From the NCBI GenBank assembly GCA_951406725.2, contig OX597814.1, positions 77,934,001 to 77,998,000 of the forward strand: DNA of 64,000 bases, in the 5' to 3' direction. Of this stretch, positions 1-64,000 are shown in pieces. The notes below the pieces were generated by a model. The model saw nothing but the letters and a program-made list of their open reading frames with translations, was not told where the DNA came from and made no database searches. The translations under genes and the position numbers were made by a program. The stretch is from Octopus vulgaris. Taxonomy: Eukaryota. The first letter of the stretch is position 1. The number at the start of each line of letters is the position of its first letter.

Positions 1-222
1 CATATATATATATATATACACACATACATACATACATACATGCACATACATATATTTTTTCACACACATACACACACATATATATATATAAAAAATTCAC
101 CACCCCCACACACACAAATTACAAACCTATAGCGTACACACTCAAATATATCTCTACATACCCGCACACACACACAAACAAAGTACTAACATATACACAC
201 ATACCATGCATATACACACACA

Positions 223-255
<33 letters not shown>

Positions 256-707
256 AACAGATACATATGTAAATACATACACACGTACACAATGCTCACA
301 CACACACACACACACACATACACACACACCCGCACACAGTGCACACACACACACACATACAACGCGCGCACACACACATATACACACACACGCACACAGT
401 GCACACACACACACACACACACACACACAACACTCACACACATACATCACCTACATATATATAATGCATGCGTGTGCATGCCACGTATGTGTGCGGTCAA
501 TGCCCGCTAGTGTGTCCTATGCGTGCCGATGCGCGCATGTGCCCGCCCGCACGATATGCTGTGAGCGTGCGCGCGTCCCTATGTGCTTGCTCTGGATGTG
601 CTTCCAGGGGGTATGTTAGAGTATGTTTAGTTGTGGTCTGTATTTTTGAATAAGATTACTTTCCTTATTTATTCGTGTTTGGTCTGTGGTGTTGTCCGAG
701 CATTGGT
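1..707 (-). mobile_element. Inverted partial copy of the PLE 3' region (last ~30 codons of ORF2 plus 3' UTR), running off the window start
   Basis: Reverse complement of ~6008-6730. The ORF track gives the same 61-aa translation at 468..653(+) and 6062..6247(-). The junction with the direct pLTR has a 2-bp GT microhomology at 706-707. Confidence 0.93.
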
Positions 708-849
708 GTACGCTATAGGTTTGTAAATTGTGTGTGTGGGGGGTGGTGAATTTTTTATATATATATATGTGTGTGTATGTGTGTGAAAAAATATATGTAT
801 GTGCATGTATGTATGTATGTATGTGTGTATATATATATATATATATGTG

Positions 850-882
<33 letters not shown>

Positions 883-2094
883 ATATTTATTTGCATGTTT
901 ATGTGTGTATAAACATGTACATTATTTGCATGCGCATTGTGTATATGTATATTGTATGTATGTGTATTGTATATGTACGTGTACAATTAAGTGTATATAT
1001 TTGTGTGTATGTGTGCACTGTATATATGTATATTGTAGGTGTGCTATATGTGCATGAATACATGTATATGCATTGCGTGTATATATATGTATGCATTGTG
1101 TGTATGTATGTATGTTATGTGTGTGTGTGTGTATATATATATTATATGTATGCGTACGTGTATGTGTATGCATTGTATGTATGTATGTTGTGTGTATATG
1201 TGGTACATCTATGTATGTGTATGTAAACACTATTTATATGTATATGTGTATATATATATATGCATTGTCTATATATATATATATTATATGTATGTATTGC
1301 GTATGTATATTGCATGCATATATTGTGTATGTATATTGCTTACATGCTGTATGTGTGTATTGTATGTGTGTATATATATATGCTAGGTGTATTTGTGTGA
1401 TATTTATATTATGTATGTATGTGTGCGTGTGTTGTGTGTGTGTGTGTGTGTGTGTGTGTTGTGTGTGTATGTGTGTTATATATCTGTGTATGTTATATAT
1501 AGATACATGTTATATTTGTGTGCTGTGTGTATATGTGATATATGTGGGTGCGTTGTGTGTGGGTGTGTGTGTTCTGTGTGTGTGTGTGTGTTGTTTGTAT
1601 GTGGTGTGTGTTTGTATACTATGTGTGTGTGTGTGTGTGTTGTTGTGTGTGTGTGTGTTTGTGTGTATATATATGTGTGTGACAAACTGACGCTGTCTGA
1701 CCAGCAGGCACGGACACATCTATACACACCCGCATACTAACCTCCTGATAACCCCAAAATCATTCATGCATAAAGGGGAAGTATACACCACATTGGCTAC
1801 TTCTTCTGTTCTCTCAGTTCAGCCTTTCTGCTAATACTGACAGGTCAGTAAAAACATACTTAAAATATTCTGAGATGTACAAAAAATCCATTTTAATTTT
1901 TGCTGTCAAAACGCTGTATATATATACCAAAGATTGTATATATATACATGTAATGTGACAATTTGCGACAACCAATAATTAACGCAACCAATTCCCAATA
2001 ATATATTTGTTTTATCCTTTTCTGCCAAATTTTCCCAAATAGTCTCATCACACTATTGAACTTCTCTGTTACCAAACACTATATTTATACATGT

Positions 2095-2320
2095 AATGTG
2101 ACAATTATGTATAAAAAAACATTTTTGAATTCATAATATCCAATGTGACAATTATGTAAAAAACTTTTTGAATGCATAATATTCAATGTGACAATTATGT
2201 AAAAAACTTTTTTTGAACCCATAATATCAATGTGACAATTATGTAAAAAACTTTTTTGAATGCATAATATTCAATGTGACAATTATGTAAAAAACTTTTT
2301 TGAACCCATATTATTCAATG
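2095..2320 (+). repeat. ~44-bp minisatellite inside the pLTR (5 units here, 3 units at ~7985-8122)
   Basis: Unit aatgtgacaattatgtaaaaaacttttttgaa(tg/cc)cataatattc, counted directly. Confidence 0.9.
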
Positions 2321-2334
2321 TTTCCTTAAATGTA

Positions 2335-2373
2335 ACTTTTGACAATCTTTTACCAAAGTGAAACCGGTTAAGT
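2335..2373 (+). ncRNA. Atypical minimal type I hammerhead-like motif (U3-A8 core variant) in the 5' pLTR
   Basis: ACTT-TTGACAA-T-CTTT(tacc)AAAG-T-GAAA-CCGG-TT-AAGT: stem I ACTT/AAGT, palindromic ACCGGT stem III, at the pLTR position where PLE hammerheads usually sit. Confidence 0.55.
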
Positions 2374-2489
2374 AAATAAACATCGTTTAAATTGCATTTT
2401 CAAACCTTTTTTCTTATATAATCCCACTCGTGCGATACCCCACAACTCAACTTTTATATATATATATAAACATCACACGAGTCCCGAAA

Positions 2490-3797
2490 ATGCCACCCAA
2501 ATCACAACAAGCAGAATCTTTAATGAACCATAATATCCTAAAAGAATTACAAGAAATCTCCTCGAAACTTTCAACCATAATAAACAAAGTCGAACAATCG
2601 CACTTATACCTAAATGGACTCATGGAGGCCAAAACAACCAATCAAATCCCTGACATCATCCCAACACTGCAAAACCTAATGAAATCCATAGAGACGGCAG
2701 TGCTCCCAAAGCAGGAGCAAACTAAAGACTACTTCTCAATTAAAAGCTCTCTTAACAACACCTGGAGTAAAAATCTCAAAGCGCGTAAGTTTGCCTTCTG
2801 GAATTTCATAAAAAATAACAACAAAGCTGACATTTATGAAAAGTGGCTCAACTCCACCCCTATCATCCTACCCAGAAAACTACAAATAAAACCCATCCAA
2901 AATGAACCAGAAAACCAAAAAAACCTCAGGGAGAAACTAGCTTTTGAAAAATTCAAAACGGAAGTAGAACTCTTGCGGCTCAGAGCCAACACCAGTGAAG
3001 AAAAATCCAAGACCCTTGACAATGAAATGCAGATTGAAATCTCAAAACACTGTGAAGGAGCACTCCTTGATGAAACCACCAAACTCTGGAGAAAAAACTG
3101 CGAGGATGAAGAAATAACATCCCTCCAGCGAATGGAAAAAAACAGCTGGTTCACCAATTATGAAACAGAGTTCACAAAGGAACACCTTTCAAGCAACCCA
3201 TATTTTAAAATATCTACTTCAACTCACACCCCTCGCCAAAAACAAAGAAAACCAACCACAAAACACCGAACACACACCACCCCTAACATCGACAACAACA
3301 ACAACAGAACTTACAGACAGCACTACAATCCCATCAAAAGAACCGAGACACCCATCATCACACGACAAAACTTTACCAGACAACGTAGACCCCAACCCAC
3401 ACAAGAACCGTTCCAGATTCGGAGATCCTACCCATCACTTAGAAACCCATCTCTGAACTATGATTGTAGATTCCAACCCAAACCGCTCCTAACTCAGAGT
3501 TCTCCCCCAACATATAGGAATTCACTCCTAAACCATGAATATAGTTTCCAACCCACTCTAAGGAACCAACATTACACCCAGGACAAACAACCCAAACCCT
3601 GGAATAACCAAAACTCTTCCAGGAGGCCACACCAACAACCCAGACCCTGGAACAACCAAAACCTCCTCAACAGACAACATAGCAACAGGGGACAGAATCA
3701 CAACAACCAAAACCTCTTCAACAGACATGTCAACAGGGGACAGAATCACATACAGCAAAATACCGCAAATAGAAGAACCCCAGGATTCCTTTTTTAG
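2490..3797 (+). CDS. PLE upstream ORF1 (435 aa from ATG 2490); helical/coiled-coil-like N-terminal half, Q/N/R/P-rich low-complexity C-terminus; function unknown
   Basis: Long uninterrupted non-repetitive ORF inside the element. It starts ~20 nt after the pLTR (TA)n and ends with TAG at 3795-3797. Confidence 0.8.
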   Translation: MPPKSQQAESLMNHNILKELQEISSKLSTIINKVEQSHLYLNGLMEAKTTNQIPDIIPTLQNLMKSIETAVLPKQEQTKDYFSIKSSLNNTWSKNLKARKFAFWNFIKNNNKADIYEKWLNSTPIILPRKLQIKPIQNEPENQKNLREKLAFEKFKTEVELLRLRANTSEEKSKTLDNEMQIEISKHCEGALLDETTKLWRKNCEDEEITSLQRMEKNSWFTNYETEFTKEHLSSNPYFKISTSTHTPRQKQRKPTTKHRTHTTPNIDNNNNRTYRQHYNPIKRTETPIITRQNFTRQRRPQPTQEPFQIRRSYPSLRNPSLNYDCRFQPKPLLTQSSPPTYRNSLLNHEYSFQPTLRNQHYTQDKQPKPWNNQNSSRRPHQQPRPWNNQNLLNRQHSNRGQNHNNQNLFNRHVNRGQNHIQQNTANRRTPGFLF

Positions 3798-3825
3798 GCA
3801 AGGGCATCAGTTTCCACGACACCAG

Positions 3826-6099
3826 ATGGTAGATACCAACCCCGAAAAACCAAAAATAGTGAATCTTTCTAACCTAAACCTGTCGACACCACAAATAAAA
3901 ATCCTTTCAAGAGGACTAAAATTCACCCCAACTCCGCAATACCCTAACCTGAGGGAAATACAGGATGACATCTCGCACTTTTGCAGAAAATTACGCCTCA
4001 CAGAGGAATTTTTTGACAGAAAAACTAATAATAACGACGAATCAATGGTCTGTAACAAAAGCAACTATAATCCCATAAAAGGCAAAAACAAAACCTTAGA
4101 CAAATTTTGCGATTACATCTCCAACTTCCCTTATGGTGAACTCCCACAACCTAAACTCAAACCCAACACCAGTAAAAGAGAATGGGAAATCATCCATACG
4201 CTACGAGACAATCATGACGTCACAATAAAGGAAGCTGATAAGGGTAGTACGGTCGTTGTTATGAATACTGAGCAATATAAAAACTCTGTATCTCTCCTTT
4301 TAGAGGATACCACATACTACGAAAGAGTAGTCGACTACCAGCAATCCAAAACAATGACCAATCTGAAGGCACTCATTTACCAACACCGGAATGACTTGAC
4401 AGCAAAGGAATGCGACTACATTACTAAATTTAATTGCAAAACCAGCACACTCTATGGGCTTCCAAAAATACACAAGAGTCAAATTATCACAGAAGCTTGC
4501 AAAAAGTCCACTTCAACCTGCATCACTATACCACATCCCACTGATCTCAAACTGAGACCAATAGTGGCAGGCCCAAGTTGTGAAACACACAGACTTAGCA
4601 ACTTTATAGATATCATCTTAAAGCCAATACTGAAACACATTCCAAGTATTGTAAGAGATGACCTGGACCTATTAAACCATCTCCCCAAACATGCCGATAA
4701 AGACACCTTAATCGTTTCTTTTGATGTTATTAATCTTTACACCACAATCCCACATGAATTTGGACTGGAAGCCATTAAATTCTGGCTGGATAAATATCCC
4801 AATGAGATCCCGGAAAGAATTAAAAAAGAATTCATAATTGAGGGCCTCAAATTTATTCTGCAAAACAACTTCATGTATTTCCACAACAACACTTACAGAC
4901 AGGTCTCAGGGACTGCAATGGGTACGAAAGTTGCACCTACCTATGCAAACCTGGTGATGGCCTACCTGGAATCACATATCTATGAAAAATCCAAATATAA
5001 GTACGGCCAGTCTTTCCACAAATACCTGTTGGAGAACTGGAAACGCTACTTAGATGATTGCCTCATCCTATGGTCCCACACACTCGACCAACTTATAGAC
5101 TTCAAAAACCTTATCAACAGTGTAAATAACAACATTCAATTCACAATGGAATATAGTCAGGACCAACTCCCTTTTCTTGACATCCTAATCATTAAAAAAG
5201 GCGTCAACATTGAAACTGACATCCATTACAAACCCACTGACTCTAAACAATACCTTCTATTCACCTCCAATCACCCAAAACACACAAAGACAAATATCCC
5301 CTTCAACCTAGCGAGAAGAATCTGCACTATTGTCTCAAATGACACAACACGAAATAGAAGACTCCGGGAACTAAGGGCAATTCTTCTCGAAAGACATTAC
5401 CGGCATCACTAGTAGACAACGGAATAGAACGGGCCAAATCAATCAACATTCAAGACCTTCGAAAACCCAAACACATCCACAGTACAGTCAATAGCCTCCT
5501 TATCTCTCAACACACAACCCAAGGAATGCAGAAGCTTACACTATTATATACAACAACATTCCACAACTAAATCAAGACCCACGCCTGAAAAAAATACTGG
5601 CAGCTCATAAAATAATAAAAAGTAAGAGACAACCTAAATCCCTAAAAAACCTCCTCACCAACGCAAAATTACACAACACAAACCCACCGCCCACCATCAA
5701 AAATGTGGTCGCCCCAACTGTAAGACCTGCATCCACCTCATTGAGGGATCGTCGTACAAGTTCCACTCGGGACACACATTCATCATAAAAAATAACTTCA
5801 CGTGCGCATCAAAAAATTTACTCTACGTCATAAGGTGTGAAGGATGCCACGAAGACTACATAGGGCAAACGAGCCTTACCCTCAGAGACAGAATGACAGT
5901 TCACCGACAACAACTGAGGGACCCCTCCACAAGACAGATACCACTAAGTGGACACTTAGACCTTTGTGCACACAATAAGTCCCCCAAATTCTTAGTCTTC
6001 CCACTATACCAATGCTCGGACAACACCACAGACCAAACACGAATAAATAAGGAAAGTAATCTTATTCAAAAATACAGACCACAACTAAACATACTCTAA
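3826..6099 (+). CDS. PLE ORF2: reverse transcriptase + Zn-linker + GIY-YIG endonuclease (~758 aa after correcting three 1-bp deletions at ~5400, ~5498, ~5700)
   Basis: Motifs ILSRGLKFTPTP, IKEADKG, YGLPKIHK, LRPIVAG, FDVINLYTTIP, GTAMGTKVAPTYANL, RYLDD, LPFLDI, SNHP. After the shifts: YPASLVDNGIERA, KRQPKSLKNLL, KCGRPNCKTC, LLYVIRCEGCHEDYIGQT, HRQQ..GHLDLC, KESNLIQKYRPQLN. Confidence 0.93.
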
Positions 6100-6481
6100 C
6101 ATACCCCCTGGAAGCACATCCAGAGCAAGCACACAGGGACGCGCGCACGCTCACAGCATATCGTGCGGGCGGGCACATGCGCGCATCGGCACGCATAGGA
6201 CACACTAGCGGGCATTGACCGCACACATACGTGGCATGCACACGCATGCATTATATATATGTAGGTGATGTATGTGTGTGAGTGTTGTGTGTGTGTGTGT
6301 GTGTGTGTGTGTGCACTGTGTGCGTGTGTGTGTATATGTGTGTGTGCGCGCGTTGTATGTGTGTGTGTGTGTGCACGTGTGTATATATGTGTGTGTGTGC
6401 ACTGTGTGCGGGTGTATGTGTATGTGTGTGTGTGTGTGTGAGCATTGTGTACGTGTGTATGTATTTACATATGTATCTGTT

Positions 6482-6516
<35 letters not shown>

Positions 6517-6598
6517 TGTGTGTGTATATGCATGGTATGTGTGTATATGTTAGTACTTTGTTTGTGTGTGTGTGCGGCATGTAGAGATATATTTGAGT

Positions 6599-8369
<1,771 letters not shown>

Positions 8370-8457
8370 TTATTAGAGACAAAACCACTATTTTGCAAAA
8401 CAAACAAGGAAAGACTTAATCAATACATAAAATTTTAATAAATAGTCAAAAAAACCG

Positions 8458-8500
8458 CCACTACAATCGTTTCTTGTCTTGATCGACAATCTTCAGGTGG
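8458..8500 (-). ncRNA. Minimal type I hammerhead ribozyme
   Basis: Reverse complement of 10939-10981. Confidence 0.85.
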
Positions 8501-10938
8501 ACTTCAATCTAAAATATCAATATTTTAAAATATACAAATAATAATTTTAAAATAATTAAAGTATGAATGAAAAAATATAAATATATAATCCATATATAAC
8601 CTATATATAATCCATATATATAATCGATATATAAACAATATATAAACTAAAATAAACCTATCAACAATTAAATATAAAATATAAAATATAAAACAAAACA
8701 AAAAAATAATAATAAAATAATAATAAACTATATATACACCCATACACATATACCTAATTATATATAACCATATCTAACTACATACACTAAACCACACACC
8801 TATATATATATCCCTATACATACACATAAAAACGTCTAGGCAACTATAAATAAATAAAATAGCTAAATACTTCAACACAATACTTATTCATACTCCCACA
8901 CACACACACATACAACCCACATTCACGCTCTAGAAAACGGACATCACTCAAAATTATGAACGGAGAAATGGAATAAATGGAATTGAAAATTATATTCACT
9001 TGGTAAAACGAACACTACTTAAAAATTATGAATGAAACAATGCAATAAAACAACAGACATCGCAAATATACACAAATTACTACGAATTCCTTAACAAACC
9101 TACCATGATAAACCAAAACTCACAAAAACATATAATGATAAAATCTCCCTTTACTAAACTCTATAACATACCTATATAGCAATCCCCCTAACCTAAACAT
9201 TCACACACAAATACACACACGTAAACCACACACCCACGACATATACAAATACCCACACCACTTACACATACCAATACATACATATAAACCTCAACATATA
9301 CTCCAAAAACCCACTCAACCCCACACAGACAAATAAACACAAAAATTATGAATGGATTCTTTTATAAAACTACCATGATAAGCTAAAACTCACAAAACAG
9401 AAATGATAAAACCTCCCTTTACTAAACACTATAACATACTTATATAGCAATCCCTTTAACCTATACATTCACACACAAAAACACACACGTAAACCACACA
9501 CCCATAACAAATACAAACACCCACCCCACTCACACACACCCACAAGTACATATAAGCCTCAACATAAACACCAAACAAAATTACTTTACCAAGGAACTTA
9601 ACATATGTATAAAAAGTATAACCACTCCGGAAACGAACATCTCTAAATTAATGAATGGAGAAATGGAATAAATGGAATTAAAAATAATATTCACGTGGCA
9701 AAACGAACACCACTCAAAAATTATGAATGAAACAATGCAATAAAACAACCAACATCGAAAATAGACAAATTACCACGAATTCCCTAAAAAAAAAAAAAAA
9801 AAAAAACCATGATAAACCAAAACTCTTAAAAACATACAACGATAAAATCTCCCTTTGCTAAACTCTATAACAAACCTATATAGCAATACCCCTAACCTAA
9901 ACATTCACACACAAATACACACACGTAAACCACAGACCCACGACTTATACACATACCTATACTAACTTATAAACCTCAATATACACCAAAATCCACTCCC
10001 TCCACACACAGACAAATTAACACATACATCCCAAAACCTAAATAACAAACCCATATACACATTCACACACAAACACACACACAGGCAAAACACACACACA
10101 CAACAGATACATATACTCCCTCACATATACGCATATACATACTCACTAAACTCGATATATACAACAATATTTACACACCCACACTCATACAGATAAATAA
10201 ATTATACAACTAAAAACTCACACACAATCTCATATACATAAACACTCCTATGAAAACAACATTAAATACATCGTAATTAACCAGAATATCAAAAATAACA
10301 ATATGACATAAGGATAAATAAAATACATACTTACAAGTCAGTTTCAAATTATAAAGTGAAATTAAATTCTTATATTTGCGATGTCTGTTGTTTTATTGCA
10401 TTGTTTCATTCATAATTTTTAAGTAGTGTTCGTTTTACCAAGTGAATATAATTTTCAATTCCATTTATTCCATTTCTCCGTTCATAATTTTGAGTGATGT
10501 CCGTTTTCTAGAGCGTGAATGTGGGTTGTATGTGTGTGTGTGTGGGAGTATGAATAAGTATTGTGTTGAAGTATTTAGCTATTTTATTTATTTATAGTTG
10601 CCTAGACGTTTTTATGTGTATGTATAGGGATATATATATAGGTGTGTGGTTTAGTGTATGTAGTTAGATATGGTTATATATAATTAGGTATATGTGTATG
10701 GGTGTATATATAGTTTATTATTATTTTATTATTATTTTTTTGTTTTGTTTTATATTTTATATTTTATATTTAATTGTTGATAGGTTTATTTTAGTTTATA
10801 TATTGTTTATATATCGATTATATATGAATTATATATAGGTTATATATGGATTATATATTTATATTTTTTCATTCATACTTTAATTATTTTAAAATTATTA
10901 TTTGTATATTTTAAAATATTGATATTTTAGATTGAAGT

Positions 10939-10981
10939 CCACCTGAAGATTGTCGATCAAGACAAGAAACGATTGTAGTGG
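10939..10981 (+). ncRNA. Minimal type I hammerhead ribozyme
   Basis: CCAC-CTGAAGA-TTGTC(gatcaa)GACAA-GAAA-C(gatt)G-TA|GTGG: full canonical core, 4-bp stem I, 5-bp stem II, GUA cleavage triplet. Confidence 0.88.
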
Positions 10982-11150
10982 CGGTTTTTTTGACTATTTA
11001 TTAAAATTTTATGTATTGATTAAGTCTTTCCTTGTTTGTTTTGCAAAATAGTATTTTGTCTCTAATAATATTTTATAATATTTTACTATAAAATTGGATA
11101 TCCTAAATCTGATTTTTTTCCCTGTAAATTTGGATTTATTCCCTAATATT

Positions 11151-11225
<75 letters not shown>

Positions 11226-11270
11226 TATATATATACATATATGCATATATATATACTATATGCATATGTA

Positions 11271-11331
<61 letters not shown>

Positions 11332-11504
11332 GCCATATTTATGTTTATATATAATAACGAGAAAGATAGACGGCATGAAAGGCATTGTTAATGTGTCTAC
11401 GTCCCTGAAACTTAGCGGTTACACACCCTGGTTAGTGGTCCGAAGATCTTTTCTGCTCACCAAGCATTGTCACACACTGTTGACTTTTGGGGGCGACTAA
11501 AAGA

Positions 11505-11955
11505 ACGGAATCTCAATTCTCTCTAACGCTACCGGGAGCGCTACATCATTTGTGTTATGTGGAAAATATTGCATCAATATTGTACAAATGATGTTGGCAT
11601 CAATTTTAAAATCCATTCAAGACTTGGCCCCCGTGCTGTTAGCCCATTACAAATATCGAACTCAGTACACATAGCAACATTACGTCACAATAACTTCATC
11701 TCAACTGGTCCAGCCCTCTTTAATGCCATACCATAATACGTCAAAATGGAAACGGTTCCCATAAAATTCAAATGTTCACTGGACAAATTTCTTCAAAAAT
11801 CCCGAGCCAAACGCCTATACCTACACATGTTTCCAACAATAATAACTCTTTGCTAAAGTGGGCTATGGTGCCCCATATATGGCTAAAAGACTTCATCAGG
11901 TGGTGCTATTGAGTTAGACATCGCCTGGGCCTATATTGGCCGAAACATATTGTTT
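11505..11955 (+). mobile_element. 3' fragment of a CR1/L2-group LINE
   Basis: Degenerate frames read LNSL*RYRERYIICVMWKIL and FISTGPALFNAIP*YVK...FKCSLDKFLQK, typical LINE ORF2 C-terminal motifs. Confidence 0.65.
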
Positions 11956-12015
11956 ATGTATATGCATATATAAGTGTGTGCGTGTGTGTGCGTATATGTA
12001 TATGTGTGTATATAT

Positions 12016-12089
<74 letters not shown>

Positions 12090-12091
<2 letters not shown>

Positions 12092-12282
12092 TCTTGAAAA
12101 GTCACATTGTGACGGAAACCGGTTTGAATTAATATATATATATTTTATCAATTTTTCAAAATTTTCCATACACCCATTTTCATAAAAATTTTCTTTCAAT
12201 TTAGGATTCTGCCTTTTTATAATTTTTCCTTGCCTATCATTTCTCCACGTGCGGTCAACACAACCCCACCATTTATTGATTT
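12090..12282 (+). mobile_element. Solo PLE-terminus relic with U3-A8 hammerhead-like motif (12090-12129), between two (TA)n tracts
   Basis: ATTC-TTGAAAA-GTCAC(att)GTGAC-G-GAAACCGGTTT-GAAT; the tail ctccacgtgcggtcaacacaacc resembles the Neptune pLTR tail cccactcgtgcgataccccacaac. Confidence 0.5.
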
Positions 12283-12289
12283 ATATATA

Positions 12290-12373
<84 letters not shown>

Positions 12374-12602
12374 CATACATATATACATACATGTAAACTT
12401 ATATACAAGTATATGCAAGTATGTGTGTATGTGTGTGTTTGTTTATGTATATGTATATACAAGTGTGTGTATATATATATATATATATATACATACATGT
12501 AAACGTACATACATATGTAGGGTATATATATAAATACATGCATACATACACACACACATATACGTTGGTGTATAAATATATGTACATGTATGTACATATA
12601 TA

Positions 12603-12819
12603 CAAGGTGATTCAAAAGTCTCCATGTATCAACAACAGCAGGTACCACCAGACATGCTATTACGAGCTCACAAAGAGTGGGATAAACGCATTGCAACGTG
12701 TATTCAAAACAATGGTAACCATATAGAGCCTGTTAAATAAAACTAAAATCTGTTCTTATAAACACTTTCTTATGAAAAAATAAATTGTCCCTATTTATGG
12801 CGACTTTTGAATCACCTTG
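12603..12819 (+). mobile_element. Tc1/mariner-derived MITE
   Basis: 23-bp TIRs CAAGGTGATTCAAAAGTC(T/G)CCAT with one mismatch, preceded by TA; internal frame KEWDKRIATCIQNNGNHIE resembles a transposase C-terminus. Confidence 0.85.
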
Positions 12820-13037
12820 TGTATGTAATGTATAAATATATATATGTATTATTTTATTTATAAAGTGGCGACTATGGGGCCGATTAATATATGTGCATGC
12901 ATACATGCATGTATGTATGTATGTATGTATGTATGTATGTATGTATGTATGTATGTATGTATGTATGTATGTATGTATGTATGTATGTATATAGTATATT
13001 TATAGTGTATATATATAAGAATATAGTATATAGTATG

Positions 13038-13090
<53 letters not shown>

Positions 13091-13170
13091 TATGTATTTC
13101 TGTATTGTGTGTATATTTATATGTATATATGCGTATATATGTATACATATACGTATATGCACGTATGTAC

Positions 13171-13201
<31 letters not shown>

Positions 13202-13446
13202 GCGCATACGCGCATACCATGAATGAATGTTGCTGTGGTGATCGCGTTCTTCGGGTCTTTTAACAATCAAACACTCTCGCCTCTCCCCAGCTTGTATCCA
13301 GATTACCATATACCCGGTCGTATTAACTAATCAGGGGCTTACACACCCTGGTTAGTGGTCCGAAGATCTTTTCTGCTCACCAAGCATTGTCAAACACAGT
13401 TGATAATGACAGATGATATCTGGATATACTGGCCTGTATGTTAGCG

Positions 13447-13525
<79 letters not shown>

Positions 13526-13799
13526 CACACGCACACACACACACACAATTATATCCAGGATCTTGGTGTAGGAAATCTTCGAGCAGTCCGTAGGAGGCAT
13601 AAAAGCAACTTTCAAGTTGTAAATTTTTCTCATATCGAAGTTCGATAAGCTGAAAAAAGTGATTTTGTGGTTCACTGTTAGCAATTGGAATTGCTGTGTA
13701 TGAGAACAAAAATTCAAATTTAGGGAATGGAGCAGGTAAAATCCAGACTTCATATGTTTCCTAGCTAGCAGAACCTTGGCAGTAGTAACTACACAACGA

Positions 13800-14901
13800 G
13801 GAGATACCTTAGTGAAATGAAAGTTACGTTGTTGTCAAGGGATCCTATGTTAACCCGCAGGAGATTTGATCGAAAACTTTCTTGCGAGTTAACATGGGAT
13901 CACTTGACGCCGAATCACACTCCCTTCCACATATATAGGACTGACAGTGCTACACACCATACTAATCATATCTGCCGGGATATGATTAGTACGGTGTGTA
14001 GCACCACCACGAGCGGCCTGGTAGTCAATCATCGGTCTAGCTTTATGACTACGAAGATGACTCATGAGCCCAGCTTTACAGAAGCAGGGTCTTATACAGA
14101 CACTGTATGTCATCGTCATAGGAAGACCCTTACCGTCTGGAAGTGCAACAGTGGTGCCCTTCCTGACATCCCTCCTTACTTTCTCATGCGCAACTCGAGA
14201 TTTCTCAAAGTAGCTGTCCCCTCATGCACAATCCTTCTCCACCTGCTACGGTCAATAGCTATGCTCTCCCACGTGTCAGGAGAGATGCTAGCATCTTTCA
14301 AGGAAGCCTTCGGCAAGTCTTTATACCTGTTTTTTGGTTTATGTGGAAGTCGTTCTCCTTTAGCTAATTCTCCATAAAAGAGTTGTTTTGGCATCCTTGA
14401 ATCTTTCATCCTGACCAGATGACCACTCCATCTGAGCCTTTGCTTCAACACGAGAGCTTCTATACTTTCACATCGGGAGCCTTCTAATATCTCAAGATCA
14501 CTGATCCGGTCCTCCCAATTAATGCCATAGATCCGCTTGAGACATATCTGATAAAAATGTTCAAGCTGTTTAATGTGGTATCGATATGTGACCCAGGTCT
14601 CGCAGGCATAAAGGAAAGAAGAGAGCACACACGCCTTGTACACCTTTATCTTTGTCTTCTTGCACATGTCTCGCCGACTCTAGAGGCGCCTCTCTAGGCT
14701 TCTCAAAGCATCACTTGCTTTCCTAATTATGTATGAAATTTCACTATCCAAATTGCTATATCTATTAACAGTGCTTCCCAGGTAGACAAACTGATCAACT
14801 ACATCAGGTCGTTTACTATACACATAGATATTTGGTACACTATACAGCTTACCAGGGGCAGGTTGGTACATGACAACAGTTTTCTTGAGACTGGCTGTCA
14901 A
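13800..14901 (-). mobile_element. 5'-truncated RTE-clade LINE (ORF C-terminus and 3' UTR), degenerate
   Basis: KKTVVMYQP..FVYLGS..KTKIKVYKACVLSSFLYACETW..RLRWSGHLVRMKDSRMPKQLFYGEL..DRSRWR; terminal C2H2-like VCIRPCFCKAGLMSHLRSH; internal stop at ~14680. Confidence 0.9.
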
Positions 14902-15299
14902 TCCTCTCTCTCTCTATATATATAGGGAGAGGGAGAGAGAGAGAGAGAGAGCGCGGGAGAGAGATATACAGAGACATGCATACACGTCTAGTAGAGTAAT
15001 ACACTTTCTGTTTATCAAATTTCTCTCGCAAGACATTCCTCCAACAGCGCCTATAGTAGAAGACCCAGTTGCCCAAGGTTACTTTGTTGTAGTGGGATCC
15101 AATATGGAACTCCGTAACATTGAAATCATTGAAATGAACATCTCAACTACACAGCCATAACTGTATCCATATTATTGTTTGGGTCTTTGTTGTGTTTTGT
15201 TTGAATTTCTAATAAAGGGAAGTTGCCAAGAGAGCACCTCAATTAAGTGAGTTGCAAGGGGTCGGACAGCCTAGCATTCATCTTCAAGAGGATTTTAAG

Positions 15300-15500
15300 A
15301 AACTGACGGAAAAAAATTACTCTTTCGTGTGGTCGGTTACCCGGGTTCCATGGCTTATAAGTGATCGAGATCACAATAATTTCCCTGACCGGGATGTCGG
15401 TTAATCGCAGGCTTACTTGTTTAAAGTTGACTGGAATGGTGCAACGTGAAATTAAGTATTTTGCCCAAGAACACAACGTATAGCTCAGTCCGGGAAAAGT
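15300..15500 (-). mobile_element. Partial SINE of a third type (CORE-like ttgtgttcttgggcaa segment)
   Basis: Reverse complement reads cgttgtgttcttgggcaaaatacttaatttcacgttgcaccattccagt, shared with 32890-33195. Confidence 0.5.
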
Positions 15501-15556
15501 GACCGGAGAAAAACTGAGAACAGTACTCAGAATGTACGTTGTATAGAAAAATACCC

Positions 15557-15725
15557 CTGTGTGGTGAGAAGCTTGCTTCCCAACCATATAGTTCCGGGTT
15601 CAGTCCTACTGCGTGGTACCTTGGGTAATTGTCCTCTACTATACCCTCGGGCCGACCAAAGCCTTGTGAATGGATTTGGTAGACGGAAACAACTGAAAGA
15701 TGATCGTCGTATATATATGTGTGTG

Positions 15726-15786
<61 letters not shown>

Positions 15787-15930
15787 GTGTATATGTTTGT
15801 GTCTGTGTTTGTACTCCATCGCCGCTTGACAACCTGTATTGGTATCTTTACCTCTTCGTAATATAGCGGTTCGGCAAAAGAGATCAATAGAATAAGTAGC
15901 AGGCTTAAGAAAAAAAAAAGGTACTGGAAA
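15557..15930 (+). mobile_element. tRNA-derived SINE, family A (internal microsatellite)
   Basis: A-box-like (tgg)ctgtgtgg and B-box-like ggttcagtcc; body shared with at least 8 other copies in the window. Confidence 0.85.
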
Positions 15931-16019
15931 CATGTAAACAATAAAAGATAAAAACCCGACTAACTATTATTGTTTTTCCTTGTTTTACTAATGTCTAACG
16001 TTTGCTGCTCACTTATCTA

Positions 16020-16305
16020 AGACGTTACCTGCAAAGGCCAATCAGCTGATTTGTAAAGATCTACTCCCCAACATTCTATAACCTTTATCGCAACAACAAC
16101 AATTTCTGTTCATCTGAACTAGTTATCTGCACACCTCTTTCCCGCAGATCACTTGATATACATATCAGCCGTTTCTCTGTAGCCTTTATGGCATGTTTTT
16201 CTCCCCCATCCTGTGTCAAATTCCTCTCAAGAATTCCCTGTCTGCCCATCGTTTTTCTGCAGACATTGACCTACAAATCTTGAAATAGAGCATCAATTGC
16301 TTGAG
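16020..16305 (+). mobile_element. Highly degenerate LINE 3' fragment (L2/Crack-like)
   Basis: Frames read ..FCSSELV.. and ..DLQILK*SIN, similar to the relic at 34180-34500. Confidence 0.35.
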
Positions 16306-16384
16306 TCTCAGAAGTTTGAAGAAGAGTACAAATGTCATTGTTCACCGCCCTTTCTCGTTTCCTCTTTTTAACTAATACAAAAGA

Positions 16385-16810
16385 ATGGTTTCAAATTTTG
16401 GCACAAGGCCAGAAACTTAAAACGAGATGGGTAAGTCGATTACACAGACACTAGTGCTCAATTAGTACATTTTTCAACACTGAAAGTTTGAAAAGCAAAG
16501 TCGATCTCGATGGAATTTGAACTCAGAACATTAAGACGGGAGAAACACCGCTAAGCATCTTGTCCTGCGTGGTAACAAATATGTCAGTTCACCGCTCTTA
16601 CTAACACAAAATAATCCTTTCTACTATAGGCACAATGCCTAAAATATTGTGGGAGGGCTGCTAGTCGATTACATTGACCACAGTTCTTGACTGGTACTTA
16701 TTTTATCGAACCCTAAAGGATGAAAGACAAAGTCGACCTCGGCAGCATTTGAACTCAAAACGTAAAGATAGACAAAATATCGCTAAGTATTTTACCAGCT
16801 CATTGCCCTA
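16385..16810 (-). mobile_element. Two tandem SINE family B copies
   Basis: Both contain tagtcgattac.., aaagtcgacctcgg..atttgaactca.aac; homologous to 39738-39948. Confidence 0.8.
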
Positions 16811-17108
16811 ACTAACAGAACGCATCTAACAAGTAGTAAGATTAAAACACCAAGGGTATGAACAAATTATATATTAATGTTTAAGATGTTTTAACATATA
16901 TCAGACAATACATATCACTTCCATACATGCACTCATACATAGAGATTACACACACACACACAAAATTGATATAAGCAAATGAGGAATAGAGTACTCAAAA
17001 CATGCGATAAGATGAATGATTTATTTAAACTGAATATTTATCTCACGACTAGAGTTTCCGGCCAAAGATCTCAACGGCATGGATCTCGAGATAAATATTC
17101 AGTTAAAA

Positions 17109-17142
<34 letters not shown>

Positions 17143-17443
17143 ACACACACACACGCACACACACTCACGCACACGCGCACACACATGTACACACATACAT
17201 TCATTCAAACATACACATGTGTAATTCTATTTTACACATTTAATGCAAAAGAAAGTCCTCTTCCGCGAGTTTGGATCTCCTCTGAAACGAAATGAGAATT
17301 AGCGAAAGAGAATTTATTTTTACAGTACAAAATGTATCAATAAAACTGTTTGCTTTATAGTTATATATAACTTGGAAGAAAATCCTCTTTAAATTTCTAG
17401 TCCCCTTGATCTATGTTCATAGAATATTTATATGCATGCATGC

Positions 17444-17504
<61 letters not shown>

Positions 17505-17795
17505 CATACATGTACATACTTACGCATACACACACACACACACACACACACACAGACTCTTTCAAGGCATAAATCCAAATGTTCCGAAATATCAATATCT
17601 GTATAGTACAGAGTGGACATGGTGTGAAATGTGGTGTAGTTACATACCTAATATCGAAATACATGCACAAGTCATGTATATGTAGAAGAAAGATGTGGTA
17701 GTAAATCCATCTCCAAGTATGTAAGGGAACATATATTTAATATATATATATCTCTCTCTCTATGTCTATCTGTCTGTCTGTCCGTCCGTCCGTCC

Positions 17796-17924
<129 letters not shown>

Positions 17925-18224
17925 ATGCACATACACACATATATAGACTCTGTATGCGTGTCTGTAATACATCATCTGCAAAATATCAGATTTTTTGTTG
18001 CTGGCATGTCAGTTTTGGAAAATACTTGATATTATTTCTCCTTTCTTATTTGGAACTGGTCCCAGTTTCCACTAGGAAATTGTTCTACCTTCTGTAGAAG
18101 CAATGATTGAGAATGGCTGTATCTAAATGCCCAAGATATTTTGATGAGCGCGCTAGCTATTCTAATCATTCACAGTCCTTACACATTCTTTCACTATTTA
18201 TTAGTTTCATGATAATAGCTACTG

Positions 18225-18432
18225 ACTTAGACACAAGGCCATTAATTTTTGAAAGGATAGGGTTAGTCGATGTCATCGACTTCAGTTCTTCATAATACTT
18301 TAGTTTATCGACTGCGAAAGGTTAAAAGCCAAACTGACTTTATCTGATTTTGAACTCAGAACGTAAAGAGCCAGAATACATACCACAAAGCATTTTCTCG
18401 GTCTGCAACGATGTCACCAGTTTGCTGCCGTA
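18225..18432 (-). mobile_element. SINE family B, diverged
   Basis: gacacaaggcc..tagtcgat..ttttgaactcagaacgtaaagagcc.. Confidence 0.7.
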
Positions 18433-18721
18433 ATTAGCTTAATAACAATAATGGTTTCTTACTTAGGCACTAGGCCACACATTTGAGGGCTGGGTAATAT
18501 ACATATTAATATATATTGAGTACATTGATTTAATAGGTCAGTTAATAAAATATTGTTATTAAAAGAGTAGCTGCTGAACTTTTGTAACTGTCGACAGTGA
18601 TGGAGTAAAACCGATGGTAGGTCTTTTCTGTTGCTCTCGCGGATTTTGAAATTTGAAAATTATGTGAAAATTTTAAAATTTGGTATATTGATGCAATTTC
18701 TGTCGCTGAATCTGATTTGAG

Positions 18722-19530
18722 AATCTTTTCTGTTGCTGTCAATTTTCTATTTAAAAAAAAATGTTGTCCCAATTGTTTTTATATTTCGTGTACTGATATA
18801 GTTTCGTATGTTAATTATAGACATGAAATTCATTTTTGCTGTAAATTAATAAATAAAAAGTGAACAGCTTTTAACGTTTTCAAGTTTTGAGTAATTTTAG
18901 GCAATCGAAAGTCACAGACATATTGGTACCTATTTCCATAGTAACAAGCCAAGCCTTTGTCTGCTTAAAACTACTGCAACTACGTGTATTTTCTTGACCT
19001 ATTTTCTTTCACGAGTGCTTATTTTCTGATCGTTTGTACAACCTCATTTTTGTTATTTTCACTTTTTTGTTTTCGAGTAACGGATATTTTCAGTTGCTGT
19101 GCTGTCACTACCTTATTTTCATAATTTTGGACTATTGTGTGCTTTCCTGGACCTTTTCAACCTAAACAGAAGTATGATCACAGCCAATTCGTTTAACCTT
19201 TCGAGTATGATGGAGAAATTGAAAACCAAGGAAAATATACGTGATTCAAAAAAGAAAATAGATATGTCAAGAAAATACACGTTGTAGTGGTTTGAGCAGA
19301 ATACAGTTTCACCCACTACTATAGAAACAGGCACCAATGTGTCTATGGCTTTCGATTGGCTAGAATTAGCCAAAATTTGAAAACTCTAAAAGCTGTTAAC
19401 TTTATTAATTCATGGCAAAAACGAATTTCATTTTCGTAATTCGCATACGAAACTACATCAGCTCATCAAACTTGAAAACGATTGGAACAAAAAAAAAAAA
19501 GGAAAACCGTGACAGCAACAGTAAAGATCC
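18722..19530. mobile_element. Old DNA-transposon/MITE-like element with ~170-bp imperfect inverted arms
   Basis: 18722-18890 (tcttttctgttgctgtca..tagtttcgtatg..gaaattcatttttgc..aacagctttta) pairs with 19370-19530 (taaaagctgtt..gcaaaaacgaatttc..catacgaaacta..tgacagcaacagtaaaga). Confidence 0.6.
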
Positions 19531-21400
19531 CCCGGTGGTTCATAGGCAGTTAGTTGAGTGGCGAGGTGCGACCCACAGACGTGGTGTTGCAAATATGCCA
19601 TGTCTCAGCTTTAAAGAGAAACCATAGAGCACCCTGCGACAGGCAGTGATGAGTTGTGTAGGTTACTATGTAATTTTTAGGAAAAATCAGGAAAAAAATT
19701 CTCTGAAATAATCTTTGAAAATACATGATGAGTATATTTGCGTTCAAATTCAAGATGAACAAGAAATTAATGACAAGTTAAAACTAACTTTGAAGAAATT
19801 TTGCTAATTTTTTTATGAGAAAGGAACATTACTTACTGAAACGTTCACGATAAAAGTCGGTTAATTAGCCAAATTAGGAAAACCCAATAAAAATGATAGG
19901 TAAATATGGGAAGAGTTTACGAAATAATTAAATGGCTTGCTTGTGCTTGTAGAAGATAATCCTGCTTTCTGGGCATGCTTACATGCTTTTGAATTATAAA
20001 TAAGTGTATACATACATACATACATACATACATACATACATACATACATACATACATACATACATACAGAAGAGTGGGGATGGTGACTTTAAAATTTCGA
20101 CCGGCTAACCTTCATCGGACTATTCGATTTAATATCTTAGCTATTTCACCTCTCTCATAATCATGAATATCTATTGATAATGTTACTTATTTGTAGTAGG
20201 AGTAAATAAAGCTCAAACTTCACTTCTCTCCTCCTTCTTGTGTACATCACTAGTACTAATTTTAACGATTCCAAAACGGATGAAAAGACTGAATTGGAAA
20301 CAATGAAATATGCACTTAGTAATCCCATTTTTACTTTCTATATTTTCTATTTTTTATATCATCCTTTACTTTCTTATGTAGAAATTAAGTATTTGTTTGG
20401 GCAAGGATGTAGAAATTTGTTGCTAGATACCTTTCTCAATAACTATCACCACGATAGCTTCGTATAGTGGTATACGATTTTGCAATAACTGTAAAAGAAA
20501 ACAGCGAGCAAGATTTCTAATTGGCACTTGAAATAATGGTTTCATATCTTGATATTTTTCGACAATGCCTGGGGCTAATTGATTATGATAGCTGGAAGTA
20601 AGAAGTTGCTTTTCTTTGGATACTAGAAAATACAATTGAAATTGCATCACCGGAAGCTTACAATTTGTTCTACAATACGTCTTACGACAGCTTCAAATAT
20701 TTGTGGACGGCAAATATAATCAGTTGAATGTTTTTCAGGATATGACTTCTACATAATATATTAACCCTATTGAAGGCAGGTAGAAGGCAAAGTATAATCG
20801 ACAGAATCTGGGTTCAATTGTGAAATTACCCAAGTAAACATCTTCTATGCAGTGTGATTTGAGATTGTATAAGATGATATATTCGAATTTCGGAAGATAC
20901 TTCAAATTTCAAAATACATTGGAAAAACAAATATTAGACCTGTCACTTTATTTCTAAAATCTTACGTTTGCATTTTTCTCTTCTATTTTCATTTTATGAA
21001 GGAAGATTTCTTTAATCAGAAATAGAAATAATATAATAGAACTTGAAAGAAGGCTTGGTAACGCAAGTGATTTAAAATGAATAGTGAAGTAATTGCTAAC
21101 ATAGCTTATGTAGAGACTATGATAATCGAGGAGAGGTAAACATTGCTGAACAATGATTAATAAACTAAACAAAAGCAAGGCCGACAGTCGAAAATGGCTG
21201 TTTTTCTTCGAGAACAACTGGAAGCACTTATATTTTAGTTAATTAAAATTGGAAATAAACAGTGCCGTAAAGGGGTAGGGAATAATCTGATTTTAGTTAG
21301 ACTTACATTAGCGAATTATGTTTTAAACTCAGAAATATATCGGCTTTTGCCAGAAATTTCTAAACATATATACTAGTGTTTGATTTAATAAATATTCCTA

Positions 21401-21752
21401 GGCGTAGGAGTGGCTGTGTGGTAAGCAGCTTGCTTACCAACCAAATGGTTCCGGGTTCAGTCCCACTGTGTTGCACTTTGGGCAAGTGTCTTCTACTATA
21501 GCCTCGGGCCAACCAAAGCCTTGTGAGTGGATTTGGTAAACGGAAACTGAAAGAAGCCCGTCGTATATATATAAATATATACATGAATGTGTGTGTATGT
21601 GTTTGTGTGTTTGTGTTTTTCCTCCAACATCGCTTGACAACCGATGATGGTGTTTTTACGTCCCCGTAACTTAGCGGTTCGGCAAAAGAGACTGATAGAA
21701 TAAGTACTAGGCTTACAAAGAATAAGTCCTGGGGTCGATTTGCTCGACTAAA
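21401..21752 (+). mobile_element. tRNA-derived SINE, family A
   Basis: ggcgtaggagtggctgtgtggtaag..ggttccgggttcagtcccactg.. Confidence 0.9.
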
Positions 21753-22207
21753 TGTAAAATGGAAAGTGTTTATGGATTTATAGTTTGTGGGGATCACTTA
21801 CATTACTATTGTTTGGTTTCCTTCATAGGCAATCTAATTAGGTTTTGATAGATAATGCTTAGATATTTGTGTCTAGTTTTGTGAGGTTCTGTGGCATGCA
21901 TATATATATATATATATATATATGTCTGGACAGGTGAATGGTGTATTCTACGTGAGTTGTCGAAATAATCGCATAGCAATGTTAAATGAAGTGTATTTTG
22001 TTCAAGAACATAACGTACCACCCGGTTCAAGAATTGAAACTTACGATCGTCAGTGCAACACTGTAACCAATAGGCGCAATGGGTTTGTAACGGGCAGATG
22101 GTTCCAGGACGGCAATTATACTTAGGTGAATTTTGAGGACTGTGTTTAGTAATATAGGAGGTAGTATTGTCAGAGGTAAGGTTATAGAAGGGGATGGAAA
22201 TTTCTAT

Positions 22208-22336
<129 letters not shown>

Positions 22337-22669
22337 GTTATCATTACTATCATTGCTATTACTACTGTTGTTAATTTATTAATTGTACTATTTGTAAGGG
22401 CAGTAAGGATTGTAGTGGTGTTCCAGGCAGTGTCAGTAGGATGGGTTTGGTCGTGGTTGTGGTCTAATGTAGGGATATCTGTATTCTAGCTGTGTGTGTG
22501 TTGAGTGTTCGTATTACTAGAGTTGTGGTTATGTGAGTTTTGATAGTAAAGAGAGAGCTTGCTTATTAGAGATAGATTCAAAGATAGATACAATAGATTC
22601 AAAGTTGGATGAGGTAGAATAAGATAGTTTCAGAGTGGATCAATTAAAAATAGAATGATATTTATGTTT

Positions 22670-23850
22670 TCGAGGGAAGTTATAATATGGTGCGTGATTA
22701 TTGAAAATTTTTTCAGTGGAAGAGAGTTCGGATATGCGGGTTGAGATCCCCTTGATTATGTTATTGAAAGTTGAAAGTGGATGTGTGGTGATTGGAGTGG
22801 ATGTTAAGGTATTTAAGGTATTGGTTAGGTTTGTGGTAAGGGGAGTATTGATATGTTGATAAGTTTAAAGTTGCGTCAAGAAAGCAGTTTTGTGAGCGTT
22901 TTCGAATGTGATAGATAGGTTTAGGTTAGAGAAGAATTTATGTAGATCCTTTCTAGTTCTTTCTAAGGAAGATTTATTTATGCTTTTAGTAACTAATATA
23001 GCATCGTCCCTGTACAGGCCTCCTTGATGTTAGGGAAGTGTATATGATGTAGTAAATATAGTCAAACTAAGTCAGTGACCTGAGCTGAATCAGAAGATCC
23101 CATGGTTATGTCGAATAGGTTGTTATGGTTGTTGCTTTGGTTATTGGCCCTGCTCAGAGTTTGTTTTCAAAAGAAAAAAGGGTTTTTCGGGCATTAAGTA
23201 TAATGTTCATTTCTAGTGGGGTTAGGTTAGTAAAGTTCCTAGCTAGAAGAAGAGCTTGATTAAGGAGTTTAAGAGAAATAGAAGAGCAGTAATTATTTAT
23301 GTCGAACGGAAAATGAGTTTTTGGTTTTTAGAAGATGGAACCATATAATAACTTCACCAGTGTGGGACCGAAGGTTAACGTTTAATTTGTCCCTAACGAT
23401 AGATACTATTTTGTCCAAAATGTTTTTGCTTACCCTTCCTAAGTCGGATTTGGTGGGGCATATTAGGCGTATTGAAGGTTTGGTAATAAAGTCCTTCTTA
23501 TGATTCTTGAGATTATAGTGTGGAGATGCAGGGCAGTATGGTTTGGTTCGGTCCTCCACTTGTGGTTTCCTCATAAGTTTGCAGTGGTTGTTGTTGATTT
23601 CATTTAGGGCAGATGTTAGTGCCAGCTTGTATGATTTGTTGAGTTCTTTCTTTATGAATTTGTTGTATTCCTCAATGGTAATGGGGTACATATTTCTTGT
23701 TTTGTCCGAGAAGACATGTAATTTTGGGGATGCAATGATCCATTTTATGGTGTTTGAGAGCTTTTTTTGAAAGGGGGATTTGTATTTAGAGAATTTAATG
23801 TTTCTAATCAAATTAATCATATCCGCTTCAAATTTTTCGAGATGGGGGTT
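22670..23850 (-). pseudogene. Degenerate RT of a second PLE lineage (YRDD type, resembling the Hydra clade)
   Basis: SDKTRNMY, LKNHKKDF..PSIRLICPTKSDLGRVSK; across frameshifts FDINNY..SIS, LFDITMGSSDSAQVTDLV*LYLL, GLYRDDAIL, FLDATLNL..PYHKPN..YLNIHSNH. Confidence 0.85.
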
Positions 23851-23870
23851 GTGTGGAGGGTTCTTATATG

Positions 23871-23914
<44 letters not shown>

Positions 23915-23915
<1 letters not shown>

Positions 23916-24262
23916 GAATTGGTTTTGCAAGATTCCTGGTGTCAAAACGTGTGTTGAAATAGATATCGTTATATTTCGCGATGGTAATATGATTTTTGTC
24001 AAATAAACACACTCACTATATATTTGTTCCTCACTCGTTTATTATTGCTCTTATTTTATCTTATGTCCATTGTCTGGAAATCTTTCTTCACACATCTGTG
24101 ACCTCTTCAGAACAGGAGGTAGAGAGGACAGGAGGAAGCACGTAGCTCGAAGAAGTCACATATATATGACGAAAGATTTCCAGACAATGGAAAGATAAAA
24201 TAAGAAAAATAATATACGAGTAAAGAACGAATACATAAGACATGTGTTTATTTGGCAAAAAA
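23915..24262. repeat. Fold-back pLTR end of the second PLE, with two divergent degenerate hammerhead-like motifs
   Basis: Arms 23993-24086 and 24171-24262. Minus strand CTGAAGA-ggtcac(agatgt)gtgaa-GAAA-gatt-TC; plus strand CTCGAAGA-agtca(catatata)tgac-GAAA-gatt-TC. Confidence 0.6.
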
Positions 24263-24294
24263 AAAAAAATTATGACCATCCCGAAAAATAACAA

Positions 24295-24423
<129 letters not shown>

Positions 24424-24452
24424 CCCCCCCTCTCTCTCTCTATATATATATA

Positions 24453-24615
24453 AGCGCAAGCATGGCTGTGTGGTAAGAAGATTGCTTCCCAACTACATGG
24501 TTCCCGGTTCAGTTCTGTTGCGTGGATCGTTGGGCAAGTGTCTTCTGCTCTAGCCCCGGGCCGACCAAAGCCTTGTGAGTGGATTTAGTAGGCGGTGACT
24601 GAAAGCAGCCCGTCT

Positions 24616-24648
<33 letters not shown>

Positions 24649-24882
24649 GTTTTATGTGTCTTTGTGTCAGTGTTTGTCCCCATGTCCGTTTGACAACTGG
24701 TGTTGGTCTGTTTATGCCCCCTTAACTTAGCGGTTCAGCAGAAGTAACCAATAAAACAAGTACTAGGCTTAAAAAAAACAAGTCCTAGAGTCGATTTGTT
24801 CGACTAAAACAAAACCCTTGAAGGTGGTGCTCCCGCATGGCCGTACTGAAAAAAAATGAAGCAAATAAAAGAACAAAAGAAT
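24453..24882 (+). mobile_element. tRNA-derived SINE, family A, full length
   Basis: Runs from the head to the tail ggtggtgctcccgcatggccg..aaataaaagaacaaaaga. Confidence 0.88.
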
Positions 24883-25730
24883 ATATATGTGTGGGTATGT
24901 GTATGTGTGTGTGTGTTTGTTTTTAGCTCGAGTTGTAATAAAAACAGTTTTACATTAAATTGAAGGATTACTCATTACTTTTTGTATTCACATGCATGAA
25001 CCATGTGCATGCACAAACATGCACATTCATACGCGTGCACGCATGCACACACACACACACACATCATGCATGCACACAAGCGACTGTTGGTTCACTCCAA
25101 CGGTACTCAAGTTTCCAGCTCGATCCCCTCCTTAGGTCACGGCAAACATAAACGGCAGAGTAAATACGATGCGTTGCACATTATTCCACGCGTCTCATCG
25201 GATCAGGTTGTATTGCTGCAGATTACATTTGCTTAATAACGGTATGGTTGGTTACATGGAAGCAAAATCTATAGAATTGCATAGCAGGAAATAACTTTTA
25301 TAACTTATCCCCTTTCATTACAAGTTTGTCCAAAACATTTGAGTAATATAACTTATGCATAGTGTACTTAAAATAAATTCAAATATAAGATATTATCGAA
25401 GGTGGCATGTCTAAATTTTTGAAATTGTATTGAGCTAAACCATTTGAGACACACTGACATGATAAAAAAAAATGAATGGCATTATACCTAGAATGAGAAA
25501 ATTTCTCTTGCATATAGTTACCAGATGAGCAAAAGATATTCTGTAATACAAAGTTACCACAAAATCTTCAATAGAAATAATATACAAAATATTCAAAATA
25601 TTGTCGTCATGACATAGGCTCCACAATCTATTATAACAAAACTTCAGAAATCATTCGCCATCCCAGAAGTCTGCATGCAACTTCAGCAATGCACACTGTG
25701 AAAAATGAGTAGCAACAGATAGTATCGAAA

Positions 25731-25787
<57 letters not shown>

Positions 25788-26739
25788 CACACACAGATAT
25801 ATATAGAGAGAGAGGGTTAGCAAACAACACCTTCAAAATCCGATGTACATAGTACATACAATCCTTCAAATTCAAAGATAGAATCATCTCCACATTAGTG
25901 TTTCAATATATCTGAAAGCTTAAAGACAAGAACCATCAATGAACCAATGAAATGGAGCGCTGTGGAAAAAAGTTAAGTTAAACAGGAACAACTCATGTAT
26001 AGCAAAGAAATAGAATGTGTAACATTAGGCAACGTTTTAAACGGAAATTATGAAACATTTACAACATGCCCACGCTGAAAACCATTTTGTGTTACTTCAT
26101 ATATGAGCATTTTTCTGTTGGATCCATTTGAAGTACTCTCAGATCTCTGATGAAACCTAGTAGGTTACAAAATTTATTATTACATAAGCTAAGTTACCGC
26201 CCGGTAACTACACATTTATATACCAAGCGTAATTTACACCAGTAACACATGATTCTGTGTGATCAACGGAGATAATGTATAACCCAAAGTGTATGGGTCA
26301 CCATTTATATTTAACGTCACTCGAAGGAGTGAATGGTGCCGGAAACATTAAATAAGGACAGAGTGAATAGTCAGCTTTGTATAAATAAATAAATAAATAA
26401 ATTTTACTGCATGAACTGAATTCTCTTATTTACGTTTAGGAAAAATTAAAAGAATTTTGTGCGCGCGCGCGTATACGATTGTGTGTGCATATATATATAG
26501 TATGTATGTTTGTGGGTTTGCGCGCGAATCGAAGCCATACACTCGAGCATGCTTTTTCATAGCCATAGCCCATGACCATATCCTCCACTAGCTCAGCTGC
26601 AACAACAGTATGGCAGCATACAAATAATAAATACTTTTTTACATTAACTAGAGAAAATTACAGGATTTTACGCAGAGTGTACTATTTTACACAGACTGCC
26701 TGAAAGTTCACTCGCTTCCTAATTTCCAGACATTCCATT

Positions 26740-27600
26740 TGGTGTCTTTCTAAGAGGGTCTCTACGAAAGTTTCAGAATCATTCCAATTGCTATTTCTTA
26801 ACTAAGAGAACTCAGTACCAAAATTCCAGTAGAAAGGCCTCTACATTATGTTGATCGTTTGGTTAGCCATCAAACCCTGCACCCAATTAAAGTCCCCTTC
26901 TCTAGTCTTCTTTTCTTACCTTCACGTAAGCATATTTGCTAAGTGCAACCTCATCTCTCATTCTAGCCTAACAAGAAACAGACAAAATCATTCCCATTAC
27001 CTTCAATCACTTCACTCAAGTGTTAACTCTGATCCTTACGAACTCTTCAATATTTCTCACTGTACAGGAATCTATCACAGTGTTTGGAAACACTCTACTG
27101 TGTGTACTATCCCCAGATACTGACATATTTTTACTAATTTCCTCAATCGCGAGGGAAATGAAAACATAAATTAGCAACGGTTGCCCCGGTGACCACCATT
27201 ATAATTTCCAGATCTTTTATACATCATTCATACTTGAGAATGAGATAGAAAAGTAGTGTTGTTCCACTTAATAGAAGGAATAATTTATCCATATTTCATT
27301 CGCCAAATCTTTCAGATGCTATCTTTCATCTGTCTCTGCCTCTTCTAAGTAACTGTAGATAACTCTACTCACCCGAAGCTATGCTGTCTCTCACTTTCCA
27401 AGTCCCTCACAGAAACACTTTGCCCTACGCTTCTGCAACAACTCTATGGAAATCTTTACTTCTATGCCTTTTTTACAGACATCGACAAAAAGATGTTCAA
27501 AGCTCGACACTAACCACTTCCATCTTATCAATATAGTGAACCTGCAAAGGTTACGGACACTACCTTTCTTTATTTTTACCAACCCATCAAAAATCCTGAC
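26740..27600 (+). pseudogene. Possible very old PLE RT relic
   Basis: Faint, frameshifted echoes of CPGRPIIS (NGCPG, ~27180) and FDxNHxHQxxGV (LDTNHFHLINIV, ~27510) in the expected order. Confidence 0.25.
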
Positions 27601-27717
27601 AGGCACGCGTAGTGATCCAATAAATATAATTTATTTATGCATGCCTTCGTGTAAGCGCATGTCGACGCGCCTCTGTGTATGTATGTATGTATGTGTATGC
27701 ATGTGCGCGTCTCCCCC

Positions 27718-27756
<39 letters not shown>

Positions 27757-27932
27757 ATAAATATTAGGGAATAAATCCAAATTTACAGGGAAAAAAATCA
27801 GATTTAGGATTAAATCCAATTTTATAGTAAAATATTATATAATATTAATTAGAGACAAAACCACTATTTTGCAAAACAAACAAGGAAAGACTTAATCAAT
27901 GCATAAAATTTTAATAAAAAGTAAAAAAACCG

Positions 27933-27975
27933 CCACTACAATTGTTTCATGTCTTCAATGACAATCTTCAGGTGG
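27933..27975 (-). ncRNA. Minimal type I hammerhead ribozyme
   Basis: Reverse complement of 30619-30661. Confidence 0.82.
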
Positions 27976-30618
27976 ATTTCCGATCTAAAATATCAATATA
28001 TTAAAATATAAGTTTAAAATAATTTTAAAATAATAAAAAAATATAAATATATAATCTTATATAACCTATATATAGTCCATATATAATCAATATATAATCT
28101 AAAATAAACCCTATCAACAATTAAATATAAAACAAAAAGATAAATAAACTATATATACACACATACGCATACACTTATAACTAAGTATATATAACCATAT
28201 CTAAATACATACACTAACTCACACACCTATATGGGTGTGTATGTATGTGTGTGTGTGTACAAGTGCAAGTGTAGATGCGGGAGTGTATGAGTGCTATGTA
28301 ATTGAGTGGGATTATTTATGCACTTGTATACATGAATGTTTTGAATGTGCGTGTGTTTGCACCGTCTGCGTGTACACACTCATATATAAATATATATATA
28401 TATTAATATTTATTTACTTTTTTGAAAGACTGCTTTTTATATATATGTGTATGTGATGATATGTGTGAATGTATATATATATATATATTTTATATATATA
28501 TATATTTATGTTTCTATATGTATTTATTTAATAATTTATTGAGTGTGGGAATGAATATATTGGTGTATATATCGAGGTTTGTACGTATGTATATGTTTGT
28601 GAGAGTGTGTATATGGTTATGTTTGTGGGTGTGTGTATATATGTGTGTGTATTTGTGTGTGTTGTGTTTTTGGTAAGGGGTTTTATCTTTTATTTGTATG
28701 TATGGATTTCATTTATTTTATTTGGAATTTTTTGGTTTTTAGTCCCCATGCATTATAGTTTGGTTTGTTGTTCATAGTAGTTTTTTATTGGGTATTGTTT
28801 TGTAGCCATTTATACGTATTTTGGATGTCTAGGAGAGTGTCCGTGAATATGCATGTTGATGGGTGTGTGTGCATGTGTGCGCGTGTATAAGTGCATGTGT
28901 AGATGTGGGAGTGCATGGTGCTATGTAAAAGTGTGTGCTTGTGTATGCACTCGTATACATGCATGATTGATGTGCGTGAGATTGCACCCATCTTTTAAGG
29001 ATGTATATGTTTATTTATCTGTATGGGTGTGGGAGTGAATTTTGGTGTATATATTGAGGTTTATACGTATGTATAGGTATGTGTGAGTGGGGTGGGTATT
29101 TGTATATGTTGTGGGTGTGTGGTTTACGTGTGTGTATTTGTGTGTGAATGTATAGGTTAGGGGGATTGCTATATAGGTATGTTATAGTGTTTAGTAAAGG
29201 GAGGTTTTATCATTATATGTATTTATGAGTTTTCATTTATCATGGTAGTTTTATTAAAGAATTTGTAGTAATTTCTGTATATTTAAGATGTTTGATATTT
29301 TATTACATTATTCCATTCATAATTTTTAAGTAATGTTCGTTTACCACGCGCAAGGAATTTTTAATTCCATATATTCCATTCATAATTTTAAATGACGTTC
29401 GTTTACATAGCGCGAAGACTTTTTATACATATGTTAGGTTCCTATGGTAACGTACTTTTGTTTGACGTTATAACGGCTAGAGTTTAATTTCACTTCATAA
29501 ATTGAAACTGATTTGAAAGTATGTATATATTTTTTTCTCCTTATGTTAATCTTGTTACTTATGATATTCTGGTTAATTATGGAGTATTTTCTATATCGTA
29601 TTATGTGTAGTAATGTTGTTTTTCTTTTGAGTGTTTATGTATGTGTGAATGTATGTGTGTGTGCGTATTTTGGTTGTGTAATTTATGTATCTGTATGAGT
29701 GTGGGTGTGAACATATTGTTGTATATCGAGTTTAGTACGTATGTATATGTATATGTGAGGGGGTATACGTATATGTTGTGTGTGTGTGTTTTACGTATGT
29801 GTATTTGTGTGTGAATGTATATGATTGATTGATTCTAGTTTCAGCTTATGAGCTGTGGCCATGCTGGGGCACCGCCATTTGGAGATTGCTATATAGGTAT
29901 TATTGTGTATGGTTAAAGGGAGTTTTATCATTATATGTATATATGGGTTTCATTTATCATGTTGGTTTATTAATGATTTGGAGTAAATTCTGTATATTTA
30001 CGTTGATTATATATTATTCCATTCATAATTTTTAAAAATACGTTCGATCACCACGTGTAAAGAATTGTTTATTTTTCTTTTGAGTGTTTATGTATGTGTG
30101 AATGTGTGTGTGTGTGTGTGTGTATGTGATTGTTTGCGTAATTTATTTATCTGTATAGATGTGGGTGTGAATATATTGGTGTATATATCGAGTTCTGTAT
30201 GTATGTATATGTATGTGTGAGCGGGTATATGTATATTGTTTATGTATGTGGGTTGTATGTGTGTGTGAGGGAGTATGAATAAGTAATGTGTTGAAGTATT
30301 TGGCTATTTTATTTATTTATCGTTGCCTAGACGTTTTTATGTGTATGTATAGGGATATATATATAGGTGTGTGAGTTAGTGTATGTATTTAGATATGGTT
30401 ATATGTACTTAGTTATAAGTGTATGCGTATGTGTGTATATATAGTTTATTTATCTTTTTGTTTTATATTTAATTGTTGATAGGGTTTATTTTAGATTATA
30501 TATTGATTATATATGGACTATATATAGGTTATATAAGATTATATATTTATATTTTTTTTATTATTTTAAAATTATTTTAAACTTATATTTTAATATATTG
30601 ATATTTTAGATCGGAAAT

Positions 30619-30661
30619 CCACCTGAAGATTGTCATTGAAGACATGAAACAATTGTAGTGG
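30619..30661 (+). ncRNA. Minimal type I hammerhead ribozyme
   Basis: CCAC-CTGAAGA-T-TGTC(attgaa)GACA-T-GAAA-C(aatt)G-TA|GTGG; the stem III region ACAATTGT is a perfect palindrome. Confidence 0.85.
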
Positions 30662-30745
30662 CGGTTTTTTTACTTTTTATTAAAATTTTATGCATTGATT
30701 AAGTCTTTCCTTGTTTGTTTTGCAAAATAGTGGTTTTGTCTCTAA

Positions 30746-30797
<52 letters not shown>

Positions 30798-31380
30798 GTG
30801 TGTGTGTGCGTGCGTGCATGCGCGCGTGTGTGTGTCTGTGTGTGTGTGAGTGTGTGTGTGTGTATATATGTGTGTATGTATGTGTGTGTGTATATATGTA
30901 TGTGTGTGTGTGTATGGCTGTTTTTATAAGATGAAATAAAATTAGTATATTTTCTTCTGATTTGTGACATTATTATGCCTTTCTACTGATAGGATCAACA
31001 AATAGAACTGTTAATCAAAGCCAAGATGAAATGTAACGAATTAATGCAGAAACATGAGTATCCAACTTCGGGTAGGATATATTTCACATTTGTATAAATT
31101 TGATGTCTGTATTTTACTGTTTTCTGTTCGGTTGTTAAGGCACGGGACACAATGCCTTGCCGTATTAAGTTTCGTGTCAGCAACGAGTTTAAATCACACC
31201 AGTATTGAGTTTGTCTTTCATGTTTTTGTTTTTTTTTCTGAATCAAGTAAAAACATTAAAATCAATCAAGTCAGCTATAACCTTTCCCTTTGTAGGGGTA
31301 TTCCTAACACAGAATACAAAACCATAAGTTTGTTGTAGATATTTAAAGTGTAGTGAATTCAAATGAACTCAGTACACACG

Positions 31381-31443
<63 letters not shown>

Positions 31444-31448
31444 GACTT

Positions 31449-31868
31449 GGTTTTTCAAATTCTGGCACACAGGGTCAGCTGTTTTTAATGGGAGTAGGCT
31501 AATCGATTACATCGACCCCAGTACTTGACTGATACGTATGTTATCGATCCCTAAAGAATGAAAGACAAAGTTAGCTTCGACAGAATTTGAACTCTGACCA
31601 TAAAGACGGATGAAATACCACTAAACATTTTGTCTGGCATGCTTAATGGTTCTGCCATTTCACTGCCTTAAAAGACATATTTACATAGTCCTTTCTACTA
31701 AAGGCACAAGCCCTGTATTTTGTAGGAGGGGGCTAGTCGATTACATTGACTCCAGTACTCGAAAGGATGAACGGCAAAGCCGGCGTCGATGGAATTTGAA
31801 CTCAAAACGTAAAGACAGACGAAATGCCGCTAAGAATTTTCTCCGGTGTGTTTAACGGTTCAACCACC
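31449..31868 (-). mobile_element. Two tandem SINE family B copies
   Basis: tcgattacatcgacccc..gaatttgaactc.. occurs twice. Confidence 0.78.
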
Positions 31869-32571
31869 CCACAAATACCTTTGTATAATAAAATATATTT
31901 ATTGAGGGACGAAAGCAAAATCGACTTCAGTAAAGTCCGAACATACAATACAGTGTAAGACATGTAATCTGATACTTGTTTATTTCTACCAAATTCGATG
32001 TTTCATTACGAGAACCGTTATTTATCGAACATAGTAAATAAGTCAAAACTTATATCAATACTTGCTAAAAAGTAATTTTATACAAGAAGGAAGTCCACTG
32101 TAAAATACTAGAGGGGAGACGAAACAAAATAGGGAAAAGTAATTACTTCGGCATAGTTTCTGTCATTTTTGTGGCTTCTCATTTGTAAATATTGATTTTG
32201 CGCCAGTCAAAATATGTCCAAGTAGTAAAGCAAAATATTTAAACAAGAATGATTTCCTGAAGCCCTAATAATGAATTTATGAGGATACGTAAATTTATAA
32301 ACTATAGGAGTCAACTATTAGATTTGCACTAATTATTCATATCGTGATGTATTCGTTGTCTTCGACAGGGGTAGCCCATGATAAATGTTGAGCATTCAGT
32401 ACTGACCAATCTTCTCTTGCCATTTATCCTTATCCATGGATAGAGACCAATGATGAAAGAAAGGATACATTGGAGTATCGCTCATGCTGCTGTGTCCGCA
32501 TCCACAATGTATTTGGACACAACTGTATTATGTTGTTCTATTTCTGCTGTTTACGGATGCTAGCTGTACAA

Positions 32572-32775
32572 TAAATCCTTCAACATTTAAACCGGCCATA
32601 TCTAGCCCAACAATCATTTGCAGTCTTTCCCACTGACCCTACAATGTTCCTTTCAAAATAAACAATTACATTAATGAAATTTCAAAGCTATGAGATAATG
32701 CATGATTAAATAAAAGTAAAATGCGAATAAATAAGCATTACATTTGGCAGAATAATATAAATGCTAAGGGGTTAA
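32572..32775. mobile_element. piggyBac-like MITE, degenerate
   Basis: Right end aatgctaaggggTTAA; left end taaatccttcaacattt is a decayed inverted match. Confidence 0.45.
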
Positions 32776-32889
32776 TGAACCATTTTACTCCTTAATAGAT
32801 AGAGCTATTCATTATGATTAAAGTCTCTGATAAAAACATAATTGTTGTTAACATACAGCTTCTCTGTAATTCAATGTATGTGATTGTTT

Positions 32890-33191
32890 CAGTGGTTAGA
32901 GCGCCGGGTTCACTGTCGTGAGGAAGTGAGTTCGATTCCCGGACCGGGCTGTGTATTGTGTTCTTGAGCAAGATACTTTATTTCACGTTACTCCAGTTCA
33001 CTCAACTGTAGAAATGAGTTGCGGCATTACTGGTGCCAAGCTGTATCGGCCTTTGCCTTTCTCTTGAATAACGTCGGCTGCGTAGAGAGTATGCATGGGC
33101 AACTGCTGGTCTTCCATGAACGACCTTGCCAGGACTTGTGCTTCGGAGGGTAACGTTCTAGGTGCAATCTCATGGTCAGTCATGACCGAAA

Positions 33192-33195
<4 letters not shown>
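32890..33195 (+). mobile_element. tRNA-derived SINE, family C
   Basis: agtggttagagcg..gagttcgattccc (A/B boxes), then ttgtgttcttgagcaagatactttatttcacgtt. Ends at (GA)n. Related pieces at ~21930-22080(-), 40010-40270(+) and 52690-52850(+). Confidence 0.8.
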
Positions 33196-33261
<66 letters not shown>

Positions 33262-33729
33262 TTGTTTTTTAATCAACAGAACAGGTCTCCATCAGCATAC
33301 CTTGTCAATTCCATAGCATTTCTGCCGTGGGGACATCTAAATTGCTATTTTTTTCCTTTTTGTTACCAATCATTTCCATTCATTCTCGGTCTTGGGCTTC
33401 TTTATTAAGCTCGGCGGCTCCGATAGGTGTAGTATAAAATTTAATTTTACTATAACTTCCATTGAAGTCTTTTTAAGAACGAAATGATCCAGGTGATGCT
33501 CGTCTTTGCCCCTGGATATGGGTGACAGTGACTCTTTCAGGATCTCATGTACCTTTGACTGGTTTTACTTTTTAAAATCCTAATGAATGCCTATACATAC
33601 TCATTATTGAGCAATCTCTGTAGGAGGCAAAATGTTTTCGTTTATGAACAGAAATTTATACTTGCGCATTAGGAGAACATTTTATTTCGCAGTTATTCTC
33701 AGTTTGTTTTGATTGTTGTAGTTGCAGTT

Positions 33730-33935
33730 TAGATCCAGATCAGCGCTGATTGAATAGATCTATGATGAAAGGTGTTTTGAACTGTAAACATTTCGTCTTT
33801 TACCAGACAATATATACCTGAGACTGTTTTTATCTAACATGTCCTTTTCTTTTAAGATAGTATGGTGTAATTTGAAGGAAATTTGGCTGCTACTTCTAGT
33901 AGGATGTGTGACCACGTAGAAGATCCCTATTGGCT
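33730..33935 (+). repeat. Old ~200-bp dispersed repeat (further copies at ~36680-36865, ~52370-52575, ~53540-53680; inverted at ~36380-36500)
   Basis: Shared motifs ctatgat.aaagg, attatctaatgt, taagatggtaaggtgtgatttgagg, tttggctgcta.ttctag, gaccac.taga. Confidence 0.6.
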
Positions 33936-34179
33936 TGAGTTCTTAGTAGTTCAGAAAAGAAGGCTAAAAATTGACATGCACTATAGGATAAAGGTGGAGT
34001 TGCTTTGATAAAAGGTTACTGTATTACGAGTTGGGAATATCATCTTCATATCAACAGCTGTTAGAAAATATGAAAGCTTTATTTGTAATGCCATAAAAAT
34101 CATTACAGAGTAAAAGTAAATATCTCTTGAGGATATTTGCTTTTATTAAAACAACCATCTTGGATTTGCAGAGATAGAT

Positions 34180-34500
34180 GAATCTGAGACGATTAATATC
34201 GCTCTTAAACAGTTGTAAGTTTACAGGGCTGGGAGAAATTCTGAGGAAGAAGAACTGTGTGTAGTAGTTAGGGGGAGGATATGTCACCCATTCTGTATCT
34301 CCTGGAATGGACACGGTATGGGCGACGAGGCGAGTAGAGACGACTGAGCAAGGAGTACTTGAGCAGAAATAATACGAGGCTAGCCAGTTCTGAGGAGCAG
34401 AGGCAAGTTTGGTAGCAGCGCTTTTGTGTACCAGAAGTTGAACTGTGCTAGTGACCGAATTTATGCATAATTGTCGAGTGGTTTTCCTTTAGATGCCGTC
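34180..34500 (-). mobile_element. Degenerate LINE 3' fragment (L2/Crack-like)
   Basis: YQTCLCSSELASLV ... YYTQFFFLRI ... NLQLFKSDINRL. Confidence 0.5.
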
Positions 34501-36508
34501 TAGTATGTCTGTATGTATAGTAAATTGACAGAAGAATACATATCTTTCTAAGTTTCATGTTTAAACACAGTTATTGTTTACAAGAAGAAATCGAGGGAAA
34601 GGAGAGATATTGTGTAAATGAGGAAACATAAAAAAAAAAGACGATAGAAAGTGAGTGGCATATGTTACTGCCACATTTTATTCTCTTTCGTATGTCTTCT
34701 CTCTATATATCTGTTTAATTTATAAATGTAAAAATGTGTTTTTAAAGTGATATTCTCAGTCTTCTTACCAACGTCACTAAGAGATTTACACATTTTAAAA
34801 ATTTTCTTTTAGTATTTCTCGTCTATCATTCAGCTTATCTGGTATTCGGAACTTTATTGTTTTAGTGAAGCAGGCATATGGTAGAATCATTAGATGGTTG
34901 GGTAGAAAGCCTGTCTAGAACAGTATTGCTGTTGGTTCTCTGTGTCCTGAGTTCAAATTTCGCTAATATTACCTTTGCCAAATATCTTTTGGAATTAATG
35001 AAGTGCCAAAACAATGATCTATACTATCTCCCCTTCTCTCTCCCATTCTCTCTCCATTTTCTCACTCTCTTTGTGCTTGTAATTAAACCTTGTCACATTG
35101 TGTTACACTGATACGGCCCGAGAATTAAGGGTATGCAGTATTATACATTAATGTAACGTATACTAAATTCTCATCGTCAATACCTATAGAAAATTCTCAG
35201 CTTCTCTTTAAGTGAATCACAAATTAAATAAAGTTTATATATGAAAGTATCTTGTTTAATTAGTCTTCTGTGAATTGACAGATTGCAGTCACTTAATTGT
35301 AACTTATGACACTGATGTGATGTTTTCAACCCCGTGGTGGCCCTATCCAGTAGGTCGAAGGCAGTCCAGTCACGACCATCCTGACTGTTTTCAAACATGG
35401 TGTATACTATTTCAGGCAAAGTGTGCATTATTTAATGTGTCATTTGCTTTTAAAACGGTAGAGTGTGGTTTCAGAGATTTTGCAGTTATTCCAACAAGTT
35501 GCTCAATCGATTATGCGAGGCCCCCTCAGGCTCTCACTTAAGATCAATAATGATATTTTTTAAAAAGGAATAAAATCTTTTTTTATTATGATATGAAGGA
35601 GTACAGCGGGCTGATATATATATCGACTATATTGGCAATTATGACATTACTATACGTTACGAATTTGAATTGTATAAAGCAACCACATCGGCTCCATTTT
35701 GTCTTTGTAAAAAGCAGGGGTTCTTTTTATGTTGGAAAGTTACAATGAAATTAATTACCGCCTGATGAGGCTGCCTTTCAAAAGAAAATATTTATACTGC
35801 CAAACCTTTTATTTCATTAAATATAATTAGTTACAAAAGCTTTAACAAAATGTAAAACAGTAGGTTTGGAATGAACACAGTTCTTTGAATCTCTGTTTTA
35901 GACGCAATTCTAATTACTTTAAGCAAATAATTACAAACCTATATAAAGCAATATAATAATACGTTTCTAAGATTCACAATTGGTGAAAAAGAGGCTTTAA
36001 ATGAAATTTAATCAACAGAAGTACATTTCAGCAAAATGATTTCCTCTCTCGAATATTGTGTTTCTTTTAGAAAACTGCATTTAGCTGTTTAGAAAGTCAC
36101 TATTGTCTCAATTTGGTCTTGATCATCCATTCTAAGGACTACACAATCATAGAGTCTTCTTTTAAGTACAAGGTCAGTTTCTGTAGGAAAGCTACGTAAT
36201 ATCCAACCATTATCGGAGTCATTTCCCTCCTTCACTTGACACCTCATCCCTCATACACCGAACTCTACGTTAATATTCACACTATAAATAATGTTAACAA
36301 AAACAATTTCAGAGAACAATAAACTCCAAGCTCCTTTAGAAATAGATGTCCTCATACCGCTCCCATCAAGTTAACGGAGAAACCTGATCATGATTGCTTG
36401 ATCTGCTAGTAATAGCAATCAAATTTCCTCAAATCAAACCTATAACGTCATAAAAAAAAAGACACGTTGAATGATATAGACTTTGGTCTGTTTGATAAAT
36501 TAGAGCTG

Positions 36509-36539
<31 letters not shown>

Positions 36540-39085
36540 ACAAACTTAACAACAACAGCTGTAGTAGCGATAGCAGCACTTCTAAACTAGATGAATTGTA
36601 GCCATTTTGACTGCGACAACAGTAATTAAATATATTTCAGGATATTTTTGTTTGGGTTATGTTGCTGTTGCTGTTAAGTCCTAGGTTAATACTGATAGAA
36701 CAAATCTGTGATAAAAGGCATCCTAATCATGACCATCCTGTTTTTTAGGGGTATGTGAAACTATATTATCTAATGTAATGTTTTCTTTTTCCAGACAATA
36801 AGGTGTCATTAGAAGAGATTCTACTGATATTTCTACAAGGTCTATCGACCACATGGATGCTCTCTCACGCTCGTATTAGTATAATGTTCACCTTGGTGAC
36901 AGGAAAGACAAAGCGATAAAGGAATCGGTTAAGACACGAACAACTTGCACACCACACACTTTCATATATCTTACAAGGATTAAAGGAAAAATGTGTGACG
37001 TTCACACCTTTTTTAAAAGGTTTAATTAGCAACAGGTATATGGAGTGGGACCAGAAGCATACACCATTGTACTCACACATTAGCCAGAGTTACTTCGTCA
37101 TTAATATTAACATCAATCAGATAAGTGGAACAGTTAGAAAACATTTTAACACGTAGTCCTACTTCTGAATATTGGATGCTATTTTGTTATTTCCATTGCT
37201 ATTATAGTATTCGGCAGTATAGATTGATAACGAGTTTGATTACTTAACAATCTTACAGATAAACAGCTATTTTTCAACGTATCTCTTCTTTAGCATTCTA
37301 TTTCATGATGTTCGAATCGAAAATCATTATAGTGCTTAGCTTTCTTCAGGCAAAATTGTTAACGGAAACGTGTGATTTACATTTAATTTCTCTTAGTGTA
37401 TGGTGGCATGAAGTAACCTTAAAGACGGGAAATATAGGTCCTAACGAAATGCCACGATGCCTTTATCTCTTTATTATTTATTTATTTTGATATGAAAGGA
37501 GATAACATGAAGTAAAATGTTAAGCATGCGAGCACATATTTCTGTTTGCGTGTGAGCGTATTTGTGTATGTGTGCGTGCGTGTGTTTGTATGTGTTTGTG
37601 TGTGCGTGCGTGTGCATGTGTGTATTGTCTGCGTATATATATACGTACATACACATATGCATAACAAATATACGCACATAAACACTCACATATATCAGGT
37701 TTTGCTACTAACACATTCTCTACAATAATACATTGAGATTTTAACCTGTTACACTGTTTCTGAGAATTTTTTAAACACCGTATGGGGAACCTGATGATAA
37801 AGATGTCACAGACCGACCTCTCTGTGAATAATTTATTTTTATGATGCTCAACTCCTCGTCAACTCTGACCAAGCGGCTCTATCAGCTGGGATTATGCATG
37901 TATCTGAACAACCCAAATGAAAACGCTCTGGTTTAAGAGGCTCTATGAGCTCGTGGGGGGGGGGGGAGGCGTTATTAGTCCGAATAAAGATACTCTATCA
38001 GTCCATATCAAGGATTTTCATTCAGCCCGGATAAAGAAGCCTTATTAGCTTCTTTAGATTAGATTATTAGATTAAGGGGCTTTTCCTGCCTAGATGAACT
38101 GGTTCTATAAAACATGATCGAGATCATATCAACCCTGATCAAGAAGCTCTATCAACTCTGATGAAAAGGATTCTCTTTAGCAAGTTTTGAGCTCAGCACT
38201 GAAATTCAATGAGACACTCGTTAATTTTATCTAGATACTGCCTGTCACAGCCGAATGGTGAAGCTTCTACATCAGAGGCATGTAATCTGTTGCTCACGAG
38301 TGAAATTCACTCGCATTTCAATATGAAACCACGTTTAAGTTCTTTTAAATCCCTGTATGACAAAAGAAAGTTTAAACATTAAGATCAGCACACTAACTTT
38401 ATATTACATACTTATCAATATGTAAAATGAAAGATTAATTATTCTTTTAAGTACAGATGTGTTTCCCCACAGTTGAAAATAGTTCTTAATACTTAAAGTG
38501 GTTCTCCATCTTTGCTCAACATGGCCTCCTTGAAATGGCAGCCAAACCTCATTCAAGCCACTATTTACACACTGGATAATGTAGTCCCGCATATAATGTA
38601 ACCCTCCTCTACACACCCTAACAAGAAAAAATACGTTTCACGAGTTAAGCTTTTCATCATAGATCTACGTGAACAGAATTGACTTGAAACAAACGACAGC
38701 AATCTACTTTGTTACATGTAGATCATATATGTATGTATGTATGTATGTACACTGTATGTATTATGTATGTATGTATGTATGTATGTACACTGTATGTATG
38801 TATTATGTATGTATGTATGTATGTATGTATGTATGTATTATGTACGTGTTTGTGTGAAGTGATATGGGTGAGTGCGTTAGATACAGGACTACTTCTCCGT
38901 GGACCATCAGTTCCAATCCACTGCCAAAGCGTTTTGTTGAACTTCTCAATGAGGAGACTTTACTCTAGATTACCCCAGGATACGTTAAGTATCGCGAATG
39001 CGTATGATTTCACATTATTTGGGAAACCTAAAACAAATTCTCATTATTTCCTTTCAGGAGATAGGAAACCAACACACACAAACAT

Positions 39086-39162
<77 letters not shown>

Positions 39163-39368
39163 TACACACACACCATCGCACGCGCGCGTACAAATATACA
39201 TACATATATATATATTCACACACATACATATATGTTTGTATATATGTAAATACATCTGAAAGAAAGAGTTTTGTTATTCGTTTCGAGCACCAAAGAAATG
39301 TCGCTTGAAAGGATATACAAAGACGACAAGCTCGGAGTAGTAGAAACGGACTGAATTATCAACAAATA

Positions 39369-39432
<64 letters not shown>

Positions 39433-39594
39433 AATTTTAAGATATATCTTGCAGTTGCTCTGGGATGTATCGTCAAGGATGTTTCTGGGTTTCGGTGTGT
39501 TTCGGATCTTTCAGCATTAGAGTCTCCACCGTCAAGTTGATCCAACTCGGATTGATCAAGTAATAGTTGAGCACTGGGGTCCATGCTATCATCG

Positions 39595-39947
39595 GCAGTT
39601 TAAAATTTACCGAGATCAACTTTGCCTTTCATCATTTCGGGATCATTCAAGTACTGGGGTCGATGTGATCGACTTATCCCTTTCCCACAAATTTCAGGCC
39701 TTGTGCCTATAGTAGAAAGGATTATTATTTTATTCTTTATTGCCCACACAGAGGGGACAAACAAGGACAGACAAAGGAATTGAGTCGATTACATCGACCC
39801 CAGTGTGCAACTGGTACTTATTTTATCGACCCCGAAAGGATGAAGGGCAAAGTCGACCTCGGCGGAATTTGAACTCAGAACGTAACGGCAGAAGAAATAC
39901 CGCTGAGCATCTCGCCCGGTGTGCTAACGTTTCCGCCAGCTCGCCGC

Positions 39948-40011
<64 letters not shown>

Positions 40012-40383
40012 GTGGTTAGGGTGTTGCACACACGATCTAGCGATCGTGATTTCAATCCCTTGACCGGGTGGACGTTGCGTTCTCGAGCACATTTCATTTC
40101 ACGATGCTCTGCTATCACTTCGACATCTGACGGGTGGCACATTGTGTACCTGTTCAGACAACATCATTTTGATGGAGAGAGTAAGCTAACGTGCGGCACG
40201 AACATTTGATCACTTTAAACAAATCACTTGTGCAGGTCGTTCGGCAAAATCAAAGCGATCATAGTCGTCTTCGATGGAAGAGTCTGTCGATAAAATAAGT
40301 ACCAGTTTAACACTAGGGCCGATGTAATCGACTCATCCCCTTCCCTTAAACTGTGGAAAAATTTGAAACCATTATTATTGTTA

Positions 40384-40457
<74 letters not shown>

Positions 40458-40672
40458 GAGGCAGCGAGCTGGCAGAATCGTTAACACTCCGCAAGAAATA
40501 TTTAGCGGCATTTCGTTTGCCGCTACATTTTGAGTTCAAATTCCGCCGAGGTCGACTTTGCCTTTCATCCTTTTCTGGTCGAAAAATTAAGCACCAGTCA
40601 AGTATTGGGGTCGATGTGATCAATTGTCCCCCTCCCAACAAAAATCCAGGCCTTGTGCCTATAATAGAAAGG

Positions 40673-40674
<2 letters not shown>
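39595..40674. mobile_element. SINE cluster: B partial (+) 39595-39722, B (-) 39738-39948, C-like (+) 40010-40270, B tail 40275-40375, B (+) 40458-40674, separated by (TTA)n
   Basis: Family B head ggcagcgagctggcagaatcgtta..gagttcaaattccgccgaggtcgac seen on both strands. Confidence 0.82.
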
Positions 40675-40740
<66 letters not shown>

Positions 40741-40747
40741 CATTATT

Positions 40748-41760
40748 TACGCGCAAAAGATTAGACTTTTAGAAAAAATTCCTAACATCAGGCTACAACA
40801 AGTAAATTTAGATGCCAAGAACCTTCCTAAGTATCCTAGCTGCCCCTAATAATAATGTTTACTGGAGCTGCTTTAATGTAGGTTTTATACATTTTTCCTT
40901 TATCCATCTGCTCAAATCTTTAAGAATAGTTCCTAATGCACTTATAACTACTTCATATTCAAACTACTTGTCAGTATAGTCAAATCCTAGCTTTCTACAT
41001 AACTCCCAGTGGGTTATTCTCTCTAGGTTGTCGTGCCTTTTCATGTATTCCTTATGTGCCAGCATACCGCATTCACACACAATATGAGTAACATTTTCCC
41101 CTTTTGATTTACATAACCTATATTGGGAAACTATCTGATTTTTGTCTATCTCTGCTTTTATCCAGTTAGTCCTCAATGCCTGATCTTATGTTGCTACTAA
41201 TAAACTTTCTGTCCATTTTCAGCCCCCTTTTCTGTAACCATAATCATATCTCACAATTAATATTTTCTGATACTTTCTCTGGAAATCTACTTTGCAAAGA
41301 CTTCCATTGCTACTCAGATAATCTTATTTCTTTTTTCTAGTTTCCCCCTACTTTTGGGTACATGGTTTCCATAGAGCCTACTGTTACACTAGCAGCACCT
41401 CATAAAATTTTTTCACTATTACCTACATAGGAGGCTGTATATACTCTAGCTAACTCCACACAACCTTCCACTGATATTGAACAACTACCATCTTCTTTTC
41501 TTTGTAAATATAATCTTGCTACTCCTACTCTACGATGGAGCCCTCCATTCATATTGAATTCCTTCCTAGTTCTGTCTAGATTTGCTAATTTAGATTTTGT
41601 GCAATCTACAAAAGCTGGTGAATACCTAAGTTTCGATTCTGGCCAAGTATTTACAGCTTTCACTAGATTTGGACCATTTAGCTTTGACTTCATTAACTTC
41701 CTTACACTTTTGATGTACTCCTCAATTTCCTCTCTCATTTCTATAATAATAATTATTATT
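40748..41760 (-). mobile_element. Degenerate R4/Dong-clade non-LTR retrotransposon, 3' part, ending in (TAA)n
   Basis: SKLNGPNLVKAVNTW..RLYLQRKEDG; CCHC knuckle YRLCKSKGENVTHIVCEC..KEYMKRHD; C-terminus VVISALG..LLLGAARILRKVLGI*; abuts a (TTA)n tract. Confidence 0.85.
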
Positions 41761-41944
41761 TTGCTGAAAGCTCTCAGCTTATTTTTTTTGGATATGATGG
41801 ACAATGTCAGCTGCCCACAGTTATCAGACAAAGGTGACATTTATTCTCTAATCGTGTCTCAAGAATCTTGTAGAAAACCCTTGCAGTTTCCTTGCAATGA
41901 TGATTTTTGTAGGTGTTCTATCTTTACATTTGTACCAACATTTT

Positions 41945-42130
41945 TGAGTCAGATTAGGCATCAGATTAGACATCAGATTAGACAACAGATTAGACATCGG
42001 AAACCTGCACTATTGTGGTGAACAGAAAAGATAAAACATGCTTGATAAACGATATAGCATGTCCTGGTGACAACAGGATCATAGAGAAAGAGAAAGAAAA
42101 AGTGAACAACTATGAAGAATTGAAGTGGGC
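41945..42130 (+). mobile_element. Inverted R4/Dong restriction-like endonuclease fragment
   Basis: QIRHRKP / VNRKDKTCLINDIACPGDNRIIEKEKEKVNNYEELKW matches the PD-(D/E)xK RLE region; preceded by a 12-bp tandem (cagattagacat, 4 imperfect units). Confidence 0.75.
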
Positions 42131-42340
<210 letters not shown>

Positions 42341-42385
42341 TGATCTATCAGAAACTGAACTTATGCTATGGGTTTCACGAGCCAT

Positions 42386-42970
42386 AAAACCCGGGATTAT
42401 GTAGTTGGTAAGTAAACTTCTTACCACACAGCCAAATGAAAATGAGCTAAGAGCAGCAAGTGGCATGCATTTAAACAACAAATACGAACGAGGGTGTATA
42501 CACACGTACATATGTACACATACATCTGATTTGTTTAAAAGCCTAGAAATGCTCGTAGTCTCCAAGACAGAACAAAGTAAACAACTGCTTGGCATTATCC
42601 AAATACACTCAATTAGAGATACAATGAAAATTTGTAAAACATTTCAAAGTTTATCCAATTTACTTTCCCGGAATGAACAAATGCTCACCATGGCATGTGT
42701 ATATAGCATACGTTCATACATGCAAACAGTAATAAAACATACACATGTGTACAAAAGCGACGTGCACACCCATTCTAGACCATGAGTTCAAGTTTGTTTT
42801 ACGCATGCACCTACTACATGCATACAATAACCTATTCACAAATTCCAGGAATTGTCATGTTTCAAACAAAAGAACCTTGTCAATTTGAGAGGCGCCGCTG
42901 CGAAGGAATTAAATAGATTAAACCATAAAAAATACCTGCATCCATACACACGCAAGCACACACGTGTGCA
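42386..42970 (+). repeat. Left arm of a ~570-bp inverted repeat pair (partner 46410-46962)
   Basis: The ORF track gives near-identical translations SDL(F/L)KSLEMLVVSKTEQSK.. at 42405(+) and 46492..46854(-). Confidence 0.9.
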
Positions 42971-43191
42971 CACGGGCAGTTATTCCTACTTATGTACATA
43001 CATACAAACACACATAGACACACACATGCATATATAGAAAAAGACAGAAACATATAGCTATGTGTGTATGTATGTATGTATATATATATATATATATATA
43101 TATGGGGAGTGAGTGTGACAGATCTGTATATAGATATACACACATACCTTTTGAATAAATAGAATGTGTCATTTATCTAAATGTTCTGTAT

Positions 43192-43265
<74 letters not shown>

Positions 43266-44003
43266 CAGGGTACGTACACTTTGGTCTCTTATATGTAAGC
43301 ATACATTTTTCTAAATCTTGTACGACTCTATTTCTCTGTATCAGCCCTTTCACGCTTATTCGTTCATTCCACTCTTCGTTCTTTCGTTCCCCCTCTCTCA
43401 CATTTCTTTGCCTTCTCTTTTTGCTCACTTTCCCTCCCCTTTTCATTTCATTGTGTCCCTGTCATTTTTTCTCGCCCCTCCTTAATTCTTCTGTCCCTCT
43501 GCCTCTCTCTTCTCTTCCCACGTGACCAGCGTTCGACCAAGCCTGATCTTTCTTTCTTAGTCTGGCCGTTGTCTGTGCATCATCGATATTCCTCCCTCTG
43601 TCTGTGAAATTTTGTATCCCTGCCATAAGGCGTCATTTCCACGCACGCCAGCTTAATTAAATTCGTCTTTAGTCGAAAGACACCTGTTGTTATGTCCTGT
43701 TATTATCTTTATTGTACTTGTGTAACATTGTCCGTTTTTCCCGTCTTTGTTTTTATATACATTCACAGCTTTCTTTAAAGGAATTTATTGCTCTTAGCTT
43801 AGTGTTTCCTTCGGGCTAGCCAGATTGGAGCAATCTCGAGTATAAACAGCCGAAATGGCAATGATAATCTGGAACTCGACTGAGGAAAGAAAATTCCGAA
43901 TGACCCGTACTTGTTTTCTTTGTATAGTCTATCTGGATGTTTTGTTGTCCCTTTTTTGTATCACCTAACTGTCTGGATGTTTTACGTTCTTGTCCCATTT
44001 TGC

Positions 44004-44050
<47 letters not shown>

Positions 44051-44145
44051 CATACATACATACACACACACATACATACACACTGTTATATTTTGTCTTA
44101 GAATTATCAAAATCCTCCTTATACTCATTATCATTATCAACGTAG

Positions 44146-44256
44146 GTATATTCTGTAACATTACCTTCGACAACCTTCTATGCTGGAATTACACAAGTGC
44201 CGGGAGCCTAGCAAGGCAACGCTGTCCCACGTACATCCACAAGTTCACGGATAAAA
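44146..44256 (+). CDS. Class B (secretin-family) GPCR, internal exon, first part of the hormone-binding domain
   Basis: cgtAG|..|GTAAGT; 111 nt, phase 1-1; encodes (G)IFCNITFDNLLCWNYTSAGSLARQRCPTYIHKFTDK, the C..FD...CW..T.AG.....CP signature. Confidence 0.9.
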
Positions 44257-45469
44257 GTAAGTTGCTAACATTAATTTCTCTAAAACTTGCTAATCCTAAT
44301 GGGCATATATATTTATTGTTTAATCAGCTATCCATTAATCCATCGATCCATCATTTTCTTCATTAATACACTCATTTATTTGTTCATCCACATGCAAATT
44401 AATTAACTATTTTTTTTTTGCTAACAAATGTTACCAAGCCTGTTTGATATGAAGAGAATTACTGAGGGGATACTGGGAGGTGTCTGCTACATGAAAAGGA
44501 TATAGTAAAGTGCATGATAACATATTTAAAGCAGTGCACCAAAGAATTTTAATTATTTTAAGTTACACCCATAGTAAAAAGAAAATGAATTAGCTAAATG
44601 ATTAATATAGGCGAAAAGGCAATAGAGTCATCCCTGAAATGTGAACAAATTCTTCCCTTGTGGTTGAGAGAGTTATTATTTATTGGTCAGTAAGTTTATC
44701 TGTTGTTAGCAGCCTCTCTGCAGAGATCTTGGCAGATCCTGTTTTAGTTAGTTACTGATGCATAGACATACATTGGGAACAATCAGCTGACGTATCTCAA
44801 AAGATAATCTACGTAGAATTCGTTCTTAAAGGTCGTATTCTTTATATAGCATAAGAATATGCATATAGCAGAGAACAAGAATTGGCATCAGGAATTTTTT
44901 CGCTGGTTGACAGGCGTCCGAAGGACTCAACGGATTGAATATAGGAATCGGTTGGATAGAGATGTTCGAATTCTATAAAGATTGATTAGTGGTTCTTGTG
45001 AACGATATTAACTTGCTGAGCGTTATTCAGGGAGTCGAAACATTATATAGTTTTTACCAGAACATATTCAGTCTACCATTATGCAAAACTTGCAGAAATA
45101 ACCAGTCTGATATACCCTTGTCAATGGCTATATCAAGTTCACGATAAGTTCAGAGATGCTTAAACTGACAAGTACTGGCCCCCACCAAAATATCAGTGAA
45201 ATTTGTTTTACTCCCACCACCAAAGTAAATTGCTGGTACAAGACCAGCCATTTTTTGAGAACTTTTTCATAATTCTACAGTGACCTTCATATTACATTTT
45301 GGCCAATAACAGTCAACCATATAAACTTCTGTCGCCTTTGTTTATATTTATACGCCTCTTTTTGCTTTATTTTCTTTATTTATAAACATAACCCAAATCA
45401 TTTGTACCTGGCTAAATATACATTACACTCAATGCAAAAACATATAAAAAGAGACATATCGTGAGGAAC

Positions 45470-45985
45470 CCAACATGCCCTGGTTCTTCTCAGATGATAA
45501 GAATTTTGTCCAAGATTAAAAAGTGAACAAGAGGAATGACAGATGACTCTGCATCAGCCCCACTAGAGACCTCACTGTTATGTACACCAAGTTCCCATCA
45601 ACTATGGTGGTCTTGGATGTCGTGTGCAATGAAGGGCATTTCCTTACTTTTCCCCGAGATGTCCTAGGATCACTGCGGTAACATACAGTGAGTAAATGGA
45701 GACAGAGACGGTTGTGAAACACGGATCGAGAAAGCTGCTCGATTTAGGCCGTACGTATTCCAGCCAGATTATGCTCACTCACACACTGCCTACTAGGAGT
45801 GAGTGGCTGAAAATGTTCATGATCATACTACGCTTGACATTTGGCCTCCTTAGCTCTCTTGGTTCATACACTCTGTACTAAAAATGTGCGGGGTACCGTT
45901 GAGATGGGGAGCAAGAAGCATGCCTACAGTACTAAGGATTCGTTAATGTTTGCTATTGGAAACGTTATGACCGATATGAATAAAG
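45470..45985 (+). pseudogene. Tc1/mariner-superfamily transposase relic
   Basis: FFSDDKNFVQD*KVNKRNDR, MVVLDVVCNEGH, RPYVFQPDYAHSHT, and a decayed WPPSSPDLNPLDY-like motif at ~45840. Confidence 0.75.
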
Positions 45986-45988
45986 ATA

Positions 45989-46068
<80 letters not shown>

Positions 46069-46409
46069 ATATTAAAATAAATGATACGTATTCTATTTAT
46101 ATAACTGATATGTGTGTATCTCTATATACACTGCTCTCTTACTCGCCATACACACACACACCATCACACACACACACCATCACACACACACACCATCACA
46201 CACACACACCATCACACACACACACATACACCCCCTGTCTCTGTATACATGTGCGTGTGTGGAGAGAAAGACAGACTTATGCCTATATAGGCATGTATGC
46301 ATACATGCATATATGTGTGCATATATGTCTCTATCACTCTCTACATGTGTATTTGAGTGCATGAATGTACCTATGTATGAATATCTGTATGTGCTAGTGC
46401 ACGAACGCG

Positions 46410-46962
46410 CGCACACGTGTGTACTTGCGTGTGTATGGATGCATGTATTTTTAAAGGTTTAATTCACTTCTTCTCTTCGCACCGGTGGCTCTCAAAATGA
46501 CAAGGTTCTTTTGTTTGAAACATGATTTGTGAATGAGTTATTGTATGCGTGTAGTGGGTGCATGCATAAAATAAACTTGCACTCATGGTCTAGAATGGGT
46601 GTGCACGTCGCCATTACTGTTTGCGTGTATGAGCGTACGACATATACACATGCCATGGTGAGCATTTGTTCATTCCAAGAAAGTAAAATGGATAAACTTT
46701 GAAATGTTTTATAAATTTTCATTGTATCTCTAATTGAGTGTATTTGGAGAATGCCAAGCAGTCGTTTACTTTGTTCTGTCTTGGAGACTACGAGCATTTC
46801 TAGGCTTTTAAGCAAATCAGATGTATGTGTGTACATGTGTACGTGTGTATACACTCTCGTTCGTCTTTGTTGTTTAAATGCATGCCACTTGCTGCTCTTA
46901 GCTCGTTTTCATTTGGCTGTGTGGTAAAAAGTTTACTTCCCAGCAATGTAACTCCGGGTTTA
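46410..46962 (-). repeat. Right arm of the inverted repeat pair
   Basis: Reverse complement of 42386-42970 with scattered substitutions and small indels. Confidence 0.9.
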
Positions 46963-47334
46963 GGCATAAGCAAACTGTTACTTAGTTAAAATGTTTGCGA
47001 ACTTTAGGTTAGTTAAAATATGCTTATTTCAACTTCTAAAGGCAAATTCACTGCAGGTACCGTGGAGAGAAAATGTTCTCTTATGGTAAAAAGGTGTAAA
47101 AACACCATATCTGTTCGGTGGTGTTCCCTGTCAGATTCTCAGACACACCGAAAAGAGGCAACTCTGGACAGACCTAATTAAAACTGTAATTGATTTGTGC
47201 TATTAGACTGCCAGGTAAGAAAAAAAATAAAGTAGTATCAGCGCCAAGAAGTGTTTAGACCTAAACGAGATTTATGTTAGTTAAAATATGTTTGTCACAA
47301 ACATATTTTAACCAGTGTAGAGTTAGCTCACATA

Positions 47335-48298
47335 TATATTTATAACAAAGTAAACTTGCAAGGTACCGCACGAGTGAAAATATATAGGAAAGAGGTTTTG
47401 AAAATGCTGAGGTCTTTTAAAGATGTTTAACTTTATCGGTTTCACTTTTTAAAAAAAGATTTTCAAAAGTAAAATGTAAAGCTTTGTTGTGTTAAAAAAT
47501 GGTTATCATAGTTGATAAATAGTTGTTTAAATAGTTCACATGAAAGTGTTCAAAATAGGTGGTAAAATAAATTTATAATTATTTTAAGTCCATCAGGAAT
47601 CATGGTTGTATATGAAGCATATATACAGAAGGAAATGTATTTAAGTATTTATACAGAATTTTAGGGGAATGACCAACCTTTCCATTTATTATCTTGTCTT
47701 CTAGTGTGTGTATGAGAGATGTTTGCTGTTATTAAACACAGTGTGGGAAGTTGGTTGGTGGGGGAGAGCGTTGTGGAATCAAAAGGATTTTTTTTTTTTT
47801 GGCCTAGTCTGTCATGGTTCAGTAGTTTTTGGGACTGGTCTTAGAGTTCAAAATGGTGTGTGTGCCTCTGTGCACGTTTCTATATGAGTGCGCGTATCTA
47901 TATGTGTATGGTCATTCCCCTAAAATTCTGTATAAATACTTTAATATGATTCCTTCTGTATATATGCTTCATATACAACCATGATTTTTGATGAACTTAA
48001 AATAATTATAAATTCATTTTACTACCTATTTTGAACACTTTCATGTAAACTGTTTAAACAAAAAGCCCCTCTTAACATTTTCATATCATTCATTGTCATT
48101 GATTCTATTTTTTAACATTATCTTATTATTAAAGACCGTATAAATGAATTTTAATACAACTATGATAACCATTTTTTAACACAACAAAGCTTATACAAAG
48201 CTTTACATTTTACTTTTGGTAATCTTTTCTTAATAAAATGAAACCGGTCAAGTCAATAAACATCTTTAAAATACCTCTGCATTTTCAAACCCTCTTTC

Positions 48299-48300
<2 letters not shown>
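47335..48300. mobile_element. Fold-back relic of a Neptune-family pLTR, with two U3-A8 hammerhead-like motifs (47430-47470 minus, 48212-48253 plus)
   Basis: Arms 47381-47674 and 47909-48300. The terminus gaaaccggtcaagtcaataaacatc.ttaaa..tgcattttcaaacc is homologous to 2360-2410. Ends in (TA)n. Confidence 0.75.
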
Positions 48301-48331
<31 letters not shown>

Positions 48332-48491
48332 CGTGCATATATATATACATACATGCATGCATATATATATATATATAACACATGTATGAATGTGTGTGTG
48401 TGTGTGTGTGTCTAAATATGTCTCCCTCTCAATTTCTGTTTGTTTATTTATATTCGCAATATTTGTATTCAATAGAAGTCTTGTCATTTAG

Positions 48492-48625
48492 GATTTGCTA
48501 CGAGACTTTGTTTACTCAATGGAAATTGGAGCCCGAGAGATGGATCCGATGGCAACATCACAAAAGGTTGGACGAACTTTTCTGAATGCTTCGACAGAAG
48601 TGGAGAGGCGCCTACATTTATAAGG
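48492..48625 (+). CDS. Class B GPCR, internal exon, second part of the hormone-binding domain
   Basis: tttAG|..|GTGAG; 134 nt, phase 1-0; encodes (R)FATRLCLLNGNWSPRDGSDGNITKGWTNFSECFDRSGEAPTFIR; in frame with both neighbouring exons. Confidence 0.9.
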
Positions 48626-48757
48626 GTGAGGTCTTATTTTATATACTCAAAAATGTACACGCCCAGTGCTTCTTAGTGCAAATACAAATAAATGTATAAG
48701 TACACACGCATGCACATGCACCGACACCCACACATTTGGACACAAGCGAACAAGCAT

Positions 48758-48790
<33 letters not shown>

Positions 48791-48938
48791 TATCTTTACG
48801 CATTTGTGTGCATGTGTGTGTTTGTATGAGCATGTGTGAGAGTGTATGTGTGTGTGTATGTGTGTATGTGTGTGTGTATGTAGGCTTGTTTGAATTTGAG
48901 AAATAGAAATTTTTTGTAAATTTCGATTAAAAATAAAA

Positions 48939-49097
48939 AGGAGTGACTGTATGGTAAGAAAACTGCTTCCCAACCATATGGTTTCGGGTTCAGTCCCACT
49001 GCGTGGCACCTTCTACTGTTGCCTCGGGCCGATCAAAGCCTTGTGATTGGTTTTGGTACACAGAAACAAAGAAGCCTGTCGTACATATATATGTACG

Positions 49098-49145
<48 letters not shown>

Positions 49146-49350
49146 TGTTTATGTTTGTTCCACTACCATCGCTTGACAACCGATGCTGGTGTGTTTAAGT
49201 CTCCGTGACTTAGCGGTTCGGCAAAAGAGACCGATAGAACAAGTACTAGGTTTACAAAGAACAAGTCCTGGGGTCAATTTCTTCGACTAAAGGCGCTGCT
49301 CAAGCATGGCCACAATCACATGACTGAAACAAATAAAAGAATAAAAGAAA
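48939..49350 (+). mobile_element. tRNA-derived SINE, family A
   Basis: Head, central (TA)n and tail are present. Confidence 0.88.
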
Positions 49351-49940
49351 TGTTGGTATATGCACTTATGTCTCTCTCACTCCCTCTCCCTCTCCCTCTC
49401 TCCCTCCCTCTCCCACCACACATTATTCCTAAAATTAGAACGCTTCACTTTTATTTCCATACATTCCTCTTGACATTCTTTCAAGATTCCAAAAACATTG
49501 ACTTTTCTATGTTGCAAATAGATACTCCCTGGAAAACTAGGGCAAAAGCAAAGCTGTTGCACTCAAGAAATAACAAAGTATTGAACGATGTATGGCACGT
49601 GAACATCCTGACCAAATTCCAGACTGAAAGAATTGTGGTTCCAGCATAAAATCGATTCAGATACCTCGAACCTGTTTTCTGCCTTCTCTACATCATTCAA
49701 ATGCAAGTCAATATGTGATAAGCAAAGAAAACCCTTTTCTGCATTTCTAATCTAAAATTAGATTACCGCTTTTGCCGGTGTATATAAGACACACTTGTGT
49801 TTGCATTTTTAAATATATCAAAGGAATTGCCATACGGCTAATGCGGCTCTGTTGCAGATGGGAGAGGGAATGTTGTAGGCTACAGAGCTGGATGACCATA
49901 AGTCCGTTTGGTACAATAATTGATACAAATAACTAAAAAT

Positions 49941-50275
49941 TGGCTTCAAATTTTGACACAAGGCCAGCAGGTTTGGAGGAGGAGCTTAGTCACTTACATC
50001 GACCTCAGTGTTTATCGACTTTCGAAAGGATGAAAGGAAAAGCCAATCTCGGTGGAATTTGAACTCAGAAGGTGTACACGGAAGAAATGCCGCTAGGCGC
50101 GAAAGTGGGTATGTGGTAAGAAGCTTGCTTGCTAACCACATGGTTCCGGGTTCAATTCCACTGCGTGGCACCTTGGGCAAGTGTCTTTAACTATAGCCAC
50201 GAGCCGACCAAAGCCTTGTGAGTAGATTTGGTAGATGGAAACTGAAAGAAGCCCGTCGTATACATACATACATAT

Positions 50276-50341
<66 letters not shown>

Positions 50342-50577
50342 GTATATATATATATATATATATTAACTGTATGTCTGTGTTTGTCCCCACACCATCGCTT
50401 GATAACCGATGTTGGTATGTTTACGTCCCCGTAACCCAGCGGTTCAGCACAAGTTACCGATAAAATAAGTACTTGGCTTACAAAGAATAAGTCCTGGGGT
50501 CGATTTGTTCGACTAAAAGCGGTGCTCCAGCATGGCCGCAGTCAGATGACTGAAACAAATGAAAGAGTAGAAGAGTA
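49941..50577. mobile_element. SINE B (minus, 49941-50095) fused head-to-head with SINE A (plus, 50096-50577)
   Basis: gaatttgaactcagaa..gaaatgccgctag runs directly into gcgcgaaagtgggtatgtggtaagaagc. Confidence 0.8.
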
Positions 50578-50732
50578 AGCATTAAGGTCACCGCCTTCAA
50601 ATAATTAGATATTGAAAACAAACCAAAGTAAAATTGCTTGTTCGTTGGCAGTGGTGTGGCGAGGTCACATCATCTCATTATACTTCCTTCCCCAACAATA
50701 TATAATCCAATTTTAATGTACCTCTCACCTTA

Positions 50733-50950
50733 GGGCAGCGAACTGGCAGAATCTTTAAAGCCCTGGGAAAAATGCTTAGTAGCTTTTCGTCCGTCTTTAC
50801 GTTCAGAGTTCAAATTCCGCTCTGGCTGAATTTGCCTTTCATGCTTTCGTAGTTGATAAATAAGTACCAGTAGAACACTGGCGGTCGATTTAATCTATTT
50901 ACTCCCCTCCCCCCCAAATTGCTGACCTTGTACCGAAATTTTGAAACCAA
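50733..50950 (+). mobile_element. SINE family B
   Basis: ggcagcgaactggcagaatc..gagttcaaattccgc.. Confidence 0.82.
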
Positions 50951-51269
50951 TATATATCTTACATTATTTAATGATTCTGTTTATATTTAAGGAACATTTT
51001 TTTAATTATCTAAATGAAAAATTCTCCGAGAAAGATTAATGAAATGTTAACAAACTTTGATCTACCTATTAGTTGTTTGCAATGAGTGAATGACAACAAA
51101 ATCATAGCGGTGGCGCACCACGCTGGTTGCCAATGGCGAATACATAAAACATCACAACCAGAAATACGAGCTTTACATTCTGTATGGTAATTCTCTTGAC
51201 AAAAGCATAAACATCTATACAATTGATCTAGATAAACCTGAGATACGGCAGTCTCATAACGTATCTTCT

Positions 51270-51629
51270 ACCTTTTATTATTTACGTGTTCCAGTCATTA
51301 GTCTGTGGTCATGCTGGGGCATCGCCCTGAAGAAATTTTAGTCGAATGTATCGACTCCAGTACTAATTTTTAAAGCCTGGTACTTATTCTACCGGACTCT
51401 TTTGCCGAATCGCTAAGTTATAGGTGGGGGACAAAGACACAGACATAGACACACACATACACACACGACGGTCTTCTTTCAGTTTCCTCTACAAAATCCA
51501 CTTTCACAAGACTTTGCTTGGCCCGAGGCTATAGTAGAAGACACTTGTCCAAGTTGCTACGTTGTGGTACTGAGCCCAGAACCATGGTTGCGAAGCAAGC
51601 TTCTTACCACACAGCCACACCTGCGCCTA
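51270..51629 (-). mobile_element. tRNA-derived SINE, family A
   Basis: Ends cttaccacacagccacacctgcgcct, the reverse complement of the head. Confidence 0.85.
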
Positions 51630-51864
51630 AATTTAGTTTAGGATAAATATATAGTTTCATATTTTATTCCAGAATACTGTCACTGTATTGTATTTACTTG
51701 CCCAGAATCTTACATTTCCTTCAGCAAAACTACTTAAGCAAATCTTTAAGTAAATGACGAAACATGACGAAACATGAAACACTTATTTTCTCCACAAGAT
51801 ATACTTGTAAAATAAGGTTGTGCTTTTTGCCAGAGTGTTTCGTATACTGCGGTCATTTGTTCTT

Positions 51865-52055
51865 TCATTCTTTTACACGTTTCAGTCATTTGACAGCGGC
51901 CATGCTAGAGCACCGCCTTAAAGGCTTTTGGTCGAACAACTCCATCCCAGAACTTATCCTTTGTAAGCCCAGTATTTATTCTGTCGGTAATTTTGCCGAA
52001 CTACTAAGTTACGGGGATAAGCACACCAACATCGATTGCCAAACGGTGGTGGTGG

Positions 52056-52087
<32 letters not shown>

Positions 52088-52295
52088 ACACAAACACACA
52101 CACACACACATACATACACATACATATATATATATACTTTGGGCTTCTTTTCAGTTTCCGTCTACTAAATCCACTCAGAAGACCTTGGTTGGCCGAGGCT
52201 ATAGTAGAAGACACTTGCCCAAGGTGCTATGCAGTGGGACTGAACCTGGAACCATGTAGTTGGGAAGTAAGAATCTTACCACACAGCCATGCCTA
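51865..52295 (-). mobile_element. tRNA-derived SINE, family A
   Basis: gggactgaacctggaaccatg..cttaccacacagccatgcct. Confidence 0.85.
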
Positions 52296-52941
52296 TGTAG
52301 TTAGAATTGATATCTGAATTAACCCTTGTACAAATCCCTGGAACTATTGTTGTTACTGCCTTAGGCCAGAGTTACTGCCATACACCAAATATGATGGTGC
52401 TGACCTATCATCAAAGTTATTCCACTTGTGACAATCACAGTTTTAGAGATATTTAATATTACATTATCCTAATGTATTCCCCACCCCACACTAAAATGGC
52501 CAGATGAGCTTGTAGGAGGTTTGATTGCTATTTCAAGTAAGATGAGAAATCGCATAGAGGTTCTCTAGTTGGTTCGAAACTTTAAGCTTTTATAAAACTA
52601 ATACCCATGAAGGGTTTCTGCGTGGGGCACGTCATCGGGATAGAAATCTCTGGATAGGAGTCAAGCATAAAGGCTGATGGCATTGTTATAATGTTGGGCA
52701 TACGATAGTAAGGTTGTATGTCGATTTCCGAATCGGGCAATGTATTGAGTCCTTGAGCAAGTTATGTCATTTCACGTTGCTCCAGTTCACACAATTAAAA
52801 CTGAGTACCAGTAACTGACGCTAACCTTGCGACAAACTGGCCTTTCGTCCAGGAATAGGAATAGCAAATAGACGACACTATTTCGTTACTGAAAGGCGGG
52901 CCGTCATGATAGCCTGGACTTGATGATGGTGGTGGTGGTGG

Positions 52942-52985
<44 letters not shown>

Positions 52986-53189
52986 TAAGCTCTTCTAAAA
53001 CATTTGGTTCCCATTTCTGATACGTGGGTATGACATGTTCAACATATAAGATTCAGCAAAACTCCGGTAGCACATTTGAGATAAAAAGCTTTAAACTCAA
53101 TCACATTACCTGATTCACACAACCACTTTGTCCATGCTTGTAGATATTTATTTCTGTCTATAATTTACATAAGCAATTTTTAATTTCAG

Positions 53190-53284
53190 GAACACATGCA
53201 AACCTGGCGGATTATCTACAATGTCGGATACAGCACATCGCTATTTTCTTTGCTTGTTGCAATATTTATTATGATATACTTCAG
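53190..53284 (+). CDS. Class B GPCR, internal exon encoding TM1
   Basis: tttcAG|..|GTAAAT; 95 nt, phase 0-2; encodes EHMQTWRIIYNVGYSTSLFSLLVAIFIMIYF(R), the class B TM1 motif Y..GYS.SL..L..A..I..YFR. Confidence 0.92.
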
Positions 53285-54986
53285 GTAAATCTGTATTTTA
53301 TGTTTTGATTATCCTAGTTGGTAAATAATACTGAACTATAAATATATTGGTGACAACTTTTGTTCTGTTGTTAATAAGATTTTTGAAGCCTTGATGACTT
53401 AGACTAATTAAGTTGTTGATTTGATTTGAAGCCCTTCAATGACTTGGAAAGAAATGGGCTCTGAGAAATTACCATGCTCTAACTACAATGTCGTTGTTCT
53501 CCAAACCAAATTCTGATGATTAGTGTTGTTGTTTAGCAATTATTTAACCCTGATTGAGCAAAATTTTTGCCTCACCATCCAATTTATAATCCATACATTA
53601 TGAATTAAGGGCTGACTCTATCTAATATGTCATTTCCGCTTTTAAGATGGTAAGGTGTGATTTGAGGGTGATTTGACGGATGATTAAGTAGTGGTGTTCA
53701 CGTGTAAGTGAACTGCTAAATACGATATGGCTGTAATGGAGGTGTGACTTTTACGTCTGTTTGCATGTACTCACGATTATTGTTGCAAGACAAGGATTCA
53801 TTTTTATATTCTATAGGCAGTTATGGAAATAAGTTTGAGCTACTGAGTATACGATAAACCAAGGTTAAAGCTCGGAGATTATCAAACCAGGGTTTGTGTG
53901 AAGTGATCTTTGATGGCCATTAGATTTCTTGAGTTAGCTTTAATCTCGTACATTCCATTCTATGAATACTCTAATATATCCAAGACCTTAAAGTAGCCCA
54001 TCGATCATACATCATTATATAAAACTAATATTACTGGCATCTCTTAATGGAGTAAAGGCAAAGGCTTCCCTACATTATCTGAAAGCAGCTCTATGGGAGT
54101 GTTCACAGCATCACAAAACTTTACAAATCACAACAAAATACACAAATAGCTGTACTCAGCGCAAAGTTACTAAACTTTGAACAATCGTTTGCAGAACTGC
54201 TGAAATTTTAATCGCTGATTCTGTACTAAAGTAACAAATCTAATTTTCTAATAAAATACTGACAAATCAAAAATCCTAGCGATATTGGATATTAACACAA
54301 ATTAATTGCAAAATATTTTCCTTATCGAACACATTCGTTCTTTGAAAACTTCTCTAACTGAATATACTTCAGTTTTATTTTTATATCTAAACATATATAG
54401 AGAAGTGCCGATTATTTATATACGCCTTTTGCGATGAAAATATCTGAAATTGAATTACAAAATAATCTATATAGTGAACAGCAAAACGCTGGATATTAAA
54501 GGAGTTTTATTTTATAAAAAGCACTGTAGATTATATGTTTATTGAAAAACAGCAAATCAATGATATAGATAAGCAATTAAAGAACATATTGTTCTCGTTA
54601 AGCAATACGAATGTTTTTAAGTGATCGGCCGCCTTCATTCCTATGTGTTATTGCTCAATAATAACCACTCAAATTCTTTCTAGTAACTGATATAATATTA
54701 ATCTGTTTCAAAATTTTTATTGGTACTAAATCAAAAGGACTCATTATTTTGATATATATTAGTCAAATTCATGTGATAATAAATGTAACTGCTTATATTT
54801 AAAGGTGGATAGTATTAAACTCTGTATTATAAAGGAGAAGCTAATCTCCGTCTGTCTGCCCGTCACAATGTCTATGTTGAAGGAGGGAAGAAAAAGAGGG
54901 AAAAGGGGAGAAAACCCCTGTTGCGACGTATATTTACAAGGAAGGAAGGAGAAGAGAAAAAATTTTGAGAGAGAAATAGTGTGTGT

Positions 54987-55053
<67 letters not shown>

Positions 55054-55680
55054 TGTGTCTGTGTCTGTGTGAAAGATAGATATAGATAGATAGGTGGTGT
55101 TGTCACCACAGTAACTAAGTTTTGTTTAAAAACGCAGGAATTTTAAGTGGAAATCTGTCAGCAGAACGCAACGCAAACTTCACAAAAGTAACTACAGGTA
55201 TACATATACACATAGTTACATTTTTTTGCGTGTGTGTTTTTGTATAGGTTTCAACATATAGACAACGCTACACAGATTTTAGAGAAAGGCTTTCACTAAA
55301 ATGACAGGTTGTTATTATTGTTGTTGTCAAGCGAGAAATACAGTGAGAGAGAGAGAGAGAGGAGGGGAGAGGGGGAGAGTCTGTGCGTGTGTGTGTGTAT
55401 AGGTGCGTGTGAAAGACAGAATTAAAATTTGCTTCAAGAAAAAAGAACAGGTTGTTATAACGAAGGATTTATTTCATCTTGAGTAACTCGTTTACTCGAC
55501 AGCATGGCGACGGGTAATGACTAGTGGTTATCATATAAGTATTCGATCCTGAGAGTATTTCGTATTTAATTTGGTACGCTAATCTTCGATATCAATAACT
55601 AAAACAAGTGAAAGATAAGAGATATTTTGAAGTTACATTTGAGTTTGTTGTCTCCTCGTTAGAAACATCTACCATTTTTA

Positions 55681-55792
55681 TTTACGTTATTTACATTTGA
55701 CGGATATTTGTCCTCATCTTGTTCAGGTAACTTGAGGAAATTTCGAACCTGGGTTCTCATTCCTTAAGTATTTTTCGATGTTGTTGTTGTTG

Positions 55793-55861
<69 letters not shown>

Positions 55862-56037
55862 TTACTGCCTGGAATCGAACTCGGAATCTTGGGGTTAGTT
55901 GCCCGTGCTCTTAATCACTACGCCATATGCCCATGGGCGTATGGCGTAGTGGTTGTGTTAACAACAAACAAGATGAGGACAAATATCCATCAAATGTAAA
56001 TAATGTACATAATTCCTCATCTCTTAAATATAGAACT
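55681..56037. mobile_element. Short tRNA-headed element (minus) plus a head-to-head, internally deleted inverted copy
   Basis: Minus strand gggcatatggcgtagtgattaagagc..gagttcgattccagg; central near-palindrome cactacgccatatgcccatgggcgtatggcgtagtg; outer inverted repeat 55681-55723 / 55968-56010. Confidence 0.7.
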
Positions 56038-56985
56038 TTATCTACCATTTTTGTTACATGAGACAAAAAAAATAACGAAGAAGTCTGCGAACTAACTGAA
56101 GAATTAAAAGAAGTTATGGGTTAACTTACAGTACTGTTATTGTCTTTTCTTTCTAATTTGATAAACAAGACACTTCATTCCCAACAAGGAGACTGCAAAC
56201 TATACTGTAAATTGAAAAATAACTTGCTTTTGTTTTTACTTAAAATATCACGTCAAAGATACCTGATTGCAAACATGTTTACGACAAAAGTTATTACCCA
56301 TAAGGTTTTGTGCCGAAATTAAACACTGCAAATTAACCCACGGTGAAACCGTTTACTGCAAAACTACCTGTTAAAAAAAGTTCATAAGATTTAACCGAGG
56401 GAGAAGAATGTTTCAAGGGTATTACTATCGTGTTAGTGAATATTCACATCCTTAGAGCTGAGGTATGATGACTGAAGATGAAGAACATTAGATTAGCACC
56501 TATCTCCTTTCGCCATATCAAGTAAACTCGCTGATATTGATACAAGCGTCTCGTATCAGTAGGATTACGACCAGGCAGGTGGTCACGGTTAACATACTAA
56601 CGCGATTACTTCTTTAAAATTTCATGCTTTTTCTATTTTGTTCCGCAGTGGAATACATACCCATATCACTATAAGTAAATTTTGTGTTTGAATACCTAAT
56701 GAATTGATGTTAACGATGAATAATGAAATGCAAAATACAAAATCTCTGCCCCCTCTCTCAAATGCATGGGAGTTTAGATGTGAGACCCATTGATACGGCT
56801 ACATTCAACTTGACTTTACGTTCCTTTACTTCATCAGTCACAAAGCCTTCCAGAAGTCGCCCCTATGCCCTCACTTCCAACAGTCCAACCAGAACACTGA
56901 GCTGCTCTTAATGCATTTGATAATGCACATTAACCAATGTTGTGTTCTGACATGAGAAATGAATAAAATACGCAAGCATATAATA

Positions 56986-57160
56986 ATTGCTTCAAATTTT
57001 GTGGGTGGAGGTTAGTCGATTCCACTGACTCCAGAACTTGACTGCTACTTTATTCTGTCGAAAGGTAAAAGAGACCTGAATTTGAATGCAGACCGTAAAG
57101 AGCCGGAAGAAATGCCTCTAAGTATGTTGTCCGACTCGCTAATGATTCTGTCAGCTCGCT
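56986..57160 (-). mobile_element. SINE family B, diverged
   Basis: ttagtcgatt..gaatttgaa..gattctgtcagctcgc. Confidence 0.65.
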
Positions 57161-57589
57161 GACGTATGCAAGTATATAATAATAAATATAATAAATAAAC
57201 AAATAAATTTTTATTGAGTGAAACTTGACAAAAGATAGCTGTACTAAAAGCATCTATTGGTAGACATTCAACATACGAAAAAACAACAAAAAGCAGACTA
57301 TAAATACTGGATATTGAGTATTAGGTATACGCTATACCCCCCGAGTACCCCTCCTATCATCCAATTTCCATCATTGTTTAAAGAATGTTGAAAGCAAGTT
57401 AATAGATTTTTAAATATAAAATTTCTATTAAAAACTAAGCTGATATGGTGATGTTGAGTCTTAAATGTTCTTTTTCATGTGGGTTTTAGAGAACTTTGTG
57501 AATGTGCCGTATTTAAATTTGCAGAAGAAATTTCGCCTGTATGCAAGAACTTTCCTGTGTCTTGGCTTGATATTCTCTTATTGGCTCGT

Positions 57590-57626
<37 letters not shown>

Positions 57627-57887
57627 AATTTTTGCACTGTCTGAGTCATCTAATGCAAATTGTTTTACTTCCAGGAAGTTACATAATCATCGCAACACCA
57701 TCCACAACAACCTTTTCATCTCATTCATATTGCGCGCCACTGTTTGTCTTTTAAGAGACAATTTGTTTATTCAAGGTGTAGCCTTTGAATCGGATTTGGT
57801 TAAAAACGAAGACGGACGCTTATATTTCAACGAAAATATTACAGTAAGTTATTTCATATTTTGGCTTTATTATTAACTCTATTTAAG

Positions 57888-58082
57888 CACGCAGAACAAA
57901 TGTTTTGCGGTATTTCTTTCAATTCTTTACATTTTGAGTTTCAAATTCTATCGAGGTGAACTTTAGCTTTCATTTCCTCGGAGGAGTAAATAAAAAAAAT
58001 ATACCACTTAAGTATTTGGGTCGATGTAATTGATTAGCTCCCTTTCCCCTATAATCACTTTATGCCTAATTTTGAAACCATT
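57888..58082 (+). mobile_element. SINE family B, diverged (weaker pieces follow at ~58130-58440)
   Basis: gcggtatttc..ttgagtttcaaattc..gggtcgatgtaattgatt..ttttgaaaccattatt. Confidence 0.6.
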
Positions 58083-59384
58083 ATTAAAACTGTTAGAAAT
58101 AGATTGGCTATGAGTGTCAGTCTTATAACCTTGCAGTATCTATTTTCTGTCCCCTTATATTCCAAGTTTAAATCTCACCGGGGTTGACAAAAGATTCCAT
58201 CTCCCAGGAGCCAATAAAATAAGTACTAATCATACTGGAATAGATTATCCTTCTTTAAACTTGTTTTTAGCCTGTAACACCATAAAAGATATTTATTAAC
58301 ATCGTTGAAGATAGCGGATTAGCAGAAACAGTTGGGCACCCGATTAATTACCTTTCAATACATAAGTTGTGTGCTGTGTCCAAATTATTTCCAGGGACGC
58401 CTCCGCTTTCATCGCTTCAGGATCAATAATATCAATTAGAGGCACGTACCGGAATTCATTCTTTGACTACACACTTCTACAAATCCATGGTTTTGAGCAA
58501 AATTTAATATTCAAATCGAAGTTGAGGCGTGAACCTTACTGTAAGAAGTCATTACATTACTAGGTGAAAAAGCCACGTGACCATCACAGCGAGTCGCGCC
58601 AGTTCCCTTTCACTAGTGTGTAAAATACGAGGAGATTTAACTATTCAAGAAATCAGTATGCGTAAGAGACATAAAGTAATGGAAATAACCTTGATATTAA
58701 TTAACTGAAGATAACTTTTCTAAATTACAATAATTATCTCCACATTCCATATTCTTTTAAAATTGCGATATAGATCTATCCACAGATAGTATACATTTAA
58801 TATTATCCCATTAAGCACTAAAATTAAAACCGTCTTATCAATAACAAATGACAAACGCATAAATCCTCAAACAAACTACTATTGACTACTGTAATTTACA
58901 AATTCGATTACAAACTTGTAAAATTCAAAACTCTGTTATATTGGTCAAATAGATATGACGTTCTCTTCCCCGCCTCCTACGAAGCCAGCTTATTACGTAG
59001 TTAAAACAAAGAACAATTACTTGGTACTCTAATGTAGAAATAAACTTTGTCGGAAAACATTTACATGCTATACAGAATTCATTTGTGGGCAACATTTCTA
59101 TGCTATACAGAATTTATCGGAAAAATAGATGCTAACTAATGAAACAATACTTATAGCACAAAGCAATACTAAAATTAACACAAAATCAACCTACACTATT
59201 CAACAACAGAAGTAAACACGTGACTCATATCGCATCGCTCAACAATGAAATTCCACTGGTAACATCTAAACGTTTATCTTACTAACAATGAAAAAAGTAG
59301 AATATTCACCAACATCACTTCAACCGGAATATGAAAAGAAGACGACTTAGAAAATTTATGATGGATTTAGAAACTGCATCCTTC

Positions 59385-62268
59385 TAAAGCAAACTTTTTC
59401 GGACTTGCGCCCCCTTGACGTCCAGGTCACATTCCTTGCACCCTAAAACACCACCACAAACACAGGCGAATTTCTACTGCGTATTCAAAGCAACTGTTTT
59501 TCACAAATAAAACTTAACCTAATTAATCCATTATTTTGGTGCTTTTACAATATGAAAGAGTAAATTTATATTTCGCCTGTAACTACGGTGTTTTCATAGT
59601 TTTAATGCGATGGATGTACATTGTGCAAGGATATCAGCATCTCTACGTAAGGCTGAAACGTACTAAGAAGTAGCCTTAAATCCCCACGTTCAGTAATTTC
59701 CAGTATGATTCTTTGTCGAAGCAAAAAATCCGAGCAACTGCACAAAAGCCCCGCTCTAGAGATTATGATGTTGAGAAGGCAATAAATTACACCATGACTA
59801 TGTTTCACAGTACAAGGTAGCAGTCAGAAATGTCCTTTTGCAATAAAAAATCCTAACTTGATTTTTTGAACTTTGATTTCATATTTAAGTGAAACTAGGT
59901 TTTTCACCACTACTTATGTTTACTCATTACTGATAGCTAGAAATTACCCAGACTTGTATTCTAATCAAAAGTAAATATCCTGAGAGCTGTCAGACATGTC
60001 TCTGTGCAGCTCATCCAGGTGTGAACAATACACTTGAATGTCATCATCTGGTATGCGCTTTTTCTTCTCCAGTTCAGAGAGGCTCGGAAACTGGAAGAAA
60101 TCATGACGGTTTATGTTACATTTGAATAACTGTAACCTGGAGAGAAACGTGGAGAGGGCTGATTTTACTTTGGTTAAGTTTAACCGCATTTCTAGTTGCA
60201 AATCATCTTCATTGAATTTTGTGAGATATCTGTCATATCAGCAGTGTCATGCTTGATGTGTCTTGGTTCATCACAAAGAACAGAATAAGAGTCTGGAAAA
60301 AATTCAACAACTGAGTAGAACATTTTTGTGAGTTTCCCTTTGACAGCCACCGAACTTCTGTATGCAACAACAAATGTTCAAAATCTTTCTCAGCAAAAGA
60401 GCTACTGAACCAGTAGTGAATTTATATAATTTCCTGCTTTGATTACAGTGCTCAACGATTTGTTTTTTAAGTTTGCCATTTAGGCTATTCGCAACCAGAT
60501 GTTGTTTGTGAGTTACAGAGTGTGCTGAAAACATGCCAAGTATAAATTTTTCAAAAAACTGATGAAACAGCGATGACAATCTACCATTAATGGTGTTCTA
60601 TCTATTGTTCAAATACGAAATACTGACTCCTCTATTGTACCTGTTTCTAGTTGTCTTACAAATAGTAGCTCTGAAACCAAACTTTAATCTTTGACGAAGC
60701 AAGCACAAGCAAGAAACATACTTTTATTGCTTAGCAAAAGGAGACCCATCTAATTGTAAGCTGAGTTTGGTTGTTCTAAGTATGTTGCACAATATATCTT
60801 CAATGTTATTGTAGTCCACATTTTGAAAAACTTGTATTATGTATTTTCAGAGAAAAGAATTTCTTACTTCTTCATTTTAATTTTCACGATTTAAAATCTA
60901 AAAAAGAAAAAGAGAAATTCCAATTTGTGCATGATAGCTTTTCCAATTTCTTTTTTTTTTCTGTAAAAATACTGATTATGAATGTTTCAAAATGTTGAAT
61001 ACTCCAATATGACGAAGAAAAAAACAAAAACAGGTGATGGCCTTGTGTTCCAAAAGCATGGATTTAGAAGTTTTTAAAAAAGCTTGCTCGCGAGTGTTTT
61101 GAAATATGGGTTACTATAAAACGTGGAAAAAACCCCGAGAAATTCCAATTTATGTTAGACAGTTATTCCCAAAGTCCGATAAATATAAATTAGATGTCTG
61201 CTTTTTTAAAATTTGTAATGTCAGTTTCTAAAACAGATATTTGAAAGAAAAAAAAACTGTGAAAAACACTGATAAACAAAAAGAAAAAAAAAAGAAAAAG
61301 AAAGGAATAAAATAACTGGGCTGGTTAAATAGTGAGGTTCGGGTAGAATTCTACTACGAAAGCGTGTACTTCTTACAATACCCCACCAATTCTAAAAGAA
61401 AATTATTATAGTAATTTATATTTAAAATAACTGTAATTTCAATCAGTGTATGAGTCTGTTTAGTCAGACCTACTATTTAAAGCAAATGTATGAAGACAAA
61501 TTCTGAAGTTTGTTTGATACTGAAAACTTAGAAAATTTCTAAAATTATTAGAAACCAATTTAAGTGACATTCACTGTCACTAATAATTACATTCATAAAA
61601 TGCGTTAAAATAACTGCACAGTTCTTTACTTAGAACAAAAGTCAAAATACCAAATTACGGAAGATATCTTTATCGGTTTCAGTAATTAGATTGTGACCAT
61701 GCTGGAGCATCGCCTTGAAGAAATTTTAGTCGAATGAATCGACCCCAGTGCCTTTTTTTTTAAACCTGGCACTTATTCTTTTGGTCACTTTTGCTGAATC
61801 GTTAAGTTGCGGGGACGTAACAACGTTTATAAAATCCAAATTTCTTACCCACAGCCATGCCTGCGCCTAACAAATATTTAAAAAGTTATGAAGAATTTCT
61901 CACCGTTACCTTAAAACTACATAATCACGATAATAGCCGTACGAAATACAGTGAAGTCACATACACACACTATCTCTCACACACACAGTCACACACACAT
62001 ACATAATTTATATATATATCCTTTTATTCTTTTACTTTTTACGTTGTTTGAGTCATTTGACTGAGGCCATGCTGGAGCACCGCCTTGAAAGATTTTAGTA
62101 GAACAAATCGACTCCAAGACTTATTTTTAAGCTTAGTACTTTTTCTACCGGTCACTTTGCCGAACCGCTAAGTTACGAGGATGTAAACACACCAACACCA
62201 GTTGTGAAGCGGTTATGGGGGACAAATACACACGTACACACACACACACAAATAATACATACATACAA

Positions 62269-62311
<43 letters not shown>

Positions 62312-62904
62312 GACGCATACAACAGACACCAGCATTGGTAATCAAGCGGTGCTTGTGGGGGTAGGGAGACAAACACAGACACAAAGACGCACACATATAT
62401 ATATGGCAGGCTTCTTTCAGTTTCCGTCTACCAAATCCACTCACAAGGCACGAGTCTATAGTAGAAGACACTTGCCCAAGGTGCCACGCAGAGGGACTGA
62501 ACCATATACGTATTCTTTTCATTTTGTTGTTTCTGTTGTCCTTGTTATTATTGTTGTTGACGTTGTTTTTGTTCAGTGTCATATATTTTCGTCTTTCTAG
62601 CGAGTTCTCTTGGGTATGTTATGACGAACTTCACAAGTGAATCTTTCATTTATCATTTGATTATTTTTGTCCTTTGTTCTTGCTTGAAGTTAGTTTTAAA
62701 ACAACATTTTTCAGATCGATTTTTAAACCCTATTTTCTAAACTTAGGTGTACCATTGAAAAATAAAGGGGAAGGGGGCATTGTCGTCTACCGCCCCCTTT
62801 TGGCCACCCATTATCGCCCCAATTTTCTTCAACGTCCCCCTCGACTGGAGTTTTTAATCGCCCCCAGTAAGGTGGTACCGCTTACTTTACTTTGGGAACC
62901 ACTG
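59385..62904 (-). mobile_element. hAT (Buster/Charlie-like) DNA transposon remnant, interrupted by SINEs; transposase relic at ~59600-60830
   Basis: KLSLQLD, HSVTHKQHLVA, LNLTKVKSALSTFLSRLQLFK..FFQFPSL..DDDIQVYCSHLDELHRDM, ERGDLRLLL..HPSH*. The terminal GGGAACCACTG (reverse complement CAGTGGTTCCC) ends at 62904, with cgcccc subterminal motifs. The left TIR is decayed. Confidence 0.72.
61675..62506 (-). mobile_element. Two SINE family A copies (61675-61868 internally deleted; 62022-62506)
   Basis: ccatgctggagca.cgccttgaa..gactc/cc..; tagtagaagacacttgcccaaggtgccacgcagagggactgaacc. Confidence 0.8.
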
Positions 62905-63004
62905 TGCTAAATAAACTGCGGGAAAAGTATAGGCGAATATATATAAAGAAAAACACACCGTGTCTACATGGAAAACTGCTCCCTGGTTATACATATATGC
63001 CCGT

Positions 63005-63049
<45 letters not shown>

Positions 63050-64000
63050 TATGTGCATATAAATATATATATGTGTATATATATACACGTATATACACGC
63101 ATATACACGCACACATTATGTATACTCATATTTGAATAGGCATGTAACTATCTATTTAACTATCTATCCTTGTACACACACACACAAACCCAGTAAGTAG
63201 AAAAATATTTATGCTTTTACCTACTAAAGATGACTTCGCTTTCATTCCTTAAGAATCATATAAACTAAGTCCAAAGCAAGGTAATGAGATCAGCTAAAAT
63301 ACTTGAAAGAGGTTCTGTATCGCAACCTCACTCTGCGGAATTAAGGAATAACGGAATAAAGTATGATAAAGTTAAGGAATAACGGAATAAAAGTATAATA
63401 TGGATAGATTCAGACAACTGTAATCAATCTCTGTATAGTATGAATGTATCCTCCACTAATATTTCCATATCTATTTTTGCTCTGATGTGTGATGCAGTGC
63501 CTTACAATTGCTTCTTGTAGGCGTATTGCCAGCCATTGGGTGAGTGTCATATTTTTATGGAAACTATGGCAGTACGAGCCTGCAAGTTTAGAGCTTCCAC
63601 TTTTGAAATCGATTTATTTTTGCACTTCATAAAAAGCCATCGTTAATATGTAAACATTCTCGTTGCAGCATTGGCAGTGCAAACTGTTTTACACTTTCTT
63701 CTATTACTCACTACTGGCCAACTACACTTGGATCTTGGTCGAAGGGCTGTACATCCATGCTTTGCTCTTCTGGTCTGTATTCAATAAGAAACATAACTTT
63801 TACTGTTATATTTCATTTGGATGGCGTAAGTAAGCCTTAATTTTCTTATGATATTCTGAAGTTTCCTCATCCTCATTGATGTCGTCATTGTTGTTGTTGC
63901 TATCGTCCCTCAGCATTGAATCTCTCGCATTTGAGAAAGACATCTAATAGAAGTGGATGATTTAGCGGAGTGAGTTTCATGTAGAATGTATTATAATACA

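Follow-up and report, generated by a model that had tools for sequence, protein, structure and literature searches.

A predicted -1 ribosomal frameshift site between ORF1 and the reverse transcriptase frame of a Neptune-type Penelope-like element in Octopus vulgaris

The analysed stretch of DNA (the window, 64,000 nt of Octopus vulgaris contig OX597814.1) carries a two-ORF retroelement flanked by pseudo-LTR-like blocks (Table 1). By its sequence it is a Neptune-type Penelope-like element (PLE), an assignment to which the linker motif and the (TA)n boundary contribute as traits that are not Neptune-specific, and for which the reverse transcriptase (RT) tree contained no named references. Hallmarks of EN+ PLEs are present, namely an RT with the DKG motif, a GIY-YIG endonuclease, and pseudo-LTRs in tandem/inverted arrangement; positions 706-2233 are 98.0% identical to 6599-8125, and 2185-2468 are 95.9% identical to 7985-8275. 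The likeness to Neptune-type EN+ PLEs (PMC8557442) further includes the CCHH type of the endonuclease (C-x2-C and later His residues, compared by eye with the rows of Fig. S2 in PMC8557442), the C-x4-C-x2-C in frame 5638-6099, which fits the CX2-5CxxC linker of Neptune and is a motif common to Nematis and Naiad, the (TA)n target at the boundary, a trait found outside Neptune as well, and the truncated copy that lies in inverted orientation next to the pseudo-LTRs. No Rfam hammerhead match was found in 1-12000, the Rfam matches being repeat-driven and every one below the gathering score, and a motif scan of 1-8275 gave none, such motifs turning up only in the neighbouring element.

Table 1 Features of the octopus element and of its ORF1/RT junction, in window positions
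Feature	Position	Strand	Remarks
Inverted 5'-truncated copy of the element's 3' end	1..710	-	Matches 6005-6737, 95.8% over 735 nt; beside the upstream pseudo-LTR
Upstream pseudo-LTR-like block	706..2468	+	Repeated at 6599-8275
ORF1 main part	2490..3777	+	~240 residues predicted helical, then low-confidence N/Q/R/P-rich tail; 454 homologues
Last RT-frame stop (TAG) before the slippery site in the runs' form	3770..3772	+	
C run	3778..3781	+	Four C in window, five in public runs; gives rise to the apparent +1 junction
ORF1 tail in the runs' frame	3779..3832	+	17 codons; F-L and 11 residues, then TAG 3830-3832, 33 nt past the heptamer
Slippery heptamer T TTT TTA (X XXY YYZ)	3790..3796	+	Predicted -1 frameshift site
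TAG in ORF1 frame only in the window copy	3795..3797	+	
ORF2, RT part	3796..5399	+	PF00078, E 4e-08; DKG motif (E-A-D-K-G in frame)
ATG in RT frame	3826..3828	+	4 nt before the ORF1 stop; none at the junction in 9/9 heptamer-bearing relatives
ORF2, thumb and linker	5400..5698	+	Frame lost in window at 5399, 5497 and 5698, where runs are one base short
ORF2, C-terminal part	5699..6099	+	C-x4-C-x2-C linker and GIY-YIG (PF01541, E 2.5e-05); stop 6097-6099
Downstream pseudo-LTR-like block	6599..8275	+	
(TA)n microsatellite at the element's 3' boundary	8260..8365	.	

The ORF1 protein matched no Pfam family and no PDB fold at E 0.001. Atlas fold matches at 0.78-0.80 were to unnamed clusters and are leads only.

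As written in the window, ORF1 (ATG at 2490) ends GGA TTC CTT TTT TAG and the RT frame lies in +1 relative to it, open from 3562. The preliminary description had read this as a CTT-TTT-TAG end of ORF1 followed by an ORF2 in the +1 frame, open from before 3727, which is correct for the letters of the window and fails for the element as carried by public sequencing runs. Four (X1, X2, X7 and X9) of the 20 public runs carrying the sequence were compared with the window. An extra C behind 3777 was found with a support/depth of 38.8/38.8 in X1, 119.1/119.1 in X2 and 948/964.9 in X7, where 17 of a depth of 965 were without it; for X9 it is tabulated as 0/9.86, but a loose end of that run, placed before 3778, has the extra C as its last letter. 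Record 3 of X1 and record 11 of X2 each read through the C and T runs together and extend more than 31 letters beyond them at either end. The T run at 3790-3795, for which a length of five or eight would have spoken against a shift here, has six T, and none of the four runs lists an indel in it. At each of the three further breaks in the window a C or A run is short by one base, which all four sequencing runs have, and record 4 of X1 (757 nt) and record 31 of X9 (1056 nt) differ from the window by 0 substitutions and 3 gaps. The short C run may be an assembly error or a deletion specific to this copy.

The apparent +1 junction thus arises because the window copy is without one C, 13 nt upstream. 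A +1 frameshift at a shifty UAG (CUU UUU UAG), where the window letters do permit perfect +1 re-pairing of tRNA-Phe, rests on this C run, which is one base longer in the runs; moreover, no related locus has a stop right after the U run in the ORF1 frame or an ORF2 in +1, and this copy is one base short in three further runs, of which two precede the endonuclease. Only the window copy resembles the +1 shifty-stop systems of prfB/RF2 and antizyme, whereas the runs and the relatives have no stop beside the shift codon and a second frame in -1, and we regard +1 shifting as having next to no probability. One-base-short runs in an assembly can hence make a -1 junction look like a convincing +1 shifty stop.

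With the extra C, ORF1 reads CCT TTT TTA GGC and continues to the TAG at 3830-3832, the TAG at 3795-3797 falls out of its frame, and the RT frame is in -1, open only from 3773, that is, from six codons before the heptamer. An RT alignment search of metagenomes and GTDB gave related loci, and the same search of viral contigs gave no match. Among the 11 related loci spanning the junction, nine have an in-phase T TTT TT(A/G/C) with ORF2 in -1, so that both the runs' form and these nine show the features of a -1 site: an X XXY YYZ heptamer in phase and a downstream ORF in -1 that is open from the heptamer. The RT frame of the nine opens 0-15 codons before it, and the codon preceding the T run, which lies in ORF1 codon phase, ends in U in every one. 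ORF1 profile matches were found directly upstream of the RT in L002, L003, L005, L008, L011 and L080. The two loci without the heptamer are L069, a decayed copy of the L003 family with five T's, and L088, which has T TAT TTT and an in-frame ATG. Runs of at least six T occur only twice in 2490-6099, and by our own arithmetic one T run would be in phase within a 60-nt ORF overlap by chance in roughly 1% of cases.

The ORF1 proteins carry a matching signature. F-L followed by a short tail ends 55 of the 68 full-length homologues (at least 340 aa), lying within their last 40 residues, compared with 4/68, 5/68 and 6/68 for the three preceding bins; it is absent from the last 45 residues in 12/68. 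The residue preceding the terminal F-L is K, E, Q, M or W in 0 of 56 proteins as against 58 of 115 for F-L elsewhere, which fits the need for that codon to end in U. Searches for a fused ORF1-RT protein, themselves weak, gave none for ORF1 among longer proteins and for the RT only relatives at 30-33%.

Judged from sequence, the two ORFs, whose -1 overlap falls at a conserved U UUU UUA, are likely connected through programmed -1 ribosomal frameshifting. Translation would mostly run through F-L to the stop at 3830-3832 and yield an ORF1 protein of ~447 aa, and in a minority of ribosomes a backward slip of one base on the U run would yield a fusion of ~1204 aa, in a ratio like that of Gag and Gag-Pol. 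The shift bases and the recoded fusion of ~1200 aa proposed in the preliminary description remain the best reading, with the direction and mechanism corrected from +1 to -1; what is conserved across the related loci is the heptamer and its phase (9/11), and the +1 layout occurs in none. The junction peptide GFLFR/QGHQFPR predicted there would not exist in the runs' form. HIV-1 uses this same heptamer, U UUU UUA, which shows some slippage even when the slippery element stands by itself (PMC4373837). The heptamer of the window and of most relatives is identical to that of HIV-1 gag-pol; the window shares the Gly codon that comes next, and in both systems an ORF of structural appearance precedes the RT ORF (PMC4373837). 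In HIV-1, however, a stem-loop follows right after the heptamer, whereas the octopus family has no conserved structure there, a last heptamer base that varies (A, G or C) and a 0-frame stop at least 10 codons on.

Two explanations without a frameshift were weighed against the same junctions. In the first, the T run and the following AG form a 3' splice site that joins the RT frame to an upstream exon; TTCCTTTTTTAG followed by G does look like an acceptor, and introns do exist in PLEs (Fig. 1 legend of PMC8557442). Yet AG follows the T run in only five of the nine heptamer-bearing relatives and none of the nine has a downstream in-frame ATG, the T run keeps ORF1 codon phase in all nine with a preceding codon that always ends in U, 3798 is not listed as a joint in any of the four runs (which are contigs, their RNA status being guessed), and record 3 of X1 spans the site unspliced. 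The splice acceptor suggested earlier is accordingly dropped as highly improbable.

In the second, the RT would be a separate product, started close to the ORF1 stop (AUG-G-UAG in the window copy) through leaky initiation or termination-reinitiation, the U run being incidental or part of a reinitiation signal. The RT-frame ATG noted earlier at 3826 was confirmed in the window, and its closeness to the ORF1 stop suits this reading, as do the starts (which may be ATG, GTG or TTG) called 9-12 residues before the conserved I-N-L-S motif in several of the closest ORF2 relatives, and L088, where an in-frame ATG occurs without a U6 run. Against it, none of the nine heptamer-bearing relatives has an in-frame ATG before I-N-L-S, the called starts scatter over 1-84 residues and 55 of 120 are without an I-N-L-S motif after the start (some perhaps being partial), and reinitiation would not need the in-phase U run or an RT frame open from the heptamer, seen in all nine. 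We consider reinitiation improbable as the general route, and a possible minor one in the window copy only.

Given -1 frameshifting, the question becomes what stimulates it. At a canonical -1 site the slip is stimulated by a stem-loop or pseudoknot lying 5-9 nt downstream (PMC7618472), and no conserved downstream structure was found among 13 junctions. For the octopus junction the fold z-scores in four window sizes were +1.15, +0.68, +0.68 and -0.16; only three of the 13 reached z <= -2 in any of the four sizes, and the remaining 10, the octopus junction included, did not. Hairpins beating shuffled sequences occurred in L001 (z -3.9), L005 (z -2.1, and -3.3 at +4..+150) and L080 (z -2.5 at +4..+100). 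A pseudoknot scan, of a simple kind that is blind to long-range or unusual folds, gave nothing above shuffles. The idea that stronger hairpins accompany distant stops was rejected, as the +4..+70 z-scores of 6 versus 7 junctions showed no difference by eye.

Among PLEs, a frameshift with pseudoknot is a feature of Athena/Terminon elements. In PMC8557442, canonical EN+ PLEs have a single ORF, some PLE types are allowed a separate ORF1, and the Fig. 1 legend has ORF1 separable by a frameshift with pseudoknot in some of these types. The octopus element departs from the single-ORF layout in the runs' form and in its relatives: set against the canonical EN+ PLEs of that source, its family has a separate ORF1 of ~350-470 aa before a -1 RT frame, and no pseudoknot was found.

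The position of the ORF1 stop offers another candidate for the stimulator. It lies fewer than 10 codons after F-L in 0 of 56 proteins, exactly 10 codons after it in 20 and farther in the other 36, up to 40 codons; in the window element the distance is 11. At the DNA level, a 30-nt spacing was found in five of nine junctions of relatives. A second mode near 20-23 codons (12/56) was seen in related rows. In E. coli, stop-stalled ribosomes raise the -1 slips of trailing ribosomes with a peak at 9 codons from heptamer to stop (PMC6815119). Queued bacterial ribosomes are spaced ~27 nt apart (PMC7544508), and mouse disomes have A-sites 30 nt apart and footprints of 59-60 and 62-63 nt (PMC7397865), so that the 10-codon spacing agrees with eukaryotic queue spacing. 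With no conserved structure at the site, the pause would be provided by a leading ribosome that occupies the ORF1 stop 30-33 nt ahead. Given frameshifting, we regard stimulation of the -1 slip by a ribosome terminating one ribosome-length downstream as a possibility, at somewhat less than even chance. The broader proposal from our analysis, that a widespread invertebrate retroelement clade uses the ribosome terminating 10 codons past U UUU UUA in place of RNA structure, is put forward more tentatively. The 36 proteins with longer spacing, and the window element with its 11 codons, mean that queueing cannot be the sole route.

A rival for this step alone, taking its share within the frameshift reading and given about an even chance there, is that frameshifting is real and driven by the slippery nature of the U6 run itself, by small hairpins particular to some lineages or by a protein bound there, with the 30-nt spacing inherited or set by a need for a certain ORF1 tail length. 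The hairpins of L001, L005 and L080 and the pseudoknot of the PMC8557442 legend favour it, and the 10 of 13 junctions without such a fold and the chance level of pseudoknots count against its structural part. Inheritance is favoured by the clustering of the spacing on the ORF1 tree, where 19 of the 20 10-codon cases fall in one 25-row clade and the label changes 7 times, a value as low being reached in 0 of 500 shuffles; p-values computed for the spacing are inflated by this clustering. Yet the tails of the 20 proteins share almost no sequence (9.7% alike versus 7.4% when shuffled, with a net charge of -4 to +7), though the end branches of the tree are long, at 0.45-1.2 changes per column. A stop that is a by-product of a hydrophobic RT-frame codon occurs in only 67/228 cases (0.29), compared with 19/25 in the clade. 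No AUG overlaps the stop at the 30-nt position in any of six junctions with that spacing. CA follows the stop in four of these six, a post hoc observation on too few cases for a claim of weak termination.

The synthetic E. coli reporters of Smith et al. 2019 (PMC6815119) resemble the octopus family in having a heptamer, no RNA structure and a 0-frame stop one ribosome-length on, and show an optimum at 9 codons, a slow UGA and a ~2-fold gain. Unlike them, the present candidate is a natural animal element with 10 codons as the commonest spacing and TAA or TAG stops. In SARS-CoV-2 the stop of the 0 frame lies five codons away inside the pseudoknot, its proposed role being to allow refolding of the structure (PMC8168617), whereas stops closer than 10 codons are never seen in the octopus family. 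Collision-driven -1 frameshifting is known to us only as a synthetic bacterial reporter, and the family of the octopus element may be a natural case.

If -1 frameshifting joins the two ORFs, a large group of PLEs from molluscs and other invertebrates would express its RT as a minority ORF1-RT fusion in the manner of Gag-Pol, and database entries for the RT proteins of such PLEs would give the wrong start and omit ORF1. Were the stop spacing indeed the stimulator, dozens of variants with spacings of 10-40 codons would make collision- versus structure-programmed frameshifting testable in natural genes; RT output would rise with ribosome load and slow termination, and the activity of the retrotransposon would be coupled to ribosome load and to how fast termination proceeds.

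The preliminary description placed the ORF1/ORF2 junction of the Penelope-like element (PLE) at CTT TTT TAG G and proposed a +1 shifty stop, a splice acceptor or reinitiation. The letters it named are all present in the window, with ORF1 ending in GGA TTC CTT TTT TAG, the reverse transcriptase (RT) frame lying +1 relative to ORF1, and the ATG in place. The second ORF matches RVT_1, with a GIY-YIG match in a later frame. As the coding part contains three further breaks, the junction was suspected to be one more indel. Among 24 listed public sequencing runs, 20 (8 studies) contain at least half of the window's words, none being on record as RNA; four of these, one each from different studies and all contigs, were aligned to the window. 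No indel was listed in the T run in these four, while an extra C upstream of it was found at 38.8 of 38.8 depth in run X1, 119.1 of 119.1 in X2 and 948 of 964.9 in X7. For X9 the table gives 0 of 9.86, yet a loose end before position 3778 matches the sequence upstream in the window with a single C added. The three downstream sites have one inserted base each in all four runs, and all four insertion sites are C or A runs in which the window is one base short. Record 4 of X1 (757 nt) and record 31 of X9 (1056 nt) each differ from the window by three gaps and no substitution. The window copy could be a decayed genomic copy; gaps without substitutions, all in C or A runs one base short, suggest instead homopolymer under-calling in long reads. 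The +1 shifty stop depends on one base absent from the window copy and was rejected as an artefact of that single missing base.

With five C's, ORF1 enters the frame CCT TTT TTA GGC and terminates further downstream, and an upstream TAG closes the RT frame; the two ORFs therefore overlap by ~60 nt with the RT in the -1 frame. The T TTT TTA sequence forms an X XXY YYZ heptamer in phase with ORF1, identical to the site reported for HIV-1 (PMC4373837). By arithmetic, the predicted products are ~447 aa for ORF1 and ~1204 aa for the fusion. Beneath the missing-base artefact the junction is real and conserved, and we consider it likely to be a -1 programmed frameshift site. The ORF1 tail also contains a tandem repeat at which contigs break and whose unit number may vary between contigs.

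Coordinates of features in the window
Feature	Position	Remark
PLE 5' non-coding segment	2326-2468	
Diverged copies of this segment	47333-47479, 48203-48305	73-78%, opposite orientations
ORF1 as in window	start 2490, end 3795-3797	
Tandem 51-nt (17-codon) repeat	3653-3750	ORF1 tail
TAG closing RT frame	3770-3772	runs' form
C run	3778-3781	four C's; five in runs (extra C behind 3777)
T run	3790-3795	
Heptamer	3790-3796	T TTT TTA
ATG of RT frame	3826	
ORF1 stop	3830-3832	TAG, runs' form
Further coding breaks	near 5400, 5497, 5700	
Inserted bases in runs	5399, 5497, 5698	
Inverted-repeat element	8260-9070, 10371-11197	arms 95%
Hammerhead-like motif	10943 (+), 8496 (-)	CTGAAGA...GAAA
Related copies of inverted-repeat element	~27.7-30.8 kb	
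Inverted repeat pair	42387-42969 / 46411-46961	86%
Inverted repeat pair	21411-21752 / 51927-52289	78%

Searches with the RT alignment gave 79 metagenome loci (from the best 80 of at least 420 relatives) and 7 GTDB loci, and a further search contributed L088 as well as a duplicate of L080. In eleven loci close to the window element the contig covers the junction. Of these, L001, L002, L003, L012, L015, L080 and L088 fall in the window element's 13-row RT clade (SH-aLRT 98, quick tree); L005, L008, L011 and L069, whose RTs are 41-46% identical, were too fragmented or too short to enter the tree. An in-phase T TTT TT(A/G/C) with the RT in -1 is present in nine of the 11. Of the remaining two, L069 has five T's and is a decayed copy from the L003 family; L088 reads T TAT TTT and contains an in-frame ATG. 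In the nine heptamer loci no in-frame ATG precedes the conserved I-N-L-S motif, and the RT frame opens only 0-15 codons upstream of the heptamer. AG directly follows the T run in five, and an ORF1 profile match lies upstream of the RT in six; L001 and L012 are on contigs lacking the ORF1 start, and L015 has a long upstream frame with no profile match. Layouts in -1 were also seen elsewhere. A separate, distant RT clade (L024:936, L031:3806, L071:2923, L058:3649) has upstream ORFs of 300-830 codons, three with U UUU UUA and stops at 33, 30 and 42 nt and one with U UUA AAC and an immediate stop; in another (L049, L054, L062, L064), the -1 overlap between long upstream ORFs and the RT frame reaches ~600 nt, and there are several candidate heptamers, e.g. 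A AAA AAC.

At the protein level, the best 150 of 454 ORF1 homologues were examined, and 82 shorter than 340 aa were dropped as likely partial. Phe-Leu (F-L), as ORF1 reads the heptamer region, occurs within the last 40 residues in 55 of the remaining 68 (against 4, 5 and 6 in the three bins before it) and within the last 45 in 56, being absent there in 12. K, E, Q, M and W do not occur at the position before it (0/56), against a local background of 18.7% and 58/115 for F-L elsewhere. These are the residues without any codon ending in U, and a U UUU UUR site requires just such an absence. ORF1 is predicted to form ~240 helical residues followed by a disordered tail, and its predicted fold had no match in PDB. 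One subfamily (L002:1337-1400, L011:2134-2197, P0012, P0033, P0043, P0057) keeps D-H-N-W in the tail and shares a stretch after the heptamer that may be a lineage-specific RNA element; in P0043 and P0057, Y-F replaces F-L as in L088, perhaps as a variant slippery site.

The conserved feature of the junction is its distance to the ORF1 stop. Heptamer and stop are 33 nt apart in the window element and, among the nine close junctions, 30 nt in five, 36 in two, and 51 and 57 in the others. F-L lies exactly 12 residues from the protein end in 20 of 56 homologues and at 2-11 residues in none. Since 19 of these 20 fall in one 25-row clade (7 changes on the tree), p-values based on independence are too strong, and the exact spacing may have a single ancient origin. 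On the other side, this clade has end branches of 0.45-1.2 changes per column, and its ten-residue tails share 9.7% similarity (7.4% when shuffled) and range in charge from -4 to +7; it is tail length, not sequence, that appears to be kept. A stop as by-product of a hydrophobic RT-frame codon occurred in 67 of 228 cases, far below the 19 of 25 in the clade.

Canonical -1 sites are described as having a structure 5-9 nt downstream (PMC7618472). When 13 junctions were folded in four window sizes and compared with dinucleotide shuffles, the window junction gave z of +1.15, +0.68, +0.68 and -0.16, only L001, L005 and L080 reached -2, and a simple pseudoknot scan of the junctions gave nothing beyond shuffles. 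A ribosome at the ORF1 stop, one ribosome-length downstream, may stimulate the -1 slip of the ribosome behind it. In the E. coli reporters of Smith et al., stalling at UGA increased -1 slips by the ribosome behind ~2-fold, and the effect peaked when 9 codons separated the heptamer from the stop (PMC6815119). Queue spacing behind bacterial stops is given as ~27 nt (PMC7544508). For mouse liver disomes, the two A-sites are set at a distance of 30 nt, footprints measure 59-60 and 62-63 nt, and a 30-nt phasing ahead of stop codons is cited (PMC7397865). The counterpart of the E. coli peak expected in eukaryotes would thus be ten codons, and the 11 codons of the window element would match the longer disome class. 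At the HIV-1 site there is support for slippage after the next codon has entered the A site (PMC4373837). High ribosome load is reported to lower frameshifting at the IS3 pseudoknot (PMC6815119), and refolding is given as the explanation for the SARS-CoV-2 stop effect (PMC8168617). Longer spacing is found in 36 of 56 homologues, so the family must also use other stimulators. Given frameshifting, we regard stimulation by a queue as a tentative reading, somewhat less probable than its absence.

By its feature set, the element resembles a Neptune-type EN+ PLE: its RT carries DKG, GIY-YIG lies at the C-terminus, the linker reads C-x4-C-x2-C, the pseudo-LTR blocks come with an inverted truncated copy, and (TA)n stands at the end of the element. 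Directly after the (TA)n lies a non-coding inverted-repeat element whose arms carry a minimal hammerhead-like motif, with no Rfam match and no hammerhead in single-strand folding; two further inverted repeat pairs are probably other non-autonomous elements. Named RT relatives come from Octopus bimaculoides (83%, covering 66% of the query), Argonauta, Mytilus, Saccostrea, Ylistrum and Solemya; a Pinctada sequence belongs to one ORF1 cluster. PLE records filed under bacterial MAGs or symbionts (L080-L085, L088; P0195, P0204, P0214, P0227, P0296; labelled Bacteroidota, Campylobacteraceae, SUP05, Thiodiazotropha or Solemya gill symbiont) are likely animal host contamination.

Canonical EN+ PLEs are described as single-ORF, and a Fig. 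1 legend mentions an ORF1 separable by a frameshift with pseudoknot (PMC8557442). The available text of PMC3846280, PMC6515669, PMC13712778 and PMC7196831 does not describe the octopus junction, and the literature searched, mostly open-access papers, yielded no report on the heptamer of this family, on its stop spacing or on a natural -1 site driven by a stop queue. Frameshifting in PLEs is thus already known in general, and may be on record for Neptune; the stop spacing is unusual and stands where an RNA structure would be expected.
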